Made by a program: the position numbers and the translations under genes | Assembly: GCA_963764625.1 (NCBI GenBank) | Contig: CAVXTH010000008.1 | Span: forward strand, 32,001-96,000 | Source of the DNA: Candidatus Krumholzibacteriota bacterium | GTDB taxonomy: Bacteria; Krumholzibacteriota; Krumholzibacteriia; JAJRXK01 | Direction: 5' to 3' | Length of the DNA: 64,000 nucleotides | Notes under the pieces: model-generated | Told to the model about the DNA's origin: nothing | What the model saw: the letters and a program-made list of their open reading frames with translations, nothing else | The model's database searches: none | In this document: positions 1 through 64,000 of the stretch, piece after piece | How positions within the stretch are numbered: position 1 is the first letter of the stretch | How the letters are laid out: each line of letters begins with the position of its first letter

Positions 1-1218
1 GAGCACGGTGTTGTTGTCGTTGACCAGGGAGAGACTCTGATCGTAGTACCCCAGGTCGGTGTTGTGACCCTGCGTGATGCTTCCTTGGCTTGGAACGATC
101 TCGCGACTGAGTATTCGCAGCAGCGTCGTCTTCCCGGTTCCGTTGGGACCGATGATTCCCACTTTGTCGCCGCGCAGAATCTGGAATTCGAGATCCTGGA
201 ACAGAGTCAGCTTCGCGAAGCAGTGGCTCAGCTTCGCCACTTCGAACACGACCTGTCCGCTCGGGCGCTCGGGGTTCAGATCGAAATTGTATTGCCGGCC
301 CTCGCTGGGCGGCGCCTCGACGCGCTGCAACCGCGCGAGCTGTTTGCGTCGGCTCTTGGCCTGGTTGGTGCGTTGGCCGGCGATATTCTTGCGAATGAAG
401 GCTTCCGTCTTGGCGATCTGTTGGCGCTGCCGGCGGTAGCGCGTTTCCCATTCCGATTTCTGCTCGCTCCATTGCCGCATGAACTTGGTATAGGAACCCT
501 GGAAGCGATCAAGCCGCCCGTTGTAGAGGTGCAGAGTGAAACTCGTGGTGTTGTCGAGAAACGCCCGGTCGTGCGAGATCGCGATGAGCGCGCCCTTGCG
601 CGCGTTGAGAGCTTCTTCCAACCACTCACGCGCATCCAGATCGAGGTGGTTCGTCGGTTCATCGAGAAGGAGCACGTCGTGCGGCGCCAGCATGACAGCC
701 GCGAGTGCTGCGCGACGCTTCTGGCCTCCGCTCAGAGTGTTCACTGCCTGCTCGAAACGGCTCTGGCTGAAGCCGAGTCCCATGAGGGTCGCCTCGCAAC
801 GCGCCTGCATCGTGTAGCCGTCGGCCGTCTCGAAGCGTTCGTGGAGACGACCGTACTCTTCCAGCAGGACCTCGTCGTCTTCGCCCTGCCCCATGCGCTG
901 GGAGAGTTCTTCCAGGCGGCGCTCAACCCCGAGCAAGCCGGCGAAGGCAACGGCCCGCACCGCCTCGAGCAGAGGTTCCTCGCTCTGCAGACTGGTGTCC
1001 TGGGTCAGATAACCCACCGAAACCCTGGAGGCGCGTTGGACTTCGCCACGCAAGGTGCGAAGCTCTCCCGCCAGAAGCCGGATGAGAGTGCTCTTGCCCG
1101 CTCCGTTCACCCCCACCAGGCCGTAGCGCTCTCCCTCGTTCAAAGTGAGGTTCGCGCCGTCGAGGATGACCTGCCGGCCGTAATCGAAACTGACATTTTG
1201 CAGGGTAATGAGGGACAC
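1..1218 (-). CDS. ABC-F family ATP-binding protein (3' end runs off the window)
   Basis: Hand translation from GTG at 1218: MSLITLQNVSFDYGRQVILDGANLTLNEGERYGLVGVNGAGKSTLIR (Walker A). The antisense ORF 64..1380 is its shadow. No permease gene seen in the window. Confidence 0.85.
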   Translation of the reverse strand, partial: MSLITLQNVSFDYGRQVILDGANLTLNEGERYGLVGVNGAGKSTLIRLLAGELRTLRGEVQRASRVSVGYLTQDTSLQSEEPLLEAVRAVAFAGLLGVERRLEELSQRMGQGEDDEVLLEEYGRLHERFETADGYTMQARCEATLMGLGFSQSRFEQAVNTLSGGQKRRAALAAVMLAPHDVLLLDEPTNHLDLDAREWLEEALNARKGALIAISHDRAFLDNTTSFTLHLYNGRLDRFQGSYTKFMRQWSEQKSEWETRYRRQRQQIAKTEAFIRKNIAGQRTNQAKSRRKQLARLQRVEAPPSEGRQYNFDLNPERPSGQVVFEVAKLSHCFAKLTLFQDLEFQILRGDKVGIIGPNGTGKTTLLRILSREIVPSQGSITQGHNTDLGYYDQSLSLVNDNNTVL

Positions 1219-1223
1219 GGCTC

Positions 1224-2360
1224 TCAACTCATGCGGCGCTGCAACCACAGTCCGAAGAAAGGATCGACGAAGCGGATGTCGGCGCCGTTACGATTCAGGA
1301 TTTCCCGCTCGGACAGCACCCGCAGGTTTTTTGCCACGGTGCTGGGCGAGCCCAATCCCAAACGTACCACCATTCTCTGAGAGTGCAGCTTCTCGGTGAA
1401 ACCCTGGGCGATGGCCAGGGCCAGCGTCTTCTGGTGAGCGGAGAGCTGGTCCCACTGGAACTTGAACGCGTACGCCTGTCCTTCCAGGACGTGTGAGAGC
1501 GCGGCCTTGAGGTCGTCGCTGGTGGCGGTGCCCTTCTCCTGCGCCTGTTCGTAGAGGGAGTGCGCCAGCATCTGCACGTAGTGCGGAATGGTATCGGCCA
1601 GGCGCAGAAGCTCGTGGAGGAGCGCGTGCTCGATGCCCACCCCCCGTTCCACGAACAACTGTTCGAGCCCTTCGACCATCGCACCCCGCGGCACCGGCTC
1701 CAGCCGCATTGATTCGGCCAGTCGGTAGAATGGGCTGTGCGGCTCCTCGAAGAGCCGTTCGATGGTGGTGTCCTTGCGCAGGACGAAGACGTAGCTCACG
1801 TGAATCTGCTTGCGCGCCGCATTCGCCACCTCGCGCAAGAGTCCGGGCTGCGCCACCGCGATGAGGTCTTCGAAATCGTCGAAGATGACGGTGAGGGGGC
1901 GGCCACTGCGGCTCTGCATTTCGGCCGGAACCTCGAAAATCCGATCCATCAGGGCCTGAATGTCGCGCTCCCGGTCCCACAGATCCAGTTGCAGGGCGGG
2001 CCGGCCCTCGCCGCTCAGGGTGACCCGGGGCGAGAAATTGGGAATCAACTGCCGGAGAGCCTCCTGCGTGTCCTGCATGGTGCGCGATGGGCTCAGGGTG
2101 AGGGCCGAGGCGTAGAGCTCGGCGAAGCGACGCGGGTTCAAGGCGGGGAGCAGATCGACGTAGGCCAGGTCCATCTTCCCCTTGGCGCCCGCCCTCGCGA
2201 CCGCGGCCAAAAGGCTACTCTTCCCGATGCCCCGCGGACCCACCAGGGCCAGATTGCGGGCCTCGAGCAGAAGGGTCAGAATCCGCTCCCGTTCGGCCTC
2301 GCGGTCGATGAGGAGCGCCTGGTCGACGGGACTCCCGAAGCGGAAGGGATTGGCGGGCAT
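1224..2360 (-). CDS. AAA/archaeal-type ATPase with C-terminal winged-helix-like region
   Basis: Start MPANPFRFG; Walker A GPRGIGKS; Walker B VIFDDF; C-terminal FVDPFFGLWL typical of this family. Confidence 0.8.
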   Translation of the reverse strand: MPANPFRFGSPVDQALLIDREAERERILTLLLEARNLALVGPRGIGKSSLLAAVARAGAKGKMDLAYVDLLPALNPRRFAELYASALTLSPSRTMQDTQEALRQLIPNFSPRVTLSGEGRPALQLDLWDRERDIQALMDRIFEVPAEMQSRSGRPLTVIFDDFEDLIAVAQPGLLREVANAARKQIHVSYVFVLRKDTTIERLFEEPHSPFYRLAESMRLEPVPRGAMVEGLEQLFVERGVGIEHALLHELLRLADTIPHYVQMLAHSLYEQAQEKGTATSDDLKAALSHVLEGQAYAFKFQWDQLSAHQKTLALAIAQGFTEKLHSQRMVVRLGLGSPSTVAKNLRVLSEREILNRNGADIRFVDPFFGLWLQRRMS

Positions 2361-2471
2361 GAAGGCGATCCTCGCTCGAGCGAAGGGGAAGCAAGGCGCG
2401 CGGTCTACAACGAGACGGCGATCTCTCACCCAGCGGCACTTTACTACTTGGTGCAATACCAGAAAAGATAC

Positions 2472-2500
2472 TTGCACACCACTTGCCAGTAAAGTATACA
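2472..2500 (+). promoter_or_regulatory. sigma70-like promoter
   Basis: TTGCAC-N17-TATACA in an AT-rich patch, with no credible CDS downstream on +. Confidence 0.55.
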
Positions 2501-2505
2501 TGGCC

Positions 2506-2790
2506 ATGATCCTGGGCGGTAGAATGGACGAGTTTCTCGTTCTGTCGTCGTTTGGTCGGACGGTGCGGATCGGGGGGCGTGGGGCACCCGGATTGCGTTG
2601 TCCTTCACCACGGTCTCTGGGCAATTGCCCGTAGGATATCGGCTTTGCCGGTGACCCCCGTGGCTTGAACGAAGAGCAGAGGCTGATGGCGGCCTACCGC
2701 CCGGATCACTGGATTACCGGAAAACGGTGAACGTGGTTAGCCGAACGGTGATCGAGAGAGAAGGGGGCCTTCGTGGCCCCCTTCTTCGTT
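2506..2790 (+). ncRNA. candidate structured ncRNA, possibly 6S-like
   Basis: TGATCCTGGGCGGTAG (2507-2522) pairs with CTACCGCCCGGATCA (2694-2708), 15 bp with 1 bulge, closing a ~200-nt domain. Inner helices CGGGGG/CCCCCG and TGTCCT/AGGATA. Flanked by a promoter and a terminator. Confidence 0.55.
2759..2790 (+). terminator. intrinsic terminator, possibly bidirectional
   Basis: AGAAGGGGGCC-TTCGT-GGCCCCCTTCT (11-bp stem) followed by TCGTT; lies downstream of the convergent gene. Confidence 0.75.
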
Positions 2791-2825
2791 CCGCGCGAGT
2801 TTTCTAAGCCTGGCCGGCGCCTCCG

Positions 2826-3542
2826 CTAGCGCCCGTCCCGCAGCCTCCGCCAGGAGTACTCCGGTAGTCCCGCTTCCTGGTACGCGGCAACGGTTTTCTC
2901 GATGTCGTACTCCAGACGAATCTGGTCGAGGCGGGCCGCGGCGGTGTCGACCACGCAGTAGGCGCTGCGATTGTCGCGATCGCGCGGTTGGCCCACGCTC
3001 CCCGGGTTGATGAGGTAGCGCCGGTCGTATTCGAGCTCCATCCCCTCCAGCGGTCCTGCCGCGAGGCGGCTCCCATCGTGCACGAACTGCAGATGGGAAT
3101 GGCCACAGAAGGTGAGCCAATAGCGGGCGTGGCCCAGCATCCCCTCGATTTGGGGCAGGAAAATGAGATACTCGTCGCGGTCGTCGGGAGAACCGTGCGA
3201 GAGCTGGATCTCCTCTCCGATCACCAGGGTGGGCTCCAGGGTCTTCAGGAACTCGTATTGTTCTTCTTCGATCGCGCTGCGACTGTACTCGATGGCCAGC
3301 CGGGCGAATTCGTTGAATCTCCCGGCAGTGGGTTCGTTCAGAAGTGCCGCCTCGTGGTTTCCCTGGAGAATGCGGCAGTCGAGCGCGCGCAAGAGCTCCA
3401 GGCATTCTCCGGGATGAGGACCGTAGCCCACCACGTCGCCCAGGCAGGCGTATCCGTCCACCTCGCGCGCGGCCGCGTCTTGAAGCACCGTCTCGAGCGC
3501 GGCGAGATTGCCATGGATGTCGGCCAGAATGCACAGGCGCAT
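2826..3542 (-). CDS. metallophosphoesterase (calcineurin-like)
   Basis: Motifs DIHGN, LGDVVGYG, GNHE, HGSP, GHSH, INPGSVGQPRD. Confidence 0.92.
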   Translation of the reverse strand: MRLCILADIHGNLAALETVLQDAAAREVDGYACLGDVVGYGPHPGECLELLRALDCRILQGNHEAALLNEPTAGRFNEFARLAIEYSRSAIEEEQYEFLKTLEPTLVIGEEIQLSHGSPDDRDEYLIFLPQIEGMLGHARYWLTFCGHSHLQFVHDGSRLAAGPLEGMELEYDRRYLINPGSVGQPRDRDNRSAYCVVDTAAARLDQIRLEYDIEKTVAAYQEAGLPEYSWRRLRDGR

Positions 3543-3644
3543 GGGAGAGCGACCTTTCGAAGATGAGGTGTCCCAAAACGTACCACACCCGGAGCCCCGC
3601 CGCCGTAGGGAAAGCGGCACGGCGCTTGCCTTTGCGAGGCTGAA

Positions 3645-4384
3645 ATGACCCCTCTCCTCATAGCCCACCGAGGCGACAGCGCCCACGCACCGGAAAATAC
3701 TCTGCCCGCGTTCGAGCAGGCGGTGGACCGGGGCGCCGACTGGATCGAGATGGACCTGACGCTCGCACGCGACGACGAAGTGGTCGTGAGTCACGATTTC
3801 AGCCTCTGGCGGCGCGCCCGCTCACGCCGGCGGCTGCGCGATTTGAGCGCCGGCAACTGGCCCGCGTCGACGTCTCCCGCGGCTTTCCCGCTTTCTCGCC
3901 CACCGGCGTACCCCGCTTCGAAGAGGTGTTGGCCAGGGTCGGCACCCAGGTTCCTCTCTACCTGGAGCTCAAGTCACAAGGGGAAGGAAGGCGCCGCGCC
4001 GCGAATCGGCGCCTGCTCGAGCGCTGCCTCCGGCTGGTCCCGCGCTCCTCGCCGCATGCCCTGGCCTCGTTCGACACCGGTCTGGTGCGAGGCGCCTTGG
4101 AGGCGAAGCGCCGGGCCATCTTGATTCTATCCGACCCGGCGTCTCTGGCGCGGCTGAATCCCGCGCAGCGTCGCGCGCTCTACGCGGTGAGCGTACGCTA
4201 CGACCTCATCTCTACCGTCTTCTTTGAGCGATTGCTCGAGGAAGGACATAGAGTCTGGGTCTGGACGGTGGACGATCCGCGCCAGGTGGAGCACGCGCTC
4301 AAGCGCGGCGCCAAGGGAATCTGCGGAAACGACGTCGCCAAAATCAAAGTCGCGTTGCGACGCCACGAGGGGAGCTCGAAGTGA
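3645..4384 (+). CDS. glycerophosphodiester phosphodiesterase (1-nt frameshift near 3850)
   Basis: IAHRG...PENTL...EMD N-terminus. It continues in another frame as RQLARVDVS...VPRFEEVL...LELK...VWVWTVDD. About 246 aa if one base is restored. Overlaps the glpD start. Confidence 0.85.
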
Positions 4385-5946
4385 ACGCGCGCGACATCAC
4401 CGAGCTCGCCGCGCGTCGATTCGACCTGATCGTGGTGGGAGGCGGCATCGCGGGTTGTGGCATCGCCCGTGACGCCGCGCTGCGTGGCCTTTCGGTTCTG
4501 CTCGTCGAAAAGGACGATTTCGCTTCGGCCACCAGTAGCGCCAGCTCCAAACTGGTCCACGGCGGTCTGCGATACCTGGAGTACTTCCGCTTCGGTCTGG
4601 TTCGCGAGAGCCTTCGCGAGCGCGAGACCCTGCTGCGCATCGCACCGCACCTCGTCCGTTCCCTTCCGTTCCTACTTCCGGTCTATCGCAATACAGGGCG
4701 CCCGCTCTGGAAACTCCGCGCGGGACTCGCGCTCTACGATCTTCTCTCGGCGCGCATGAGCTTGGGCCGGCACCGAATGCTTTCGGCGGAAGAAATCGCC
4801 GCCGAAGAGCCTCGCTTGCATACGGCGGGGCTGAGCGGTGGCTTCCACTTTCACGACGCCCAGATGAACGACGCGCGCATGGTCCTGGAAAACGCGCTCG
4901 ACGCGCAGGCCCATGGGGCGCTGTTGCTGAGTCGCGTCGAATGCAAAGATCTGCTGGTGCGAGACGGGCACGTCGTCGGAGTTCATCTCCGCGATACTCT
5001 CGACGGTCAACGGGTCCAGGTACAAGCGAAGATCGTGGTGAACGCGGCCGGTCCCTGGTACGCGCGCGTCTTGGGCATGCAGAGCCTTACGCAGAGGGTA
5101 CGGCCTCGGCTGAGCCGCGGTACTCACATCGTCATTCCGTCCATCACCCAGGGACATGGAGTTCTGCTCCAGTCCCGCCAGGATCGTCGCGTGCTGTTCG
5201 CCCTGCCCTGGAAAGGTCAGAGTCTGGTCGGAACCACCGAGGCGGAACACCAGGGAGAGCCGGAGGACCTGAGAGTCCCCCGGGAGGACATCGAGTACCT
5301 GCTGCGCGAGATCAACAGCTACTTTCCGAGCCGGAAGGCGGGTGAGTGGAAAGTTCTCTCTTCCTTCGTGGGTCTGCGCACGCTTCTCCCCGACGACTCC
5401 AAGCTGGGTGAAGTGAGCCGTGAGGCACAGGTACGAGAGGAAGCGCCCGGCCTGGTGTGCGTACTGGGCGGCAAGTTCACCACTTACCGCGCGGTCGCCG
5501 AGCGCACGGTCGATCTGGTCTCGCTTCTGATCGGGGTGAAGTCCAAGCTGGCGTGTCGAACCGCGGAACTCCCACTACCCGGCGGCGACATTCCGGAGAT
5601 GAACGATTACTTCCGCGTGGCGGAAAAGCTCCTGGTCCGCGAGACGAATCTGCCTCTGCCGACTCTGCGCTATCTGCTGGGAACTTACGGCGGCCGTCAC
5701 ACCGCCATTTTGAAATCGCTGCGCGAGCACCCGGAGTGGGCTGAGCCCTTGGAGAAAGATCTCCCGTTCACCATCGCCGAGGTCGTGCATGCGGTTCGCC
5801 ACGAACACGCGCTCACTCTCTCCGACCTGATCTGGCGGCGCACATGGAGAGCCTATCTCGGACCCCTGGACGACGTGGCGGCCGGCCGCTGGGAGGCGGC
5901 ACTCCGGGAGGGACTGCAGGGAAAGCCGCGGCGCATCCTGGTGTGA
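4381..5946 (+). CDS. glpD: FAD-dependent glycerol-3-phosphate dehydrogenase
   Basis: GGGIAG FAD motif, TSSASSKLVHGGLRYLE, GGKFTTYR. Confidence 0.92.
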   Translation: MNARDITELAARRFDLIVVGGGIAGCGIARDAALRGLSVLLVEKDDFASATSSASSKLVHGGLRYLEYFRFGLVRESLRERETLLRIAPHLVRSLPFLLPVYRNTGRPLWKLRAGLALYDLLSARMSLGRHRMLSAEEIAAEEPRLHTAGLSGGFHFHDAQMNDARMVLENALDAQAHGALLLSRVECKDLLVRDGHVVGVHLRDTLDGQRVQVQAKIVVNAAGPWYARVLGMQSLTQRVRPRLSRGTHIVIPSITQGHGVLLQSRQDRRVLFALPWKGQSLVGTTEAEHQGEPEDLRVPREDIEYLLREINSYFPSRKAGEWKVLSSFVGLRTLLPDDSKLGEVSREAQVREEAPGLVCVLGGKFTTYRAVAERTVDLVSLLIGVKSKLACRTAELPLPGGDIPEMNDYFRVAEKLLVRETNLPLPTLRYLLGTYGGRHTAILKSLREHPEWAEPLEKDLPFTIAEVVHAVRHEHALTLSDLIWRRTWRAYLGPLDDVAAGRWEAALREGLQGKPRRILV

Positions 5947-5950
5947 ACTC

Positions 5951-6730
5951 TCAGATGCTGCGCATCCGTCCCCCGTCGATCGCGATGCTCTGCCCGCGCA
6001 GGTAGGCCGCCTCGGGCGAGGCGAGGTAGGCGATGAGTTCGCCCAGTTCGCCCGGTTGCGCCAACCGGCCCTCGGGAATCTGAGCCAACCATTCTCTCTC
6101 GATCAGCTCTTGATCGACTCCCCGCGAGCGCGCCAGAGCGCTCTTGAGCTCGGCCAGCCGTTCGGTGTCGGTGAAGCCGGGGAGCACGTTGTTGATCGTC
6201 ACGCCGGGCGGCAGCTCCTGCGAGACCGACTTGGCCCATCCGGCCATCGCGGCGCGCGTCGTGTTACTCACCCCCAAACCGGGGATGGGTTCGTAAACGG
6301 AAGTGGACACCACGTTGATCACGCGTCCGAAACCCTCCGCCCGCATCCCCGGCAAGCAGATCTGCACCAGGAGGTGTGAGGCGAGAACGTGACGCGAGAA
6401 CGCACGCAGGAAATCTTCTCCGCCCGCGTCCAGAATGGGGCCCAAAGGGGGACCACCCGTGTTATTCACGAGCACATGAATCACACCGTGCTCGCTCAGG
6501 TGCTTCCGGACGCTCTCCTCCAGCTTGGGGCGATCGTCCAGGTCAGCCGCCAACACCTCGACCGTCGGCGCGCCCTCCTGCCTCAGTTGCCCGGCGAGCT
6601 CCTCGAGAACTGGTCCTCGACGTGACAAAAGCGTCAGGGCATGTCCTCGTCGCGCCAACGCGACAGCGGCCGCCCGGCCGATTCCCATGCTGGCTCCGCA
6701 GACCAGCGCGTGGTGAGTTCGTGGAGACAT
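5951..6730 (-). CDS. SDR family oxidoreductase (atypical, 3-oxoacyl reductase-like)
   Basis: CGASMGIG, VNNTGGP, SNTTR in place of YxxxK, IDGG C-terminus. Confidence 0.88.
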   Translation of the reverse strand: MSPRTHHALVCGASMGIGRAAAVALARRGHALTLLSRRGPVLEELAGQLRQEGAPTVEVLAADLDDRPKLEESVRKHLSEHGVIHVLVNNTGGPPLGPILDAGGEDFLRAFSRHVLASHLLVQICLPGMRAEGFGRVINVVSTSVYEPIPGLGVSNTTRAAMAGWAKSVSQELPPGVTINNVLPGFTDTERLAELKSALARSRGVDQELIEREWLAQIPEGRLAQPGELGELIAYLASPEAAYLRGQSIAIDGGRMRSI

Positions 6731-6952
6731 GATTTGCTCGCTTTCCCTCTGGTGCCCCCACCGGTGCTGCCTTTTCGCAGCGGGGCTCGAACTCGGCGTG
6801 GGCTCGCCTTGAAACTCCCGGGCTGAGCTTAGATCTTGGCCGGATTCGACTCCAGCCTTTCCGGAAGCCGCTCGCGTCCGCCCTCGATTCCTGGTATTCT
6901 CTTTTGGCGCTGATTGGGCTCTACTTCGCATCACTCCGCTCGCAGGTCGGCC

Positions 6953-8668
6953 GTGGCACCCTCTTCTGAGAATGACGAACTCCTGAAGCAATATCGCTGT
7001 CTCGAGGAACGGCTCGCCGAACTGGAAGAATTCAAGCTGAAACACGAAGCTACCGAGCGGGCCCTTCGTGAGAGCGAGGAGAAATTCCGTCTCATCTCCG
7101 AACAGTCCATGATCGCGATCTCCGTCATCCAGGACGGCGCGTTCAAGTACTGCAACGAGACCTTCCTGCGCCTGGTCGAGTATCAACTCGACGAAATCCG
7201 TGAAATGAAATCGCTGGAGAGCATTTCCCGGCTCATTCATCCGGACGATCGAGAATTCGTCGTCGGGCAGATCACGCGCAAGATGCGTGGCGACAAAGAC
7301 GTGGTCACGAACTATCCCATGCGCTTGCTCACCTCCTCCGGCTCGGTCCGCTGGGCGGAGATCTACTCGAAGACCGTGATCTTCCAAGGGCGGCCCGCCG
7401 ATCTCGTCACGATGACCGACATCACCATGCGCAAGCGCGCGGAAGAAGAGCGTGCCAGCTTACAGGCTCAGGTTTTCCAGGCCCAGAAACTGGAGAGTCT
7501 GGGTGTCTTTACCGGCGGCATCGCTCATGACTTCAACAATCTGTTGTGCAGCATTCTGGGCAGCGCCGAACTGGCCCTACGCGAACTTCCCCAAGGCGAT
7601 AGGGCTAGAGCCCACATGGAGGAGATCCACCACGCGGCCGAGCACGGAACCGAACTCTGCCGTCAGATGCTGGCCTACGCCGGTAAGGCCGCGCCCGGGA
7701 GGGTCGCCATCGATCTCGTCGAACTCATTCGCGAGATGGACCGACTGTTTCGAATCTCCATTTCCCGCGACATCGAATTGCAGGTGGAAGCACCCTCGTC
7801 TCTGTCCACGATCAACGGTGACCCGAGCCAGATTCGACAGATCCTCCTCAATCTGGTCATCAATGCCTCGGAAGCTTTCGAGGGAAAAATGGGCAGCATC
7901 ATGATTCGGTTGGGAGAGGAACACTGCGAGCCAAAGGTGTTGACCTCCCCCTGGCTGAATCAGGATCTCCCGGCGGGGGAGTACGTCTACCTAGAGGTAG
8001 AGGATGACGGGAGGGGGATGGACGAGGCCACTCTCTTGCGGGTTTTCGACCCCTTCTTCTCCACCAAGTTCACGGGCCGCGGTCTCGGTCTGGCATCGAC
8101 GCTGGGGATCATCAAGGAACACAAGGGGAGCATCCAGGTCGAGAGCGCCTTGGGTAAGGGGACCCGGTTCCGCATTCGCTTTCCCGCCGCCGAGGGCGTG
8201 GCGGCGCAACGCAAGCGGATCGAGGCCGACCGGGAATGGGCGGGCAGTGGACTGGCCCTGCTCATCGAAGACGAGGAATCGGTTCGGGTGGTCACGCGAC
8301 GCCTGCTGGAAAACCTGGGCCTCCAAGTAGAAATGGCGAACAACGGGGTGGAGGGACTGGCAAAGTTCGGGGAGAGACCGCAGGATTTTCAGCTCGTGAT
8401 CGCGGACATGATCATGCCCCAGCTCGGCGGCGAAAAGGTTCTCGAGGAGATTCGCAAACGCCGGAGTGACCTGCCCGTCCTGTTGACCAGCGGATTCAAC
8501 CAAACCGACGCCGCTCACACTCCGGCGCGTGATCCCAAGACGGAATTCCTGCCCAAACCCTTTGGTCTGAGCGAGCTGCGCAAAATCCTCGCCCGCCTCT
8601 TGCAACCGGGACCCGATCAGTCGACGAAGAAGTCGGGAAAGAGCTCGGCTCCGGGTTCCATCGCGTAG
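6953..8668 (+). CDS. PAS-domain hybrid sensor histidine kinase/response regulator
   Basis: PAS (IHPDDR), H-box GIAHDFNNLL, N-box, G-boxes DDGRGM and GRGLGL, receiver domain (IEDE, ADMIMP, LPKPF). No TM segment seen. Start uncertain (6914 or 6953). Confidence 0.92.
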   Translation: MAPSSENDELLKQYRCLEERLAELEEFKLKHEATERALRESEEKFRLISEQSMIAISVIQDGAFKYCNETFLRLVEYQLDEIREMKSLESISRLIHPDDREFVVGQITRKMRGDKDVVTNYPMRLLTSSGSVRWAEIYSKTVIFQGRPADLVTMTDITMRKRAEEERASLQAQVFQAQKLESLGVFTGGIAHDFNNLLCSILGSAELALRELPQGDRARAHMEEIHHAAEHGTELCRQMLAYAGKAAPGRVAIDLVELIREMDRLFRISISRDIELQVEAPSSLSTINGDPSQIRQILLNLVINASEAFEGKMGSIMIRLGEEHCEPKVLTSPWLNQDLPAGEYVYLEVEDDGRGMDEATLLRVFDPFFSTKFTGRGLGLASTLGIIKEHKGSIQVESALGKGTRFRIRFPAAEGVAAQRKRIEADREWAGSGLALLIEDEESVRVVTRRLLENLGLQVEMANNGVEGLAKFGERPQDFQLVIADMIMPQLGGEKVLEEIRKRRSDLPVLLTSGFNQTDAAHTPARDPKTEFLPKPFGLSELRKILARLLQPGPDQSTKKSGKSSAPGSIA

Positions 8669-9441
8669 TTCTCGAAATCGCGCACCCCTTCTTCGCGCAA
8701 TACTTCCTCGTCCAAGTAGAACCGCCCGCTGTGATGACGACTCTCTCGGGTCAAGATGGCGTGCGCCGCGTCGCCCATGATCGATGGTTTGCGGCTCCTG
8801 CGAATCACGGGCTCGCCGCCCAGGAGGTTGCGTACCGCCGCGGTGGCAATGGCGGTCTTGGGCCACAGAGCGTTCACCGCTACGCCACGGTCCTTAAATT
8901 CCGCGCTCATCCCGAGCACCCAAACGCTCATGCCGTACTTGGACAGGCTGTACGGCGCGTGGTCCTTGAACCACTTCGCATCCCAGTTCAACGGAGGCGA
9001 GATGTTCAAGACATGGGGGTTCTCCGCTTTTAAGAGCCAGGGAAGACAGCTTTGCGTGCAGAGAAACGCGGCGCGGGTGTTCACCGCGAAGAGCCGGTCG
9101 AAGGTGCGCACTTTCGTTTCGAGGGTGCCGGTGAGAGAAAGCGCGCCCGCGTTGTTCACCAGAATGTCGAGTTTGCCGAAGTGCGCGACCGTTGCCTTTA
9201 CCGCGGCCACGACTTCCTCCTCGTGCCGAACGTCACATTGCAGGGCGAGTGCTTTCCCGCCGGCTTGTTCCACCTCCGCCGCCGCGGTGTGGATCGTGCC
9301 CGGGAGCTTGGGGTTTTCGCGCACCGTTTTGGCAGCCAGCGCCACACCGGCCCCGTCTTTAGCCGCGCGGAGGGCGATCGCCTTGCCGATGCCACGGCTC
9401 GCGCCGGTGATGAAGAGGACTTTTCCTTTCAAATCGCCCAT
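8617..9441 (-). CDS. NAD(P)-dependent SDR (HSDL2-like)
   Basis: TGASRGIG, KLPGTIH, YSLSK, NALWPKTAIATAA. Confidence 0.9.
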   Translation of the reverse strand: MGDLKGKVLFITGASRGIGKAIALRAAKDGAGVALAAKTVRENPKLPGTIHTAAAEVEQAGGKALALQCDVRHEEEVVAAVKATVAHFGKLDILVNNAGALSLTGTLETKVRTFDRLFAVNTRAAFLCTQSCLPWLLKAENPHVLNISPPLNWDAKWFKDHAPYSLSKYGMSVWVLGMSAEFKDRGVAVNALWPKTAIATAAVRNLLGGEPVIRRSRKPSIMGDAAHAILTRESRHHSGRFYLDEEVLREEGVRDFENYAMEPGAELFPDFFVD

Positions 9442-9586
9442 GGAACCTCACTTGCCGATGCCGCGGACACGAACCCACGCTTTAGATGGCTCCCGGTCCC
9501 CGGTGTTTCCCGCGTTTCTGCCCGCCTTCTCTTCGGTCCATTCTGCGCGCGACCACCCAAGGCGGCAAGCCGTGAGCTCAGCCACC

Positions 9587-9615
9587 TTGAATCCCCTGCA
9601 CCGCCGCTCTATGTT
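9587..9615 (+). promoter_or_regulatory. sigma70-like promoter of ftcd
   Basis: TTGAAT-N17-TATGTT about 60 nt upstream of the ATG. Confidence 0.5.
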
Positions 9616-9673
9616 CAGGATCCACATTCTGAGAGCCCAGTTTTTTCCAGGTCCCAGTTTCAGGGGGGCAGGC

Positions 9674-11359
9674 ATGGCCATCGTAGAGTGCGTTCCCAAT
9701 TTCAGTGAAGGCCGCGATCAAGCGGTTCTCGAGGCGATCGTGGCCGCGATTCAGAGCGCGGATGGTTGCCAGGTGTTGGATGTGGATCCGGGCGCGGCGA
9801 CCAATCGCACCGTGGTGACCATCGTGGGCGAGCCCGAGGCGGTGCTGGAAGGCGCGTTCCGCGGAATCGCGAAGGCGGCGCAGCTCATCGACATGAGCAA
9901 GCATCGAGGGGCCCACCCCCGCATGGGGGCCACCGACGTGTGCCCTTTCGTGCCGGTCTCCGATCTCAGCATGGACGACTGCGTGGAGCTCGCACGTCGT
10001 CTCGGCCAACGTGTGGGCAAGGAACTGAAGATTCCCGTCTACCTCTACGAGTACGCCGCCTCGCGACCCGAGCGCGTGAACTTGGCCGACGTGCGAAGCG
10101 GCGAATACGAAGCCCTACCCGAAAAACTGAAGAAAGCGGAATGGAAGCCCGACTTCGGTCCCGCCAGCTTCAATGCGCATACCGGCGCCACCGCGATCTC
10201 CGCCCGCGAGTTCCTTCTGGCCTACAACGTCAACCTCAACACCCAGGACAAATCGAAGGCCAGCGACATCGCCCTCGATCTGCGCGAACAGGGCCGAGCC
10301 AAGCGAGACGAAAAGGGCGAGATCGTCCGTGACGGATCTGGCAATGCGGTGAAAGTCCCCGGGCGGTTCCAACACGTCAAGGGGGTGGGTTGGTACATCG
10401 ACGAGTACAAGCAGGCACAGATTTCCATGAACCTGACCAACTACAAGGTGAGCGCTCTGCACGATGTGTTCGATGCCGCCCGTGAAGAGGCGGTCAAGCG
10501 CGGCTTGAGGGTGACCGGGAGCGAGCTGGTTGGATTGGTGCCGCTGGAGCCGATGCTGATGGCCGGCCGGCACTACCTGCGCAAACAGGGAAAGAGCGCC
10601 GGCATTCCCGAGAGCGAAGTCGTCGAATGCGCCATTCGCAGCATGGGCATGCGCGACGTGGCGCCGTTCGATCCCCAGGAGAAGATCATCGAATACCGCC
10701 TCGCGAAGGGGCAGACCGGCCTGGCCGACCTGACTCTCTCTGGGTTCTGCGACGAACTCTCCAGTGAATCTCCGGCCCCGGGCGGCGGAAGCGTCGCCGC
10801 GCTGGTGGGGAGTCTCGCAGCCGGCCTAACCGCCATGGTGGCGAACCTGACCGTGGGCCGGAAGGGCCAGGAAGAAGTCTGGGAGGAGATGAACGAGTTG
10901 GCGGTGCAGGCGCAGGCCCACAAGGACTGGCTGATGGATGCGGTCGACGCCGACACCGAGGCCTTCAACGCGGTGCTGGCGGCCCGCCGTCTGCCCAAAA
11001 ACGGCGCGGACGAGGTCACGGCGCGCGAGGAGGCCATCCTGCAAGCCAACCGCGAGGCGACTCTCGTGCCTTTGACTGTCCTAGAGCGCACGCACGCGGT
11101 GCTGGAGCTCACCGCAAACGCGGCTGACAGGGGCAACCCCAACAGTCTCAGCGATGCTGGGGTTGCGGCGCTCTGCTGTCTCGCCTGCGCCGAAGGGGCC
11201 TACTACAACGTCCTCATCAACCTGGCCGGGCTGAAGGAGGACCAGCCCTGGGCCGGGGAGACCCGGCGCCGGGCCGAGGCGGCCCTGAGCGAGGCCCGAA
11301 AGAGCGGAGAATCCATTCGCGACGAGGTCGCGGCCCGCCTCCGGGTGGCGCTGGACTGA
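9674..11359 (+). CDS. ftcd: glutamate formimidoyltransferase / formimidoyl-THF cyclodeaminase
   Basis: VECVPNFSEGR, HPRMGATDVCPF; cyclodeaminase domain SPAPGGGSVAA and GNPNSLSD. Confidence 0.95.
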   Translation: MAIVECVPNFSEGRDQAVLEAIVAAIQSADGCQVLDVDPGAATNRTVVTIVGEPEAVLEGAFRGIAKAAQLIDMSKHRGAHPRMGATDVCPFVPVSDLSMDDCVELARRLGQRVGKELKIPVYLYEYAASRPERVNLADVRSGEYEALPEKLKKAEWKPDFGPASFNAHTGATAISAREFLLAYNVNLNTQDKSKASDIALDLREQGRAKRDEKGEIVRDGSGNAVKVPGRFQHVKGVGWYIDEYKQAQISMNLTNYKVSALHDVFDAAREEAVKRGLRVTGSELVGLVPLEPMLMAGRHYLRKQGKSAGIPESEVVECAIRSMGMRDVAPFDPQEKIIEYRLAKGQTGLADLTLSGFCDELSSESPAPGGGSVAALVGSLAAGLTAMVANLTVGRKGQEEVWEEMNELAVQAQAHKDWLMDAVDADTEAFNAVLAARRLPKNGADEVTAREEAILQANREATLVPLTVLERTHAVLELTANAADRGNPNSLSDAGVAALCCLACAEGAYYNVLINLAGLKEDQPWAGETRRRAEAALSEARKSGESIRDEVAARLRVALD

Positions 11360-11389
11360 GGGTCTCGGCCAAATTCTGAATAACTGGAC

Positions 11390-11444
11390 TTGATTCTCCT
11401 TTCCCCGCGTTCCATAATGGGAAAAATATTCGAACGAATGTTCG
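11390..11444 (+). promoter_or_regulatory. sigma70-like promoter plus palindromic operator of the benzoyl-CoA operon
   Basis: TTGATT(11390)-N17-CATAAT(11413-11418); CGAAC-GAAT-GTTCG at 11431-11444, just downstream of the predicted start site. Confidence 0.7.
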
Positions 11445-11460
11445 GACGGGTGAGGGAATC

Positions 11461-12528
11461 ATGTCACAATCGCCTGTTGGATACGGATTTAGCCTCAAGG
11501 CGGCCGGAGAGCCGCTGGAACGACTCGAACTGACCGAACTCTCCCCTGGCCCCCAAGAGGTACTGGTGGAGGTGGCCGGCTGCGGGGTCTGCCACACGGA
11601 TCTGGGATTCTGGGCCGGCCAGGTGCCCACCCGCCATCCTCTTCCCCTGATTCTGGGACACGAGATCTCCGGGCGCGTGGTCCGCGCCGCACCGGACGTG
11701 CGGGAATGGGAAGGGCGCGCGGTGCTCGTGCCGGCGGTGGTGCCGTGCGGGGAGTGTCCCGCCTGCCGCGCGGGACGGCCCACGATCTGTCGTCACCAAT
11801 TCATGCCCGGCAACGACGGGCACGGCGGATTCGCCACCCACGTCCGCCTGCCCGCGCGCGGTCTGTGCGAAGTCCCCGAGCCCTTGCCCGAGGGACTCTC
11901 ACTCGCCCACCTTTCGGTGGTGGCGGACGCGGTCACCACCCCCTACGAGGCGATTCGCCGCAGCGGATTGACGGCCCAAGACGTCGCCGTCTTCGTCGGC
12001 GTGGGAGGGGTTGGAGGATTCGGGGTGCAGATCGCGGCCGCCCTGGGAGCCGCGGTCGTGGCGATCGACGTCGACGAGGATCGTCTCGCCCTCGCTTCGG
12101 CCCACGGGGCGAACCTGACTCTGGATGCGTCGTTGAGCGATCCCGGCGAACTCAAAAAGAAAGTCCGGCGCTTCGTCAAGGCCGAGGCACGCGGTGGCAT
12201 CGGCCTGAAAGTATTCGAGACCAGCGGCACGACCGCCGGTCAGGAGACTGCATTCAACCTGCTCGACTTCGGCGGGTACCTGGCCGTAGTCGGCTTCACT
12301 CCTCAAAAGGTCACGCTCCGCCTGAGCAATCTCATGGCTCTGGATGCCACCGCGCGCGGCAATTGGGGCTGTCCTCCGCAGTGGTATCCTGACGCGCTCG
12401 CCCTGATCCTCTCGGGAAAAATCGATCTGGCCTCCTACGTTCAGACCTTCCCACTGGACGAGGCGGCGACCGTCATGAACGAAGTGGCGAACCATCGCAT
12501 CCAGAAGCGTCCCATTCTGGTGCCCTGA
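11461..12528 (+). CDS. had: 6-hydroxycyclohex-1-ene-1-carbonyl-CoA dehydrogenase
   Basis: Zn-ADH motifs CGVCHTD, GHE and CxxCxxC; MPGND, VVADAVTTPY, RLSNLMA, GNWGC; context with oah, dch and bcr. Confidence 0.9.
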   Translation: MSQSPVGYGFSLKAAGEPLERLELTELSPGPQEVLVEVAGCGVCHTDLGFWAGQVPTRHPLPLILGHEISGRVVRAAPDVREWEGRAVLVPAVVPCGECPACRAGRPTICRHQFMPGNDGHGGFATHVRLPARGLCEVPEPLPEGLSLAHLSVVADAVTTPYEAIRRSGLTAQDVAVFVGVGGVGGFGVQIAAALGAAVVAIDVDEDRLALASAHGANLTLDASLSDPGELKKKVRRFVKAEARGGIGLKVFETSGTTAGQETAFNLLDFGGYLAVVGFTPQKVTLRLSNLMALDATARGNWGCPPQWYPDALALILSGKIDLASYVQTFPLDEAATVMNEVANHRIQKRPILVP

Positions 12529-12549
12529 CTCATCGAAGCGAGGAAGACC

Positions 12550-13638
12550 ATGCAGAACCACGATCTCACGGAGAGTTTTCGACCCCGGCACATCCTCTAC
12601 GAGCACAAGGCGGTTCTCTCTCGCGAAGGGGAAGCCGTCGAGGGGCTCCACAACGTCTGGATCTCGCTCAACAACCCCCAAGAGCTCAACTCGTATACCA
12701 CCGACAGCATCAAGGAGATCATTCTCGCCTTCCGGGCCGCGAGCAACGACCGCGCGGCGGTGGCGGTGGTCTTCACCGGGGTGGGAGATCGCGCCTTTTG
12801 CTCGGGCGGAAACACGCGCGAATACGCCGAAGTCTATGCCAATGCGCCCGGGGAATACCGGCAGTACATGAGGCTGTTCAACGACATGGTGAGCGCCGTT
12901 CTGCACTGCGACAAACCGGTCATCTGCCGGGCGAACGGCATGCGCGTGGGTGGTGGACAGGAGATCGGCATGGCCTGCGATTACACCATCGCGAGCGATC
13001 TCGCCGTGTTCAGCCAGGCCGGGCCCAAGCACGGATCCGCCCCCGACGGAGGGAGCACCGATTTCCTCCCCCTCTTCGTGGGCATCGAGAACGCGATGAT
13101 GAGCGGGACCCTGTGCCATCCCTGGAGCGCGCACCGCTTCTATCGCCTCGGAGGTCTCACCGGCATCGTGCCCGCTCTGCTGGTGGACGGGGGGTTCGTT
13201 CCCAATCCGCTGGTCGTCACCGATCGCTACCTGGACGAGTACGGGCGTATCGTGCACGGCGAGTTCAAGTCGGGGGAGGAACGCACGAAGGGCAAAGAGA
13301 TCCTCGCCAAGGGGGAAGTGAACCTGAGCCAACTGGACGCGGCCACCGACGCTCTGGCGACGGACCTTCTCTATACCATGCCCGACTGTCTCACCAAGAC
13401 CATCGAGAGCCTCCGCAAGCACAAACTGGAACACTGGAATTCCAATAAGGAGGGCAATCGCGCATGGCTGAGCCTGAACATGATGACCGAAGCAAGTTGC
13501 GGCTTCCGGGCCTTCCATTACGGGACGAAGAGCCAGCGTGAAGCCGACTTTCCCCTCCTGCGTCGCCGTCTGGCCGAAGGCGCCCGTTGGGACGAGAGCT
13601 TGATGCGGGAAGTCGCTCCCTGGATCGAGAGGGGATGA
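12550..13638 (+). CDS. oah: 6-oxocyclohex-1-ene-1-carbonyl-CoA hydrolase
   Basis: Crotonase fold with MQNHDL, NSYTT, FCSGGNT.EY, YRQYMRLFNDMV, QAGPKHGSAPDGG. Confidence 0.93.
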   Translation: MQNHDLTESFRPRHILYEHKAVLSREGEAVEGLHNVWISLNNPQELNSYTTDSIKEIILAFRAASNDRAAVAVVFTGVGDRAFCSGGNTREYAEVYANAPGEYRQYMRLFNDMVSAVLHCDKPVICRANGMRVGGGQEIGMACDYTIASDLAVFSQAGPKHGSAPDGGSTDFLPLFVGIENAMMSGTLCHPWSAHRFYRLGGLTGIVPALLVDGGFVPNPLVVTDRYLDEYGRIVHGEFKSGEERTKGKEILAKGEVNLSQLDAATDALATDLLYTMPDCLTKTIESLRKHKLEHWNSNKEGNRAWLSLNMMTEASCGFRAFHYGTKSQREADFPLLRRRLAEGARWDESLMREVAPWIERG

Positions 13639-14432
13639 CGGTGGATGAAACCAAGGTGAGAGTCGAATTCTCCCACGACGAACGAGTCGTGAGTCTGATC
13701 CTCGCCGCACCCAAGGCGAACGTGCTCGACAAAAGCATGACCACCCAGCTCACGAAGGCGCTGGTTTCCCTGCACGAGCGAAAGGTACTCCGCGCCATCG
13801 TGGTCCGTCCCGAGGGCCCTCACTTCAGCTTCGGGGCGAGCGTGGAGGAACATCTGCCGGAGCAAATCGCCGGTGCACTCGCACGCTTGCGCGTGCTCCT
13901 GACCGCGCTGCTGGAAGCCCCCGCTCCCACCATCGCCGCCGTGCGCGGGCAGTGTCTGGGAGGTGGGTTGGAGCTTGCGCTGGGCTGCGACCTGATTCTG
14001 GCCGAGGAGAGCGCGAGTCTGGGACTCCCCGAGATCAAACTCGCCGTCTTTCCCCCGGCGGGCGCCGCTCTCCTTCCGCCTCGTATCGGCGCGAGCCGCG
14101 CCGCCCGGCTCGTGCTCCAGGGCTGCAGCCTGAGTGGCAGCGAAGCCCTCGCGGCGGGACTGGTGGCCGTTGCCGCACCGGCCGGAGAGCTCGACGCCAA
14201 GCTCGACGAGCTGCTCGAAAACGACTTTCTTTCCCGCTCCGCCGCCGCGCTCCGCTACGCCGCCAAGGCCTCGCGCCGAAGCCTTCTGGTCGCGGTAAAC
14301 GAGGATCTTCCCGAGCTCGAGCATCTCTACCTCGAGAAATTGATGGCCCAACCCGATGCGGAGGAGGGGATCCGGGCCTTCCTGGAGAAACGCCCGCCGC
14401 GCTATCAGGGCGGCGAAGGGCGGTCGTCGTGA
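13635..14432 (+). CDS. dch: cyclohexa-1,5-dienecarbonyl-CoA hydratase
   Basis: PKANVLD, HFSFGASVEEH, GQCLGGGLE, PEIKLAVF; ATGA overlap with oah. Confidence 0.9.
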   Translation: MTVDETKVRVEFSHDERVVSLILAAPKANVLDKSMTTQLTKALVSLHERKVLRAIVVRPEGPHFSFGASVEEHLPEQIAGALARLRVLLTALLEAPAPTIAAVRGQCLGGGLELALGCDLILAEESASLGLPEIKLAVFPPAGAALLPPRIGASRAARLVLQGCSLSGSEALAAGLVAVAAPAGELDAKLDELLENDFLSRSAAALRYAAKASRRSLLVAVNEDLPELEHLYLEKLMAQPDAEEGIRAFLEKRPPRYQGGEGRSS

Positions 14433-15607
14433 ACTCCGCCCTGCAGAGCCTCGTGAGCCGGGCGGTGACGCTCCACGAAGATCTTGCCCTGGCCGCAGTC
14501 AGAGAATGGAAGGAGAAGCACCCGGGCGCGAAGGCGATCGGCCATCTGCCGATCTACGTGCCCCGCGAGCTCATCCACGCAGCCGGCATGCTTCCGGTCG
14601 GCATCATGGGCGGAGGAGAGGAGCTCGAGATCATTCGCGGGGACGCGTATTTTCAGAGCTACATCTGTCACATTCCGCGCTCCACCATCGAACTCGCTCT
14701 GAGCGGGCGGCTCGATTGTCTGGACGGGATGCTCTTTCCCTCCATCTGTGACGTCATCCGGAATCTCTCGGGGATGTGGAAACTCCTCTTTCCCAAGAGC
14801 TACGTACGCTACGTCGACGTCCCGCAGAATTTTGTCCCGGGGGTGGGCGGCCTGTTCTGGCGCCATGAACTCGAAGGGCTGCGGCGTGATCTCGAAGAAC
14901 TCGGGGGGCGTCCGATCGACGACGAGTCTCTGAGAGCGAGCATCGAGATCTACAACGAGAATCGCCGGGCGATCGCCGAACTTTACGCGGCGCGCAGCCA
15001 AGAACCGTGGATCTATCCCAGTTACGAAATGTACCCGGTGGTGCGCGCGGGAAACGTCTTGCCTCCCGACGAGCACACCCAGATGGTACGGGACTACCTG
15101 GCCCTCGCCCGAAACGAGAGCGGCCGGGTCGAAATGGACCTGAGCCGAGTCGTCGTGGTCGGCACCTTCTGCGAACAACCTCCGGTCACCCTTCTCAAGA
15201 CCCTCGAGCGCGCCGGCTGCTTCATCGTCGACGACGACATGCTCCTGGGATTGCGCTGGCTCACCGGGGACGTCCCGCTCGAGGGCGATCCGCTGCAGAA
15301 TCTCGTCGAGGCCTATCTGAGCCACAGCGTGTCGACGGCCTCGCGCTACGAGCCCAAGGGCGACAAGGGCCGCTCCCTGTTGAATTCGGTCCACGACAAC
15401 GCGGCCGAGGGCGTGATCCTCGCCGCGCCCAGCTTCTGCGATCCCGCCCTTCTCGATCAACCCATGCTCGCTGCCGCGCTCGCGCGCGAGGGGATTCCCT
15501 ACACCCAATTCAAGTACTCCGAGGACATGGGTCAGTTCGCCGTCATCCGCGAACAAACCGGCACTTTCGCCGACTCCATCCGCCTCTGGAACGAACGGGA
15601 GGGGTGA
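14429..15607 (+). CDS. bcrC: benzoyl-CoA reductase subunit C (class I, Thauera type)
   Basis: RGDAYFQSYICHIPRSTIEL, FPSICDVIRNLSGMW, PSFCDPALLD; GTG start overlaps the dch stop. Confidence 0.9.
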   Translation: MNSALQSLVSRAVTLHEDLALAAVREWKEKHPGAKAIGHLPIYVPRELIHAAGMLPVGIMGGGEELEIIRGDAYFQSYICHIPRSTIELALSGRLDCLDGMLFPSICDVIRNLSGMWKLLFPKSYVRYVDVPQNFVPGVGGLFWRHELEGLRRDLEELGGRPIDDESLRASIEIYNENRRAIAELYAARSQEPWIYPSYEMYPVVRAGNVLPPDEHTQMVRDYLALARNESGRVEMDLSRVVVVGTFCEQPPVTLLKTLERAGCFIVDDDMLLGLRWLTGDVPLEGDPLQNLVEAYLSHSVSTASRYEPKGDKGRSLLNSVHDNAAEGVILAAPSFCDPALLDQPMLAAALAREGIPYTQFKYSEDMGQFAVIREQTGTFADSIRLWNEREG

Positions 15608-15609
15608 CC

Positions 15610-16912
15610 ATGGCAAGCCCACGTCAGAATTCGAACGCTGCGGTCCAGAAGGACCTCAGCATGGATCTGCAGAAGAAGATGATCGCCGATCATTATCTCG
15701 CCCTGCAGAACGCACCCGAGCGCGGCGACAAGACGGTGTACACCTTCGTGCCGGGCAACCTCACCGAGCTCATTCGCTCCTTCGATCTGCTTCCGGTGCT
15801 GCCGGAGATCAATGCGCTCCAGTCAGGGAATGCGCGGTCTCTCGGCCGGGTACATCGCGGAGGCCGAAAAGGCCGGACACTCCGAAGACGTCTGCACTTA
15901 CGTGAAATGCGATCTAGGAATGCTGAAGAAGGGCAACATCTCTCCCACCGGAACGCGTTTGCCCAATCCGGACCTCTTGCTGCTGTCCTATACCGGCTGC
16001 TTCACCTTCATGAAATGGTTTGAGCTGTTGCGCGAGGAGTACGGGGCTCCCACCAGCATGCTCCACGTCCCCTACCAGTCCGACGGATCGATCCTCGACC
16101 ACCAAATCGAGTACGTGGTCGATCAGCTCAAGACCGAGGTCATTCCCAAACTCGAGAGCATCAGCGGAAAGAAGTACGACGAGGGCCGGCTCAGGGAGAT
16201 GCTCGCGCTCTCGGCCAAGGCCGAGGACGACCTGGTGTGGGTGTTGGAGAGCGCCAAGAATACCCCTTCCCCCATCGACGCCTATTTCGGGGGCGTCTAC
16301 TACATCGGGCCCATGTTCACCGCCTTCCGCGGCACCCAGGAAGCGGTCGACTACTACTCCGCTCTCAGGCGCGAGATCGAAGAGCGCCTGCGCAAGGGGC
16401 TGGGTCCGGTGACTCCCGAGGGCGAGGCCAAGAAGGAACGCTTCCGTCTCGTGGTGGAGGGCCCCCCCAACTGGACCAGCTTTCGGGCCTTCTGGAAGAT
16501 GTTCTACGACGAGGGCGCGGTGGTGGTGGCCAGCTCCTACACCAAAGTAGGAGGACTCTACGACCGCGGTTTCCGCCACGACCCCTCGCGACCGCTGGAG
16601 AGCCTGGCCGAGTACTGCATGGGGTGCTACACCAACCTCTCCCTTCCCGCCCGTATCGACCTCTTGGCCTCGTACGTGCGCGAGTACAACGCGCACGGAT
16701 TCTTGATCAACAGCGTGAAGAGCTGCAATTCGTTCAGCGCGGGACAGCTTCTGATTCTGCGTCAGCTCGAGGAGCGTACCGGCGTGCCGGGAGGATTCAT
16801 CGAGAGCGACCTGGTGGATCCGCGCTACTTCTCCTCCGCCAACATCAAGAACCGCATCGAGAGCTACCTGCAGATGCTCGAGCAGAAGGGGCGCGCGGAG
16901 GCACGCTCATGA
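15610..16912 (+). CDS. bcrB: benzoyl-CoA reductase subunit B (1-nt insertion near 15826-15829)
   Basis: TFVPGNL.EL...PEINALQSG joins MRGLS...GHSEDVCTYVKCD in another frame at TCAGGGAATG; KSCNSFSAGQL. 433 aa when corrected. Confidence 0.9.
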
Positions 16913-18261
16913 AACACTGGAAGATCTACGTGGGCATCGACCTGGGCTCGACGACCACTAAAGCGGTCATCCTCGACGAGGATGGCGAGGTGCTCGGAAA
17001 GGGTATCACCAACAGCCGTAGCAACTACGACGTGGCGGCCGAGATCGCGCGCTCGGAGGCGTTCATCCAGGCGCGCTTTACTCTCTTGGGGTCGTTCATG
17101 CTACAACACGAGACCCTCGCGCGCGTCAATCAGACGGTCTTGCCCGCCCTGGAACTCGGCTTCAAGCTGCAGCAGTACCTCGAACAGCTGAGCCGCTTGC
17201 AAATCGAATTGCATCGAGCCGCGAAGTCCGCTCGCTTCGAAGGACGTCGTCAGGATCTCGATCCTCTCCTCGACCGCATCGTCGACGCGATGTCCGAGAA
17301 GATGAAAGAGGTCTTCGCCCCGGGTCAGGAACGCAAGAGCGACTTCTTTCGCGACCTGGCGGGCGCGGAGTACATGAAGCTGGCCGAGGAGTACAGCTCC
17401 CCCCAGGGACTCAGCTTCGAAGAACTCTGTGGTCTCTACGACACCGCGATCCTGCCGGTCGAAAACACGACGGGGAACACCGGCTTCGCCGAGAACATCC
17501 AGTCTGCGCTCTCCGTGGCGGTGCAGCGTCTCGCGTTGGACCCCACCTGGGATCCGCAGATCGAGACCGAACTGCGCGCCTGTGTACAAGAGGGCTCACA
17601 GGCGCCGTTGGACGAGATCGCCACCGTCGGTACCGGCTACGGTCGCGCACGCCTGCCCTTCCCCCGCGAACAGATCCGCAGCGAGATTCTCTGTCATGGT
17701 CTCGGAGCTCACCGGATGTTTCCCGGCACCGCCACCGTGCTCGACATCGGAGGACAGGACACCAAGGCGATCCAGGTGGACGAGAATGGCATCGTCACCA
17801 GCTTCCAGATGAACGATCGCTGCGCGGCTGGCTGTGGCCGCTACCTCGGCTATATCGCCGACGAAATGAACCTCGGCCTCCACGAGCTGGGACCTCTCGC
17901 TCAACGCGCCCGCAAGAAAGTGAAGATCAGCAGTACCTGCACCGTGTTCGCGGGGGCCGAGCTTCGCGACCGTCTTTCCATGGGACAGCGAAGGGAAGAC
18001 ATCCTGGCCGGCCTTCACCGCGCCATCATTCTGCGCGCGATGTCCTTGCTGGCTCGCTCGGGTGGGATCGACGACGAGTTCACTTTCACCGGTGGCGTCG
18101 CGCGCAATCCAGCCGCGGTGGACGCTCTCAGGGGTCTCATCGACGAGAACTACGGGCCGCGTACCATCAACATCTCGCCCGACTCCATCTACACCGGCGC
18201 CCTGGGCGCGGCGCTCTTCGCCCTGAGAGGAGGTCAGCCGCATGAGCTCAGTCGCAACTGA
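16909..18261 (+). CDS. bcrA: benzoyl-CoA reductase subunit A (ATP-binding activase)
   Basis: GIDLGSTTTK, GITNSRSNY, GTGYGR, SEILCHGLGAH, DIGGQDTK, MNDRCAAGCGRYL. Confidence 0.92.
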   Translation: MKHWKIYVGIDLGSTTTKAVILDEDGEVLGKGITNSRSNYDVAAEIARSEAFIQARFTLLGSFMLQHETLARVNQTVLPALELGFKLQQYLEQLSRLQIELHRAAKSARFEGRRQDLDPLLDRIVDAMSEKMKEVFAPGQERKSDFFRDLAGAEYMKLAEEYSSPQGLSFEELCGLYDTAILPVENTTGNTGFAENIQSALSVAVQRLALDPTWDPQIETELRACVQEGSQAPLDEIATVGTGYGRARLPFPREQIRSEILCHGLGAHRMFPGTATVLDIGGQDTKAIQVDENGIVTSFQMNDRCAAGCGRYLGYIADEMNLGLHELGPLAQRARKKVKISSTCTVFAGAELRDRLSMGQRREDILAGLHRAIILRAMSLLARSGGIDDEFTFTGGVARNPAAVDALRGLIDENYGPRTINISPDSIYTGALGAALFALRGGQPHELSRN

Positions 18262-19135
18262 CACACTCATCACCGCCGGGGTGGACGTGGGAACCAGCGC
18301 GGTGAAGACGGTGATTCTCGCATTCAAGCATCCGGAATCGATCGGTCGCTCGGTGGGTGAGGCCGATGTGGAGATCATGTCGTATCGCCAAGATCGGATC
18401 CGCCGCAGGGATCTGCGTGAAGTGGTGGACCAGAGTTGGGCGGTGGCGTTAGAGGCGGCCGGCCTGGCTCCCTCGGACGTGGCCTACGTGGCCAGCACCG
18501 GCGAGGGTGAGTTGGTGGAGTTTCGCCGGGGACACTTCTACGGCATGACCACGCACGCCAGAGGTGCCACTTTCCTATTTCCCGGAGCGTGCGCGGTCCT
18601 CGACCTCGGCTCGCTCCACGCGCGCGCGATGAGAGTGGATGGCCAGAGCCGCGTACTCGCCAATCGCATGACGAGTCAGTGCGCCTCCGGTTCGGGACAG
18701 TTTCTGGAAAACGTGGCGCGGTATCTCGGAGTCACCCTTCAGGAGGTCGGCGAACTGTCGACTCGCGCAGAGACTCCCGAGCCGGTGAGCAGTGTGTGCG
18801 CGGTGCTGGCCGAGACGGACGTGATCAACATGGTCAGCAGCGGCATTCGAACCGAAGACATTCTAAAGGGCATCCATCTCTCCATGGCCGGCCGCTACGT
18901 CAAACTCTTGCGCGCGATCGGAGGAGAGGGCAAAATCGTGATCACGGGCGGCCTCTCCGCCGATCGGGGTCTGGTGGAGGCCATGCGAGAGAAAGCCGCC
19001 GAAGACGATTTGCCCATGGAATTTCACACCCACGAACTCTCGGTACACGCCGGAGCGTTGGGGGCCGCCCTATGGAGCGGCTATCGGCATCATATTTTGT
19101 CCAAGCGGCACAACCCGAACGACGGCGCCTCCTAG
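18242..19135 (+). CDS. bcrD: benzoyl-CoA reductase subunit D
   Basis: GVDVGT, STGEGE, HFYGMTTHARG, MTSQCASGSGQFLEN, CAVLAETDVINMVS. Confidence 0.92.
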   Translation: MSSVATDTLITAGVDVGTSAVKTVILAFKHPESIGRSVGEADVEIMSYRQDRIRRRDLREVVDQSWAVALEAAGLAPSDVAYVASTGEGELVEFRRGHFYGMTTHARGATFLFPGACAVLDLGSLHARAMRVDGQSRVLANRMTSQCASGSGQFLENVARYLGVTLQEVGELSTRAETPEPVSSVCAVLAETDVINMVSSGIRTEDILKGIHLSMAGRYVKLLRAIGGEGKIVITGGLSADRGLVEAMREKAAEDDLPMEFHTHELSVHAGALGAALWSGYRHHILSKRHNPNDGAS

Positions 19136-19259
19136 CCTCAAGTCAACGGCTCGCGCACCGAGCGAAGACAGGGGAAGCATGCACGCAGCCAAGTCTTCGA
19201 ATTTTCCACCACCCAAGGAGCCGCGGGAGTCGCCGCTCTCCCCGGTCTACTCGCGGGAG

Positions 19260-19961
19260 ATGGAGGGCCGGGTCGCGATCGTCAGCGGCGCCGCCGGTGG
19301 CATCGGCCGGGCCATCATGGCCGAGCTTCTTGCCCACGGCGCGCGCGCGGTGGGACTCGATCTCTCGATTCCTCCCGACGCCAATCTCGACTGGGTGAAA
19401 GCTGACGTGGCGCAGGACAAAGACGTGCAGAGCGTCGTGGCCGCCGTCATGGAAGATTTCGGTCGCCTGGACTACGTGGTTCACGCCGCGGGGATCGCGC
19501 GGGACAAAGTCGTCTGGAAACTCCCGGTGGACGACTGGGATGCCGTGCAGCGCGTCAATCTGAAGGGTGCGTTCTTGCTGCTCCGGCACGCGGTTCCTGC
19601 CATGCGTGCGGGAGACGGAGGACGCTTCGTGTTCCTCGGTTCCATCAACGGTTCTCGGGGCAAGTTCGGGCAGACCGCGTACGCGGCCAGCAAGGCCGGG
19701 CTTCTCGGTTTGGCCAAGAGCGCTGCGCGGGAGACCGCGCGTTTCAAGATCCTGGTGAACGTGGTGGAGCCCGGAATGGTGAACACCGACATGACGAAAG
19801 ATTTGCCCGAAGCCGTACGGGCCGAGGCGCTCGACGAAATCCTGCTCGGCAAGCTCGCCGAACCGGTGGATGTGGCCCGCGCGGTTCACTTTCTCCTCGG
19901 CGAGGGGGCCGCGCACATCACGGGACAGCTTCTTCGCGTCGACGGCGGGCAGTATCTCTAG
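19260..19961 (+). CDS. SDR family oxidoreductase (FabG-like 3-hydroxyacyl-CoA/3-oxoacyl reductase)
   Basis: SGAAGGIG, AGIARD, GQTAYAASK, VDGGQ. Start may be 19179. Confidence 0.88.
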   Translation: MEGRVAIVSGAAGGIGRAIMAELLAHGARAVGLDLSIPPDANLDWVKADVAQDKDVQSVVAAVMEDFGRLDYVVHAAGIARDKVVWKLPVDDWDAVQRVNLKGAFLLLRHAVPAMRAGDGGRFVFLGSINGSRGKFGQTAYAASKAGLLGLAKSAARETARFKILVNVVEPGMVNTDMTKDLPEAVRAEALDEILLGKLAEPVDVARAVHFLLGEGAAHITGQLLRVDGGQYL

Positions 19962-20013
19962 CACCCGTCGCGCGGGAACGCTGAGTGAATCTCGGAGTCC
20001 AAGGAGGACTGTC

Positions 20014-20508
20014 GTGGACACAGACCCCGGCCATGACATTTTCGAACAGCGCGGCATCTCCGTGCGGGCCATGCGCCAAGAGGATTGCGAGGTTCTCGTC
20101 AACATCGACGCCACGGCAACGGGGAAGCCTCGTCCGGAGTATTTCAAGCTCATGATGGCGCGCGCCCTCGAGCGCTCCACCATGCAGATCTCGCTCGTGG
20201 GGGAAATCGACGGCAATGTGGTCGGTTTCGTCATTGGATCGCTATATTATGGAGAATTCGGGCAGCTCGAGCCGGCCGCGGCCATCGACACCATCGGGGT
20301 TCACGTGGATTTCAGGAACATCGGGGTCGGCAGCGCGCTCATGGCCCAACTTCGCCGGAATCTCGGCGCTTTGCAGATTTCGAATGTCCGCACCGAGGTA
20401 GAATGGGATGATCTCGAGCTTCTGGGATTCTTCCAGGCGGAGGAGTTTCGACTTTCCAGTCGACTGTGTCTCGAATTGAAACTGGATCCCTCGCGAGTGC
20501 GGAGTTGA
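20014..20508 (+). CDS. GNAT N-acetyltransferase (BadL-like by context)
   Basis: AAGGAGG RBS at 20001 before the GTG; GEFG...IDTIGVH..FRNIGVGSAL acetyl-CoA motif. Confidence 0.85.
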   Translation: MDTDPGHDIFEQRGISVRAMRQEDCEVLVNIDATATGKPRPEYFKLMMARALERSTMQISLVGEIDGNVVGFVIGSLYYGEFGQLEPAAAIDTIGVHVDFRNIGVGSALMAQLRRNLGALQISNVRTEVEWDDLELLGFFQAEEFRLSSRLCLELKLDPSRVRS

Positions 20509-20545
20509 GTCACCGGGCGGAATCCCCCTGGGGGAGGAGAATCAA

Positions 20546-21253
20546 ATGCGTTGTACACGTTGCGGACATGTGAGCGGAGAGAAGGACAACTATTGCTGTG
20601 AATGTGGAGCTTTCCTGCGCGACGCATACATCGATCAGAAACTGCTCTTCGCCCTCCAGCAGCAGACCGAGGGCAATGACAAAGAGGCGCGCCGCGCGCT
20701 GGAGCGGCTGATCGAAGACGATCCCAACCACGTGCTCGCCAACCACCTGCTGGGAAATCTCTACTTCCACCAGGGAACTCTGGAGAAAGCGATCAAGTGC
20801 TATCGTGCCGCCCTCAAGCAAGCCCCCAAATTTCTCCAGTGCATCTACGATCTGGGGGTCGCATGGTATCATCACGCGAACATGAAGGAGGCGATTCGAG
20901 CCTTCCAGAAGTGTCTGAACATCGATCCTCACTACAACGCGGCGCACTATCGGCTGGGAATCGCCCTGTTCCACGCGGGTGATATCGATGCCGCGCTCGA
21001 GCACTACGAGATGGCCTCCTCGCTCACTCCGGAGTATCGCATGGCCCTGTATCACATCGGCATCGTCCACGAGCGCAAGAGCGACACCGCCTCTGCGGCG
21101 CGCGCGTTCCAACAAAGCGTCGACGAAGCAGTGGGGGAAGCGAGCAGTTTCTATCATCTGGCGCAAATTCGGCGCGCGGAGGGAAAAGAAAAGGAAGCAC
21201 GGGAGCTTCTCGAACGCGCCGCGGGTTTCAAGGCCCTCGATTCGGTGGAATGA
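20546..21253 (+). CDS. zinc-ribbon + tetratricopeptide repeat protein
   Basis: GGAGGAG RBS; CxxC...CxxC N-terminus; about 6 TPR units (A.HLLG..Y, AHYRLG.AL). Confidence 0.88.
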   Translation: MRCTRCGHVSGEKDNYCCECGAFLRDAYIDQKLLFALQQQTEGNDKEARRALERLIEDDPNHVLANHLLGNLYFHQGTLEKAIKCYRAALKQAPKFLQCIYDLGVAWYHHANMKEAIRAFQKCLNIDPHYNAAHYRLGIALFHAGDIDAALEHYEMASSLTPEYRMALYHIGIVHERKSDTASAARAFQQSVDEAVGEASSFYHLAQIRRAEGKEKEARELLERAAGFKALDSVE

Positions 21254-21257
21254 ATTC

Positions 21258-22536
21258 GTGAGCGATCAGCCCAAGACCCCGCGCCCTTCCATCGACGAGT
21301 TGATCTTCGATTGGGAACAAGCCGGTCCCAACCATTTCGAGCGGGTCGGGCCACGTGATGATCGACGACGAGACCCTGCGCGACGGACTCCAGTGCCCCT
21401 CGGTCATCGATCCCGAAGTCGAATTGAAAGTGGAATTACTCCACCTCATGGACAGCCTGGGCATCGAGACGGCGGACGTTGGCCTGCCCGGCGCCGGGGA
21501 GCGACAGTGGAACGCCGTCATGAGGCTCTGTCGCGAGATCGTGGATCAAAGGCTCGCGATCCGTCCGAATTGCGCCGGGCGAACCGTAATGGCCGACATC
21601 CAACCCATGGCGGAAATTTCCCAGCGCGTGGGAATCGGAATCGAGGCCTGCGTCTTCATCGGAAGCAGTCCGATTCGGCAGTACACCGAGAACTGGCAGC
21701 TGGATCAGCTCCTGCGGCACACGAAAGAAGCGGTGAGCTTCGCGGTGGCCGAGGGGCTTCAGGTGATGTACGTCACCGAAGACACCATCCGCTCCTCCCC
21801 CGAACATCTGCGGCTGCTTCTCACCGCCGCGATCGACGCCGGCGCCTCACGGCTCTGTCTCTGCGACACGGTGGGCGCCGGAGTACCCGAAGGGGTGAAG
21901 AACCTCGTCAGCTGGACCCGCGACCTCATCGCCGAGTCGGGGACCGAGGTTGGCATCGACTGGCACGGGCACCGTGACCGCGGTCTCGATCTCCCCAACA
22001 CTCTGGCCGCAATCCAGGCCGGCGCCAGCCGGGTGCACGGCACCCTTCTGGGAATCGGCGAGCGGGTGGGAAACACCCCGATCGAACAGCTGCTGGTGAA
22101 TCTGAAACTGTTGGGGATGCGCGACGACGACCTCTCCCGGCTCCCCGAGTACGCGGAGCTGGTCTCCAAGGGGACGGGCGTTCCCATTCCGGCCAGTGCG
22201 CCCATCCTGGGTCGCGACGCCTTCCGCACCGCTACCGGGGTCCACGCCTCCGCGGTGGTGAAAGCCCAGGCGAAGGGAGACGCCTGGCTCGCCGATCGCG
22301 TCTACTCGGGAGTGCCCGCGAGCTGGATCGGGCGCAGCCAGGAGATCGAGGTCGGCCACATGTCCGGCAGCTCGAACGTCATCCACTATCTGACGACCCG
22401 TGGGCTGCCCTGCACCGACGAGGTGGTGCAGGCGGTTCTCACCGAGGCGAAGAAGTCTCCTTCCCTCTTGAAGGAAGACGACATCGTTCAGCTCGTGAGA
22501 AAGGCGGAGCGCGCGATCTCTCGCGATCCGGACTGA
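21258..22536 (+). CDS. LeuA/homocitrate synthase-family (DRE-TIM) enzyme without regulatory domain (1-nt insertion near 21350)
   Basis: DETLRDGLQ, LCDTVG, HGHRDRG, GIGERVGN. The N-terminus MSDQPK...ELIFDW lies in another frame upstream of 21355. 425 aa when corrected. Confidence 0.82.
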
Positions 22537-22571
22537 GTTCTTCCTTTCGATTCCAATATTCTGGCCCGCCC

Positions 22572-23006
22572 TCAGCTCACCGCATCGGGAAGCGTCTCCA
22601 CGAATTCCCGCAGCTCGTCGCGCACCCTACGGTAGTGGCCCAGGATCTCTTCCTCCTCCCGGGCCGACGAAGCGAGCCGGGGCGGATCGTCGAAGTTGCG
22701 ATGCACCACGCGGACCGGGCGCGGAAAGACGGGACAGCTCTCGTAGGCGTCGTCGCAAACCGTGATCACCACGTCGAAAGCGTGATCGAGCACCTCGTAA
22801 AGCTTCTTGCTGCGCTGGCTGGAGATGTCAACCCCGGCTTCTTTCATTACCCTGACGGCGTAGGGGTCGAGACCTTTGGGCTTTAGGCCGGCGGAATGCG
22901 CCTCGATGAGTTCACCGCGAAGCGTACGCGCCCACCCCTCGGCCATCTGACTGCGACAGGAATTCCCGCTGCAGAGAAAGAGGATCTTCATCTTGTCTTT
23001 GGACAT
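22572..23006 (-). CDS. arsC: arsenate reductase, LMW-PTPase/thioredoxin type
   Basis: LFLCSGNSCRSQMAEG, ITVC...CPVFP, DDP. Confidence 0.88.
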   Translation of the reverse strand: MSKDKMKILFLCSGNSCRSQMAEGWARTLRGELIEAHSAGLKPKGLDPYAVRVMKEAGVDISSQRSKKLYEVLDHAFDVVITVCDDAYESCPVFPRPVRVVHRNFDDPPRLASSAREEEEILGHYRRVRDELREFVETLPDAVS

Positions 23007-23024
23007 CGCTGCTATGGAACTCTC

Positions 23025-23843
23025 TCACTTCGGAATGGGGGCGGCCTTCTCCCACAGCATCTCGAAAATGGAAGAGAACCCGCGACTGAGCAACTCGTTG
23101 CGGATCTCGACCATGATGAAGCCATCTCCCTCGGCCGGACGGGGATCGGCCATCGGCAATCCGGTGATGCGATCGTCGAAGATCACCATGCGCATGGGCA
23201 CTTCCGGCAGCCAACGCAGGCTGGCTCCGCTGCGCAAATGGCCCCGCAAAATCTCTTTTGGCTCGGCGCCGAGGCCCTTGGGCAATTCGTAGAGCTGTTC
23301 CACTCGCACTCCGGCCTCCACCCGTTCGCGAACCAGCTCGGCGTCGTCCTTGACCACCAGCGGCAAGCGCGCGATCACACTCACCCGTTCGGTGGCGGCA
23401 TTCAGGAGAATCTTGTAGTTGCGAGCCGCGGCGTAACGCCCTTGGAACATCTTCACCCTGCCCTCGCGGCGATTGAGCGCGGCGCCGGAGCTGACGAATT
23501 CCTCCTTGAGCCGCTGCAACGCCTCTTTGGAACTCGACTCGCGGGCGCGCATGTCCTCGAGCAGCGGGCGGAAAGCCTCGTGGGGAGCGATCGCGGCGTA
23601 GCAGTTGACCGGCCCCAGCTGGCTCTCGCACAGCCCCCGTTGGATGAGGCGCTTGAGGGTGGAATAGACCTTGGGCTGGGGAACCCGGCTGTACTCGGCG
23701 ATTTCGGGCACGCGAGAACCGGGATGGCGGAGAATGGCCAGATAGACCCGGACTTCGTAGTCCGTGAGGCCCAAATTGAGCAGACCTTCGGAGATCTGAG
23801 CGTCAGTTCCGCTCACGGTTTTGGCCTTGCGGGCGGGACTCAT
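23025..23843 (-). CDS. TrmB family transcriptional regulator
   Basis: LGLTDYEVRVYLAIL...EIAEYSRVPQPKVYSTLKRL wHTH; C-terminal MRMVIFDD effector-type domain. Confidence 0.88.
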   Translation of the reverse strand: MSPARKAKTVSGTDAQISEGLLNLGLTDYEVRVYLAILRHPGSRVPEIAEYSRVPQPKVYSTLKRLIQRGLCESQLGPVNCYAAIAPHEAFRPLLEDMRARESSSKEALQRLKEEFVSSGAALNRREGRVKMFQGRYAAARNYKILLNAATERVSVIARLPLVVKDDAELVRERVEAGVRVEQLYELPKGLGAEPKEILRGHLRSGASLRWLPEVPMRMVIFDDRITGLPMADPRPAEGDGFIMVEIRNELLSRGFSSIFEMLWEKAAPIPK

Positions 23844-23927
23844 CAGCTGAACCTCTGATGCTGCGAGGCCCTTCGAGTGTAGAGGGCGTGGTTGGGGATG
23901 ACCAGCGGGATGTGTCGCGAAAGGGGC

Positions 23928-23963
23928 GAAATGACGAAGGCCCGCCACAGGGCGGGCCTTCGT
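23928..23963 (-). terminator. intrinsic terminator-like hairpin
   Basis: Perfect 13-bp inverted repeat ACGAAGGCCCGCC-N4-GGCGGGCCTTCGT (23934-23963), followed by CATTT on the minus strand. Confidence 0.7.
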
Positions 23964-24137
23964 AGCCGGGGCGCGCTCACACCCGAATCTTTCCCTGGCG
24001 CGATGCTCCCTGGGTCCAGGCGAAATCCCCCTCGACCTGCCGTCTGGTCCCAGCAGACGAGGTGGGGGGGCGACCCACACGGGAACTCGTCACAAGAGAG
24101 CGGGGGCGCAGCCACCGTCATCGTTCATGACAACTGC
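23928..24137 (-). ncRNA. candidate ~210-nt structured sRNA or leader RNA
   Basis: 5' hairpin TTGTCAT/ATGACGG; long rod GTTCCC/GGGAGC, TGGGTC/GACCCA, CCCCC/GGGGG, ACCT/AGGT, CGTCTG/CAGACG. The G-U pairs work only on the minus strand. Confidence 0.5.
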
Positions 24138-24141
24138 AATA

Positions 24142-24171
24142 ATTTTAGCCGATTTTTGAATCCGGCGTCTA
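24142..24171 (-). promoter_or_regulatory. sigma70-like promoter
   Basis: TAGACG-N18-TAAAAT on the minus strand in an AT-rich patch. Confidence 0.55.
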
Positions 24172-24323
24172 CCCGCTCGTGGCCACGAGCCTGGATCGAG
24201 AGCTGGAACTCCTTTGATTCCAGCGATTATCTTCTCTTATCGCCACGCCGGTCGAGTGACTATCATGGGGGCTGCGCGTATCCCTGGATCGAGTTCTGAC
24301 CTTCCCGCCCTCCGGAGGCTTCC

Positions 24324-25382
24324 GTGTCGAGAGAGTGGAATGAGGCAAAAGTCAACGAGCACCCGGCCCCCGGCCAAGAGGAACTCCCCCACGGTCACGG
24401 CGCCGCGCCGGGGGAATGGGGGAAGGCCCCCGCCCACCCCCTGTCGCGGCCCAGCCTCTCGCGTCGCCTCCAACGGCTTTTCGCGCGTTCCTTGCGCATC
24501 CTGCCCAAGCGAGTGGTGAAGATCTTCGCCTCGCGCTACATCGCTGGCGAACGCGTCGAGGAGGGGGTGACCAAAGCCCGCGAGCTCTACGAGACCCACG
24601 GAATCCATTCCACTCTGGATATCTTGGGAGAGGACGTTCGCACTCGCGACCACGTGGAGGTTTATCACCGGCAATACCAAACCCTCATCCAAAGCATCGC
24701 CGATCTTCCCTACGCCAACGTCTCGATCAAGCTCTCCGCGCTCGGGCAGCTTTTGGACGAGGAAGATTGCCTTCGGCGCACAGAGGACATCGTGCAGCGC
24801 GCGGCCGCGGTGGACACTCTCGTGCGCCTGGACATGGAGGATCACACCACGACCAGCAGTACCCTGCGGATCTACCGGATCCTGAGGGAACGCGGCCACA
24901 AGAACGTGGGCATCGTGCTGCAGTCACGACTCTTCCGCACCACCGAGGATCTCAAGGATCTGGCCAGCCTCAAGCCCAACGTGCGACTCTGCATCGGCAT
25001 CTACCGCGAGCCTCCGGAAATCGCGCTGCAGGAAAAGCCCGAGATGAAACGACGCATGCTCGAACTTCTGGAAGGCATGTGGATGAACTCGCAGCACGTG
25101 GCCCTGGCGACCCACGAGGAGTGGTGCATTCGGGAAGCACTCCAGATCGCGGCGCGCCTTCGGATTCCCGATCCCGAAATCGAGGTTCAAATGCTGATGG
25201 GCGTACCCAGCCTGCCCTTGCAGAAGGAGCTGGTGGCGCGCGGCATCCGCGTGCGTCTGTACGTTCCTTACGGCAGACAGTGGTACGCGTACAGCATGCG
25301 CCGTCTCGAGAACAACCCGGACGTCTTTCTCTCCGTTTTCAAGAGCCTGCTGCGCGGCGTCTTCCATCCCGGGGCCAATTGA
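24324..25382 (+). CDS. monofunctional proline dehydrogenase
   Basis: RYIAGE, LDILGE, SIKLSALG, RLDMED, VLQSRL.RT, ATH, YVPYG..WY.YSMRRL.ENP. Start uncertain. Confidence 0.92.
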   Translation: MSREWNEAKVNEHPAPGQEELPHGHGAAPGEWGKAPAHPLSRPSLSRRLQRLFARSLRILPKRVVKIFASRYIAGERVEEGVTKARELYETHGIHSTLDILGEDVRTRDHVEVYHRQYQTLIQSIADLPYANVSIKLSALGQLLDEEDCLRRTEDIVQRAAAVDTLVRLDMEDHTTTSSTLRIYRILRERGHKNVGIVLQSRLFRTTEDLKDLASLKPNVRLCIGIYREPPEIALQEKPEMKRRMLELLEGMWMNSQHVALATHEEWCIREALQIAARLRIPDPEIEVQMLMGVPSLPLQKELVARGIRVRLYVPYGRQWYAYSMRRLENNPDVFLSVFKSLLRGVFHPGAN

Positions 25383-25441
25383 AGTACAATCGTTGACGCG
25401 CGGTAAGGGTCTCCGGTTTCACCAATGCGAACCGCGGTCAC

Positions 25442-26056
25442 ATGAGAACTCCGTTTTGCATCGCTATCTTCCTGCTCCTCACGGCACTGCTCGGCGCGGC
25501 CAGAGTGCCCACGAGCTCCGCGCGCGTTTTGAACTTCGACGAACTCGCTTCGGGAACTGTGGTCAACGAGCAGTACGCGTTCATGGGAGTGCATCTCTCG
25601 ACCGTGGGGACCGGGCTCAGTGCGGTCATCGCCACCACCGTGCCCGACTCCTGTGGAGGCGCGGCGCCCTCGGCTCCCAACGTGCTCTCGTACCGGGCCG
25701 AAGGAGAGTGTCCGGACGTTCACGATGAAACCGGCTGGTTCGAGGTCGATTTCGACACGCCTCAGAACCAGGTGTCGGTCACGGCCGTGAATCAAGGACC
25801 CAACTCCGCGGCCTACTTGAAGGCTTACGGAGCGGACGGTTTCGTCGAAATTGCCTGGAGCGTCCCGGGCGCAGCCATGACCGGAGTTCCTCAGACCCTG
25901 ATCGTGGCGCCACCACTGGATCGGCAACGCATCACCCGCGTTCAGTTCGGTGTCTACCACTCGAGCGATCCGGTGATCTTCGACGATCTCTCCCTCGATC
26001 TGGTCGTGCCCGCTCGCTTCACGAGCTGGGGCACTCTCAAGGCCCGCTGGGAGTGA
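25442..26056 (+). CDS. secreted hypothetical protein with C-terminal TSWGTLKARWE motif
   Basis: Signal-peptide-like N-terminus; beta-sandwich-like body (LNFDEL...FDDLSL); distinctive tail. Confidence 0.75.
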   Translation: MRTPFCIAIFLLLTALLGAARVPTSSARVLNFDELASGTVVNEQYAFMGVHLSTVGTGLSAVIATTVPDSCGGAAPSAPNVLSYRAEGECPDVHDETGWFEVDFDTPQNQVSVTAVNQGPNSAAYLKAYGADGFVEIAWSVPGAAMTGVPQTLIVAPPLDRQRITRVQFGVYHSSDPVIFDDLSLDLVVPARFTSWGTLKARWE

Positions 26057-26089
26057 GCGACCCGCAAGACGAGTCCTCCTCGAACGGCC

Positions 26090-26671
26090 CTAGCATCCGC
26101 TGCTCATGTTGTCTAGAAAGCGCCAGTAGGCGTTGAGGATGCAGCCGATGGTGGCGTAGATCTCGCCCTGCAGGAGCGTGCAGCGATTGAATTCCTCGAA
26201 GAAGGCGGCGATCGCGCAGGTGTAGAACTCCTTGCTCGATGCGACGGCGGGAGCTGGCCACACTTCAGCCTTCAGGCCTTGAAGGAGTTCAGCTCGGGAA
26301 TCCATCGGTTCTGGCGGCGCGTCGTACTCCTCCAACTCGGGCCAGCGGCTCTTTACCCCCGCGCTCAACAGCTCCTGCTGCGCCAGGAACGCTCCCAGGT
26401 CTTCCCGCGAGTACCCGAGGCGCTGAAACGCCCATGCGTCGTCACCGGCGAGAAAGTGAAGACGAATCTCCGTGCGCAGGACGGGATCGGCCAGTTTCTC
26501 CTGGATGTCCGCGAGAAATCGGAAGGCGTTCTGGAACCATACTTCCTGTAAGAGATCATCGACCCGCCGTGGCTGCGGTTCGGTCGCGCGTTCTTTCGCG
26601 CAACCGAACGAAAGACACGAGGTCATCAGGAGCAGGAGGAAAAGGACTGAAGTTCCGCGTACCTGTGACAT
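26090..26671 (-). CDS. hypothetical lipoprotein
   Basis: Hydrophobic N-terminus with lipobox-like SFGC; four C-terminal Cys. Confidence 0.65.
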   Translation of the reverse strand: MSQVRGTSVLFLLLLMTSCLSFGCAKERATEPQPRRVDDLLQEVWFQNAFRFLADIQEKLADPVLRTEIRLHFLAGDDAWAFQRLGYSREDLGAFLAQQELLSAGVKSRWPELEEYDAPPEPMDSRAELLQGLKAEVWPAPAVASSKEFYTCAIAAFFEEFNRCTLLQGEIYATIGCILNAYWRFLDNMSSGC

Positions 26672-26838
26672 GAGCTGTCTCCCTTCGCGGGAGGCGTGCT
26701 CTGGATTCAAGGCAGGACTCGTACCAATCACTCACGAGGGGAATACGACGGCCAATGAGGCCGCTCGGGCTCGACTCGAAGAAGCAGAAGCGTCCTCTGT
26801 CCCGGATTCCGGACGGCGCCACAAGCCCGAGGGCGGGG

Positions 26839-28182
26839 CTACTGTCCTCTCAGGGGAAGTCGCGTGCGCGAGAGCATGATGTCGTAGGGAGCGATCGGAA
26901 CCGGTTCTGCGAGCCGTGCGCGCGCGCCCTGGCCGAAGGCCTCGAGCTGTCGGGCTTGCTCGGACTCAGTGAGGGCCAAAAAGCCCTCCGCCGCCGCGCG
27001 CTTCGCGTATGGCTCGTCCCCGTGAATCACGAGCTTGGAGAGGTAGACCTGGTCGCCGCGACGCAGATCCATTTTCTCCAGCGCCAGAAGCGTGGAACTC
27101 AGGTGCCGTTCGAAGTGCACCTTGCCCCCCGCTCCGACCAACACGATGACCCCCACGCGAATCGACGCCTCATGCAGACAACCCACCAGTTCGATGGCCG
27201 CCTTCGAGGCCGGAGGCTTGCCCAGGATTCGCAGCACTTCGTCGTCACCCGACTCGAGGCCCAAATACACCCGCCGCACTCCAGCTTCGGCGAGCTGCGC
27301 GAACTCGCGACCGCTCTTGGGTGGATGGAATCCGTCGACGAAGGAATAGAATCCATCGAACCAGTTTTCGTGCTTCGCTTTGAACTCCTCACGAGCGCGA
27401 GCGCTCATGGAGGGATCGAGCAATGGCATGCGCTCGGTGACCGCCTGCAGCATGGGAAGCAGTCTACGGTTGTCCACCAGCAGGGCATTCGCCTGGCCCA
27501 AGAAAACGCGATGGTAACGGCTGAGCGACTTTCCCAGATAACTCAGGACGGCATCGAGATGGGCCATGAATTCATCGTAGTCCCGTTCACGATAGGGAGT
27601 GTCCTTGTAGAAACTGCAGAAGCCACAGCGGTTCCAGGAGCAACCCTCGGTGAGCTGGAGCACGAGGGACGAGTAATGATCAGGAGGCAGAATGGGAATG
27701 GGTAGATAGATGCGATGCGTCTCTTCTCGATCGTATTGCAAGGTGCGGGAATCGAAGCGGGCTGCGGCCGCGAGCGCTTCCTTGGCCCACCGGGAGGGAT
27801 GGGCCAGTCGGCCCGACAAGAGCTCACACTCCCCCCTCTCGTCCGAATCCTCCAGGAGCCGCAGCGCGGCCCGGGCATGGGCGTGTTGGTCCGCCAAGAA
27901 CTGCAAGGGGTCGGCCGGAGGATCGAGTCGCTGCCGCGCGCGGCGCGGTTGTCTCACCACTTTAGAGACGAGGATTCGACTGTCCAGGGTGCGCCGGTAG
28001 CTGACGCCGTCCTTCTGCACCAGAATCACCCGGCCAGCGTCGTCGAAGTGAATGGCATGGTCGTTTGGGAGTTCAAGCCGCAGGAGGTGGGGCCTCACTC
28101 CCAGAGCGAAGCGCGCCCCTTGTGATGTTCCGATCGCGACGACCGGTTCGTGACCCGCCTCGAACTGCCACGTCCCCTTCAT
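26839..28182 (-). CDS. radical SAM protein with N-terminal extension
   Basis: CSWNRCGFC (CxxxCxxC), VFLGQANAL, VYLGLESGD; ATGA overlap with the upstream gene. Confidence 0.9.
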   Translation of the reverse strand: MKGTWQFEAGHEPVVAIGTSQGARFALGVRPHLLRLELPNDHAIHFDDAGRVILVQKDGVSYRRTLDSRILVSKVVRQPRRARQRLDPPADPLQFLADQHAHARAALRLLEDSDERGECELLSGRLAHPSRWAKEALAAAARFDSRTLQYDREETHRIYLPIPILPPDHYSSLVLQLTEGCSWNRCGFCSFYKDTPYRERDYDEFMAHLDAVLSYLGKSLSRYHRVFLGQANALLVDNRRLLPMLQAVTERMPLLDPSMSARAREEFKAKHENWFDGFYSFVDGFHPPKSGREFAQLAEAGVRRVYLGLESGDDEVLRILGKPPASKAAIELVGCLHEASIRVGVIVLVGAGGKVHFERHLSSTLLALEKMDLRRGDQVYLSKLVIHGDEPYAKRAAAEGFLALTESEQARQLEAFGQGARARLAEPVPIAPYDIMLSRTRLPLRGQ

Positions 28183-30083
28183 GTTCGCGGAGCGCTCGTG
28201 GGCTCGTCCCACCTCTTCCATTCTTCCCCCAACACTTCCAGGATCGCCGGCGCCATTTCGTAGTGTCCAAGCGGCGGCATGATGTAGGCCCCCTGCACGC
28301 GATCCTTCAGGTTCAAGAGCGATTCCTGGGCGATCTTCACGCCTTCCGCCCGCGCCGCCTTACCCGGTTTGACCGACTGCATGCGCCGGCGAATCTCCTC
28401 TGGAATGTCCATCCCCGGCACGTTGGCGTGCAAAAATTCCGCGTTCCGGTAGCTGGCCAGAGGAAGCAGGCCCAAAAGGATAGGAATCCCCAGGTGCTCG
28501 ACATCGTTCAAGAATCGCTCGACGCGTTGTGGTTCGTAGACAGGCTGGGTCATGACGAAATCGGCGCCGGCTTCGACTTTCTTTTCCAGTCGACGAATCT
28601 CACGTTCATAGTCCATGGCGGCGGGTTCTGCGCCCGTGCCCACCCAAAAATGCGTGGGCTCGTCGATAGGCTTCCCGGTCGGATCGAGTCCATGGTTGTA
28701 CGCGCGCACCCAATGCAAGAGCCCGATGCTGTCGAGGTCGTAGACCGCGGTCGCGTCCGGGTAGTCACCCACCTTCGGAGGATCTCCCGTGATGATGAGC
28801 ACGTTGCGAATGCCCAAAGCGTGCGCGCCGATCAGATCGCTCTGCAGACCCAAGAGGTTGCGGTCACGACAGCAGACGTGGAGCAACACCTCCGCATCCG
28901 TCTTCTCTCGCATCAGGAGAGCCATGGCCAGATTGCTCATGCGCACGCTGGCGCGTGGACCGTCGGCGATGTTGATGATGTCGACGCCGGCCTCGGTGAG
29001 CATTTGCGCCGCGTCGAGGCTTTCGCCGGGATCGAGCGAGGTGGGCGGATTCACTTCGACCGAGACCACGAATTTGCCCGCCGTCATCTTGCGAGCAAAG
29101 ACGCTTCGCTCCTCCACCGGAACCCGCTCCACTCCGACCGGATTGTCCTGCCGGAGTTCGACGGTGGTCGCGAGGGTCTCGTCTTTCCGCGTCACCGAGA
29201 TGGCGCCCCCCATCATGCGCACCGCGCTTCGCAGCCGCCGGATGTGCTCAGGCGTGGTCCCGCAACAGCCACCCACCGCGGAGATTCCCGCTTTCAACAT
29301 GCGCCGCCCCATCACCCCAAAGAACTCCGGGTTGGCCACGTAGATGGTGCGGCCCTCTAGACTCTTGGGGGATCCCGCATTGGGTTGGCAGATGACGGGG
29401 ACGCCGTGACCGAGCATGCGGCGGCTCACCTCGAAAACGAGCTGGGGCCCTTCCCCGCAGTTGGCGCCGATGGCGTCGGCCCCCCAGTCGACCAGTGCGT
29501 CTGCCACCGCCTCCGGGGTGCTCCCGTCGCCGAGCTTTTGATCGGTCTCGAAGCGGAGAGTTGCGACAAGAGGGGTGTCGGGAAAGCTGTCCTTCGCCAC
29601 CCGAATCACCAGGTGCGCTTCTGCGAGCTGCGAGAAGGTCTCCAGAAGAAGAAAGTCTACTCCGCCGTCGAGCAGGGCGCGCATCTGCTCGCGGTAGACC
29701 TCGCGGTATTCCTCTGCCGCCGGCCCCAAGAAGCACGCCGTGCCCAGACCGGTGGGGCCGATGGCTCCGGCGACCCATGCGCGCCGGCCCGCCGCCTCTT
29801 GGGCCAACTCCCCGGCCGCTCTGTTGATGGCCTCGACTTTGTCGCCGAGATTGAAGTGCGATAGGCGGGTGCGGTTCGCCCCGTAGCTGTTGGTGGTCAG
29901 AACTTCCGCGCCGGCTTCCAGATAATCCCGATGGACGCTGAGCACCAGACCGGGACGCGTCAGATTCAACTCTTCGAAGGAATTCGTCAGATAGACGCCG
30001 CGACGGTACAGTTCGGTGCCGATCGCGCCGTCGAATAGCAACGGACGATCCTTCAAGATCTCCAAGAACGGATGCGTGCTCAC
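28179..30083 (-). CDS. yitJ: bifunctional homocysteine S-methyltransferase / 5,10-methylene-THF reductase
   Basis: FDGAIGTEL, GANC, GGCCGTTPEHI; MTHFR half SVEVNPP, CRDRNLLGLQS, TGDPP, MTQPVY. Confidence 0.93.
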   Translation of the reverse strand: MSTHPFLEILKDRPLLFDGAIGTELYRRGVYLTNSFEELNLTRPGLVLSVHRDYLEAGAEVLTTNSYGANRTRLSHFNLGDKVEAINRAAGELAQEAAGRRAWVAGAIGPTGLGTACFLGPAAEEYREVYREQMRALLDGGVDFLLLETFSQLAEAHLVIRVAKDSFPDTPLVATLRFETDQKLGDGSTPEAVADALVDWGADAIGANCGEGPQLVFEVSRRMLGHGVPVICQPNAGSPKSLEGRTIYVANPEFFGVMGRRMLKAGISAVGGCCGTTPEHIRRLRSAVRMMGGAISVTRKDETLATTVELRQDNPVGVERVPVEERSVFARKMTAGKFVVSVEVNPPTSLDPGESLDAAQMLTEAGVDIINIADGPRASVRMSNLAMALLMREKTDAEVLLHVCCRDRNLLGLQSDLIGAHALGIRNVLIITGDPPKVGDYPDATAVYDLDSIGLLHWVRAYNHGLDPTGKPIDEPTHFWVGTGAEPAAMDYEREIRRLEKKVEAGADFVMTQPVYEPQRVERFLNDVEHLGIPILLGLLPLASYRNAEFLHANVPGMDIPEEIRRRMQSVKPGKAARAEGVKIAQESLLNLKDRVQGAYIMPPLGHYEMAPAILEVLGEEWKRWDEPTSAPRT

Positions 30084-32038
30084 TTGATGAGCTTCTCCAT
30101 CTCGGTGAGAGTGTCTGAGAAGCTGTCGAGCGCGGCCTCGATGGCATCGGGCTTCGTCAGATCGACTCCGGCCTTTTTGAGCAGAGCCAGCGGGGGTTCA
30201 CTGCAGCCCCCACTCAACATGTCCAGAAAACCCTTCTGGGCCTGCTCCGGATGGTCCCCCCGCAAGCCCTGCGCGATCGCGATGCCGCTCGAGAGGCCGG
30301 TGGCATAGGTGTACACGTAGTACTTGTAGTAGAAGTGCGGAATGTACGCCCACTCCATGCCGTCGTTTTCATCAACCGTGTACGCCGGACCGTAGTAGCG
30401 GTGGATCAGGTCGGTGTAGGTCTTGTTCAGAAGGCTGGCGGTGACGGGAGTTCCTGCCTCCAGAAAGCCGTGCACGCTGCGTTCAAATTCGGCGAAGAGA
30501 GTCTGCCGGTAGATCGTGGTGCGAATCTTCTCGAGACGATTGCTCAAGAGATAGGCGCGTTCGGCATCGTCCTTCGCCTGAGAGAGAAGATAGTCACCCA
30601 GCAGGGCCTCGTTGCACGTACTCGCGATCTCGGCCAAGAACGGAACGTAGCGGAAGTTGGGATAGGGTTGGTGCGTCATCGCCAGATGGCTGTGAATGGC
30701 GTGGCCAAATTCGTGCGCTAGGGTAGACTCGTCGTCCTGGCGGTTCTGGAAGTTCAGGAGCACATAGGGATGATTGCCGTAAACGCTGGAGGAAAACGCT
30801 CCGCTCTGCTTGGATCGTTGCGGATAGATGTCCATCCAGCCGTTGCTCGGGTCGGTGCCCTCATTCAGTATCTTTTGGTAATCCGAACCGAGAGGTTTCA
30901 GGGCCTTCAAAATGACTGCGCGTGCCTGATCGAAGGTGACTTCCTTTTCCACTCCTGGAGTCATGGGGCGGTACAGGTCGTAGAGATGCAGATCGCTCAG
31001 CCCCATCGCCTTCTTGCGCAGCGCCATGTAACGGTGGAGCAGATCGAGACGTGAGTTCACCGTCGAGACGAGGTTGTCGTACACCTTCGTCGTCAGGCCG
31101 TCCTTGTCCAGGTACGCCTGCAGGGCGGTGTCGTATCCCCGCGCGCGGGCGTATTCCACGTCGAGTTGATCCTGACCCGATAGAGTGGCGGCGAAGGCGT
31201 GCTGGAACTGGTGGAGCGTACCGAAGAACGCGCTGACCGCTTCCTTGCGCACGTCACGGTTGGGTGAGCTGCGGAACCGTTCGTAGCTCGCGAGCGTCAT
31301 TTGCACTTCCTTGCCCTCTTCGTCGTGGACCATGGGCCAGGAAATGTCGGTGAGCAGAGAGGTGAACGCGGTCTCTAAGGGAGAAGGAATCTCATTGAGA
31401 TCGATCTCGGCCCAGAGGTTGTCGCCCATCAGACCGAGGATGTGTTCCGACTCGGGGCTGAGGACCCGGGAGCGGCGCCGGCGCAGATTCTCGAGATACG
31501 AGCGAAAGGTCTCCATGCCGGGTTCTTGCTCGTAGGCTTTCTGCATGGTGGCGTCATCGATCGCGAGCACCTCGCCACGGATGAAGGCCGACTTCTGCAT
31601 GAGCTCGTCCATCAGGGCCAGGGCCTGGGTCTCCATGGCCTGCGCGTGGTCGTCGTCCTGCGCCACGCTCGAGCGCAGATTCGCGTAAAGGGTGCAGTGG
31701 TTGATCCGATTGTGGAGATCGAAATAGAGAACCAGGCATGGCTCCAGTTGCTGAGGATCGCTCAGAGTTCCCTTGAACGCGGTAAGGCTGGGAATCTGCT
31801 TCTTTAGTCCATCCATTGCCGTTTGCCAGGCCGCCTCGTCTTGAAAGAGCGGAGTGAGATCCCATTTGTAGCCCACCGGCACCTCCTCGCGGGTCGCATT
31901 GGGGTCGGGAACGTAGGCAGCATCGCCGGCTCGCGCCGCCAAAGGCCTGGCGAACCACGACGCGACGACGACGCTCAGCAGCAAGACGAATGTGAAACCG
32001 TACGGCGGCAACGCATGTCGCAGCGTGGACTTCTTCAT
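30080..32038 (-). CDS. pepF: oligoendopeptidase F (M3B) with signal peptide
   Basis: YKWDL, KQSGAFS, TLAHEFGHAIHS, AEIASTCNE, WAYIPHFY, YTYATG; GAGGTG RBS. Confidence 0.93.
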   Translation of the reverse strand: MKKSTLRHALPPYGFTFVLLLSVVVASWFARPLAARAGDAAYVPDPNATREEVPVGYKWDLTPLFQDEAAWQTAMDGLKKQIPSLTAFKGTLSDPQQLEPCLVLYFDLHNRINHCTLYANLRSSVAQDDDHAQAMETQALALMDELMQKSAFIRGEVLAIDDATMQKAYEQEPGMETFRSYLENLRRRRSRVLSPESEHILGLMGDNLWAEIDLNEIPSPLETAFTSLLTDISWPMVHDEEGKEVQMTLASYERFRSSPNRDVRKEAVSAFFGTLHQFQHAFAATLSGQDQLDVEYARARGYDTALQAYLDKDGLTTKVYDNLVSTVNSRLDLLHRYMALRKKAMGLSDLHLYDLYRPMTPGVEKEVTFDQARAVILKALKPLGSDYQKILNEGTDPSNGWMDIYPQRSKQSGAFSSSVYGNHPYVLLNFQNRQDDESTLAHEFGHAIHSHLAMTHQPYPNFRYVPFLAEIASTCNEALLGDYLLSQAKDDAERAYLLSNRLEKIRTTIYRQTLFAEFERSVHGFLEAGTPVTASLLNKTYTDLIHRYYGPAYTVDENDGMEWAYIPHFYYKYYVYTYATGLSSGIAIAQGLRGDHPEQAQKGFLDMLSGGCSEPPLALLKKAGVDLTKPDAIEAALDSFSDTLTEMEKLIK

Positions 32039-32248
32039 TGAGATCACCTCGATGGACTCCAGGCAGGAATGAATGCGGACCGAGATCGATTCTGACTCGA
32101 TCTCGCAGTCCAAGGAGGATCGGCCATTCACCGCTCTGGGTCAAGGGAGCGAGGTTCGGTGAACCCCGCGCACTGCTCCTTGAAGCGGGCGGCACGCGCG
32201 GCCCGTAGCCAATTGACCCCGAATCACCTCGATGTCACACTCTGTCTC

Positions 32249-34339
32249 ATGCACACCGCCCTCCCCTTGACCTCCGCCTTGCTGTGGATTCGCTTCGCAC
32301 TTGGCGCCGTCGCGCTCGTCTGGCTCCCCGGTCATCTTCTGGCGGGACGGTGGCTGCGCGCGCAGGATGCGCTGAGCCGATGCGTGGTGTCGATCTCGGT
32401 CGGCCTCGTCCTACCTTTCGTGTATTTCGCCCTCCTGGGACGCCTCGGGCTTCCCTTCCGGCCGCTCTATTACCTTCCCGTAGTCCTGATCCTCGGCGGG
32501 CTCTCCTCCCTCTGGTCCACCTACCGGCTTGCGATCGCGAACTGGTCGGAGAATCTCGGGGCGCTGGGCCGCGTGGAGGTCGTGGCGGCATCGAGCGCCG
32601 TGCTCCTTTCCTTTCTGCTTCTTCTCGCCGGATTCTCGCAGATGCCTGCGCCACCCCACATCCTCGATGCTTCGAATCACGCCTGGCTCACGCTGCGGAT
32701 CGTGGAGACGGCCAGTCTGGATGCCGCCAGAATCAACGGAGACTTGGCCGGGAGAGTGGAAGTGGGGTATCTGCCGGGGCTCCACGCATCCGCGGCGCTG
32801 ATCGCGCGCCTCTGCCGCGTCGCCCCCTACGTTTCGGTATGGATGCTGACGCTGCTCCTGTGCGCCATGATTCCCGCCGCCTGGTCGCTCCTCTGGCGAG
32901 GGTGGGGAGTTCCCCCCCTCGCACTTTCCCTGGCACTCCTTCTCTGCGTCGCGAATCCACTGGGGCCGGGCGGCATTCTGGGCTGGGGGGGGTTCGGACA
33001 GATCGCCGGCTTCTTTCTGGTGCCGGTGGGAGCGCTGGCGGTGCGCTCTGTCTGGCGCAAGCCCAGCGTGCCCGCAGGATTGGTGGCGGGGATCTTCCTC
33101 GGGGGTCTGGTCTTCGTACACGCGAGCGAAGTGGGGGTGGCGCTGGGAGCCGCCCTTCTCTGTCTCGACGGCCGCATCCACAAGCATCTTCGCGCCGGGC
33201 TGGTGATGCTGGCAGCGATCCTGGTTGTCTGTGGTCCGGAGGTTTGGCACGTCGCCGCGGACTATCCGCGGACGATCGCGGCCGAGCTCCCGCTGCGCAA
33301 GGAGTTCCTCGATTCGCTCACGCGTCTGTGGCGTGCCGGGGGACACGGTATCGTGTTCCAAGTCCTTTTGCCGGCGGGGTGGATCTTGGGGCTCAGGACC
33401 GCTTGGGCTCGCCGCCTCGCGCTCACCAGTCTCATCCTCGGCGCGTTCTATTTGCTTCTGCAGACCCTGGCCGATCCCTTTACGCGTTTGCTGGCGACTC
33501 CTTTCTACCGCCAGGCCCCTCGCATTCTCTACCTGCAGTTCTACTTTCTGCCTCCCCTTTTGGCCCTACCTCTCACGAAAATCTTGCGCCACGCTCGCGC
33601 GGGTGCGAAGGCAAATGTCGGCTTCATCTTCAAGACTTCGTTCCTGCGCGGTCTGGTCGGCGGCCTGCTTCTGGCTGCGCTCGTCCCCGGACTCACGCGC
33701 GTCCTAGAGAACTATCGTTCCTGCCGTTCGCTCGTTCCCTTCACGGTGGATGACTATCGGCACGCGCAGGCTCTGCATGCCCTGGTGCCCGATGGCGCGA
33801 TGGTGGCCAACCTGTGGGACGACGGGAGCGTGTGGGCCATGCACGTGAGCGAGAGACCTTTCTTGCAACCCTGCGCGTGGCCCCTCATCAGCCCCTCGGG
33901 GAAATCTCTGCACGAGCTGAGCAAGGGTCTAGCGGATGACCCCTGGCCTCAGGAGACGGTGCGTCTGCTGCAACGCCTTCGCATTCACTATCTCTACGTG
34001 AGTGACGGCGTGTGGGGAAAAGGCAGCGGCCTGCGTCGAAAGGATTTCGACGCCGACGCACGCTACCGAATTTTGCTCGCAGGCTCTCAGTTCCACTCTC
34101 TATGCCATTCGTGGCGCGCCGGATCCTCCTTTTTACCCGCCATTCTCCTCTTCCTCGCTCGCCACCGGCGCATTCAGGTTGGCCCGATAACTCTCGTCGA
34201 GGAGCATCGCGACCAGAGCGGCGCCGCCGTTGCTCTCTCCCAATTCCTTGGCCATGGGCACGAAGCGTCGCATGCGCTCCAATTCGAGATTACTGCAGCC
34301 GCGAAGCCTCGACTCGAGCTGCGCGATGAGGCGCTCTGA
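32249..34339 (+). CDS. polytopic membrane protein (DUF6541-like, GT-C-fold-like); true 3' end uncertain
   Basis: More than 10 hydrophobic segments, DASNH and Y.PGLH motifs. The ORF overlaps the helicase by ~200 bp, so a frameshift near 34090 is possible (the alternative frame reads STLYAI). Confidence 0.65.
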   Translation: MHTALPLTSALLWIRFALGAVALVWLPGHLLAGRWLRAQDALSRCVVSISVGLVLPFVYFALLGRLGLPFRPLYYLPVVLILGGLSSLWSTYRLAIANWSENLGALGRVEVVAASSAVLLSFLLLLAGFSQMPAPPHILDASNHAWLTLRIVETASLDAARINGDLAGRVEVGYLPGLHASAALIARLCRVAPYVSVWMLTLLLCAMIPAAWSLLWRGWGVPPLALSLALLLCVANPLGPGGILGWGGFGQIAGFFLVPVGALAVRSVWRKPSVPAGLVAGIFLGGLVFVHASEVGVALGAALLCLDGRIHKHLRAGLVMLAAILVVCGPEVWHVAADYPRTIAAELPLRKEFLDSLTRLWRAGGHGIVFQVLLPAGWILGLRTAWARRLALTSLILGAFYLLLQTLADPFTRLLATPFYRQAPRILYLQFYFLPPLLALPLTKILRHARAGAKANVGFIFKTSFLRGLVGGLLLAALVPGLTRVLENYRSCRSLVPFTVDDYRHAQALHALVPDGAMVANLWDDGSVWAMHVSERPFLQPCAWPLISPSGKSLHELSKGLADDPWPQETVRLLQRLRIHYLYVSDGVWGKGSGLRRKDFDADARYRILLAGSQFHSLCHSWRAGSSFLPAILLFLARHRRIQVGPITLVEEHRDQSGAAVALSQFLGHGHEASHALQFEITAAAKPRLELRDEAL

Positions 34340-35545
34340 CACGACCTTTTCCAGGTCCTCGTCGCTTGGCGCATCTTTTTCTTCGAAATCGATGGAGTAG
34401 AGATCCTTGATCTGGCTCACCCGCATCCTCTCCATGCGATACGCGAGGGTGATGGCCCGTCCGCCCGCTCCGGCGCGTCCGGTGCGTCCCGCGCGATGCA
34501 CGTAAACCTCGGGATCTTCAGGAACCTCGTATTGGAACACGTGGCTGATCTCCTGAATGTCGATTCCACGCGCGGCCACGTCGGTCGCGACCAGAAAGCG
34601 GAGGGTGCCCTTGCGAACCCGGGTGAGAACTTTCTCGCGATCTCGCTGCCGTAGCTCGCTGCTGAGCGCGTCCGCGTCGTAGCCGAAACGCTGTAGAATG
34701 AGCGAAACGTAGTTCACCTCGACCTTGGTGTTACAGAAGATGATCGCGGTGGTCGGATTCTCCAGTTCGATGAGCTTGACCAGCACTCGGTCCTTTTTCA
34801 TGTCGGGAACCGAATAGAGAACGTGGTCGACTTCGGTGACGTGGACTTGATCCCGGCTGAGACTCAACATTCCCGGATGATCCAGAAAATCGCCAGCCAG
34901 TCTCATGACATGGTAGGGAAAGGTCGCGGAGAACATGTAGCCGTTGCGCGGATTCTTCCCCAGAAAACTGCGTACTCGCTTCATGTCTTGATAGAATCCC
35001 ATCGACAACATGCGGTCGGCTTCGTCGAAGACGAGAATTTTGACGCGATCGAGCTTGAGTGTCCCCCGCATGAGATGGTCGAGAATCCGCCCCGGCGTGC
35101 CCACCACGATGTGCGCGCCCTTGTTGAAGGCCTCGATTTGCTTCGCGTACCCAACACCCCCGTAGACGGCGATGGTGCGTACCCCGGGGGTGGCCAGAAT
35201 CTCGGCATGATCGTAGACCTGCTGCGCGAGCTCCCGCGTCGGTACCAAAATGATCGCCTGACACTGGGCGAGATCGGGGTCGATGCTGTGGAAGATGGGC
35301 AAGAGAAAGGCGCCGGTCTTACCACTGCCGGTACGAGACTGGATCATGAGATCGCGATTCGCCAGAACGTAGGGAATCGTCTTCTGCTGTACCGGCATGA
35401 GCTGCTCCCACGAAGCTCGCGCACACGCTCTTTGCATGTCCTTGGGAAGGTCCTTCAGTTGCACCGGCGGAATCGCATTTTCCGGTTCGACGAGTTCGCC
35501 CACTAAATGTTCCTGTGGGTCAGTGGACTTTTCTTCGACTTCCAC
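34133..35545 (-). CDS. DEAD-box RNA helicase
   Basis: TGSGKT, PTRELA, TPGR, DEAD, SAT, ARGID, HRAGRTGR. Confidence 0.96.
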   Translation of the reverse strand: MEVEEKSTDPQEHLVGELVEPENAIPPVQLKDLPKDMQRACARASWEQLMPVQQKTIPYVLANRDLMIQSRTGSGKTGAFLLPIFHSIDPDLAQCQAIILVPTRELAQQVYDHAEILATPGVRTIAVYGGVGYAKQIEAFNKGAHIVVGTPGRILDHLMRGTLKLDRVKILVFDEADRMLSMGFYQDMKRVRSFLGKNPRNGYMFSATFPYHVMRLAGDFLDHPGMLSLSRDQVHVTEVDHVLYSVPDMKKDRVLVKLIELENPTTAIIFCNTKVEVNYVSLILQRFGYDADALSSELRQRDREKVLTRVRKGTLRFLVATDVAARGIDIQEISHVFQYEVPEDPEVYVHRAGRTGRAGAGGRAITLAYRMERMRVSQIKDLYSIDFEEKDAPSDEDLEKVVSERLIAQLESRLRGCSNLELERMRRFVPMAKELGESNGGAALVAMLLDESYRANLNAPVASEEEENGG

Positions 35546-35697
35546 TTCGGGGGGTACGCTCGGCGACGGATGGGAACGTCCGTGACGAACGCGGCGGCGG
35601 CGGCGAGGAGGGCTGTGTCACTTCTTTGTACCTCTATGCAAATTGTCCATTCTATTCATTTCCCCTGCATGGTAGCAGCATATGCGCTCTTTCGCCC

Positions 35698-36855
35698 TCA
35701 GTACATCTCGTAGCAGGCAAGGCGACCGTCGAGCGGACCGCTCTTGAGAGCCCGTTTCCAGCTGGGATGCAGGCCTACGCTCTTGAGCAGCTCCTTCTCG
35801 CCCACGTAGATGAGGGCACGTGAGCCGCGGCAATTCCGCTTCAAGAAGTCGCCTAGCTCGCCCAACAGAAGCGCGTGATCGGCCTCGCCTCTCAGGCGAC
35901 GGCCGTAGGGGGGATTACAGACCAGAACCTGATCCTCTCGCTCGGACAACCCCCGAAAGTCTCCCACCCGCCATTCGATTCTGTCCCCGAAAGGAAGGAG
36001 GCGGCTGTTTTCTTTGGCCACCTCGAGATTCTCCGCGGACGCGTCGTTGCCCAGCAGTATTCCATACGGCAATTCACGGATCCGGGCGGCGGCTTCCTCT
36101 TTCACGCGCGCGAAGAGCTTGGTGTCGTGGTCGGGGAGGTTTTGAAACCCGAATCTCTTCCGTAGATGGCCCGCGGGAATCCGGCAGAATTTCATCAGCG
36201 CTTCGCAGAGCAGGGTCCCCGAGCCGCACATCAGATCCACCAGAGAGCGATCTCCTTCCCACCGGCTCAGCTCGATGACGGCGGCGGCCAGGGTCTCCAT
36301 CATCGGAGCCTCCACCGAGCGCGCCCGGTATCCCCGGCGGTGCAACGATCCTCCCGAGCAATCCACGCTCACGGTGGCGTGGTTACGATGCACGTGCAGA
36401 TGGAGCCAGAGCTCCGGGTTCTTGGGGTCGACTCTCGGGCGCTTTCCGGTTCTCTCCCGCCAGAAGTCCACCACCGCGTCCTTCACCACACGAGAGGCGT
36501 ACTGGCTGTGCCGAATCCGGCTTTGGCTGAGATTCGCGGTCACTGCGAAACTCGATTTGAGCCCCAGCACTTGCTCCCATGGCAGTTTGCGAAGCGTCTT
36601 GTACAGATACCGGGAACTGTGGCAGTCGAAGCTAATGAGGGGAGCCAGGACTCTCGTGATGAAGCGCGCCCGGTAATTGACTTCGTACAATGCGCGCTCG
36701 TCGGCATTGAAATACATACCGCGGTAGGCATTCTTGATGTCCGTCGCCCCGAGCTCCTCCAGTTCCCCGCGCGCCAAGTCCTCCAGCCCGTCCGCGAGTT
36801 GCGCGAAGAACCTGCGGCCCAACTGATAGGAGAATATGGGCTCGGGAACCGTCAC
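35698..36855 (-). CDS. THUMP-domain class I SAM-dependent rRNA methyltransferase (RlmL-like)
   Basis: SLHRRGYR, APMMETLAA, DLMCGSGT, NPPYG.R. Confidence 0.92.
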   Translation of the reverse strand: MTVPEPIFSYQLGRRFFAQLADGLEDLARGELEELGATDIKNAYRGMYFNADERALYEVNYRARFITRVLAPLISFDCHSSRYLYKTLRKLPWEQVLGLKSSFAVTANLSQSRIRHSQYASRVVKDAVVDFWRERTGKRPRVDPKNPELWLHLHVHRNHATVSVDCSGGSLHRRGYRARSVEAPMMETLAAAVIELSRWEGDRSLVDLMCGSGTLLCEALMKFCRIPAGHLRKRFGFQNLPDHDTKLFARVKEEAAARIRELPYGILLGNDASAENLEVAKENSRLLPFGDRIEWRVGDFRGLSEREDQVLVCNPPYGRRLRGEADHALLLGELGDFLKRNCRGSRALIYVGEKELLKSVGLHPSWKRALKSGPLDGRLACYEMY

Positions 36856-37646
36856 GGGAGGGAGGGCAACATCAATTCTCCTCGGATGGTCTCCACCGCG
36901 TGGCCGCCGATGTGCACCCGATTGCCGTGGATTTCACCAACCACTTCTCCACCTCGTTCAGAGAGTTGCCGCGCTGTGAGGTGGTCTTTTCCCAGGCGCT
37001 TGCCCCAGTACGGGAGGAGCGTGCAAAAAACAGAACCGGTCACCGGATCCTCGGGGACCCCCACTTTGGGCGCGAAGAACCGGCACACGAAATCGACTTC
37101 CTTGCCTGGAGCGGTCGGGCACACCCCCATGACGTCGAGCTGCTTCAGCATCTCCATGTCGGGGCGTAGAGCGCGCACGTCCTCCTCGCTCTGAAGAACC
37201 GCCAGAAGATCGCGCGCTTCTCCGCACCATTCCGGCCGCACTCCCAGGGCTTCGACCAGCCGAGGGTCGATCGGAACTTCCTTGGCCGGTCGCGCCGGAA
37301 AATCCAGCCAATGGCGTCCGTCATGGCGAAGGACGCGCAGCTCGCCGCTGCGTGGGCTATTGAACACGACTTCGCGTCCCTGGGCGCGACCGTCGAGAAA
37401 GAGCGCAAAGGCGGCGGCCAGAGTGGCGTGACCACACAGATCGATCTCGACCGAGGGCGTGAACCACCGCAGTCCCCACGATTTTCCCTGGGGGACCACG
37501 AAAGCGGTCTCCGAGAGGTTCTTTTCCCGCGCGATGGCCTGGAGGACCTTGTCGGGCAACCACTCGTCGAGAATGACCACCGCGGCGGGATTTCCCGCGA
37601 ACGACTGATCCGCGAATGCATTCACTTGGTGAAACGGAAATTTCAT
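36852..37646 (-). CDS. PhzF family isomerase
   Basis: F.GNPAAV, NLSETAFV, FTP..EIDLCGHATLA, EDPVTGS. Confidence 0.93.
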   Translation of the reverse strand: MKFPFHQVNAFADQSFAGNPAAVVILDEWLPDKVLQAIAREKNLSETAFVVPQGKSWGLRWFTPSVEIDLCGHATLAAAFALFLDGRAQGREVVFNSPRSGELRVLRHDGRHWLDFPARPAKEVPIDPRLVEALGVRPEWCGEARDLLAVLQSEEDVRALRPDMEMLKQLDVMGVCPTAPGKEVDFVCRFFAPKVGVPEDPVTGSVFCTLLPYWGKRLGKDHLTARQLSERGGEVVGEIHGNRVHIGGHAVETIRGELMLPSLP

Positions 37647-37759
37647 GTCGACAGTCCTTGAGAGGCAATCACGAGTCGCGAGCCGAAGCGGCCGCACGCG
37701 CCAGTCCGGCTGTCAAGATGCTCGGCATTCGCCTCGAAAGTTGCAAGCTCGAAGAAAGG

Positions 37760-38011
37760 TCAGCTCTTTAGATCTTCCTCCCGGCGAGTTTCATCGCCGT
37801 TCTCGTAGGAAGCGAGGAGTTGGCGGGCCGCTTCGGCGAAAGGCTCCGGAACGATGAGTCTCATGCCCTCGCCCAGATGCATTTGCGGATACATGCCGCC
37901 GACGTCGTCGTTGAGCAGTCGGCAGGGGATGCCATTGGCGATCAAGAGCCCCTTAGCGATTTCCGCCTGCGGAACCTCCGTGTAGCGAGCGATCTCGACT
38001 TCAGCACTCAT
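37760..38011 (-). CDS. DUF2007-like small protein
   Basis: AEIAKGLL.ANGIPC...RL.VPE...E.ARQLL pattern. Confidence 0.8.
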   Translation of the reverse strand: MSAEVEIARYTEVPQAEIAKGLLIANGIPCRLLNDDVGGMYPQMHLGEGMRLIVPEPFAEAARQLLASYENGDETRREEDLKS

Positions 38012-38069
38012 GATGACACCTCGAGCCCGTGAATGGTCGATCCGCGAGGGTGATACTCTCGCGGCGGTT

Positions 38070-38297
38070 TCAGTGGATCCGCGCTTTGATCAGGTCGATC
38101 ACTTCGTCGCCCTCGGGAAATCTCTCCACTTCGTACTTGGAGAAGATCAACTCGTCATCGAGCTTCACGTCGAAGATGCCGTTGCGCCCCTCGATGAGCT
38201 CGGGCTTGAGCTTGAATTTCTTCTGGATGCGCTCCGCCAAACTGGCGGCATGAGGGAGGTAGTTTCATTGAACGCAATACTGAATGCTGATTTTCAT
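38070..38297 (-). CDS. Rdx/SelT-SelW-SelH family selenoprotein (UGA = Sec at codon 11)
   Basis: Read-through gives MKISIQYCVQUNYLPHAASLAERIQKKFKLKPELIEGRNGIFDVKLDDELIFSKYEVERFPEGDEVIDLIKARIH (75 aa): CxxU, G.FDV, IFSK...RFP. Confidence 0.9.
38227..38251 (-). promoter_or_regulatory. bacterial SECIS-like hairpin
   Basis: CCGCCA-GTT-TGGCGG stem-loop with a G in the apical loop, starting about 16 nt after the in-frame TGA (38265-38267). Confidence 0.7.
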
Positions 38298-38524
38298 GCC
38301 TTCGACTCCGGAAGCTGAAAGGATGATTCTCTCCTCGCACGATAGGCCGAGGATATCGCTCTCGCAACCAGAGGCGCCAGGGAAGACCCGGGCTGCCCAG
38401 TGCCTCGGCGTAGCGGGGACTGGACGTGATCGCCGAAAGGGTGGAAAGTTAGGGTCGAGCGCTGGCGCCCAGACGAGACGCCGGATTTTCAAGAGTAACC
38501 TTTCATCTCCAGGGCATTCCGTCC

Positions 38525-39421
38525 GTGAGTAGCACCCCTCATTCCGATCCCCCTTCCCCGCCGTCCAGCCAGACGCGGCAGGACACGACACTCTCCTCCG
38601 AGCAGGAGCGTGACGCCTGGCGCAGGGTCTATCCGGTGGGTCGGGAGTTTCTCCCCACCTGGAGCGTGTTGGACGGGCACTACCGCTGTCGTTTCGCGAC
38701 GAATGCCGAGGAACTCGATCGAGTTCTGAGGTTGCGCTACGAAGTCTTCAACCTCGAACTCGGGGAGGGACTGGACGAAAGTCACGCCACCGGGCTCGAC
38801 CGGGATCGCTTCGACGACCACTGCCACCACATGATTGTCGAGGATCTCGACACCATGGCGACCGTGGGAACCTACCGGCTCCAGGTGGCACAGATGGCGA
38901 GCGTGGGGCGCGGTTTCTACACGGCCCAGGAATACGACATGCGATCGTGGCCGGCGGACATCCTGGAGCAAGCAGTGGAGACCGGGCGCGCGTGCATCCA
39001 CAAGGATCATCGCAAGAGCAAAGTCCTCCAGCTTTTGTGGAAGGGACTGGCCGCGTATGCCCTCCACAACCGCCGGCGCTATTTCTTCGGGTGCTGTTCC
39101 CTGACGAGCCAGGATCCGGCCGAAGGCGCTCGGATGCTCGAATACCTGCGTCAACACGGGCATCTGCATCCCGCGATTCGCACCCAAGCCCATCCCGCCT
39201 TTGCCTGTCACGAGGAAAACGAATCGGCGGAGGGCTGGGAGCAGTCGCGGATTCCTCCGCTCTTCCGTACTTATCTGAGGTACGGAGCTCGTATCTGCAG
39301 CCAGCCCGCCCTGGACCGGCAATTCAAGACGATCGATTTTTTGGCCCTGATCGATCTGACCGAGGTGGATCTGGTGAGAGTGCTGCGACTCACTGAAATC
39401 GATCTCGACACCCGGGTATGA
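38525..39421 (+). CDS. OlsB-like N-acyl amino acid synthase (GNAT, Acetyltransf_5-like)
   Basis: LRLRYEVF..ELG, DRDRFDD.CHH, VGTYRL, ETGRACIH..HR, LLWKGL, FGCCSL, PPLFRTYLRYGA.IC..PA.D..F.TID. Confidence 0.88.
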   Translation: MSSTPHSDPPSPPSSQTRQDTTLSSEQERDAWRRVYPVGREFLPTWSVLDGHYRCRFATNAEELDRVLRLRYEVFNLELGEGLDESHATGLDRDRFDDHCHHMIVEDLDTMATVGTYRLQVAQMASVGRGFYTAQEYDMRSWPADILEQAVETGRACIHKDHRKSKVLQLLWKGLAAYALHNRRRYFFGCCSLTSQDPAEGARMLEYLRQHGHLHPAIRTQAHPAFACHEENESAEGWEQSRIPPLFRTYLRYGARICSQPALDRQFKTIDFLALIDLTEVDLVRVLRLTEIDLDTRV

Positions 39422-40188
39422 AGCATCTGCGCGCGATTCTTCGCTTTGTTGGACTCGCTTCGTGGACTCTTTGCGTCTTTGCCGTCTTCTTTGCCTTGCG
39501 CTTCATCTTGATGGCGTGGCAGAGCGCGGTCGTGAAGCTGAAAGTCGTCACTTTCAGAGTCTGGGCCAAGGGAACAGCGGTGATCTGCGGCATGCGGATT
39601 AGCCGGGAGGGCACCCCTCCCAAACCGCCCTTCGTTCTGGTGAGCAACCATCTCAGCTACATGGACATCGTACTCCTGGCCACACAACTGGAAGCCTTTT
39701 TCATATCCAAGGCCGAAGTCGCGCACTGGCCAGGCATTGGTTTTCTCGCCCGCCAGTTGAGCACGATTTTCGTGGATCGCGAGGATCGGGGAGACCTCCA
39801 CCGGGTCCTGGATCTCATCGAGGATGCTCTGCACTCCGGGGTTGGAGTCGTGTTCTTTCCCGAAGGAACGAGCAGCGATGGCTCGGACGTGATGCACTTC
39901 AAGTCCTCACTCTTCGACGTTCCGCTGCGACTGGGATACCCAGTCTATGCCGCCGCCATCCGATACGAAGCCCGCGAGGGCTGGATGCCGGCTTCGCAGT
40001 CCATTTGCTGGTGGGGCGACATGACCTTTCCCGACCATCTCTACCGAATGTTGGGGATGCCCAGCTTCTACGCCCACGTCGTCTTCGGTGAAGGCGTGGC
40101 CCACCGCCAGACCCGGCGAGAGTTCGCCGACGCTCTCCACCTGGCGGTGAAGAAAGGCTTCGCGCCCGCGCAGAGGGTTCGGGGATGA
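39418..40188 (+). CDS. OlsA/PlsC-like acyltransferase
   Basis: NHLSYMD, FISKAEV..WP.IG, FPEGTSSDG, CWWGDM.F..HL; ATGA overlap with the upstream gene. Confidence 0.92.
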   Translation: MKHLRAILRFVGLASWTLCVFAVFFALRFILMAWQSAVVKLKVVTFRVWAKGTAVICGMRISREGTPPKPPFVLVSNHLSYMDIVLLATQLEAFFISKAEVAHWPGIGFLARQLSTIFVDREDRGDLHRVLDLIEDALHSGVGVVFFPEGTSSDGSDVMHFKSSLFDVPLRLGYPVYAAAIRYEAREGWMPASQSICWWGDMTFPDHLYRMLGMPSFYAHVVFGEGVAHRQTRREFADALHLAVKKGFAPAQRVRG

Positions 40189-42809
40189 CGTCCTTCCTCC
40201 GGGGTCATCCAAAGCGCTGGCTTCTTTTGGTCTATCTCTTTCTCCTCCTCACCTCTCATGTCTACCAGTGGCTTTCCCACTCTCGCTTACCGATTCCACC
40301 CAACTGCTCGCAATTTTCGGCCCACGCCGTGAGAGACACGACGCGCCGGGCCGATCGCCCAGTGTGGCTGGTGTACAAGGATCTTTCGCCCGAGAATGGG
40401 GCCACATCGAAGATCCCGGTTCTCCTCCTTCATGGTTCGCCGGGGAGCCTGCGAGACTTTGAAGAGCTGGAGAAGCTGCTAGCCAGGGACCGGCGGGTGA
40501 TTGCACCCAGCTTTCCGGGATTTGGGCGCTCGCAACGAGACGTTCCCGACTATTCCACCCGAGCCGATGCCGACTATTGCCTTCAGCTGCTCGATGGGCT
40601 GGGGATACAGCGCGTCCATCTGGTGGCGTTCTCCATGGGGGGAGGAGTCGCGCTCAATTTCTACGATCGCGCCCCCCGGCGCGCGGCCTCGCTTTCGATG
40701 GTGGGATCGATCGGAGTCCAAGAACTCGAGCTCTTGGGAAACTACGAGCTCAATCACATCATCCATGGAATCCAGCTCGTGTTCCTCTGGGGACTGGAGG
40801 AATTGACGCCGCACTTCGGATGGTTCGACGACAACGTGTTGAGCGTGGCCTACGCCAGGAATTTCTTCGACACCGACCAACGTCCGTTCCGCGGGATCCT
40901 TCGCCGCTTTCAGCCCCCGGTTCTCATCATTCACGCCCGGAACGATTCGCTGGTGCCCTTTGCCGCGGCCCGCGAACATCACCGGCTGGTACCGCAGAGC
41001 GAACTCGACGTCTTTCCGTCCGGGAATCACTTCATTCTGTGGAGCGCGGGTCAACGCATTGCCTCCGACCTGGACCGATTCTTCGACGAGGTCGAAGCCG
41101 GCAAGGCCCTCACCCGCAAGCTCGCCACTCCCGAGCGAATCGCGGCCGCCGCAGAGCCCTTCTCGAAAGTGGAAGTGCAGCCGGCAGAGGGGCTGTCGTT
41201 GTTCATCCTTCTCTTGCTCATTGTGATCGGCACGTTCATCACCGAAGACATCACCTGCATTACCACCGGACTCTTGATCGCTCACGGACGACTGCCGCTG
41301 GCGGCCGGGTTCTCGGCCTGCTTTCTGGGCATCTACCTGGGGGATCAGCTTCTCTATCTCGCGGGTCGAGTACTCGGGCGTTCGGCGGTACACCGCGCAC
41401 CCTGGAAGTGGATCGTCCACGAGGAGGATCTACGTCTGGCGGCAAGCTGGTTCGAGCGCCGGGGCATGATGGTGATCCTTTTGAGCCGCTTCATTCCCGG
41501 CACGAGACTCCCCACCTATCTTTTGGCGGGAGCAGTGCGCGCGCGCTACTGGCTCTTCGCTCTCTATTTTTTTGTCGCGGTGGCTCTGTGGACCCCATTG
41601 CTGTTGGGACTCACCCTGGTCATCGGCGAACGGGCCACGCCCCTGTGGGCTCAATTCGAGCACAATGCGTTCTGGGTGCTCGTGTTGACCTTGCTGACCG
41701 TGATGGTGTTCCTGCGGGGAGTCATTCCAGCCTTCACCCACCGCGGCCGGCGACTTCTGCTGGGACGTTGGCGTCGTCTTACTCGATCGGAGTTCTGGCC
41801 TCCGTGGGCCATCTATCCGCCGGTCGCGCTCAAGATTCTCGCGCTCAGCGTCCACAGAGGAGGATTCACGCGCGTCACCGCGGTGAATCCGGCCATCCAC
41901 CTGGGTGGTCTGGTGGGAGAGAGCAAGGGGAAGATTCTGCGTGGGCTCTCCCAAAGCGCCGAGTACGTGGCCACCACGCGCGCTCTTTTCCACTCGCTCA
42001 CTCGCGAGCAATTGCTGGAGCAGGCACGCGCGTTCATGGCGGAGGAGGCACTGGACTTCCCCATCGTTCTCAAGCCCGACCGCGGGCAGCGGGGTCGGCA
42101 CGTGTTCATCGTGCGGTCTTTGGAGGAACTCGATGAGAGGCTCACCGAGGCGAGCGCTTCCTCGAAGAGAGAGGATCTCTTGCTCCAGGAGTACGTGGCC
42201 GGACCGGAATACGGGGTGTTCTACCGGCGCTTCCCGGGACAGGAACACGGGGAAGTCCTCTCGATCACCGAAAAGCGAATGCCACGGTTGGACGGGGACG
42301 GCAAGCGCCGGCTCGAGGAACTCATCCTCGATGACAAGAGAGCGGTGTGCATGGCACGGGCGTATATGACCGGTCTCGCCGACCGGCTCTTCGAGGTCAT
42401 TCCCGCCGGGGAATCGATTCAACTCGTCGAGCTGGGATCGCACTGCCGGGGCGCGATCTTCCTCGATGGAGGGCACTTACTGAGCCGCGAGCTGCAAGAG
42501 CGTATCGATCTCATCGCACGGCGCTTCGAGGGCTTCTACTTCGGGCGTTTCGATCTCCGCGCAGAGAGCGAGGAGGCCCTGCGAGAAGGCCGGGATTTCA
42601 AGATCCTCGAGCTCAACGGACTCACGGGGGAAGCCACCCACTTCTATGATCCCCGGTATTCCGTGCTGGAAGCCTGGCGGGTATTGACGCGTCAGTGGGC
42701 CGATGCCTTCGCCATCGCCGATGCGAACATCGCGCGTGGCGCACGACCGGCCAGCCGCGGCATGGTCATCCGTGAGCTGCTTTGGTTCTTGGCACACCGC
42801 CGCGACTAG
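40185..42809 (+). CDS. alpha/beta-hydrolase + DedA/VTT + ATP-grasp fusion protein
   Basis: Hydrolase: HGSPG, AFSMGG, ND.LV, GNH. DedA: ED...ITTG, GD..LY..GR, SRFIPGTR. ATP-grasp: PIVLKPDRGQRG, LQEYV.G.EYGV, GRFD, ILELNG. Confidence 0.85.
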   Translation: MTSFLRGHPKRWLLLVYLFLLLTSHVYQWLSHSRLPIPPNCSQFSAHAVRDTTRRADRPVWLVYKDLSPENGATSKIPVLLLHGSPGSLRDFEELEKLLARDRRVIAPSFPGFGRSQRDVPDYSTRADADYCLQLLDGLGIQRVHLVAFSMGGGVALNFYDRAPRRAASLSMVGSIGVQELELLGNYELNHIIHGIQLVFLWGLEELTPHFGWFDDNVLSVAYARNFFDTDQRPFRGILRRFQPPVLIIHARNDSLVPFAAAREHHRLVPQSELDVFPSGNHFILWSAGQRIASDLDRFFDEVEAGKALTRKLATPERIAAAAEPFSKVEVQPAEGLSLFILLLLIVIGTFITEDITCITTGLLIAHGRLPLAAGFSACFLGIYLGDQLLYLAGRVLGRSAVHRAPWKWIVHEEDLRLAASWFERRGMMVILLSRFIPGTRLPTYLLAGAVRARYWLFALYFFVAVALWTPLLLGLTLVIGERATPLWAQFEHNAFWVLVLTLLTVMVFLRGVIPAFTHRGRRLLLGRWRRLTRSEFWPPWAIYPPVALKILALSVHRGGFTRVTAVNPAIHLGGLVGESKGKILRGLSQSAEYVATTRALFHSLTREQLLEQARAFMAEEALDFPIVLKPDRGQRGRHVFIVRSLEELDERLTEASASSKREDLLLQEYVAGPEYGVFYRRFPGQEHGEVLSITEKRMPRLDGDGKRRLEELILDDKRAVCMARAYMTGLADRLFEVIPAGESIQLVELGSHCRGAIFLDGGHLLSRELQERIDLIARRFEGFYFGRFDLRAESEEALREGRDFKILELNGLTGEATHFYDPRYSVLEAWRVLTRQWADAFAIADANIARGARPASRGMVIRELLWFLAHRRD

Positions 42810-44071
42810 TGATCCGACGCGAGCGAGCGATCAAAGCCCAACAGAATGATTTCGTTGTCGTCCGCTATGCCCTCTCGTTCGTGTCGACCGACGCTTTGGG
42901 GAAAGTTGTTGTCGTTGCACACGGCCAGAGTGTGATCATCGATCTTGGCGATTCCTTCGAGCGTGATGAAGGGCATGGCGAGAGTGCCATCGATCCGACT
43001 CCCCTCGACCCCGGCCGCGATCTCCATGGGGTCGGGAATGCGCAAGAGATCCGCCAGCTCGCTCTTGCGCAGGATGCCACGCGTCTTTTGGTCGAGATGT
43101 ACGAGGTAGATCTTCTTGAACCGCGCGGCCGATCCCTGCTCGTTGTCCCGCTCGAGAACCACCACGATGTTTGGGGCGATCACTGCCAGCGCTCCGATGT
43201 AGTGGCCGTGTTCTGACTGGAGGGGATAGTATTCAAACGGCGGATCCCCCACGAACTTCTCCTCGGCAGGATCGAAGCGGTAGAGTCGTAGAGTTCCCGG
43301 AGGATCATTCGCCGCGGTTTTCTCGAGCAGACCGTAGAGCACCTTGCCATCGGGGGAACCGCCCAATCCTTCGAAGCCTCCACTCGAAGGATGGTTGGCC
43401 GCATCTCCCTTCAAGAATGGGTTCTCCGGAGCTGTCACCCCCGGAGTCGGGACCGGAGCCGAGAGGAGCTCGCCCTTAGCATCCAGGTGCAAAAGAAAAG
43501 GCCCGAACTCATCGCCGACCCAGAAGCTACCGTCGGGTACCGCCACCAGCCCCTCCGGGTCGAAGTCGGCTCCGGTGAGCAAACGTCGAGCTTTGATCCG
43601 CGAATCGACGGGGTCGCTCGTTCCGGGGTAGGTCTCTCTCTCGGCAACCAACTCGAATCCGGCACGGCGGTGGGGATCGCTCAGTTCGATGACTTCCTCC
43701 ACCGAGATCGTGCCGTTCTCAAAATCCGGTCGCACATGGTAGAGCGCCAAGACGAAATCCACCGAATTCTCGCGGGTTCCAAAGCCGTTGTCGCTGAGAG
43801 CCCAGAATCCGCCTTGGGGAGCGATCTCGAGGTCCGAGAAACCCTGGACCGGCTGCTTGTCGACAAAGGGTGTGGTGATTTTGTTCTGGGAGGGGATCTT
43901 TCGCCCGCTCGTCGGGCCATCACGAAATGTGCTCGCATTCAGTACTGCACGCCCGGCCAAATGATAGGGCGGCACTTGGCCGGCGCCTTCCGGCTGGGCC
44001 TCACTCGTAGCTCTACAAAGGCTCAAAGCCGACAGGACAAGCAGAAGAACTGAAGACCGCTGCAACCGCAC
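42806..44071 (-). CDS. secreted 'esterase-like activity of phytase' family protein
   Basis: QPVQGFS, LSDNGFG, LTGADFDPE, GDEFGP, SGGFEG, ERDN, NDNNFP. Confidence 0.88.
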   Translation of the reverse strand: MRLQRSSVLLLVLSALSLCRATSEAQPEGAGQVPPYHLAGRAVLNASTFRDGPTSGRKIPSQNKITTPFVDKQPVQGFSDLEIAPQGGFWALSDNGFGTRENSVDFVLALYHVRPDFENGTISVEEVIELSDPHRRAGFELVAERETYPGTSDPVDSRIKARRLLTGADFDPEGLVAVPDGSFWVGDEFGPFLLHLDAKGELLSAPVPTPGVTAPENPFLKGDAANHPSSGGFEGLGGSPDGKVLYGLLEKTAANDPPGTLRLYRFDPAEEKFVGDPPFEYYPLQSEHGHYIGALAVIAPNIVVVLERDNEQGSAARFKKIYLVHLDQKTRGILRKSELADLLRIPDPMEIAAGVEGSRIDGTLAMPFITLEGIAKIDDHTLAVCNDNNFPQSVGRHEREGIADDNEIILLGFDRSLASDH

Positions 44072-44221
44072 GTTCGCCTCCCGGACAGAACGCTGCGAGA
44101 GTAAGCAAATTCGCGTAACGCGACAAGACTGCCCGAAACCAGACCCTCGGCCGGATGGAAGCTCGACTCCATGCCATCGGCCTCTTACACTTCTTTGTAA
44201 TCTTCAACGAAAGGCCCGACC

Positions 44222-49650
<5,429 letters not shown>

Positions 49651-49704
49651 CGGCGCGCCAAGAAAACGCGAAGGAACCAAGCCGTTGCTCCGCGCTCGTT
49701 CAAT

Positions 49705-52002
49705 CTAGGGAGTTAGACTGCAACCCTGCCCCAATGCCCCGATCTGCACCGCGCAACTATTGTTGCCCGGCAGAAGGGGCGAGCTCGAGTTCACGGTGTA
49801 GACGTCATTGTCCGGATCACAGAATTGCGGATCTTCCGAGAAGCTTCCCGCGCCAGGATCCGTGCCGGGTCCATATTCGAGCGACCCGTTGGACCAGAAG
49901 TCGTTGCAGGACAACTCGACGAAGTTCAAGTCGTTGCCGGTAAGGCCCGCGGGGGAATTGAACGCGACCACGCTCTCGGTCAGACTCATGACTCCGGAAC
50001 GGTGACCGATCGCGGCCGATCCGCCGCTGTTTTTGGTAATGGTGCATCCCACGAGCGTCAGTGATCCGCCGGGTAGGTCCTGTCGGCTGTACACGGCGGC
50101 AGGCGCGAACTGGGTGGGAGACCTGAGACTATTGTGCGCCATGACACAGTTCTCGATCCTGAGGTTCTTGGTCAGGTCCCGGGCGTAGATAGCTCCGGCC
50201 GAGGAGGATTGGTTTCGCAGGAACGAGCAATCGGAAATCACGAGGTCCTCGGCCAAATCGATCATGTAGAGCGCGCCGGCGAGGACTCCGAAATTGTCCT
50301 GCAAGACGACGCCCTGAAGCTCGAGAGTCGACTCGTTGCAATAGATGGCCCCGGCATCGCCGACGATGCCCGATCCCCCGATGTTCCCACTAAACACGGA
50401 TCCATCGGCGAAGCGCGCATGTCCTTCATAGAGATACAACCCGCCGGCTCCGCTCTGCCCGTTGTTGCCGGCAATGGTGGTATTGGTTCCTTCGAAGCTG
50501 CCGCCGTTACGAATGACCATTCCTCCGCCGGTGAGCAAGGCCAAATTTGTCTGGACCTGAAGATTCACCGCGACCGCGCTGGCGCCATCGAGCAGCAATC
50601 CCGCCCCCACCGAACTCACTTCGTTGTCGTGGATACTCGCTCCATCGACGCTGAGCGAGCTCGCGCCGTCGAACAGGGCCACCCCACCCCCGCTGACCGC
50701 GGTATTGCTACTGATCTCGGTGTCGGAATCGAGCGTCACGCTCGCTCCCATCGACGCCTTCAACCCCCCTCCGTTGGGCTCTTGGGGATCGTTTTCCAAC
50801 TCCCGACTGACCCAGTCCTTCGCATTCTCCGTCACGAGAGTTCCACTCAACTGGAGGTTCAATCCGTCACCCGCCGCGAGGATTCCATTTCTAAAAGAAG
50901 AGGAGACCTCGCACGATTCCATGCGGAAGACGTGGTCCCCGCCGGTGGATTCCGCGAAGATCCCGAACCCGTCAGTGTCGTCCTCGGTGCTGCGTTTCGT
51001 GCTGACGATTTGGCTGGAAACCAGAGAGTCCGTGGAATCGGTGCTCCAAACTCCATAGTGAATGTTGGAACCCACGGTCACGTCTTGCAGGCGAAGGGTT
51101 CCCCCGATGGTTCGGATCCCTCCCAGGCCGTTGCGAAGAACCTGATAGCTTCTGAGTTCGAGGCGACTGTCGTTGACCACCGCCCCCCACTCGGTTCCAT
51201 CTCTGATTTCGGAGAGCGTGGTGATACCTTCTCCAGAAAGTGCGAGATTGCTTCCCGACTCCAGCCAAATGCCCGCCGCGACATTGGTGTAGAATCCCGT
51301 ACGTTGCACGCTCCCGCTCGCGCCATCGGTAAGGGCTAGCCCCACCTGGTTGTCTTCGAAAAATATCGAAGCCGCGCTCAGCACCGACCCCTGGCACCAA
51401 AGACCCGCCGTCATGGCCGCCGGAGTCATTCCGTCCTGACTCAGACCGTTGCGCCGGAAGAAGCACTGCCACAGCACAACCTCGCCACCGGCGGGTACCT
51501 TGGCCGGTCCGCCGCCGACACGCACTCCGAAGCTGGCGTTGTCCATAATATCGCACTTGCGCATCACCAGCGGCACCGCCGAGGTTTCGACGATCATGCC
51601 CTCGCGCGCCCCATTGAAGCCGAAGCCCTCGAAGATCAGACTGTCGGAGGCGCTGAAGCTACCCGAAACCTGGACCACCACCGAGGTCGAGTCGGAACCA
51701 TTGGTGAGGATCGTGTGTTCCTTCCCGGCGCTGGAGAGGAAGTGGAGGGGTTTGTCGATGACGAGGGTTCCGTCGTATTGGCCCGGGAGAACAACGATGA
51801 TGTAACCGGCTTGCGCCTGCGCTACTGCCTGGGACAAAGGAGCCATCGTTCCCATGCTGTCAGGATAAACCGTGAGGTCGCCCTGTGGAATCACGTTCGG
51901 CAACGGATCGGTCGTGCCGCCATCCTGAGATGAGCAGCCAGCAACCGCCATCACGAACGCGAACAGCAAGATGGAAACCCATGATTGTACCGCTGTCTTC
52001 AT
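49705..52002 (-). CDS. right-handed parallel beta-helix repeat lipoprotein
   Basis: Lipobox VAGC; repeated N...GG(A/G)(I/L) beta-helix units; C-terminal DPQFCD...SSPLLPGNNSC...IGALGQGC. Confidence 0.85.
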   Translation of the reverse strand: MKTAVQSWVSILLFAFVMAVAGCSSQDGGTTDPLPNVIPQGDLTVYPDSMGTMAPLSQAVAQAQAGYIIVVLPGQYDGTLVIDKPLHFLSSAGKEHTILTNGSDSTSVVVQVSGSFSASDSLIFEGFGFNGAREGMIVETSAVPLVMRKCDIMDNASFGVRVGGGPAKVPAGGEVVLWQCFFRRNGLSQDGMTPAAMTAGLWCQGSVLSAASIFFEDNQVGLALTDGASGSVQRTGFYTNVAAGIWLESGSNLALSGEGITTLSEIRDGTEWGAVVNDSRLELRSYQVLRNGLGGIRTIGGTLRLQDVTVGSNIHYGVWSTDSTDSLVSSQIVSTKRSTEDDTDGFGIFAESTGGDHVFRMESCEVSSSFRNGILAAGDGLNLQLSGTLVTENAKDWVSRELENDPQEPNGGGLKASMGASVTLDSDTEISSNTAVSGGGVALFDGASSLSVDGASIHDNEVSSVGAGLLLDGASAVAVNLQVQTNLALLTGGGMVIRNGGSFEGTNTTIAGNNGQSGAGGLYLYEGHARFADGSVFSGNIGGSGIVGDAGAIYCNESTLELQGVVLQDNFGVLAGALYMIDLAEDLVISDCSFLRNQSSSAGAIYARDLTKNLRIENCVMAHNSLRSPTQFAPAAVYSRQDLPGGSLTLVGCTITKNSGGSAAIGHRSGVMSLTESVVAFNSPAGLTGNDLNFVELSCNDFWSNGSLEYGPGTDPGAGSFSEDPQFCDPDNDVYTVNSSSPLLPGNNSCAVQIGALGQGCSLTP

Positions 52003-52060
52003 CGAACCACTCCTGAATACGATCGTTGACACTTTGGATCGTTCCACTACTTCACCGAAA

Positions 52061-55000
52061 CTACTTCACCAGGACCATCTTGCGTTGGCCTGCGACTTCA
52101 CCATTGACCACCAGGCGATAGAGGTACACGCCGGCTGACACCACTCCCCCGTCATCATCGCGTCCGTTCCATACGGCCCGCTGAGAACCGGGCGGCAGCT
52201 TTTCGTTCACCAACGACGCCACTTTGCGCCCCCGGACATCGAAGACGCTCAACTGAACGGCCCCGCCCACTGGAAGATCGTAACGAATCACCGTCTTGGG
52301 ATTGAACGGATTGGGATAATTCTGAGCGAGAAGCGGAGCGACGGTGGGAGGGATCGAGGGAGCGTCCGTCGCCTGCTGCTTCGCAACCGACCCGTCGCGC
52401 AGGAAGAACACATTCACCAGTGCATTCGTCTGATCGATGATCGCCAGGTCCAACTTCCCGTCGCGGGAAACGTCTCCAATGGCGACGTCGGTGGCGAGAT
52501 CTCCCGCCAGATAGAGCGCCGCGTCGCCGAAGGTGCCATCACCGACACCGTCCCGCACCGATACCCCGCCCCACGCCGAGATCACGGTGATCAGATCGAG
52601 GTGCGTGTCGTTCGTGAGATCCGCCAGATAGACCTTCTTGGGCAGCAAGGGATATCCGGTGACTCGGCGGCCGGCCGCGTAGGTCGAACCCTCTTGAAAA
52701 GTGCCATCTCCGTTGCCAAGGTAGATGACCACGTCCTCCTGGCTTGCGCGCACGATCGCAATATCGTCGAAGTTGTCTTCATTCATGTCGCCACACGCCA
52801 CCGCCACCGGTTGGCCGTCGACCTGGAACACGTTGCTGACCGGCCGATCGGTACTAACGAAACTGTGATTCGGATCGTTGAGGAAGATGTTCACGTCGCC
52901 CGTCGCGCTGTTGATCGAAACCAGATCGGCTTCCCCGTCAGCATTGAAATCGCCCACCGCAATCGCTCCGGCGCCGGGAACACCGCCTCGGCCGCCTTTG
53001 TAGGCAAACGCGCGTCCCGCGCCAACCGCCTGCGTGGAATCATCCGGCGCTCCGACGACCCAGTCGCTATAGCCATCCTGGTTGAGATCCCCGCCTCCGG
53101 CGATCACCGCGCCGAAACTGGCTCCGGGGATCTTCCCCGAGGCGATGGTAACCGTGCCGCTGACGTTGGTCGATCCGCCAGCGAGCAGATAAACGCGCCC
53201 GTACTCGTTGCGTTCTGGACTGCCGACGAGCTGGAACTGATAGCCCGGAGTCCCGATCAGAACATCGTTGCGGTCGCTCTCCTTGGGATGTCCAGCTGCG
53301 GCCACGCTCGTACCGAAGAGAGCGTTCGTCTGGGGGCCGCTGATTTGGATACTCGCGGTGCCAACCGCCGCAGGCCCACCGAAGTAGAAGAGGACAGCCC
53401 CAAAGTTTTGCCCTCCGGGCGAATCGTATCGGGGGGCACCGGCCGCGATGTCATCGATGCCGTCTCCGTTGTAGTCCCCGATTCCCGCCACGGATGCCCC
53501 CAGCCCCGCGGTGGCGGACGGCCCGTCTCCCGCGAGGAACGGAATGTTGCTCGAGCTCCCGCCGGCAAAGACGTAGACCCTGCCGGCTTGGATCTGGGTC
53601 TCCCCGTGGTGCGGAGCCCCGACGACCAGGTCCTCAATACCGTCCGCACTGAAGTCCCCCGCCGCGCCAACACTGGCGCCAAATTGATCTCCGGCCGCCT
53701 CACCATCCAGGACGAGATCGGCGGACCCGTCGAAGCCGCCCCCGTAGAAGAGGTAGCAACGTCCCGCGTCGGCCCCGACTCCGTCGTAACTCGGAGAACC
53801 GGTGACCCAATCGTCGATGCCGTCGTCGTTGTAATCCAATCCCGATGCAAGACTGGATCCCATGGCCTCGCCGTCTTGTGAGCCACCGACGGAGAGATCG
53901 GGAGTGACGTCCTCGTTACCGCGATAGAGATAGACCATACCCCCATTTGGCGCGCCGCTGTTGTTGTCCGGCGCGCCGATGAGAATGTCATCGTTGCCGT
54001 CGTTATCGATATCTCCAAAGGCAACCGCGGCTCCAAACCTCTCGCCGGCCTGAGGACCGACGAAGGTCAGGTCCGCAATCGAATCCAGCACCGCCGCGCC
54101 ATAGTAGAGGCGCACCGTGTTCTCGCCGGGAAAGCCCACGAGCACATCGCTGAAGCCGTCGTTGTTCGCATCACCGATGGCGACCGAACGTCCAGCTTCG
54201 GCCGAAGGGACTCCGTTGGAGTAGCCTGCGTCGCTGTCTCCGTTCACATCTGTTTGATCGATCGCGAGCTGAATGTCCTTCCTGTAGCTTCCGGTAGTGA
54301 CGGTCGGGCCCATCATCATGCGGATGAGGTCCAGCCGTCCGACATCAGAGCTGAAACTGATGATGTCATCCACTCCGTCGCGATCGAAATCAGCCACGAC
54401 GACGTCACGAGGCTTTTGTACCTGAAGACGAACTGGGATGGCGAGAAGCGAATTATTCGCCGGATCGGGACCGAAAATGCTCACGAAATTGCTGGCGGAG
54501 TTCACGGCAACGACCGAAGGAAGCTGGTTCGTCGTGAAGTGACCCAATGCCATCGCTTCGGGCACCACGTTGGTGTTTCCCGAATACGTAGTGTCGTTGA
54601 ACCAGACCGGACCGGGTCGACCCTTGCGTACGGTGACGGCGCTCGCGTTGACGTCCAGGGTCAGGAGGTCCATGTAGCTGTCGCCGTTGAGATCGGCCAG
54701 GAGAGCCCGAATGGGTTTCGGGCCCGTGCTAAAGCGCAAAGGCGAGAAGCCCCCGGCGGCAGCGCCGCTCGTACCCAAGCCGTTGAGAATCACGATGCCG
54801 TGACTCCAGTGCGCGGCCACCGCGATGTCGGCGAACCCGTCGCCGTCGATCTGAGCGGGAACAACCCGCATCGGGCGGAATCCCGCGAAATAGAGCGATT
54901 GGTTGCCGTAGGTTCCCACACTGTTGCCGACACTCACTCCCACCTGATTCTTCGCCTCGAGGGCGTACACGAGATCGAGGTTAGTGTCGGGGGTCATGAT

Positions 55001-55946
55001 TCGCGAAAGCGACCGAACGCGGTGAACCGGCAGCCGCGATCTGGGTCGTGAAGCCGAACAGACTGCCGTTGCCCTGGGCCTGGGCCGTGGTTTCCAGGAT
55101 GGTGATCTTGTTGGCGTAGTAGTTCGCAAAGGCCAGATCGTCGATTCCATCCACAAGCGCGCCCGCCGAGGCGGCAACTGGACGCGGACCGCTGTTCAGA
55201 GTGCCCTTCAGCGTAAAGCCGCCGCCATTTTGACCCAGGTAGAGAGTGGCATTGTCGGAGAGGAAGTTCGCCGTGACCAGATCCACCACGCCGTCGTTGT
55301 TGAAATCACCCGTGACCAGATCGATGGGGCGCGATCCCGCGTCGAGAACCTCGTTTCCCAAGAATCCTCCAGCCCCGTCGCCGTAGAATACGCTCACGTT
55401 GTCCGACCAGTAGTTGGCAGCTGCAATGTCGTCGTGTCCATCGCCATTGAGGTCCTCGAAGAGCACCGCCACCGGGTATTGCCAGACTCCAGGCGCCGGA
55501 CCGGGAAAAAACGTCCCGTCGGGAGTGCCGCCGGGAGTCCCCGCCAACCAAATGGAGACCCGTCCCGCGGCGGCCTCGGTCACCACGAGGTCGGTGGCCG
55601 AATCACCGTTGAAGTTTCCCGTCGCAATGTCCCAGGGTTCTTCGCCTACGGTGAAGGTCGATGCCTCGTGGAAGGTGCCGTCGCCCGCGCCCCCGACGGT
55701 GTTGGCGAGGAGAATGGAAACCGTGTGCTCCGCGTAATTCACGACCGCAAAATCGGAAACTCCGTCGGCGTTGAAATCTCCCACCGCCATTGCATCGGGG
55801 TTGAGTCCGGTCGGGATCAAGGCGCCGGAATACAGAGCACCCGCGCGGAGAGGACGCACGTAAAGGAGAAGGGAAAAGAGGGCGATCAGAAGGAGCAGGG
55901 CGTGAGGGAAGCGGCCCGTTCTCCTTTCACTAGAACTCGCGAACAT
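52061..55946 (-). CDS. large FG-GAP/integrin-alpha repeat protein with FlgD/T9SS-type-A-like C-terminal domain (extra base in G5 run at 54989-54993)
   Basis: Many GDFNxDGxxD and FG...VGAP repeats; QNYPNPFNP...WNGRD...SAGVYLYRL...KMVLVK. ORFs 54981..56009 and 52061..55177 join as NHDPDTNLDLV. About 1294 aa when corrected. Confidence 0.88.
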
Positions 55947-56207
55947 TCTGGCCTCCGAGGCGATCGAGGGCTGCGCTCCATCGCGGGGATTGCGGATGGG
56001 AGAGATCATCGAGATGCCGCACGCTCTGGACCTGAGTCAGCGCCGTTTTCGACGCCGGCCCGGCGCGCCTGCGTTGAATCCTATGAGCGGCGGTCAAAGG
56101 TACACCATCGCACGCCCGGTCTCAACTCGGCAAAGATACGGATCTGCCCCCCCGAAAGGCCAGGACCGGGGCGGGAAAAGCCCTGCGGATTCATTCGGTG
56201 CGGGAGT

Positions 56208-56966
56208 TCAGTGGAGGGGACAACCGTGCGAGTCGACCGGGGTTCCCAGCGGGGTGTCGGGGCACTCGTCGAGGCCCTCGAAGACCCCGTCGCCGTCCAG
56301 GTCGGAGGGGCAGCCGTGTTCGTCGACCACGGCGCCCAGCGGAGTATCCGGACAGACATCCAGACTATCACTCACGCCGTCTCCATCTTGGTCCTCAGTT
56401 GAGCCGAAAATAAAGCGTAAACCAGTAGAAATGAAAACCTGCTGGGAGAGAAATCCGCGGAAGTGCGCGAATTCGTCCTTGAATTCCACGAAGACTCCGG
56501 TGTTTTGGTTCAGGTTATAGAGACCGCCGATGGCCAGTCCTACACCGAGAGAACGCTCCGTCTCGTGCGCCAGAATGAGCGAAGCTAGACCGCTCGAAAC
56601 TGACAAATAAGGCGAAAACTTCTGCATTGGCTGAAGAGAGAAGCTCGCCCCGAGACCCAGGTAGTAGTAGCGGCTGGTCGCACTCAGCCCGAGGCTTTTG
56701 TCCGAGCTGGGAACGTAATCCAACTGGAACTCCAGACCCCACAGGGCCGAGGGATGGTAGCCGGCGCGGCCGACCACGAGCAGGTTGTTCTGGATGCCGA
56801 GCCATTGCTCGAATAAGCCTCCACCCACGCCGCCGGCCACTTCCATGTGCGGGCCATCGAGCTGCGCCCGGGCCGGGACCGCATAGAGTCCCAGGCCCAG
56901 CAAGCAGCAGCCCAGCGCGATCGCTCCCAGCGATCTCGCGCATCCTGAATTCCTGCAGGGTTTCAG
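56208..56966 (-). CDS. outer-membrane beta-barrel protein with Asp/Cys-rich (TSP3-like) repeats, no OmpA C-terminal domain
   Basis: Amphipathic strands ending GLRFIFG, then DQDGDGV.D..D.CPDTP.G..VD..GCP twice. Start uncertain: CTG at 56966 after AAGGA, or a frameshifted ATG at 56943. Confidence 0.78.
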   Translation of the reverse strand: MKPCRNSGCARSLGAIALGCCLLGLGLYAVPARAQLDGPHMEVAGGVGGGLFEQWLGIQNNLLVVGRAGYHPSALWGLEFQLDYVPSSDKSLGLSATSRYYYLGLGASFSLQPMQKFSPYLSVSSGLASLILAHETERSLGVGLAIGGLYNLNQNTGVFVEFKDEFAHFRGFLSQQVFISTGLRFIFGSTEDQDGDGVSDSLDVCPDTPLGAVVDEHGCPSDLDGDGVFEGLDECPDTPLGTPVDSHGCPLH

Positions 56967-57052
56967 CGCCTAATTCCTTTTCCCGGCGAACCGGTGAGAA
57001 CGAGCTCTCCCCTCTTGGGGCTGATGGGGTGAAAGAAGAATAGTCTGAAGCG

Positions 57053-59791
57053 CTAGAGTCCTGCCACATGCACGAGATACTCCCTCACCGCGGCCCCTTC
57101 CCTCTCGCGCAGGCCGAGGCAATCGCCCACGCCCTCGGCCACCTTGTCCAGCTCCTTTTCCTGACCCGCCTTGTAATGCGGGCCGTCCTGCGCAAAGAAG
57201 GCGCGCGCCGCCTCGATCCGGTCGGCCGAGCAGCCCGCGGCGAAGTACGGCATGTACACCGCGAACATGGGCGGCATCTTCTCCATGAGTTGATCGTAAT
57301 TACTCGTCATCCAGTCCCACAAGATCTTCGCGTGGTCCTCGTTGCCGGTCTGGCCGATGCCCATGGGGATGGTGAAGACTTCCTGGGGCCGCAGGTCTCC
57401 GTGGAGACAGTAGTAGAGAGCGTGCTGGATCATGGCCGGGTCGGTGAACCAACCCAAACCGGCCAGGTAGCGACTCCGGTCGGCAGGGATTTTCGAGGTT
57501 TCGAATCCCTTCTTGTACTTGTTGTAGAGCCGCCATCCGCCGCCTTCCAGGGCCGTGATCTGCATGCACTGCCCCAGAACCGAGGGGTCGGCCGTGCCCT
57601 GCCCATCAAGATAGGCTTCGGTGGTCGATCTGGCGTAGGCGATGACGTCCTTGTCGTGCGCGTACTTGCCCAACCACGCGATGAGATTTGGCCGCAAAAG
57701 CGCCGCCGCTTCGCTCTCCCCTTTTCGCGGAGTCAGCCCGAACCGTTCCCGCGCCGGGCCCAGCATCTTGGATACGTAGACGGCAAAAGCATTCTCGAGA
57801 TCCGGGGTGACGAACGCCATGCGCACTTTCCCCATCGCTCCCGTCATGGCCGCGATCACTTCGGGCCGCGGATCGTCAGCCAGGTTGGCAATGACTTTCA
57901 AGTAGTTGCCCCCATCGATACGGCCGGCGTCCAGAAGAGCGGAAACCTGACCCACGAAGGCCACGCGCTCGCGCGGGTTCATGATGTCCACCGCGTCCTT
58001 CGAGAGACGGTTCAAGGTTGCGGGGTCCACGTCCCAGTGGTAGTAGCCCCGCTCGTCGTCGTTGGGATGGATCCACGCCAACTTGCCGGTGGTGGGCAGG
58101 TCGAGCGTCTCTTGGGGTGAACTCAGGAGAGTGCGGACGGTGCGCACCTGCTTCCCGTCGGAGTAGCGCAGCACGACCGGCAGCTGCCAGGTCTGCGCCA
58201 TTTTGTTCTTGGCGCCATAGTTCGCGAAGCGCTCCTGGTGCAGGGAGATCTTTCCATCTCCCAGATCGCTCACGCTCAACAGCGGCACTCCGGGTTGATC
58301 GAGGAAGGTCGACATCGCGGTCCCGATGTCCACCCCGGAGGCCTCGCTCATCGAAGCCCACAGATCGGCCGCGACCGCATTCCCCCAGGCGTTCTCCTTC
58401 ACGTAGGTCAGGATGGTCTTGCGGAAGAGATCTTCCCCCATCCAGTTCTCGAACATCCCCAGCACCGCCATGCCCTTCTCGTAGGTGAGTCCATCGGCGG
58501 CCTGCAACAGTTGGACTTCATTCGTCACCGGCTGCCGGATCGCGCGGGCGTTCTGCTGCGCGTCGGTTCCCATCGCACCTTCGACTCCGAGTACATTCGT
58601 GACTGCGATGCTGTATTCGGGAAAGACTCTGTCTGTGATCTTGTTGCCCAGCCAGGTGGCGAACGACTCGTTGAGCCAGAGATCGTCCCACCAATCCATC
58701 GTCACCTTGTCACCGAACCACATGTGCGCCATCTCGTGGGTCATGGTCGAGGCCATGCCTCGCTTTGCCCGTACTGTGGTTTCCTTGGGATCCATGAGGA
58801 GAATCGTCTCGCGGAAGGTGATGAAGCCCACGTTCTCCATGGCTCCGGCCCAGAACTCCGGCACCGCGACCAGATCGAGTTTCGCGTAGGGGTAGGGTTC
58901 GCCGAAATACTCCTCGAGCGCCTTCAGCAGGGGCGGCGCCATGCGCACCGCCTCCTTTACCAGATCCGATTTGCCCGCGACGGTGATGACGCGTCCTGGT
59001 ACTCCCAGTCCGGGAATGTCCGTGGTTTCCAAAGGACCCGCGGCCAGAGCGAGCAGGTAGGAAGGCATGGGCTTGGTGACCTTGAAGGCCACCTCACGCC
59101 ACCCGTCCTTCGTGCTCTCCTGTTCGATGGGCGTGTTCGAGTAGACTTTCTGTCCCTCGGGAACCGAGATCGTCATCTGCCAGGGAATCTTGAAACGCGG
59201 TTCGTCATAACAGGGAAAGGCCTGGCGGGCATCGATGGCCTCGAACTGAGTGAAGAGATAGGCCTTGCCGTCAGTGACCAGACGATAGAGACCGCGTGCC
59301 GTGGTATCGAATTCTTGGGAGAACTCGATGCTGAGCGTGTACTCGGCCGTGGGCTCGAGAGCTTTCGCCGCCTTGAAGTTTACTCTCTTGTCGTCTTGCA
59401 TCTTGAAGGTCACGGGGATCATTCCGGTGGGACCCTCCAACTCCACTTTCTGAAACTCCATGTCCTCGGCGTGGAGCTGAAAGTGATCTCTCGTTTCCTT
59501 GGGCTTGAGATGAATGTAAACCACCCCGGTATAGCTCGTCTCTTCGGGATTCAGTCGCAGTTGGATTTCCTCGAAGATGGGGGCAATCGCATCGTCGAGA
59601 CGAATGCTTGCCGTCGGCGCGGACTTCGCCTTAGCGACCGTGGCCTGTGATTCCGCGCCTGAGGTCGCGAGGGAGTCGGCCTTCGAGTCAGTGGCGGAGC
59701 CTTGTCCGAGCGCGGCGTTCGCGCTGAAGCACAGAAGGATTCCCAATCCGAGACGCAGCAGGTGAGTCCGCATGGCGGTGACGCTGAACAT
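57053..59791 (-). CDS. M1 family aminopeptidase with ERAP1-like C-terminal domain, secreted
   Basis: TQFE..DARQAFPC.DEP, GAMEN, HEMAH...WLNE, YEKG; AAGGAG RBS. Confidence 0.95.
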   Translation of the reverse strand: MFSVTAMRTHLLRLGLGILLCFSANAALGQGSATDSKADSLATSGAESQATVAKAKSAPTASIRLDDAIAPIFEEIQLRLNPEETSYTGVVYIHLKPKETRDHFQLHAEDMEFQKVELEGPTGMIPVTFKMQDDKRVNFKAAKALEPTAEYTLSIEFSQEFDTTARGLYRLVTDGKAYLFTQFEAIDARQAFPCYDEPRFKIPWQMTISVPEGQKVYSNTPIEQESTKDGWREVAFKVTKPMPSYLLALAAGPLETTDIPGLGVPGRVITVAGKSDLVKEAVRMAPPLLKALEEYFGEPYPYAKLDLVAVPEFWAGAMENVGFITFRETILLMDPKETTVRAKRGMASTMTHEMAHMWFGDKVTMDWWDDLWLNESFATWLGNKITDRVFPEYSIAVTNVLGVEGAMGTDAQQNARAIRQPVTNEVQLLQAADGLTYEKGMAVLGMFENWMGEDLFRKTILTYVKENAWGNAVAADLWASMSEASGVDIGTAMSTFLDQPGVPLLSVSDLGDGKISLHQERFANYGAKNKMAQTWQLPVVLRYSDGKQVRTVRTLLSSPQETLDLPTTGKLAWIHPNDDERGYYHWDVDPATLNRLSKDAVDIMNPRERVAFVGQVSALLDAGRIDGGNYLKVIANLADDPRPEVIAAMTGAMGKVRMAFVTPDLENAFAVYVSKMLGPARERFGLTPRKGESEAAALLRPNLIAWLGKYAHDKDVIAYARSTTEAYLDGQGTADPSVLGQCMQITALEGGGWRLYNKYKKGFETSKIPADRSRYLAGLGWFTDPAMIQHALYYCLHGDLRPQEVFTIPMGIGQTGNEDHAKILWDWMTSNYDQLMEKMPPMFAVYMPYFAAGCSADRIEAARAFFAQDGPHYKAGQEKELDKVAEGVGDCLGLREREGAAVREYLVHVAGL

Positions 59792-59929
59792 CGAACGATC
59801 TCCTTGGAGGAATTCAAGTCAATTGGCGAAAACAGCCCTTTCGCCTACGATGCAAGGGGTGGAAAGAGTTGCACCGATCGCGCGTGATACATTGGGCGTC
59901 TCCGTCCGCAAATGCAAGGACCGAGGTCG

Positions 59930-62002
59930 ATGAAGACAGAAACTCGAGCCTACGGCAGCTGGAAGAGCCCCATCACTCCCTCCTCCCTCGCGGCAGGCTC
60001 TCTGAATCTGTCGCAACTGCGCGTGGCCAACGGCCGCGCGTATTGGGCCGAGATGCGTCCCGCCGAGGAAGGACGCGTGGCCATCGTGTCCTGCCCGCTG
60101 CGGGGTGGGCCGGTGCGCGAAGAAATTCCCGCTGTGATGAGCGCGCGCAACCGCGTCAACGAATACGGCAGCGGCGCCTATTGCGTGAGCGACGATGGCC
60201 TGTGGTTCACCAACCTAAAGGACCAGAGACTCTATCGAATCGGTGTCGACGGGGCCTGCGTTCCCATCACCCCTGCAGCGACCGAAGATCAGCGCTATTG
60301 CGATCCGCAGCTCAGTCCCGACGGACGCTGGATCGTCTGTCAGCGGGAGCGGCATCCCGCGGTGGCGTCAACCCGCGCGGGCGAGGTGCTCAACGAGCTC
60401 GTGCTCGTGCCGGCGGACGGATCGGATGCGCCGAGAGTGATCGCGTCCGGCTGTGACTTCTACGGCCCGGCACGCCTGCGCCCCGACGGCAGGGCCCTGG
60501 CGTGGTTGCAGTGGAATCACCCCCAAATGCCCTGGGATGGTTGCGAGCTCATGGTGGCAAGCTTGGGCGCGGACGGCACGGTGCGCGACCCACGACGCGT
60601 CGCGGGCGGGAAGACGGTCAGCGTCTTTCAACCCTCATGGTCGGCCGAGGGCGTTCTCCATTTTGTGAGCGATCAGAGCGGCTGGTGGAATTTGTATCGT
60701 CTCGAAGACCAGGTGGCGCGCAACCTCTGCCCCATGGAAGCGGAGTTCGGCAGCCCCTACTGGGCGTTCTGGATTTCGATGCACACCCATCTCGAGAGTG
60801 GACGCATCGCCTCTCTCTGCATCGAGAAAGGGCAGGAGCGATTGGGTTTGGTGGATGCCGATCGCGGATGTTTCGAAGCCTTTGCGCTGCCTTTGAGCAA
60901 CTTCGGACAGGGTGGCGAACTCGTGAGCGACGGCGCCGACCGTCTCGTTTTTCTGGGTGGATCTCCCACGCGCGCGACCGCAATCTATTCTCTTTCGCTG
61001 CAAGACCACGCCGCGCGTGAGGGCTTGGGGACCAACCACGCCCTACGCGAACTCCACCGGCCCGGCGCAGAAGAGATCGACCCGCGCTATCTCTCGGAGC
61101 CCCGCGTGATTTCCTTTCCCGCCGCACCCTTCTCCAACCGCTGGAGCGGCAGAACCCCGGGAGAGGTGGAAACGAGAGGCGATGGCGACGCCGTGTCCCA
61201 TACGGCCCATGCCTTTTATTACCCGCCCAAGAACGACGACTACGTGGCGCCCGAAGGAGAGCGACCTCCCCTGGTGGTCATGTGTCACGGCGGCCCGACC
61301 GGCGCCACGAATACCGCGCTCATGCTCAAGGCGCAGTTCTGGACGAGCCGTGGTTTCGCGGTAGTGGACGTGAACTATCGGGGCAGCACCGGGTATGGAC
61401 GCGCGTATCGCGAGGCGATCAACGGCAACAGCGGGCTGGTGGAGCCGCGCGACTGCGAGGCGGCCGCACGCTACCTGGCGAAGGAAGGACTGGTCGATGA
61501 AGCGCGCATGGCGGTGCGCGGGGGCAGCGCCGGCGGGTACGTCGTGCTGTGCTGCGCCGTGTTTCCCTCGGGGGATGACTCCTGCTTCAGCGCCGGTACT
61601 TCACTCTACGGAATCGGCGACCTCGAAGCTCTGGTGCGCGACACCCACAAGTTCGAGTCGCACTACCCCTTCACTCTCATCGCACCCTACCCGGCCGAAC
61701 GGGAAGTCTACCGCGAGCGCTCCCCTCTTTACTTCGTGCAGCGGGCCGCGTTCCCGCTCTTCTTGATGCAGGGTCTGCAGGATCCGGTCGTCCCCCCCAA
61801 TCAGGCCGAGGGCATGGCCAAGGCCCTGCGGGAGGCCCACCTTCCCTTCGCCTACCTTCCCTTTGAGGGGGAAGGGCACGGCTTTAGGCGAGAGGAAAAT
61901 ATCGCCAAGAGCTTCGCCGCGGAGCTCTCGTTCTACGGCCAGGTGTTCGGATTCCGCCCGGATTCGGTCGATTTCGCGCTAAAAATCGAAAATTTGGGGT
62001 GA
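59930..62002 (+). CDS. S9 family (prolyl oligopeptidase-like) peptidase
   Basis: YGSWKSPI, W.HP.MPWDG, HGGPT, NYRGSTGYGR, GGSAGG, D.VVP, EGHGFR. Confidence 0.95.
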   Translation: MKTETRAYGSWKSPITPSSLAAGSLNLSQLRVANGRAYWAEMRPAEEGRVAIVSCPLRGGPVREEIPAVMSARNRVNEYGSGAYCVSDDGLWFTNLKDQRLYRIGVDGACVPITPAATEDQRYCDPQLSPDGRWIVCQRERHPAVASTRAGEVLNELVLVPADGSDAPRVIASGCDFYGPARLRPDGRALAWLQWNHPQMPWDGCELMVASLGADGTVRDPRRVAGGKTVSVFQPSWSAEGVLHFVSDQSGWWNLYRLEDQVARNLCPMEAEFGSPYWAFWISMHTHLESGRIASLCIEKGQERLGLVDADRGCFEAFALPLSNFGQGGELVSDGADRLVFLGGSPTRATAIYSLSLQDHAAREGLGTNHALRELHRPGAEEIDPRYLSEPRVISFPAAPFSNRWSGRTPGEVETRGDGDAVSHTAHAFYYPPKNDDYVAPEGERPPLVVMCHGGPTGATNTALMLKAQFWTSRGFAVVDVNYRGSTGYGRAYREAINGNSGLVEPRDCEAAARYLAKEGLVDEARMAVRGGSAGGYVVLCCAVFPSGDDSCFSAGTSLYGIGDLEALVRDTHKFESHYPFTLIAPYPAEREVYRERSPLYFVQRAAFPLFLMQGLQDPVVPPNQAEGMAKALREAHLPFAYLPFEGEGHGFRREENIAKSFAAELSFYGQVFGFRPDSVDFALKIENLG

Positions 62003-62028
62003 GCTGGCTCAAACGCGCCGCGATTCCG

Positions 62029-62034
62029 TATAAT
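62029..62034 (+). promoter_or_regulatory. consensus -10 element
   Basis: Perfect TATAAT between convergent genes; no clear -35. Confidence 0.45.
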
Positions 62035-62040
62035 CAATGT

Positions 62041-62189
62041 GAGGCCGGCAACGGTCTCGGATGTTAGCCGAAACTCCGTGCTGAGCGAATCGCTCTGCTG
62101 GGATTCAGGCGCCAGGTCCTGAATCTCGGAGTCTTGTCTGTGAAGCATCGGACACTTCGGGAGGCGGCCCATTGGGCCGCCTTCTCTTT
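62041..62189 (+). ncRNA. candidate ~150-nt multi-stem sRNA
   Basis: GAGGCCG-GCAA-CGGTCTC (GNRA loop); nested CCGAA/TTCGG, ACTCC/GGAGT, GAGCG/CGCTC, GGGATTCAGG/CCTGAATCTC, TGTCTG/CGGACA; then a terminator. Confidence 0.55.
62160..62189 (+). terminator. intrinsic terminator
   Basis: GGAGGCGGCCC-ATT-GGGCCGCCTTC followed by TCTTT. Confidence 0.78.
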
Positions 62190-62199
62190 GGGTGCTTCT

Positions 62200-63657
62200 C
62201 TAGTCGCGAGGAAAGAAGCGAAAGCAACTCTGGGGACTCCAGCGCGGTCCGCCCCGCGTTTGCGCCAGACGATAGCCCGCCCGCAGGGCCATGCGTAGCT
62301 CGCTCGGCCGGACTCCCAACAGCGCGGCTGGTACGCCTCTTTTCGCAAAGGCTAGCGCACCCGAGTCGAACCAATCCGTATCGTCGTCTCGATTTCGCAC
62401 TCCCAGTTCGTCGAAGCGCGCGGCCTCGCCCAAGTACCTTCCCAGTTCGTTGTCGCGCGTACCCTCGACGACCAAAGTGTCGTGCGGCGCTGCCGTGGTC
62501 TCTTCTCCCTTCAGCACCAGCGCCCCCGCGCATCCGCTGAGATCGAACGGTGCGACGAGTGCGAACTCCTCGGCACCAAGATTTCCCCGTGTGCTGAGCG
62601 TACTTGCCACGAAGGCAACCGTACGCGCCGGTCGCTGCGGTAGCGCAGAGTACGCGGTGGCCAGAGCGAGCAGCCCCGCGGTGGCACGCGCGTTGGCGCT
62701 TCCGCCATCCCACGGCGCGCAGTATACGATGCTCTGCTCCTCGGCGTACCGGCCGGGAATCTCCCCCACCACGTTGAAGGAACGCGACTGGCGCACCTCG
62801 AGGGTAACCTCGCCCTCGACTTTGGGCGAAAGAACCCGCCCGCGAAAACCTTGAGTGTGTGCGGCCCACCGTGCGCGCTTCACCTGGATGCCCGCTTCTT
62901 TCAAGATGCGTGTGCCGGCCTCTTCAGAGATCCAGGCTTGGAAGCGACAGTTCGACGCCAGCTCCTCGCGGCGGAAAAGCGCAAAGCCTTCGAAGCGTTC
63001 CTTCCACCGGGCCCACTCGGCGGCCGAGCGCGTCGAGTCGGGCATGAGCAACACGCCCAACGCTCCACGGCGTTTTGCTTCCGCCACTTGATAGCGCCAG
63101 TGGGAGTACCAGTCACTGGTATCGGGGCGCGGGGGGTCGAAATCGGCGAGAACGAGCACCACTTTACCCACGACGGAAAGACCTTGGTAGTCGTCGCGGC
63201 GGCGCTCGGGGGCCACCACGCCCCGGCCGACGAAGACGAGAGCGCTCGACGGAATGTGAAGGCTGGTACTATCAGCGCGCGCGGAGAGGAGAAGGTTCTC
63301 CCCCTGACCTAATTCGGTGGAGCCCACCTGAAGTTTTGCCGTGCCCACCCGCGTGGCGACGGTCGCAACCGCCTGCAGATACTTCCCCTCGTCGCCCGCC
63401 GGTTGCAGCCCGATTTGAGCGAAGCGTCGCATGAGATGACGCAGGGTTCGACGCTCGGTCTCGCCGAAGGGTGGACGGGGCGCGTGCCCTTCCCCTTCGA
63501 GCGCACGAGAGTCGGCTGCGATGTCAGCTGGCTGCATGGTGGCGACGACCGCGGCCGGCACTTTGGTGGAGAGCCGGTCCCAACCGAAACGCAGGCAGCC
63601 GGAGGCAGCGAGCGCGAATCCCGCGAGCAGAAGGATCAGCCCGCGTCGGCGCATCAT
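62200..63657 (-). CDS. M28 peptidase-like lipoprotein with PA domain, degenerate active site
   Basis: Lipobox ASGC; LVFVG.GVVAPE...DDY.GL.V.GKVV PA domain; S.NVVGEIPG, RTVAFV. Zinc-ligand motifs altered. Confidence 0.78.
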   Translation of the reverse strand: MMRRRGLILLLAGFALAASGCLRFGWDRLSTKVPAAVVATMQPADIAADSRALEGEGHAPRPPFGETERRTLRHLMRRFAQIGLQPAGDEGKYLQAVATVATRVGTAKLQVGSTELGQGENLLLSARADSTSLHIPSSALVFVGRGVVAPERRRDDYQGLSVVGKVVLVLADFDPPRPDTSDWYSHWRYQVAEAKRRGALGVLLMPDSTRSAAEWARWKERFEGFALFRREELASNCRFQAWISEEAGTRILKEAGIQVKRARWAAHTQGFRGRVLSPKVEGEVTLEVRQSRSFNVVGEIPGRYAEEQSIVYCAPWDGGSANARATAGLLALATAYSALPQRPARTVAFVASTLSTRGNLGAEEFALVAPFDLSGCAGALVLKGEETTAAPHDTLVVEGTRDNELGRYLGEAARFDELGVRNRDDDTDWFDSGALAFAKRGVPAALLGVRPSELRMALRAGYRLAQTRGGPRWSPQSCFRFFPRD

Positions 63658-64000
63658 GATTTGGCTTTTCTGCGCGATTTTTCGATGAAGCTGTGTCCGA
63701 TTGCGGCGCGGTGGATCTCGCGAATCGTGTCGATGCCCAGCTCCTTGAGAAAGAGCGCACTCTCACGGTTTTGGCTGGTGGCGCTCACCGTGGTGTTGTC
63801 GGTGCACAGCGCGACCGGAATGCCGTACTCGAGAAAAGTGAAGATGGGGTGCCGCTCCCCGCGCGCGACCGCGCCGGTCTGGTAGTTCGAGCTGGGGGCG
63901 CACTCGACCAAAATTTGATCCTTGGCCATTCTCTTCAGCAGCGCTTTGTCCTGCACGGCACTGCAACCGTGACCGATGCGGGTGCAACCCAGCGTGTCGA
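63654..64000 (-). CDS. adenosine deaminase family protein (C-terminal part; 5' end outside the window)
   Basis: TRIGHG, ECAPSSN, HPI, VALCTDN. Confidence 0.9.
   Translation of the reverse strand, partial: DTLGCTRIGHGCSAVQDKALLKRMAKDQILVECAPSSNYQTGAVARGERHPIFTFLEYGIPVALCTDNTTVSATSQNRESALFLKELGIDTIREIHRAAIGHSFIEKSRRKAKS

Follow-up and report, generated by a model that had tools for sequence, protein, structure and literature searches.

Why should a bacterial operon join two acyltransferase genes to a third gene in which a hydrolase, a membrane domain and a ligase share a single polypeptide? The question is raised by a locus on contig CAVXTH010000008.1, where the window is the whole 64,000-nt stretch of DNA analysed and all coordinates are positions within it. 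Gene 1 (38525..39421; 298 aa, GTG start) encodes an OlsB-like N-acyltransferase of the GNAT type (PF13444), gene 2 (39418..40188; 256 aa) an OlsA-like O-acyltransferase (PF01553) and gene 3 (40185..42809; 874 aa) a fusion of an N-terminal anchor with alpha/beta-hydrolase, DedA/VTT and ATP-grasp ligase domains. These and all features below lie on the forward strand. The original prediction described the genes as coupled, and a direct reading of the sequence bears this out, with the open reading frames in place and ATGA stop/start overlaps at 39418..39421 (gene 1 to gene 2) and 40185..40188 (gene 2 to gene 3). The three coupled genes would build an ornithine-type amino-acid membrane lipid, and the gene 3 protein most likely attaches a second group to its head.

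The first two genes belong to the expected families, gene 1 scoring 105.4 bits against the Pfam cut-off of 22.4 for PF13444, of which it is the sole copy found in the source genome, and the adjoining gene 2 scoring 85.5 bits against 23 for PF01553, with its NHxxxxD and FPEGT motifs intact (NHLSYMD and FFPEGT). Such an adjacent pair recalls the OlsB/OlsA pathway and its relatives (GluB, GlsB/GlsA, OlsF), and the best NCBIfam matches are indeed OlsB and OlsA models, but the scores fall far under the equivalog cut-offs (131.4 of 350 and 131.1 of 320 bits for gene 1; 142.5 of 300 and 130.9 of 300 for gene 2), so that "-like" is the right label. The pair also differs in being coupled to a ligase-DedA-hydrolase gene, an association of which the available sections of two reviews (PMC11631085, PMC12971839) make no mention. 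An OlsF or GlsB identity was rejected, the NCBIfam scores being 75.7 of 620 and 18.4 of 300 and the two separate genes lacking the bifunctional OlsF architecture. The start of gene 1 is uncertain, since its P/S-rich first ~35 residues did not align with one of two same-genus orthologues. N- and O-acylation of an amino acid is the established chemistry of the two families, and genes 1 and 2 would thus acylate ornithine or another amino acid, the product being a phosphorus-free acyloxyacyl aminolipid that is made and then tailored.

The domains foreseen for gene 3 were recovered, the hydrolase and DedA by Pfam and the ATP-grasp by fold. Behind an anchor helix (residues about 13-30; 40221..40274), predicted to be N-in from the basic tail preceding it, the alpha/beta-hydrolase domain (residues about 42-323; 40308..41153) scored 97.8 bits against 25.8 for Abhydrolase_1 (PF00561), gave esterase matches in Foldseek (E about 1e-13) and has an HGSP oxyanion motif; its Ser/Asp/His, apparently intact according to the original prediction, are S150, D254 and H282, unchanged in 70 of 70 aligned homologues. 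[quoted passage not shown] The ATP-grasp domain (residues 525-874; 41757..42806) begins with a hydrophobic or amphipathic helix and is weak in Pfam (RimK, 16.3 bits, under the cut-off of 21), whereas its structure model (pLDDT 96.5) found GshF (E 1.4e-10) and cyanophycin synthetases (E about 1e-10) as top Foldseek matches and LysX/ArgX as the best VIA-align match (Z 17.1, rmsd 3.5, 224 aligned). Residues K581, K630, D790, E809 and N811, like the catalytic residues of all three domains, do not vary among the 70 aligned homologues; we take the conserved lysines to be nucleotide-binding and the E-x-N to be the metal site, and K630 aligns to the IKP lysine of cyanophycin synthetase. The domain thus shares its fold, a GDG..LEELI insertion region and the K..E-x-N catalytic set with GshF, cyanophycin synthetase, LysX/ArgX and RimK, but identity in the fold matches is at most 19%, and the gene 3 ligase is membrane-tethered.

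Three more familiar identities for gene 3 were rejected. Some relatives are publicly annotated as D-alanine--D-alanine ligase; gene 3 itself has no Ddl match in Pfam at E 0.01, and Pfam support is absent for the annotated relatives, one from Vibrio scoring 16.3 of 24. The NCBIfam equivalogs of the UptA undecaprenyl-phosphate transporter were missed by a wide span (48.4 of 250 and 36.8 of 300), and the Pfam matches of gene 3 include no MprF-family or aminoacyl-tRNA-dependent synthase domain. As for topology, the charge bias under the positive-inside rule predicts an extracytoplasmic hydrolase and a cytoplasmic ligase, on opposite sides of the membrane as originally proposed rather than on the same side.

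Taken together, the domains, the intact catalytic residues, the predicted topology, the gene linkage and one co-loss event lead us to hold, with moderate confidence, that the operon makes and tailors an aminolipid whose head group is amidated by the ligase, the product then being flipped by the DedA domain and trimmed or re-acylated by the hydrolase. The tethered ATP-grasp would convert a carboxylate into an acyl-phosphate and then join it to an amine; most likely, the lipid's free alpha-carboxyl would be extended in this way by an amine or a further amino acid, on the pattern of tauro-ornithine or Gly-Ser lipids, and it supports this that the fold neighbours are amide ligases extending carboxylates. 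By analogy with PetA, UptA and fusions of DedA with lipid enzymes, the DedA domain may carry the product to the outer leaflet, where, in the weakest step, the Ser hydrolase might act on the added group or on an acyl chain, by removal or transfer, and so set the surface amount.

Known lipids offer partial precedents. Taurine is attached to ornithine lipid in an ATP-dependent reaction whose gene is unknown (PMC12971839), and the serine ligase of the Gly-Ser lipids (flavolipin) has likewise no identified gene (PMC12746155; PMC10191378); the synthase of tauro-ornithine lipid (cerilipin) and the flavolipin ligase both extend an aminolipid carboxyl by an amide, as proposed here. Among the best 120 of 1496 matches to an acetic-acid-bacterial homologue, most of them nameless, the named ones are Komagataeibacter, Novacetimonas and Gluconacetobacter, and no named Gluconobacter protein occurs. 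The predicted layout of gene 3 also resembles the MprF/LpiA synthase-flippases in combining cytoplasmic head-group ligation, flipping in cis and an outer hydrolase, which in MprF/LpiA is of the AcvB type. In some fusions, DedA replaces the flippase domain of MprF (PMC10193950), but MprF uses aminoacyl-tRNA and phosphatidylglycerol (PMC11631085), where gene 3 has an ATP-grasp and probably an aminolipid. PetA, of the pssA-petA-psd operon, is likewise a DedA protein encoded beside the synthesis genes of its lipid, but it is a single-domain phosphatidylethanolamine transporter with no fused enzymes.

The fusion is no assembly artefact: positions 39852-43000 are covered without a gap by one contig from an independent run (176 differences in 3149 bases), and matches to the fusion make up 808 of 8000 scored candidates of 480-1530 aa, the best 120 at 45-95% identity. 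The ATP-grasp family forms 1050 clusters at 50% identity (E up to 1e-30) and is missed by domain searches because its scores lie under the Pfam cut-offs. Elsewhere, ligase and DedA can each have a gene of their own or be joined in a fusion of just these two domains, the standalone ligases retaining the hydrophobic N-terminal helix, and the ATP-grasp is the module's most constant component. The single-polypeptide form stressed in the original prediction is therefore an arrangement at the level of the lineage, within a broader module. The hydrolase is missing in 79 of the best 150 representatives, some of which are contig fragments, and this dispensability weighs against a quite different division of labour, unlikely in our judgement, in which the ATP-grasp would activate a carboxylate, such as a fatty acid, for the N-acylation of an amine, either a free amino acid or the free side-chain amine of the lipid, and the hydrolase fold would O-acylate in the outer leaflet, giving a more highly acylated aminolipid. 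ATP-grasp chemistry is silent on which partner is the lipid, and the Ser-Asp-His triad is invariant. A parallel exists in Singulisphaera, where OlsH and OlsI (Sinac_1601) likewise bring an ATP-dependent amide synthetase and an alpha/beta-hydrolase into aminolipid metabolism, OlsI being the O-acyltransferase of a third ornithine-lipid pathway (PMC12493201). But OlsH is a GH3 adenylating enzyme that replaces OlsB, whereas here an ATP-grasp coexists with OlsB or OlsF and DedA stands between the two activities; the fusion accompanies a complete OlsBA or OlsF synthase, beside which a parallel one would be redundant.

The association with aminolipid synthases was assessed in the best 80 of at least 621 confirmed metagenome loci, which are related to one another and from which the partner-gene profiles that scored them were also built. 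Counting as informative those with 3.5 kb or more of upstream sequence leaves 35 loci, which fall into 24 clusters at 70% identity. Of these loci, 24 have olsB- and olsA-like genes on the same strand, and an olsB/olsF- or olsA-like gene lies within 3.6 kb upstream in 29 (22 of the 24 clusters); the remaining six loci (two clusters) have no ols-like gene in that interval, and four of them adjoin a large acyl-AMP-ligase/GNAT protein. Within the phylum, 7 of 151 sampled genomes carry the fusion and 8 carry PF13444, and olsB-olsA stand directly upstream of the fusion in all six non-self genomes, or seven of seven with the source genome. In Vibrionaceae, an OlsF-like synthase takes the place of olsBA, operon-terminal in three loci (407-428 bits against a cut-off of 620). 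OlsF-like genes also lie divergently at locus L012 (396 bits) and probably, from a profile match alone, at L031. In Variovorax, an OlsB-like gene and LplT (448.6 bits, cut-off 297) come after the ligase. Ols-like genes were not found in the annotated flanks, where the gene table is incomplete, of five of the nine distant ligase loci examined (two Azospirillum, Salinivibrio, Paracoccus and Komagataeibacter). The predicted link to olsBA-like genes thus stands for most of the metagenome loci, with OlsF-like substitutes in other lineages, but some relatives have no ols neighbours.

Two genomes bear on the order of the steps. In a 97% complete genome of the same genus (G135), the flanking genes are present while olsB and the fusion are absent, there and elsewhere in the genome. 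The olsA left behind is 42% identical, compared with 62.5% for that of G018, although the flanking genes are equally diverged, and it has lost both catalytic motifs and any Pfam match; the loss of olsB along with the fusion is a single event. Conversely, G057 has intact olsBA and no ligase, a one-way dependence as expected for a downstream add-on. The joint loss would also suit a ligase acting upstream, whose soluble product, a dipeptide or isopeptide, would be the head group that the OlsB-like enzyme then N-acylates, with DedA and hydrolase as before. The nearest folds (GshF, LysX/ArgX, Ddl) act on soluble or protein-bound substrates, and gene 1 is distant enough from OlsB proteins of known function (131 bits against 320-350; 27.6% identity to its S. 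meliloti match) to make another acceptor possible. We consider this order improbable, given the intact olsBA of G057, the tether kept even by standalone ligases and the pathway of Bacteroides, in which the dipeptide lipid is made by way of the glycine lipid (PMC12971839).

Aminolipid synthases are estimated to occur in about half of sequenced bacteria (PMC12971839), and the term "flip" is absent from that 2026 review. With just three genes, the present locus is a minimal version that offers specific candidates for the ligase and the flippase and lends itself to expression and lipidomics. Even if the details are wrong, the module is a widespread, undescribed part of the envelope and the gene 3 protein is conserved but unstudied.

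The typical operon of the wider family has extra DinB-like and TANGO2/NRDE-like genes, both absent at the present locus; NRDE-like genes are partners in 15 of the 35 informative loci, and other labelled partners are a YHS (seleno)protein, DoxX and ferric reductase/Rieske. Head-group ligation offers no explanation for the DinB, YHS, DoxX and ferric-reductase/Rieske genes. Their family labels suggest thiol or redox chemistry and, along with the ols-free distant loci, would fit a lipid that serves as a carrier, loaded, flipped by DedA and relieved of its group by the hydrolase-fold domain in favour of a periplasmic acceptor, or a ligase-DedA-DinB-NRDE core working on a non-aminolipid substrate in another envelope or thiol process. 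Both are at odds with the recurrent pairing of the module with aminolipid synthases, in three different arrangements, and with the decay of olsA after the loss in G135; no acceptor-related gene recurs among the neighbour families, and we regard both readings as very improbable. The common NRDE-like partners also accord with turnover or salvage, in which the outer hydrolase deacylates, DedA returns the lyso form and OlsA re-acylates it, much as in LplT-Aas lysophospholipid repair, while the ligase re-activates released pieces and a TANGO2-like Cys amidase cleaves amides. The LplT of Variovorax, the acyl-AMP ligase-like neighbour of four ols-free loci and the ability of DedA proteins to move lipids in either direction (PMC10193950) are in keeping with such a cycle, but it assigns no obvious role to the ATP-grasp, the most constant component, OlsB homologues draw on acyl-ACP (PMC11631085), and we would not expect it to be correct. 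Returning to head-group ligation, a bolder extension, possible though doubtful, is that the ATP-grasp family comprises the missing aminolipid head-group ligases behind two-residue lipids of the tauro-ornithine or Gly-Ser kind, the fusion being a tRNA-independent counterpart of MprF, and that the TANGO2/NRDE Cys amidase reverses the amide. If so, a single chain would serve as ligase, flippase and outer hydrolase, and the wider operon, which puts a TANGO2/NRDE-like amidase into a lipid-amide pathway, would give that family its first pathway context and candidate substrates, N-acyl amino acid amides; for human TANGO2 no substrate is yet known (PMC13044924). The thiol/redox-type partners would then suggest a sulfur-containing amine.

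The module examined here, a ligase, a DedA/VTT domain and a hydrolase with DinB-like and TANGO2/NRDE-like proteins as frequent operon partners, is real, widespread and undescribed, and the pathway to which it is joined is of a known kind. Direct evidence on the system consists of its domains and residues, the predicted membrane sides, the gene linkage and a single co-loss. ATP-grasp enzymes couple a phosphorylated carboxylate with an amine. The available text of two earlier papers reports that the OlsB/OlsA families produce acyloxyacyl aminolipids (PMC11631085) and that DedA proteins encoded among lipid genes transport lipids (PMC10193950). We infer, with confidence evenly balanced for and against, that the ligase of the fusion would amidate the head group of the aminolipid, that the DedA domain would flip the amidated product, and that the hydrolase would trim or transfer after flipping.

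The three coupled genes of the original prediction are all present in the window as open reading frames, and both ATGA overlaps are borne out in the sequence. Gene 1 (38525-39421, +) is a PF13444 GNAT and gene 2 (39418-40188, +) a PF01553 acyltransferase; their top NCBIfam models are OlsB and OlsA, at scores far under the model cut-offs, and no solved relative of gene 1 was found by sequence. In gene 3, the fusion (40185-42809, +; 874 aa), Pfam identifies Abhydrolase and VTT/DedA domains, and the C-terminal domain matches RimK weakly. The operon is bordered upstream by small divergent genes and downstream by a converging phytase-like gene. The Rdx-family (SelW/SelT-like) gene upstream (38073-38297, -) has an in-frame TGA at 38265-38267, within a CxxU motif; with this codon read through it reaches 68.3 bits against PF10262 (cut-off 22.6), and its sequence makes it a probable selenoprotein. 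A small DUF2007 gene (37763-38044, -; 35.7 bits, cut-off 25.7) lies between it and a PhzF-family gene, and farther upstream is a DUF6541 membrane protein of 726 aa (32159-34339, +). The phytase-like esterase gene (PF13449; 42806-44071, -) overlaps the operon by four bases, and its synteny is kept in three same-genus genomes. No sigma-70-like promoter was found, and terminator-like matches are near the shuffle level (7 vs. a mean of 3.7, sd 2.1).

An assembly artefact or chance fusion is ruled out by the many matching homologues and by an independent contig that covers the end of gene 2 and the entire gene 3 without gaps; a horizontal island was rejected on composition, the G+C of the region (0.60-0.62) being the same as that of the window. 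An anti-phage system was rejected as well, none of the three proteins having a PADLOC match at E 1e-5, and five pattern matches for viral occurrence gave no confirmed case. The closest titled relative, at 78% identity, is a locus labelled Candidatus Krumholzibacteriota (L001).

Homologues of gene 3 made up 808 of the 8000 scored candidates, and an alignment was built from the query and 69 sequences taken from the best 120 matches. Across all 70, residues S150, D254 and H282 of the hydrolase, E354, D355, D387, R435 and R441 of the DedA domain, and K581, K630, D790, E809 and N811 of the ligase are invariant. In each of the three domains, pairwise dN against two same-genus genomes stays well under the synonymous difference, which is saturating, and the structure model of the full protein has a mean pLDDT of 89.4. 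The topology, derived from hydropathy and lysine/arginine density over the alignment, agrees with the earlier claim that hydrolase and ligase lie on opposite membrane sides: the density is 0.30 in the N-tail, 0.32 following the last helix and 0.21 in the loop from the first DedA helix pair to the second re-entrant helix, and 0.08-0.11 in the segments predicted outside. Combined with the DedA layout described in the available text of PMC10127716, in which two re-entrant helices accompany three transmembrane ones, these values predict the hydrolase outside and the ligase inside.

The hydrolase domain, searched in the Atlas, found generic hydrolase clusters only. An O-acyltransferase with a hydrolase fold is described in the available text of PMC12493201, and the fusion could be read as an OlsH/OlsI-like acylating machine, which we consider improbable. 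The ligase-only model (pLDDT 96.5) has GshF and cyanophycin synthetases as Foldseek matches, and VIA-align matched it with LysX/ArgX, RimK and CphA2 (Z 17.1-14.4). Next to these matches stands the reading that the ligase works upstream, on soluble substrates, to which we give still less credence; standalone ligases of ~373 aa exist, and they retain a hydrophobic N-terminal helix. Head-group amidation of an aminolipid is the reading that we prefer.

Our neighbourhood sample comprised six genome loci and, of at least 621 metagenome loci that were confirmed, the best 80; the tallies omit the locus of the window itself, two loci with paralogous hydrolases, a fragment and a locus that was redundant, and recurrent neighbours were clustered, identified by one representative each and re-scored with profiles made from the same loci. 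The claimed linkage of the homologues to olsBA, the adjacent olsB-like and olsA-like genes, held up: among the 35 metagenome loci of this sample that have at least 3.5 kb upstream, 29 have an olsB/olsF- or olsA-like gene within 3.6 kb, 24 carry both an olsB-like and an olsA-like gene on the same strand, and six have no ols-like gene, while DinB-like genes occur in 25 and TANGO2/NRDE-like genes in 15. With the same sample clustered at 70% identity, an ols-like neighbour is present in 22 of 24 informative clusters. The usual gene order is olsB, olsA, dinB, (nrde), fusion, which makes the three-gene form of the window a reduced one; its own genome (96% complete) yielded no operon-type DinB, NRDE, YHS or HExxH gene, and a DoxX-like gene homologous to the operon-associated family sits at another place in that genome (G000:C9:362320-362769). 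In a phylum sample of 151 genomes, PF13444 occurs in eight and the fusion in seven, cases that are not independent because all belong to one family; olsBA is directly upstream of the fusion in all six non-self genomes.

Several other genes recur in these neighbourhoods. Downstream of the fusion, 13 of 86 loci (L005:4800-5645 is one) encode a conserved HExxH protein of ~230-280 aa with a hydrophobic N-terminus and no Pfam or NCBIfam match, and MsrQ-like ferric reductase and Rieske genes recur upstream in 14 of 86 (e.g., L102:2130-3940). A 1579-aa protein (L032:479-5218; also L015, L018, L027 and L033) is found near fusion genes without ols neighbours; its N-terminal part is acyl-AMP ligase-like, its C-terminal domain is a GNAT, and the middle is without assignment. 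It may represent a further N-acylating enzyme, or its proximity may be accidental in two clades.

The co-loss is seen in G135, a same-genus genome (97% complete) in which the flanking genes are kept and both olsB and the fusion are missing. The orphan olsA-like ORF that remains (L112:8696-9475) has a frame that is still open; it has lost both catalytic motifs and is 42% identical, vs. 62.5% in the genome G018, though the flanks are equally diverged. In G057 (93% complete), olsBA is intact 1.2 kb from a contig end; that stretch contains no start of the fusion, and the rest of the genome gave no match to the ligase, an absence that may reflect incompleteness. Three Vibrionaceae have the module split on their chromids (L098-L100) into a seven-gene operon of VTT, ATP-grasp ligase, DinB-like, NRDE/TANGO2, YHS, DoxX-like and OlsF-like synthase genes, and nine of ten matches of the Vibrionaceae NRDE in a plasmid collection adjoin the ligase by record and position. 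The available text of PMC12186959 places a second OlsF of V. cholerae in a four-gene operon, and the module partners are not described there. A divergent OlsF-like gene is found at another locus, L012.

TANGO2 is proposed, in the available text of PMC13044924, to be a Cys Ntn-hydrolase of fatty-acid derivatives, of unknown substrate; of 34 bacterial TANGO2/NRDE-like partners, 26 keep an N-terminal MC(T/S) and 32 the motif (N/S)RDE. A salvage loop, another explanation of the module, seems to us about as improbable as the acylating machine. None of the matches listed in the literature joins TANGO2/NRDE with a lipid context, and neither the combination of NRDE, DinB, YHS and DoxX nor a published description of the system was found, the latter in the DedA, ATP-grasp, aminolipid, flavolipin and glycine-lipid literature, subscription papers being mostly outside these searches; the available text of a Desulfatibacillum lipidome study (PMC11181052) has no link to it.

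Under the amidation reading, the system would work like MprF with an outer hydrolase; gene 3 is not a member of that family because the tRNA-dependent synthase domain is missing, and we class the system with aminolipid synthesis, where it stands as an OlsBA-like pair joined to a tailoring module not described before. According to the available text of the sources, taurine transfer onto ornithine lipid needs ATP and its gene is unknown (PMC12971839), no gene has been assigned to the ligation of serine, for which ATP-grasp Pfam searches yielded no candidate (PMC12746155), and the serine-ligation route is likewise unknown (PMC10191378). The ligase family of the module scores under the ATP-grasp Pfam cut-offs. 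We suggest, tentatively, that it may be the missing class of aminolipid head-group ligases, the fusion a tRNA-independent counterpart of MprF, and TANGO2 thereby given a pathway context.

The family comprises 1050 clusters at 50% identity (E up to 1e-30), with named members in Acidobacteriota, Gemmatimonadales, KSB1 and Proteobacteria; Bacteroidota among the Atlas cluster entries are a lead only. Tallied by profile coverage, and with some fragments included, the best 150 members have all three domains in 64 cases, DedA and ligase in 55, ligase only in 24, and hydrolase and ligase in seven. A GTDB-wide scan with a single protein gave two loci, one of which, a 1.9-kb contig in G151, stands alone as a match in the 301 genomes of its phylum; it was excluded as a probable stray. 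Nine distant ligase loci were examined among 29 records: five have no ols-like neighbour in the annotated flanks, and in four of these five a DedA/VTT domain is fused or adjacent. A carrier role or a role outside aminolipids is, in our judgement, the least probable of the readings. A hydrolase neighbouring the Paracoccus ligase shares no more than 25% identity with the hydrolase of the fusion and was not counted as its orthologue. In Variovorax, the ligase, an OlsB-like gene and LplT are found together. A distant ligase subfamily stands beside a haem-oxygenase-like diiron protein and a methyltransferase in Variovorax (L096:5122-10110) and Komagataeibacter (L095:5043-7981) and is a second undescribed cassette; the diiron protein of the latter is PF14518, and in Variovorax the OlsB-like gene and LplT come next.
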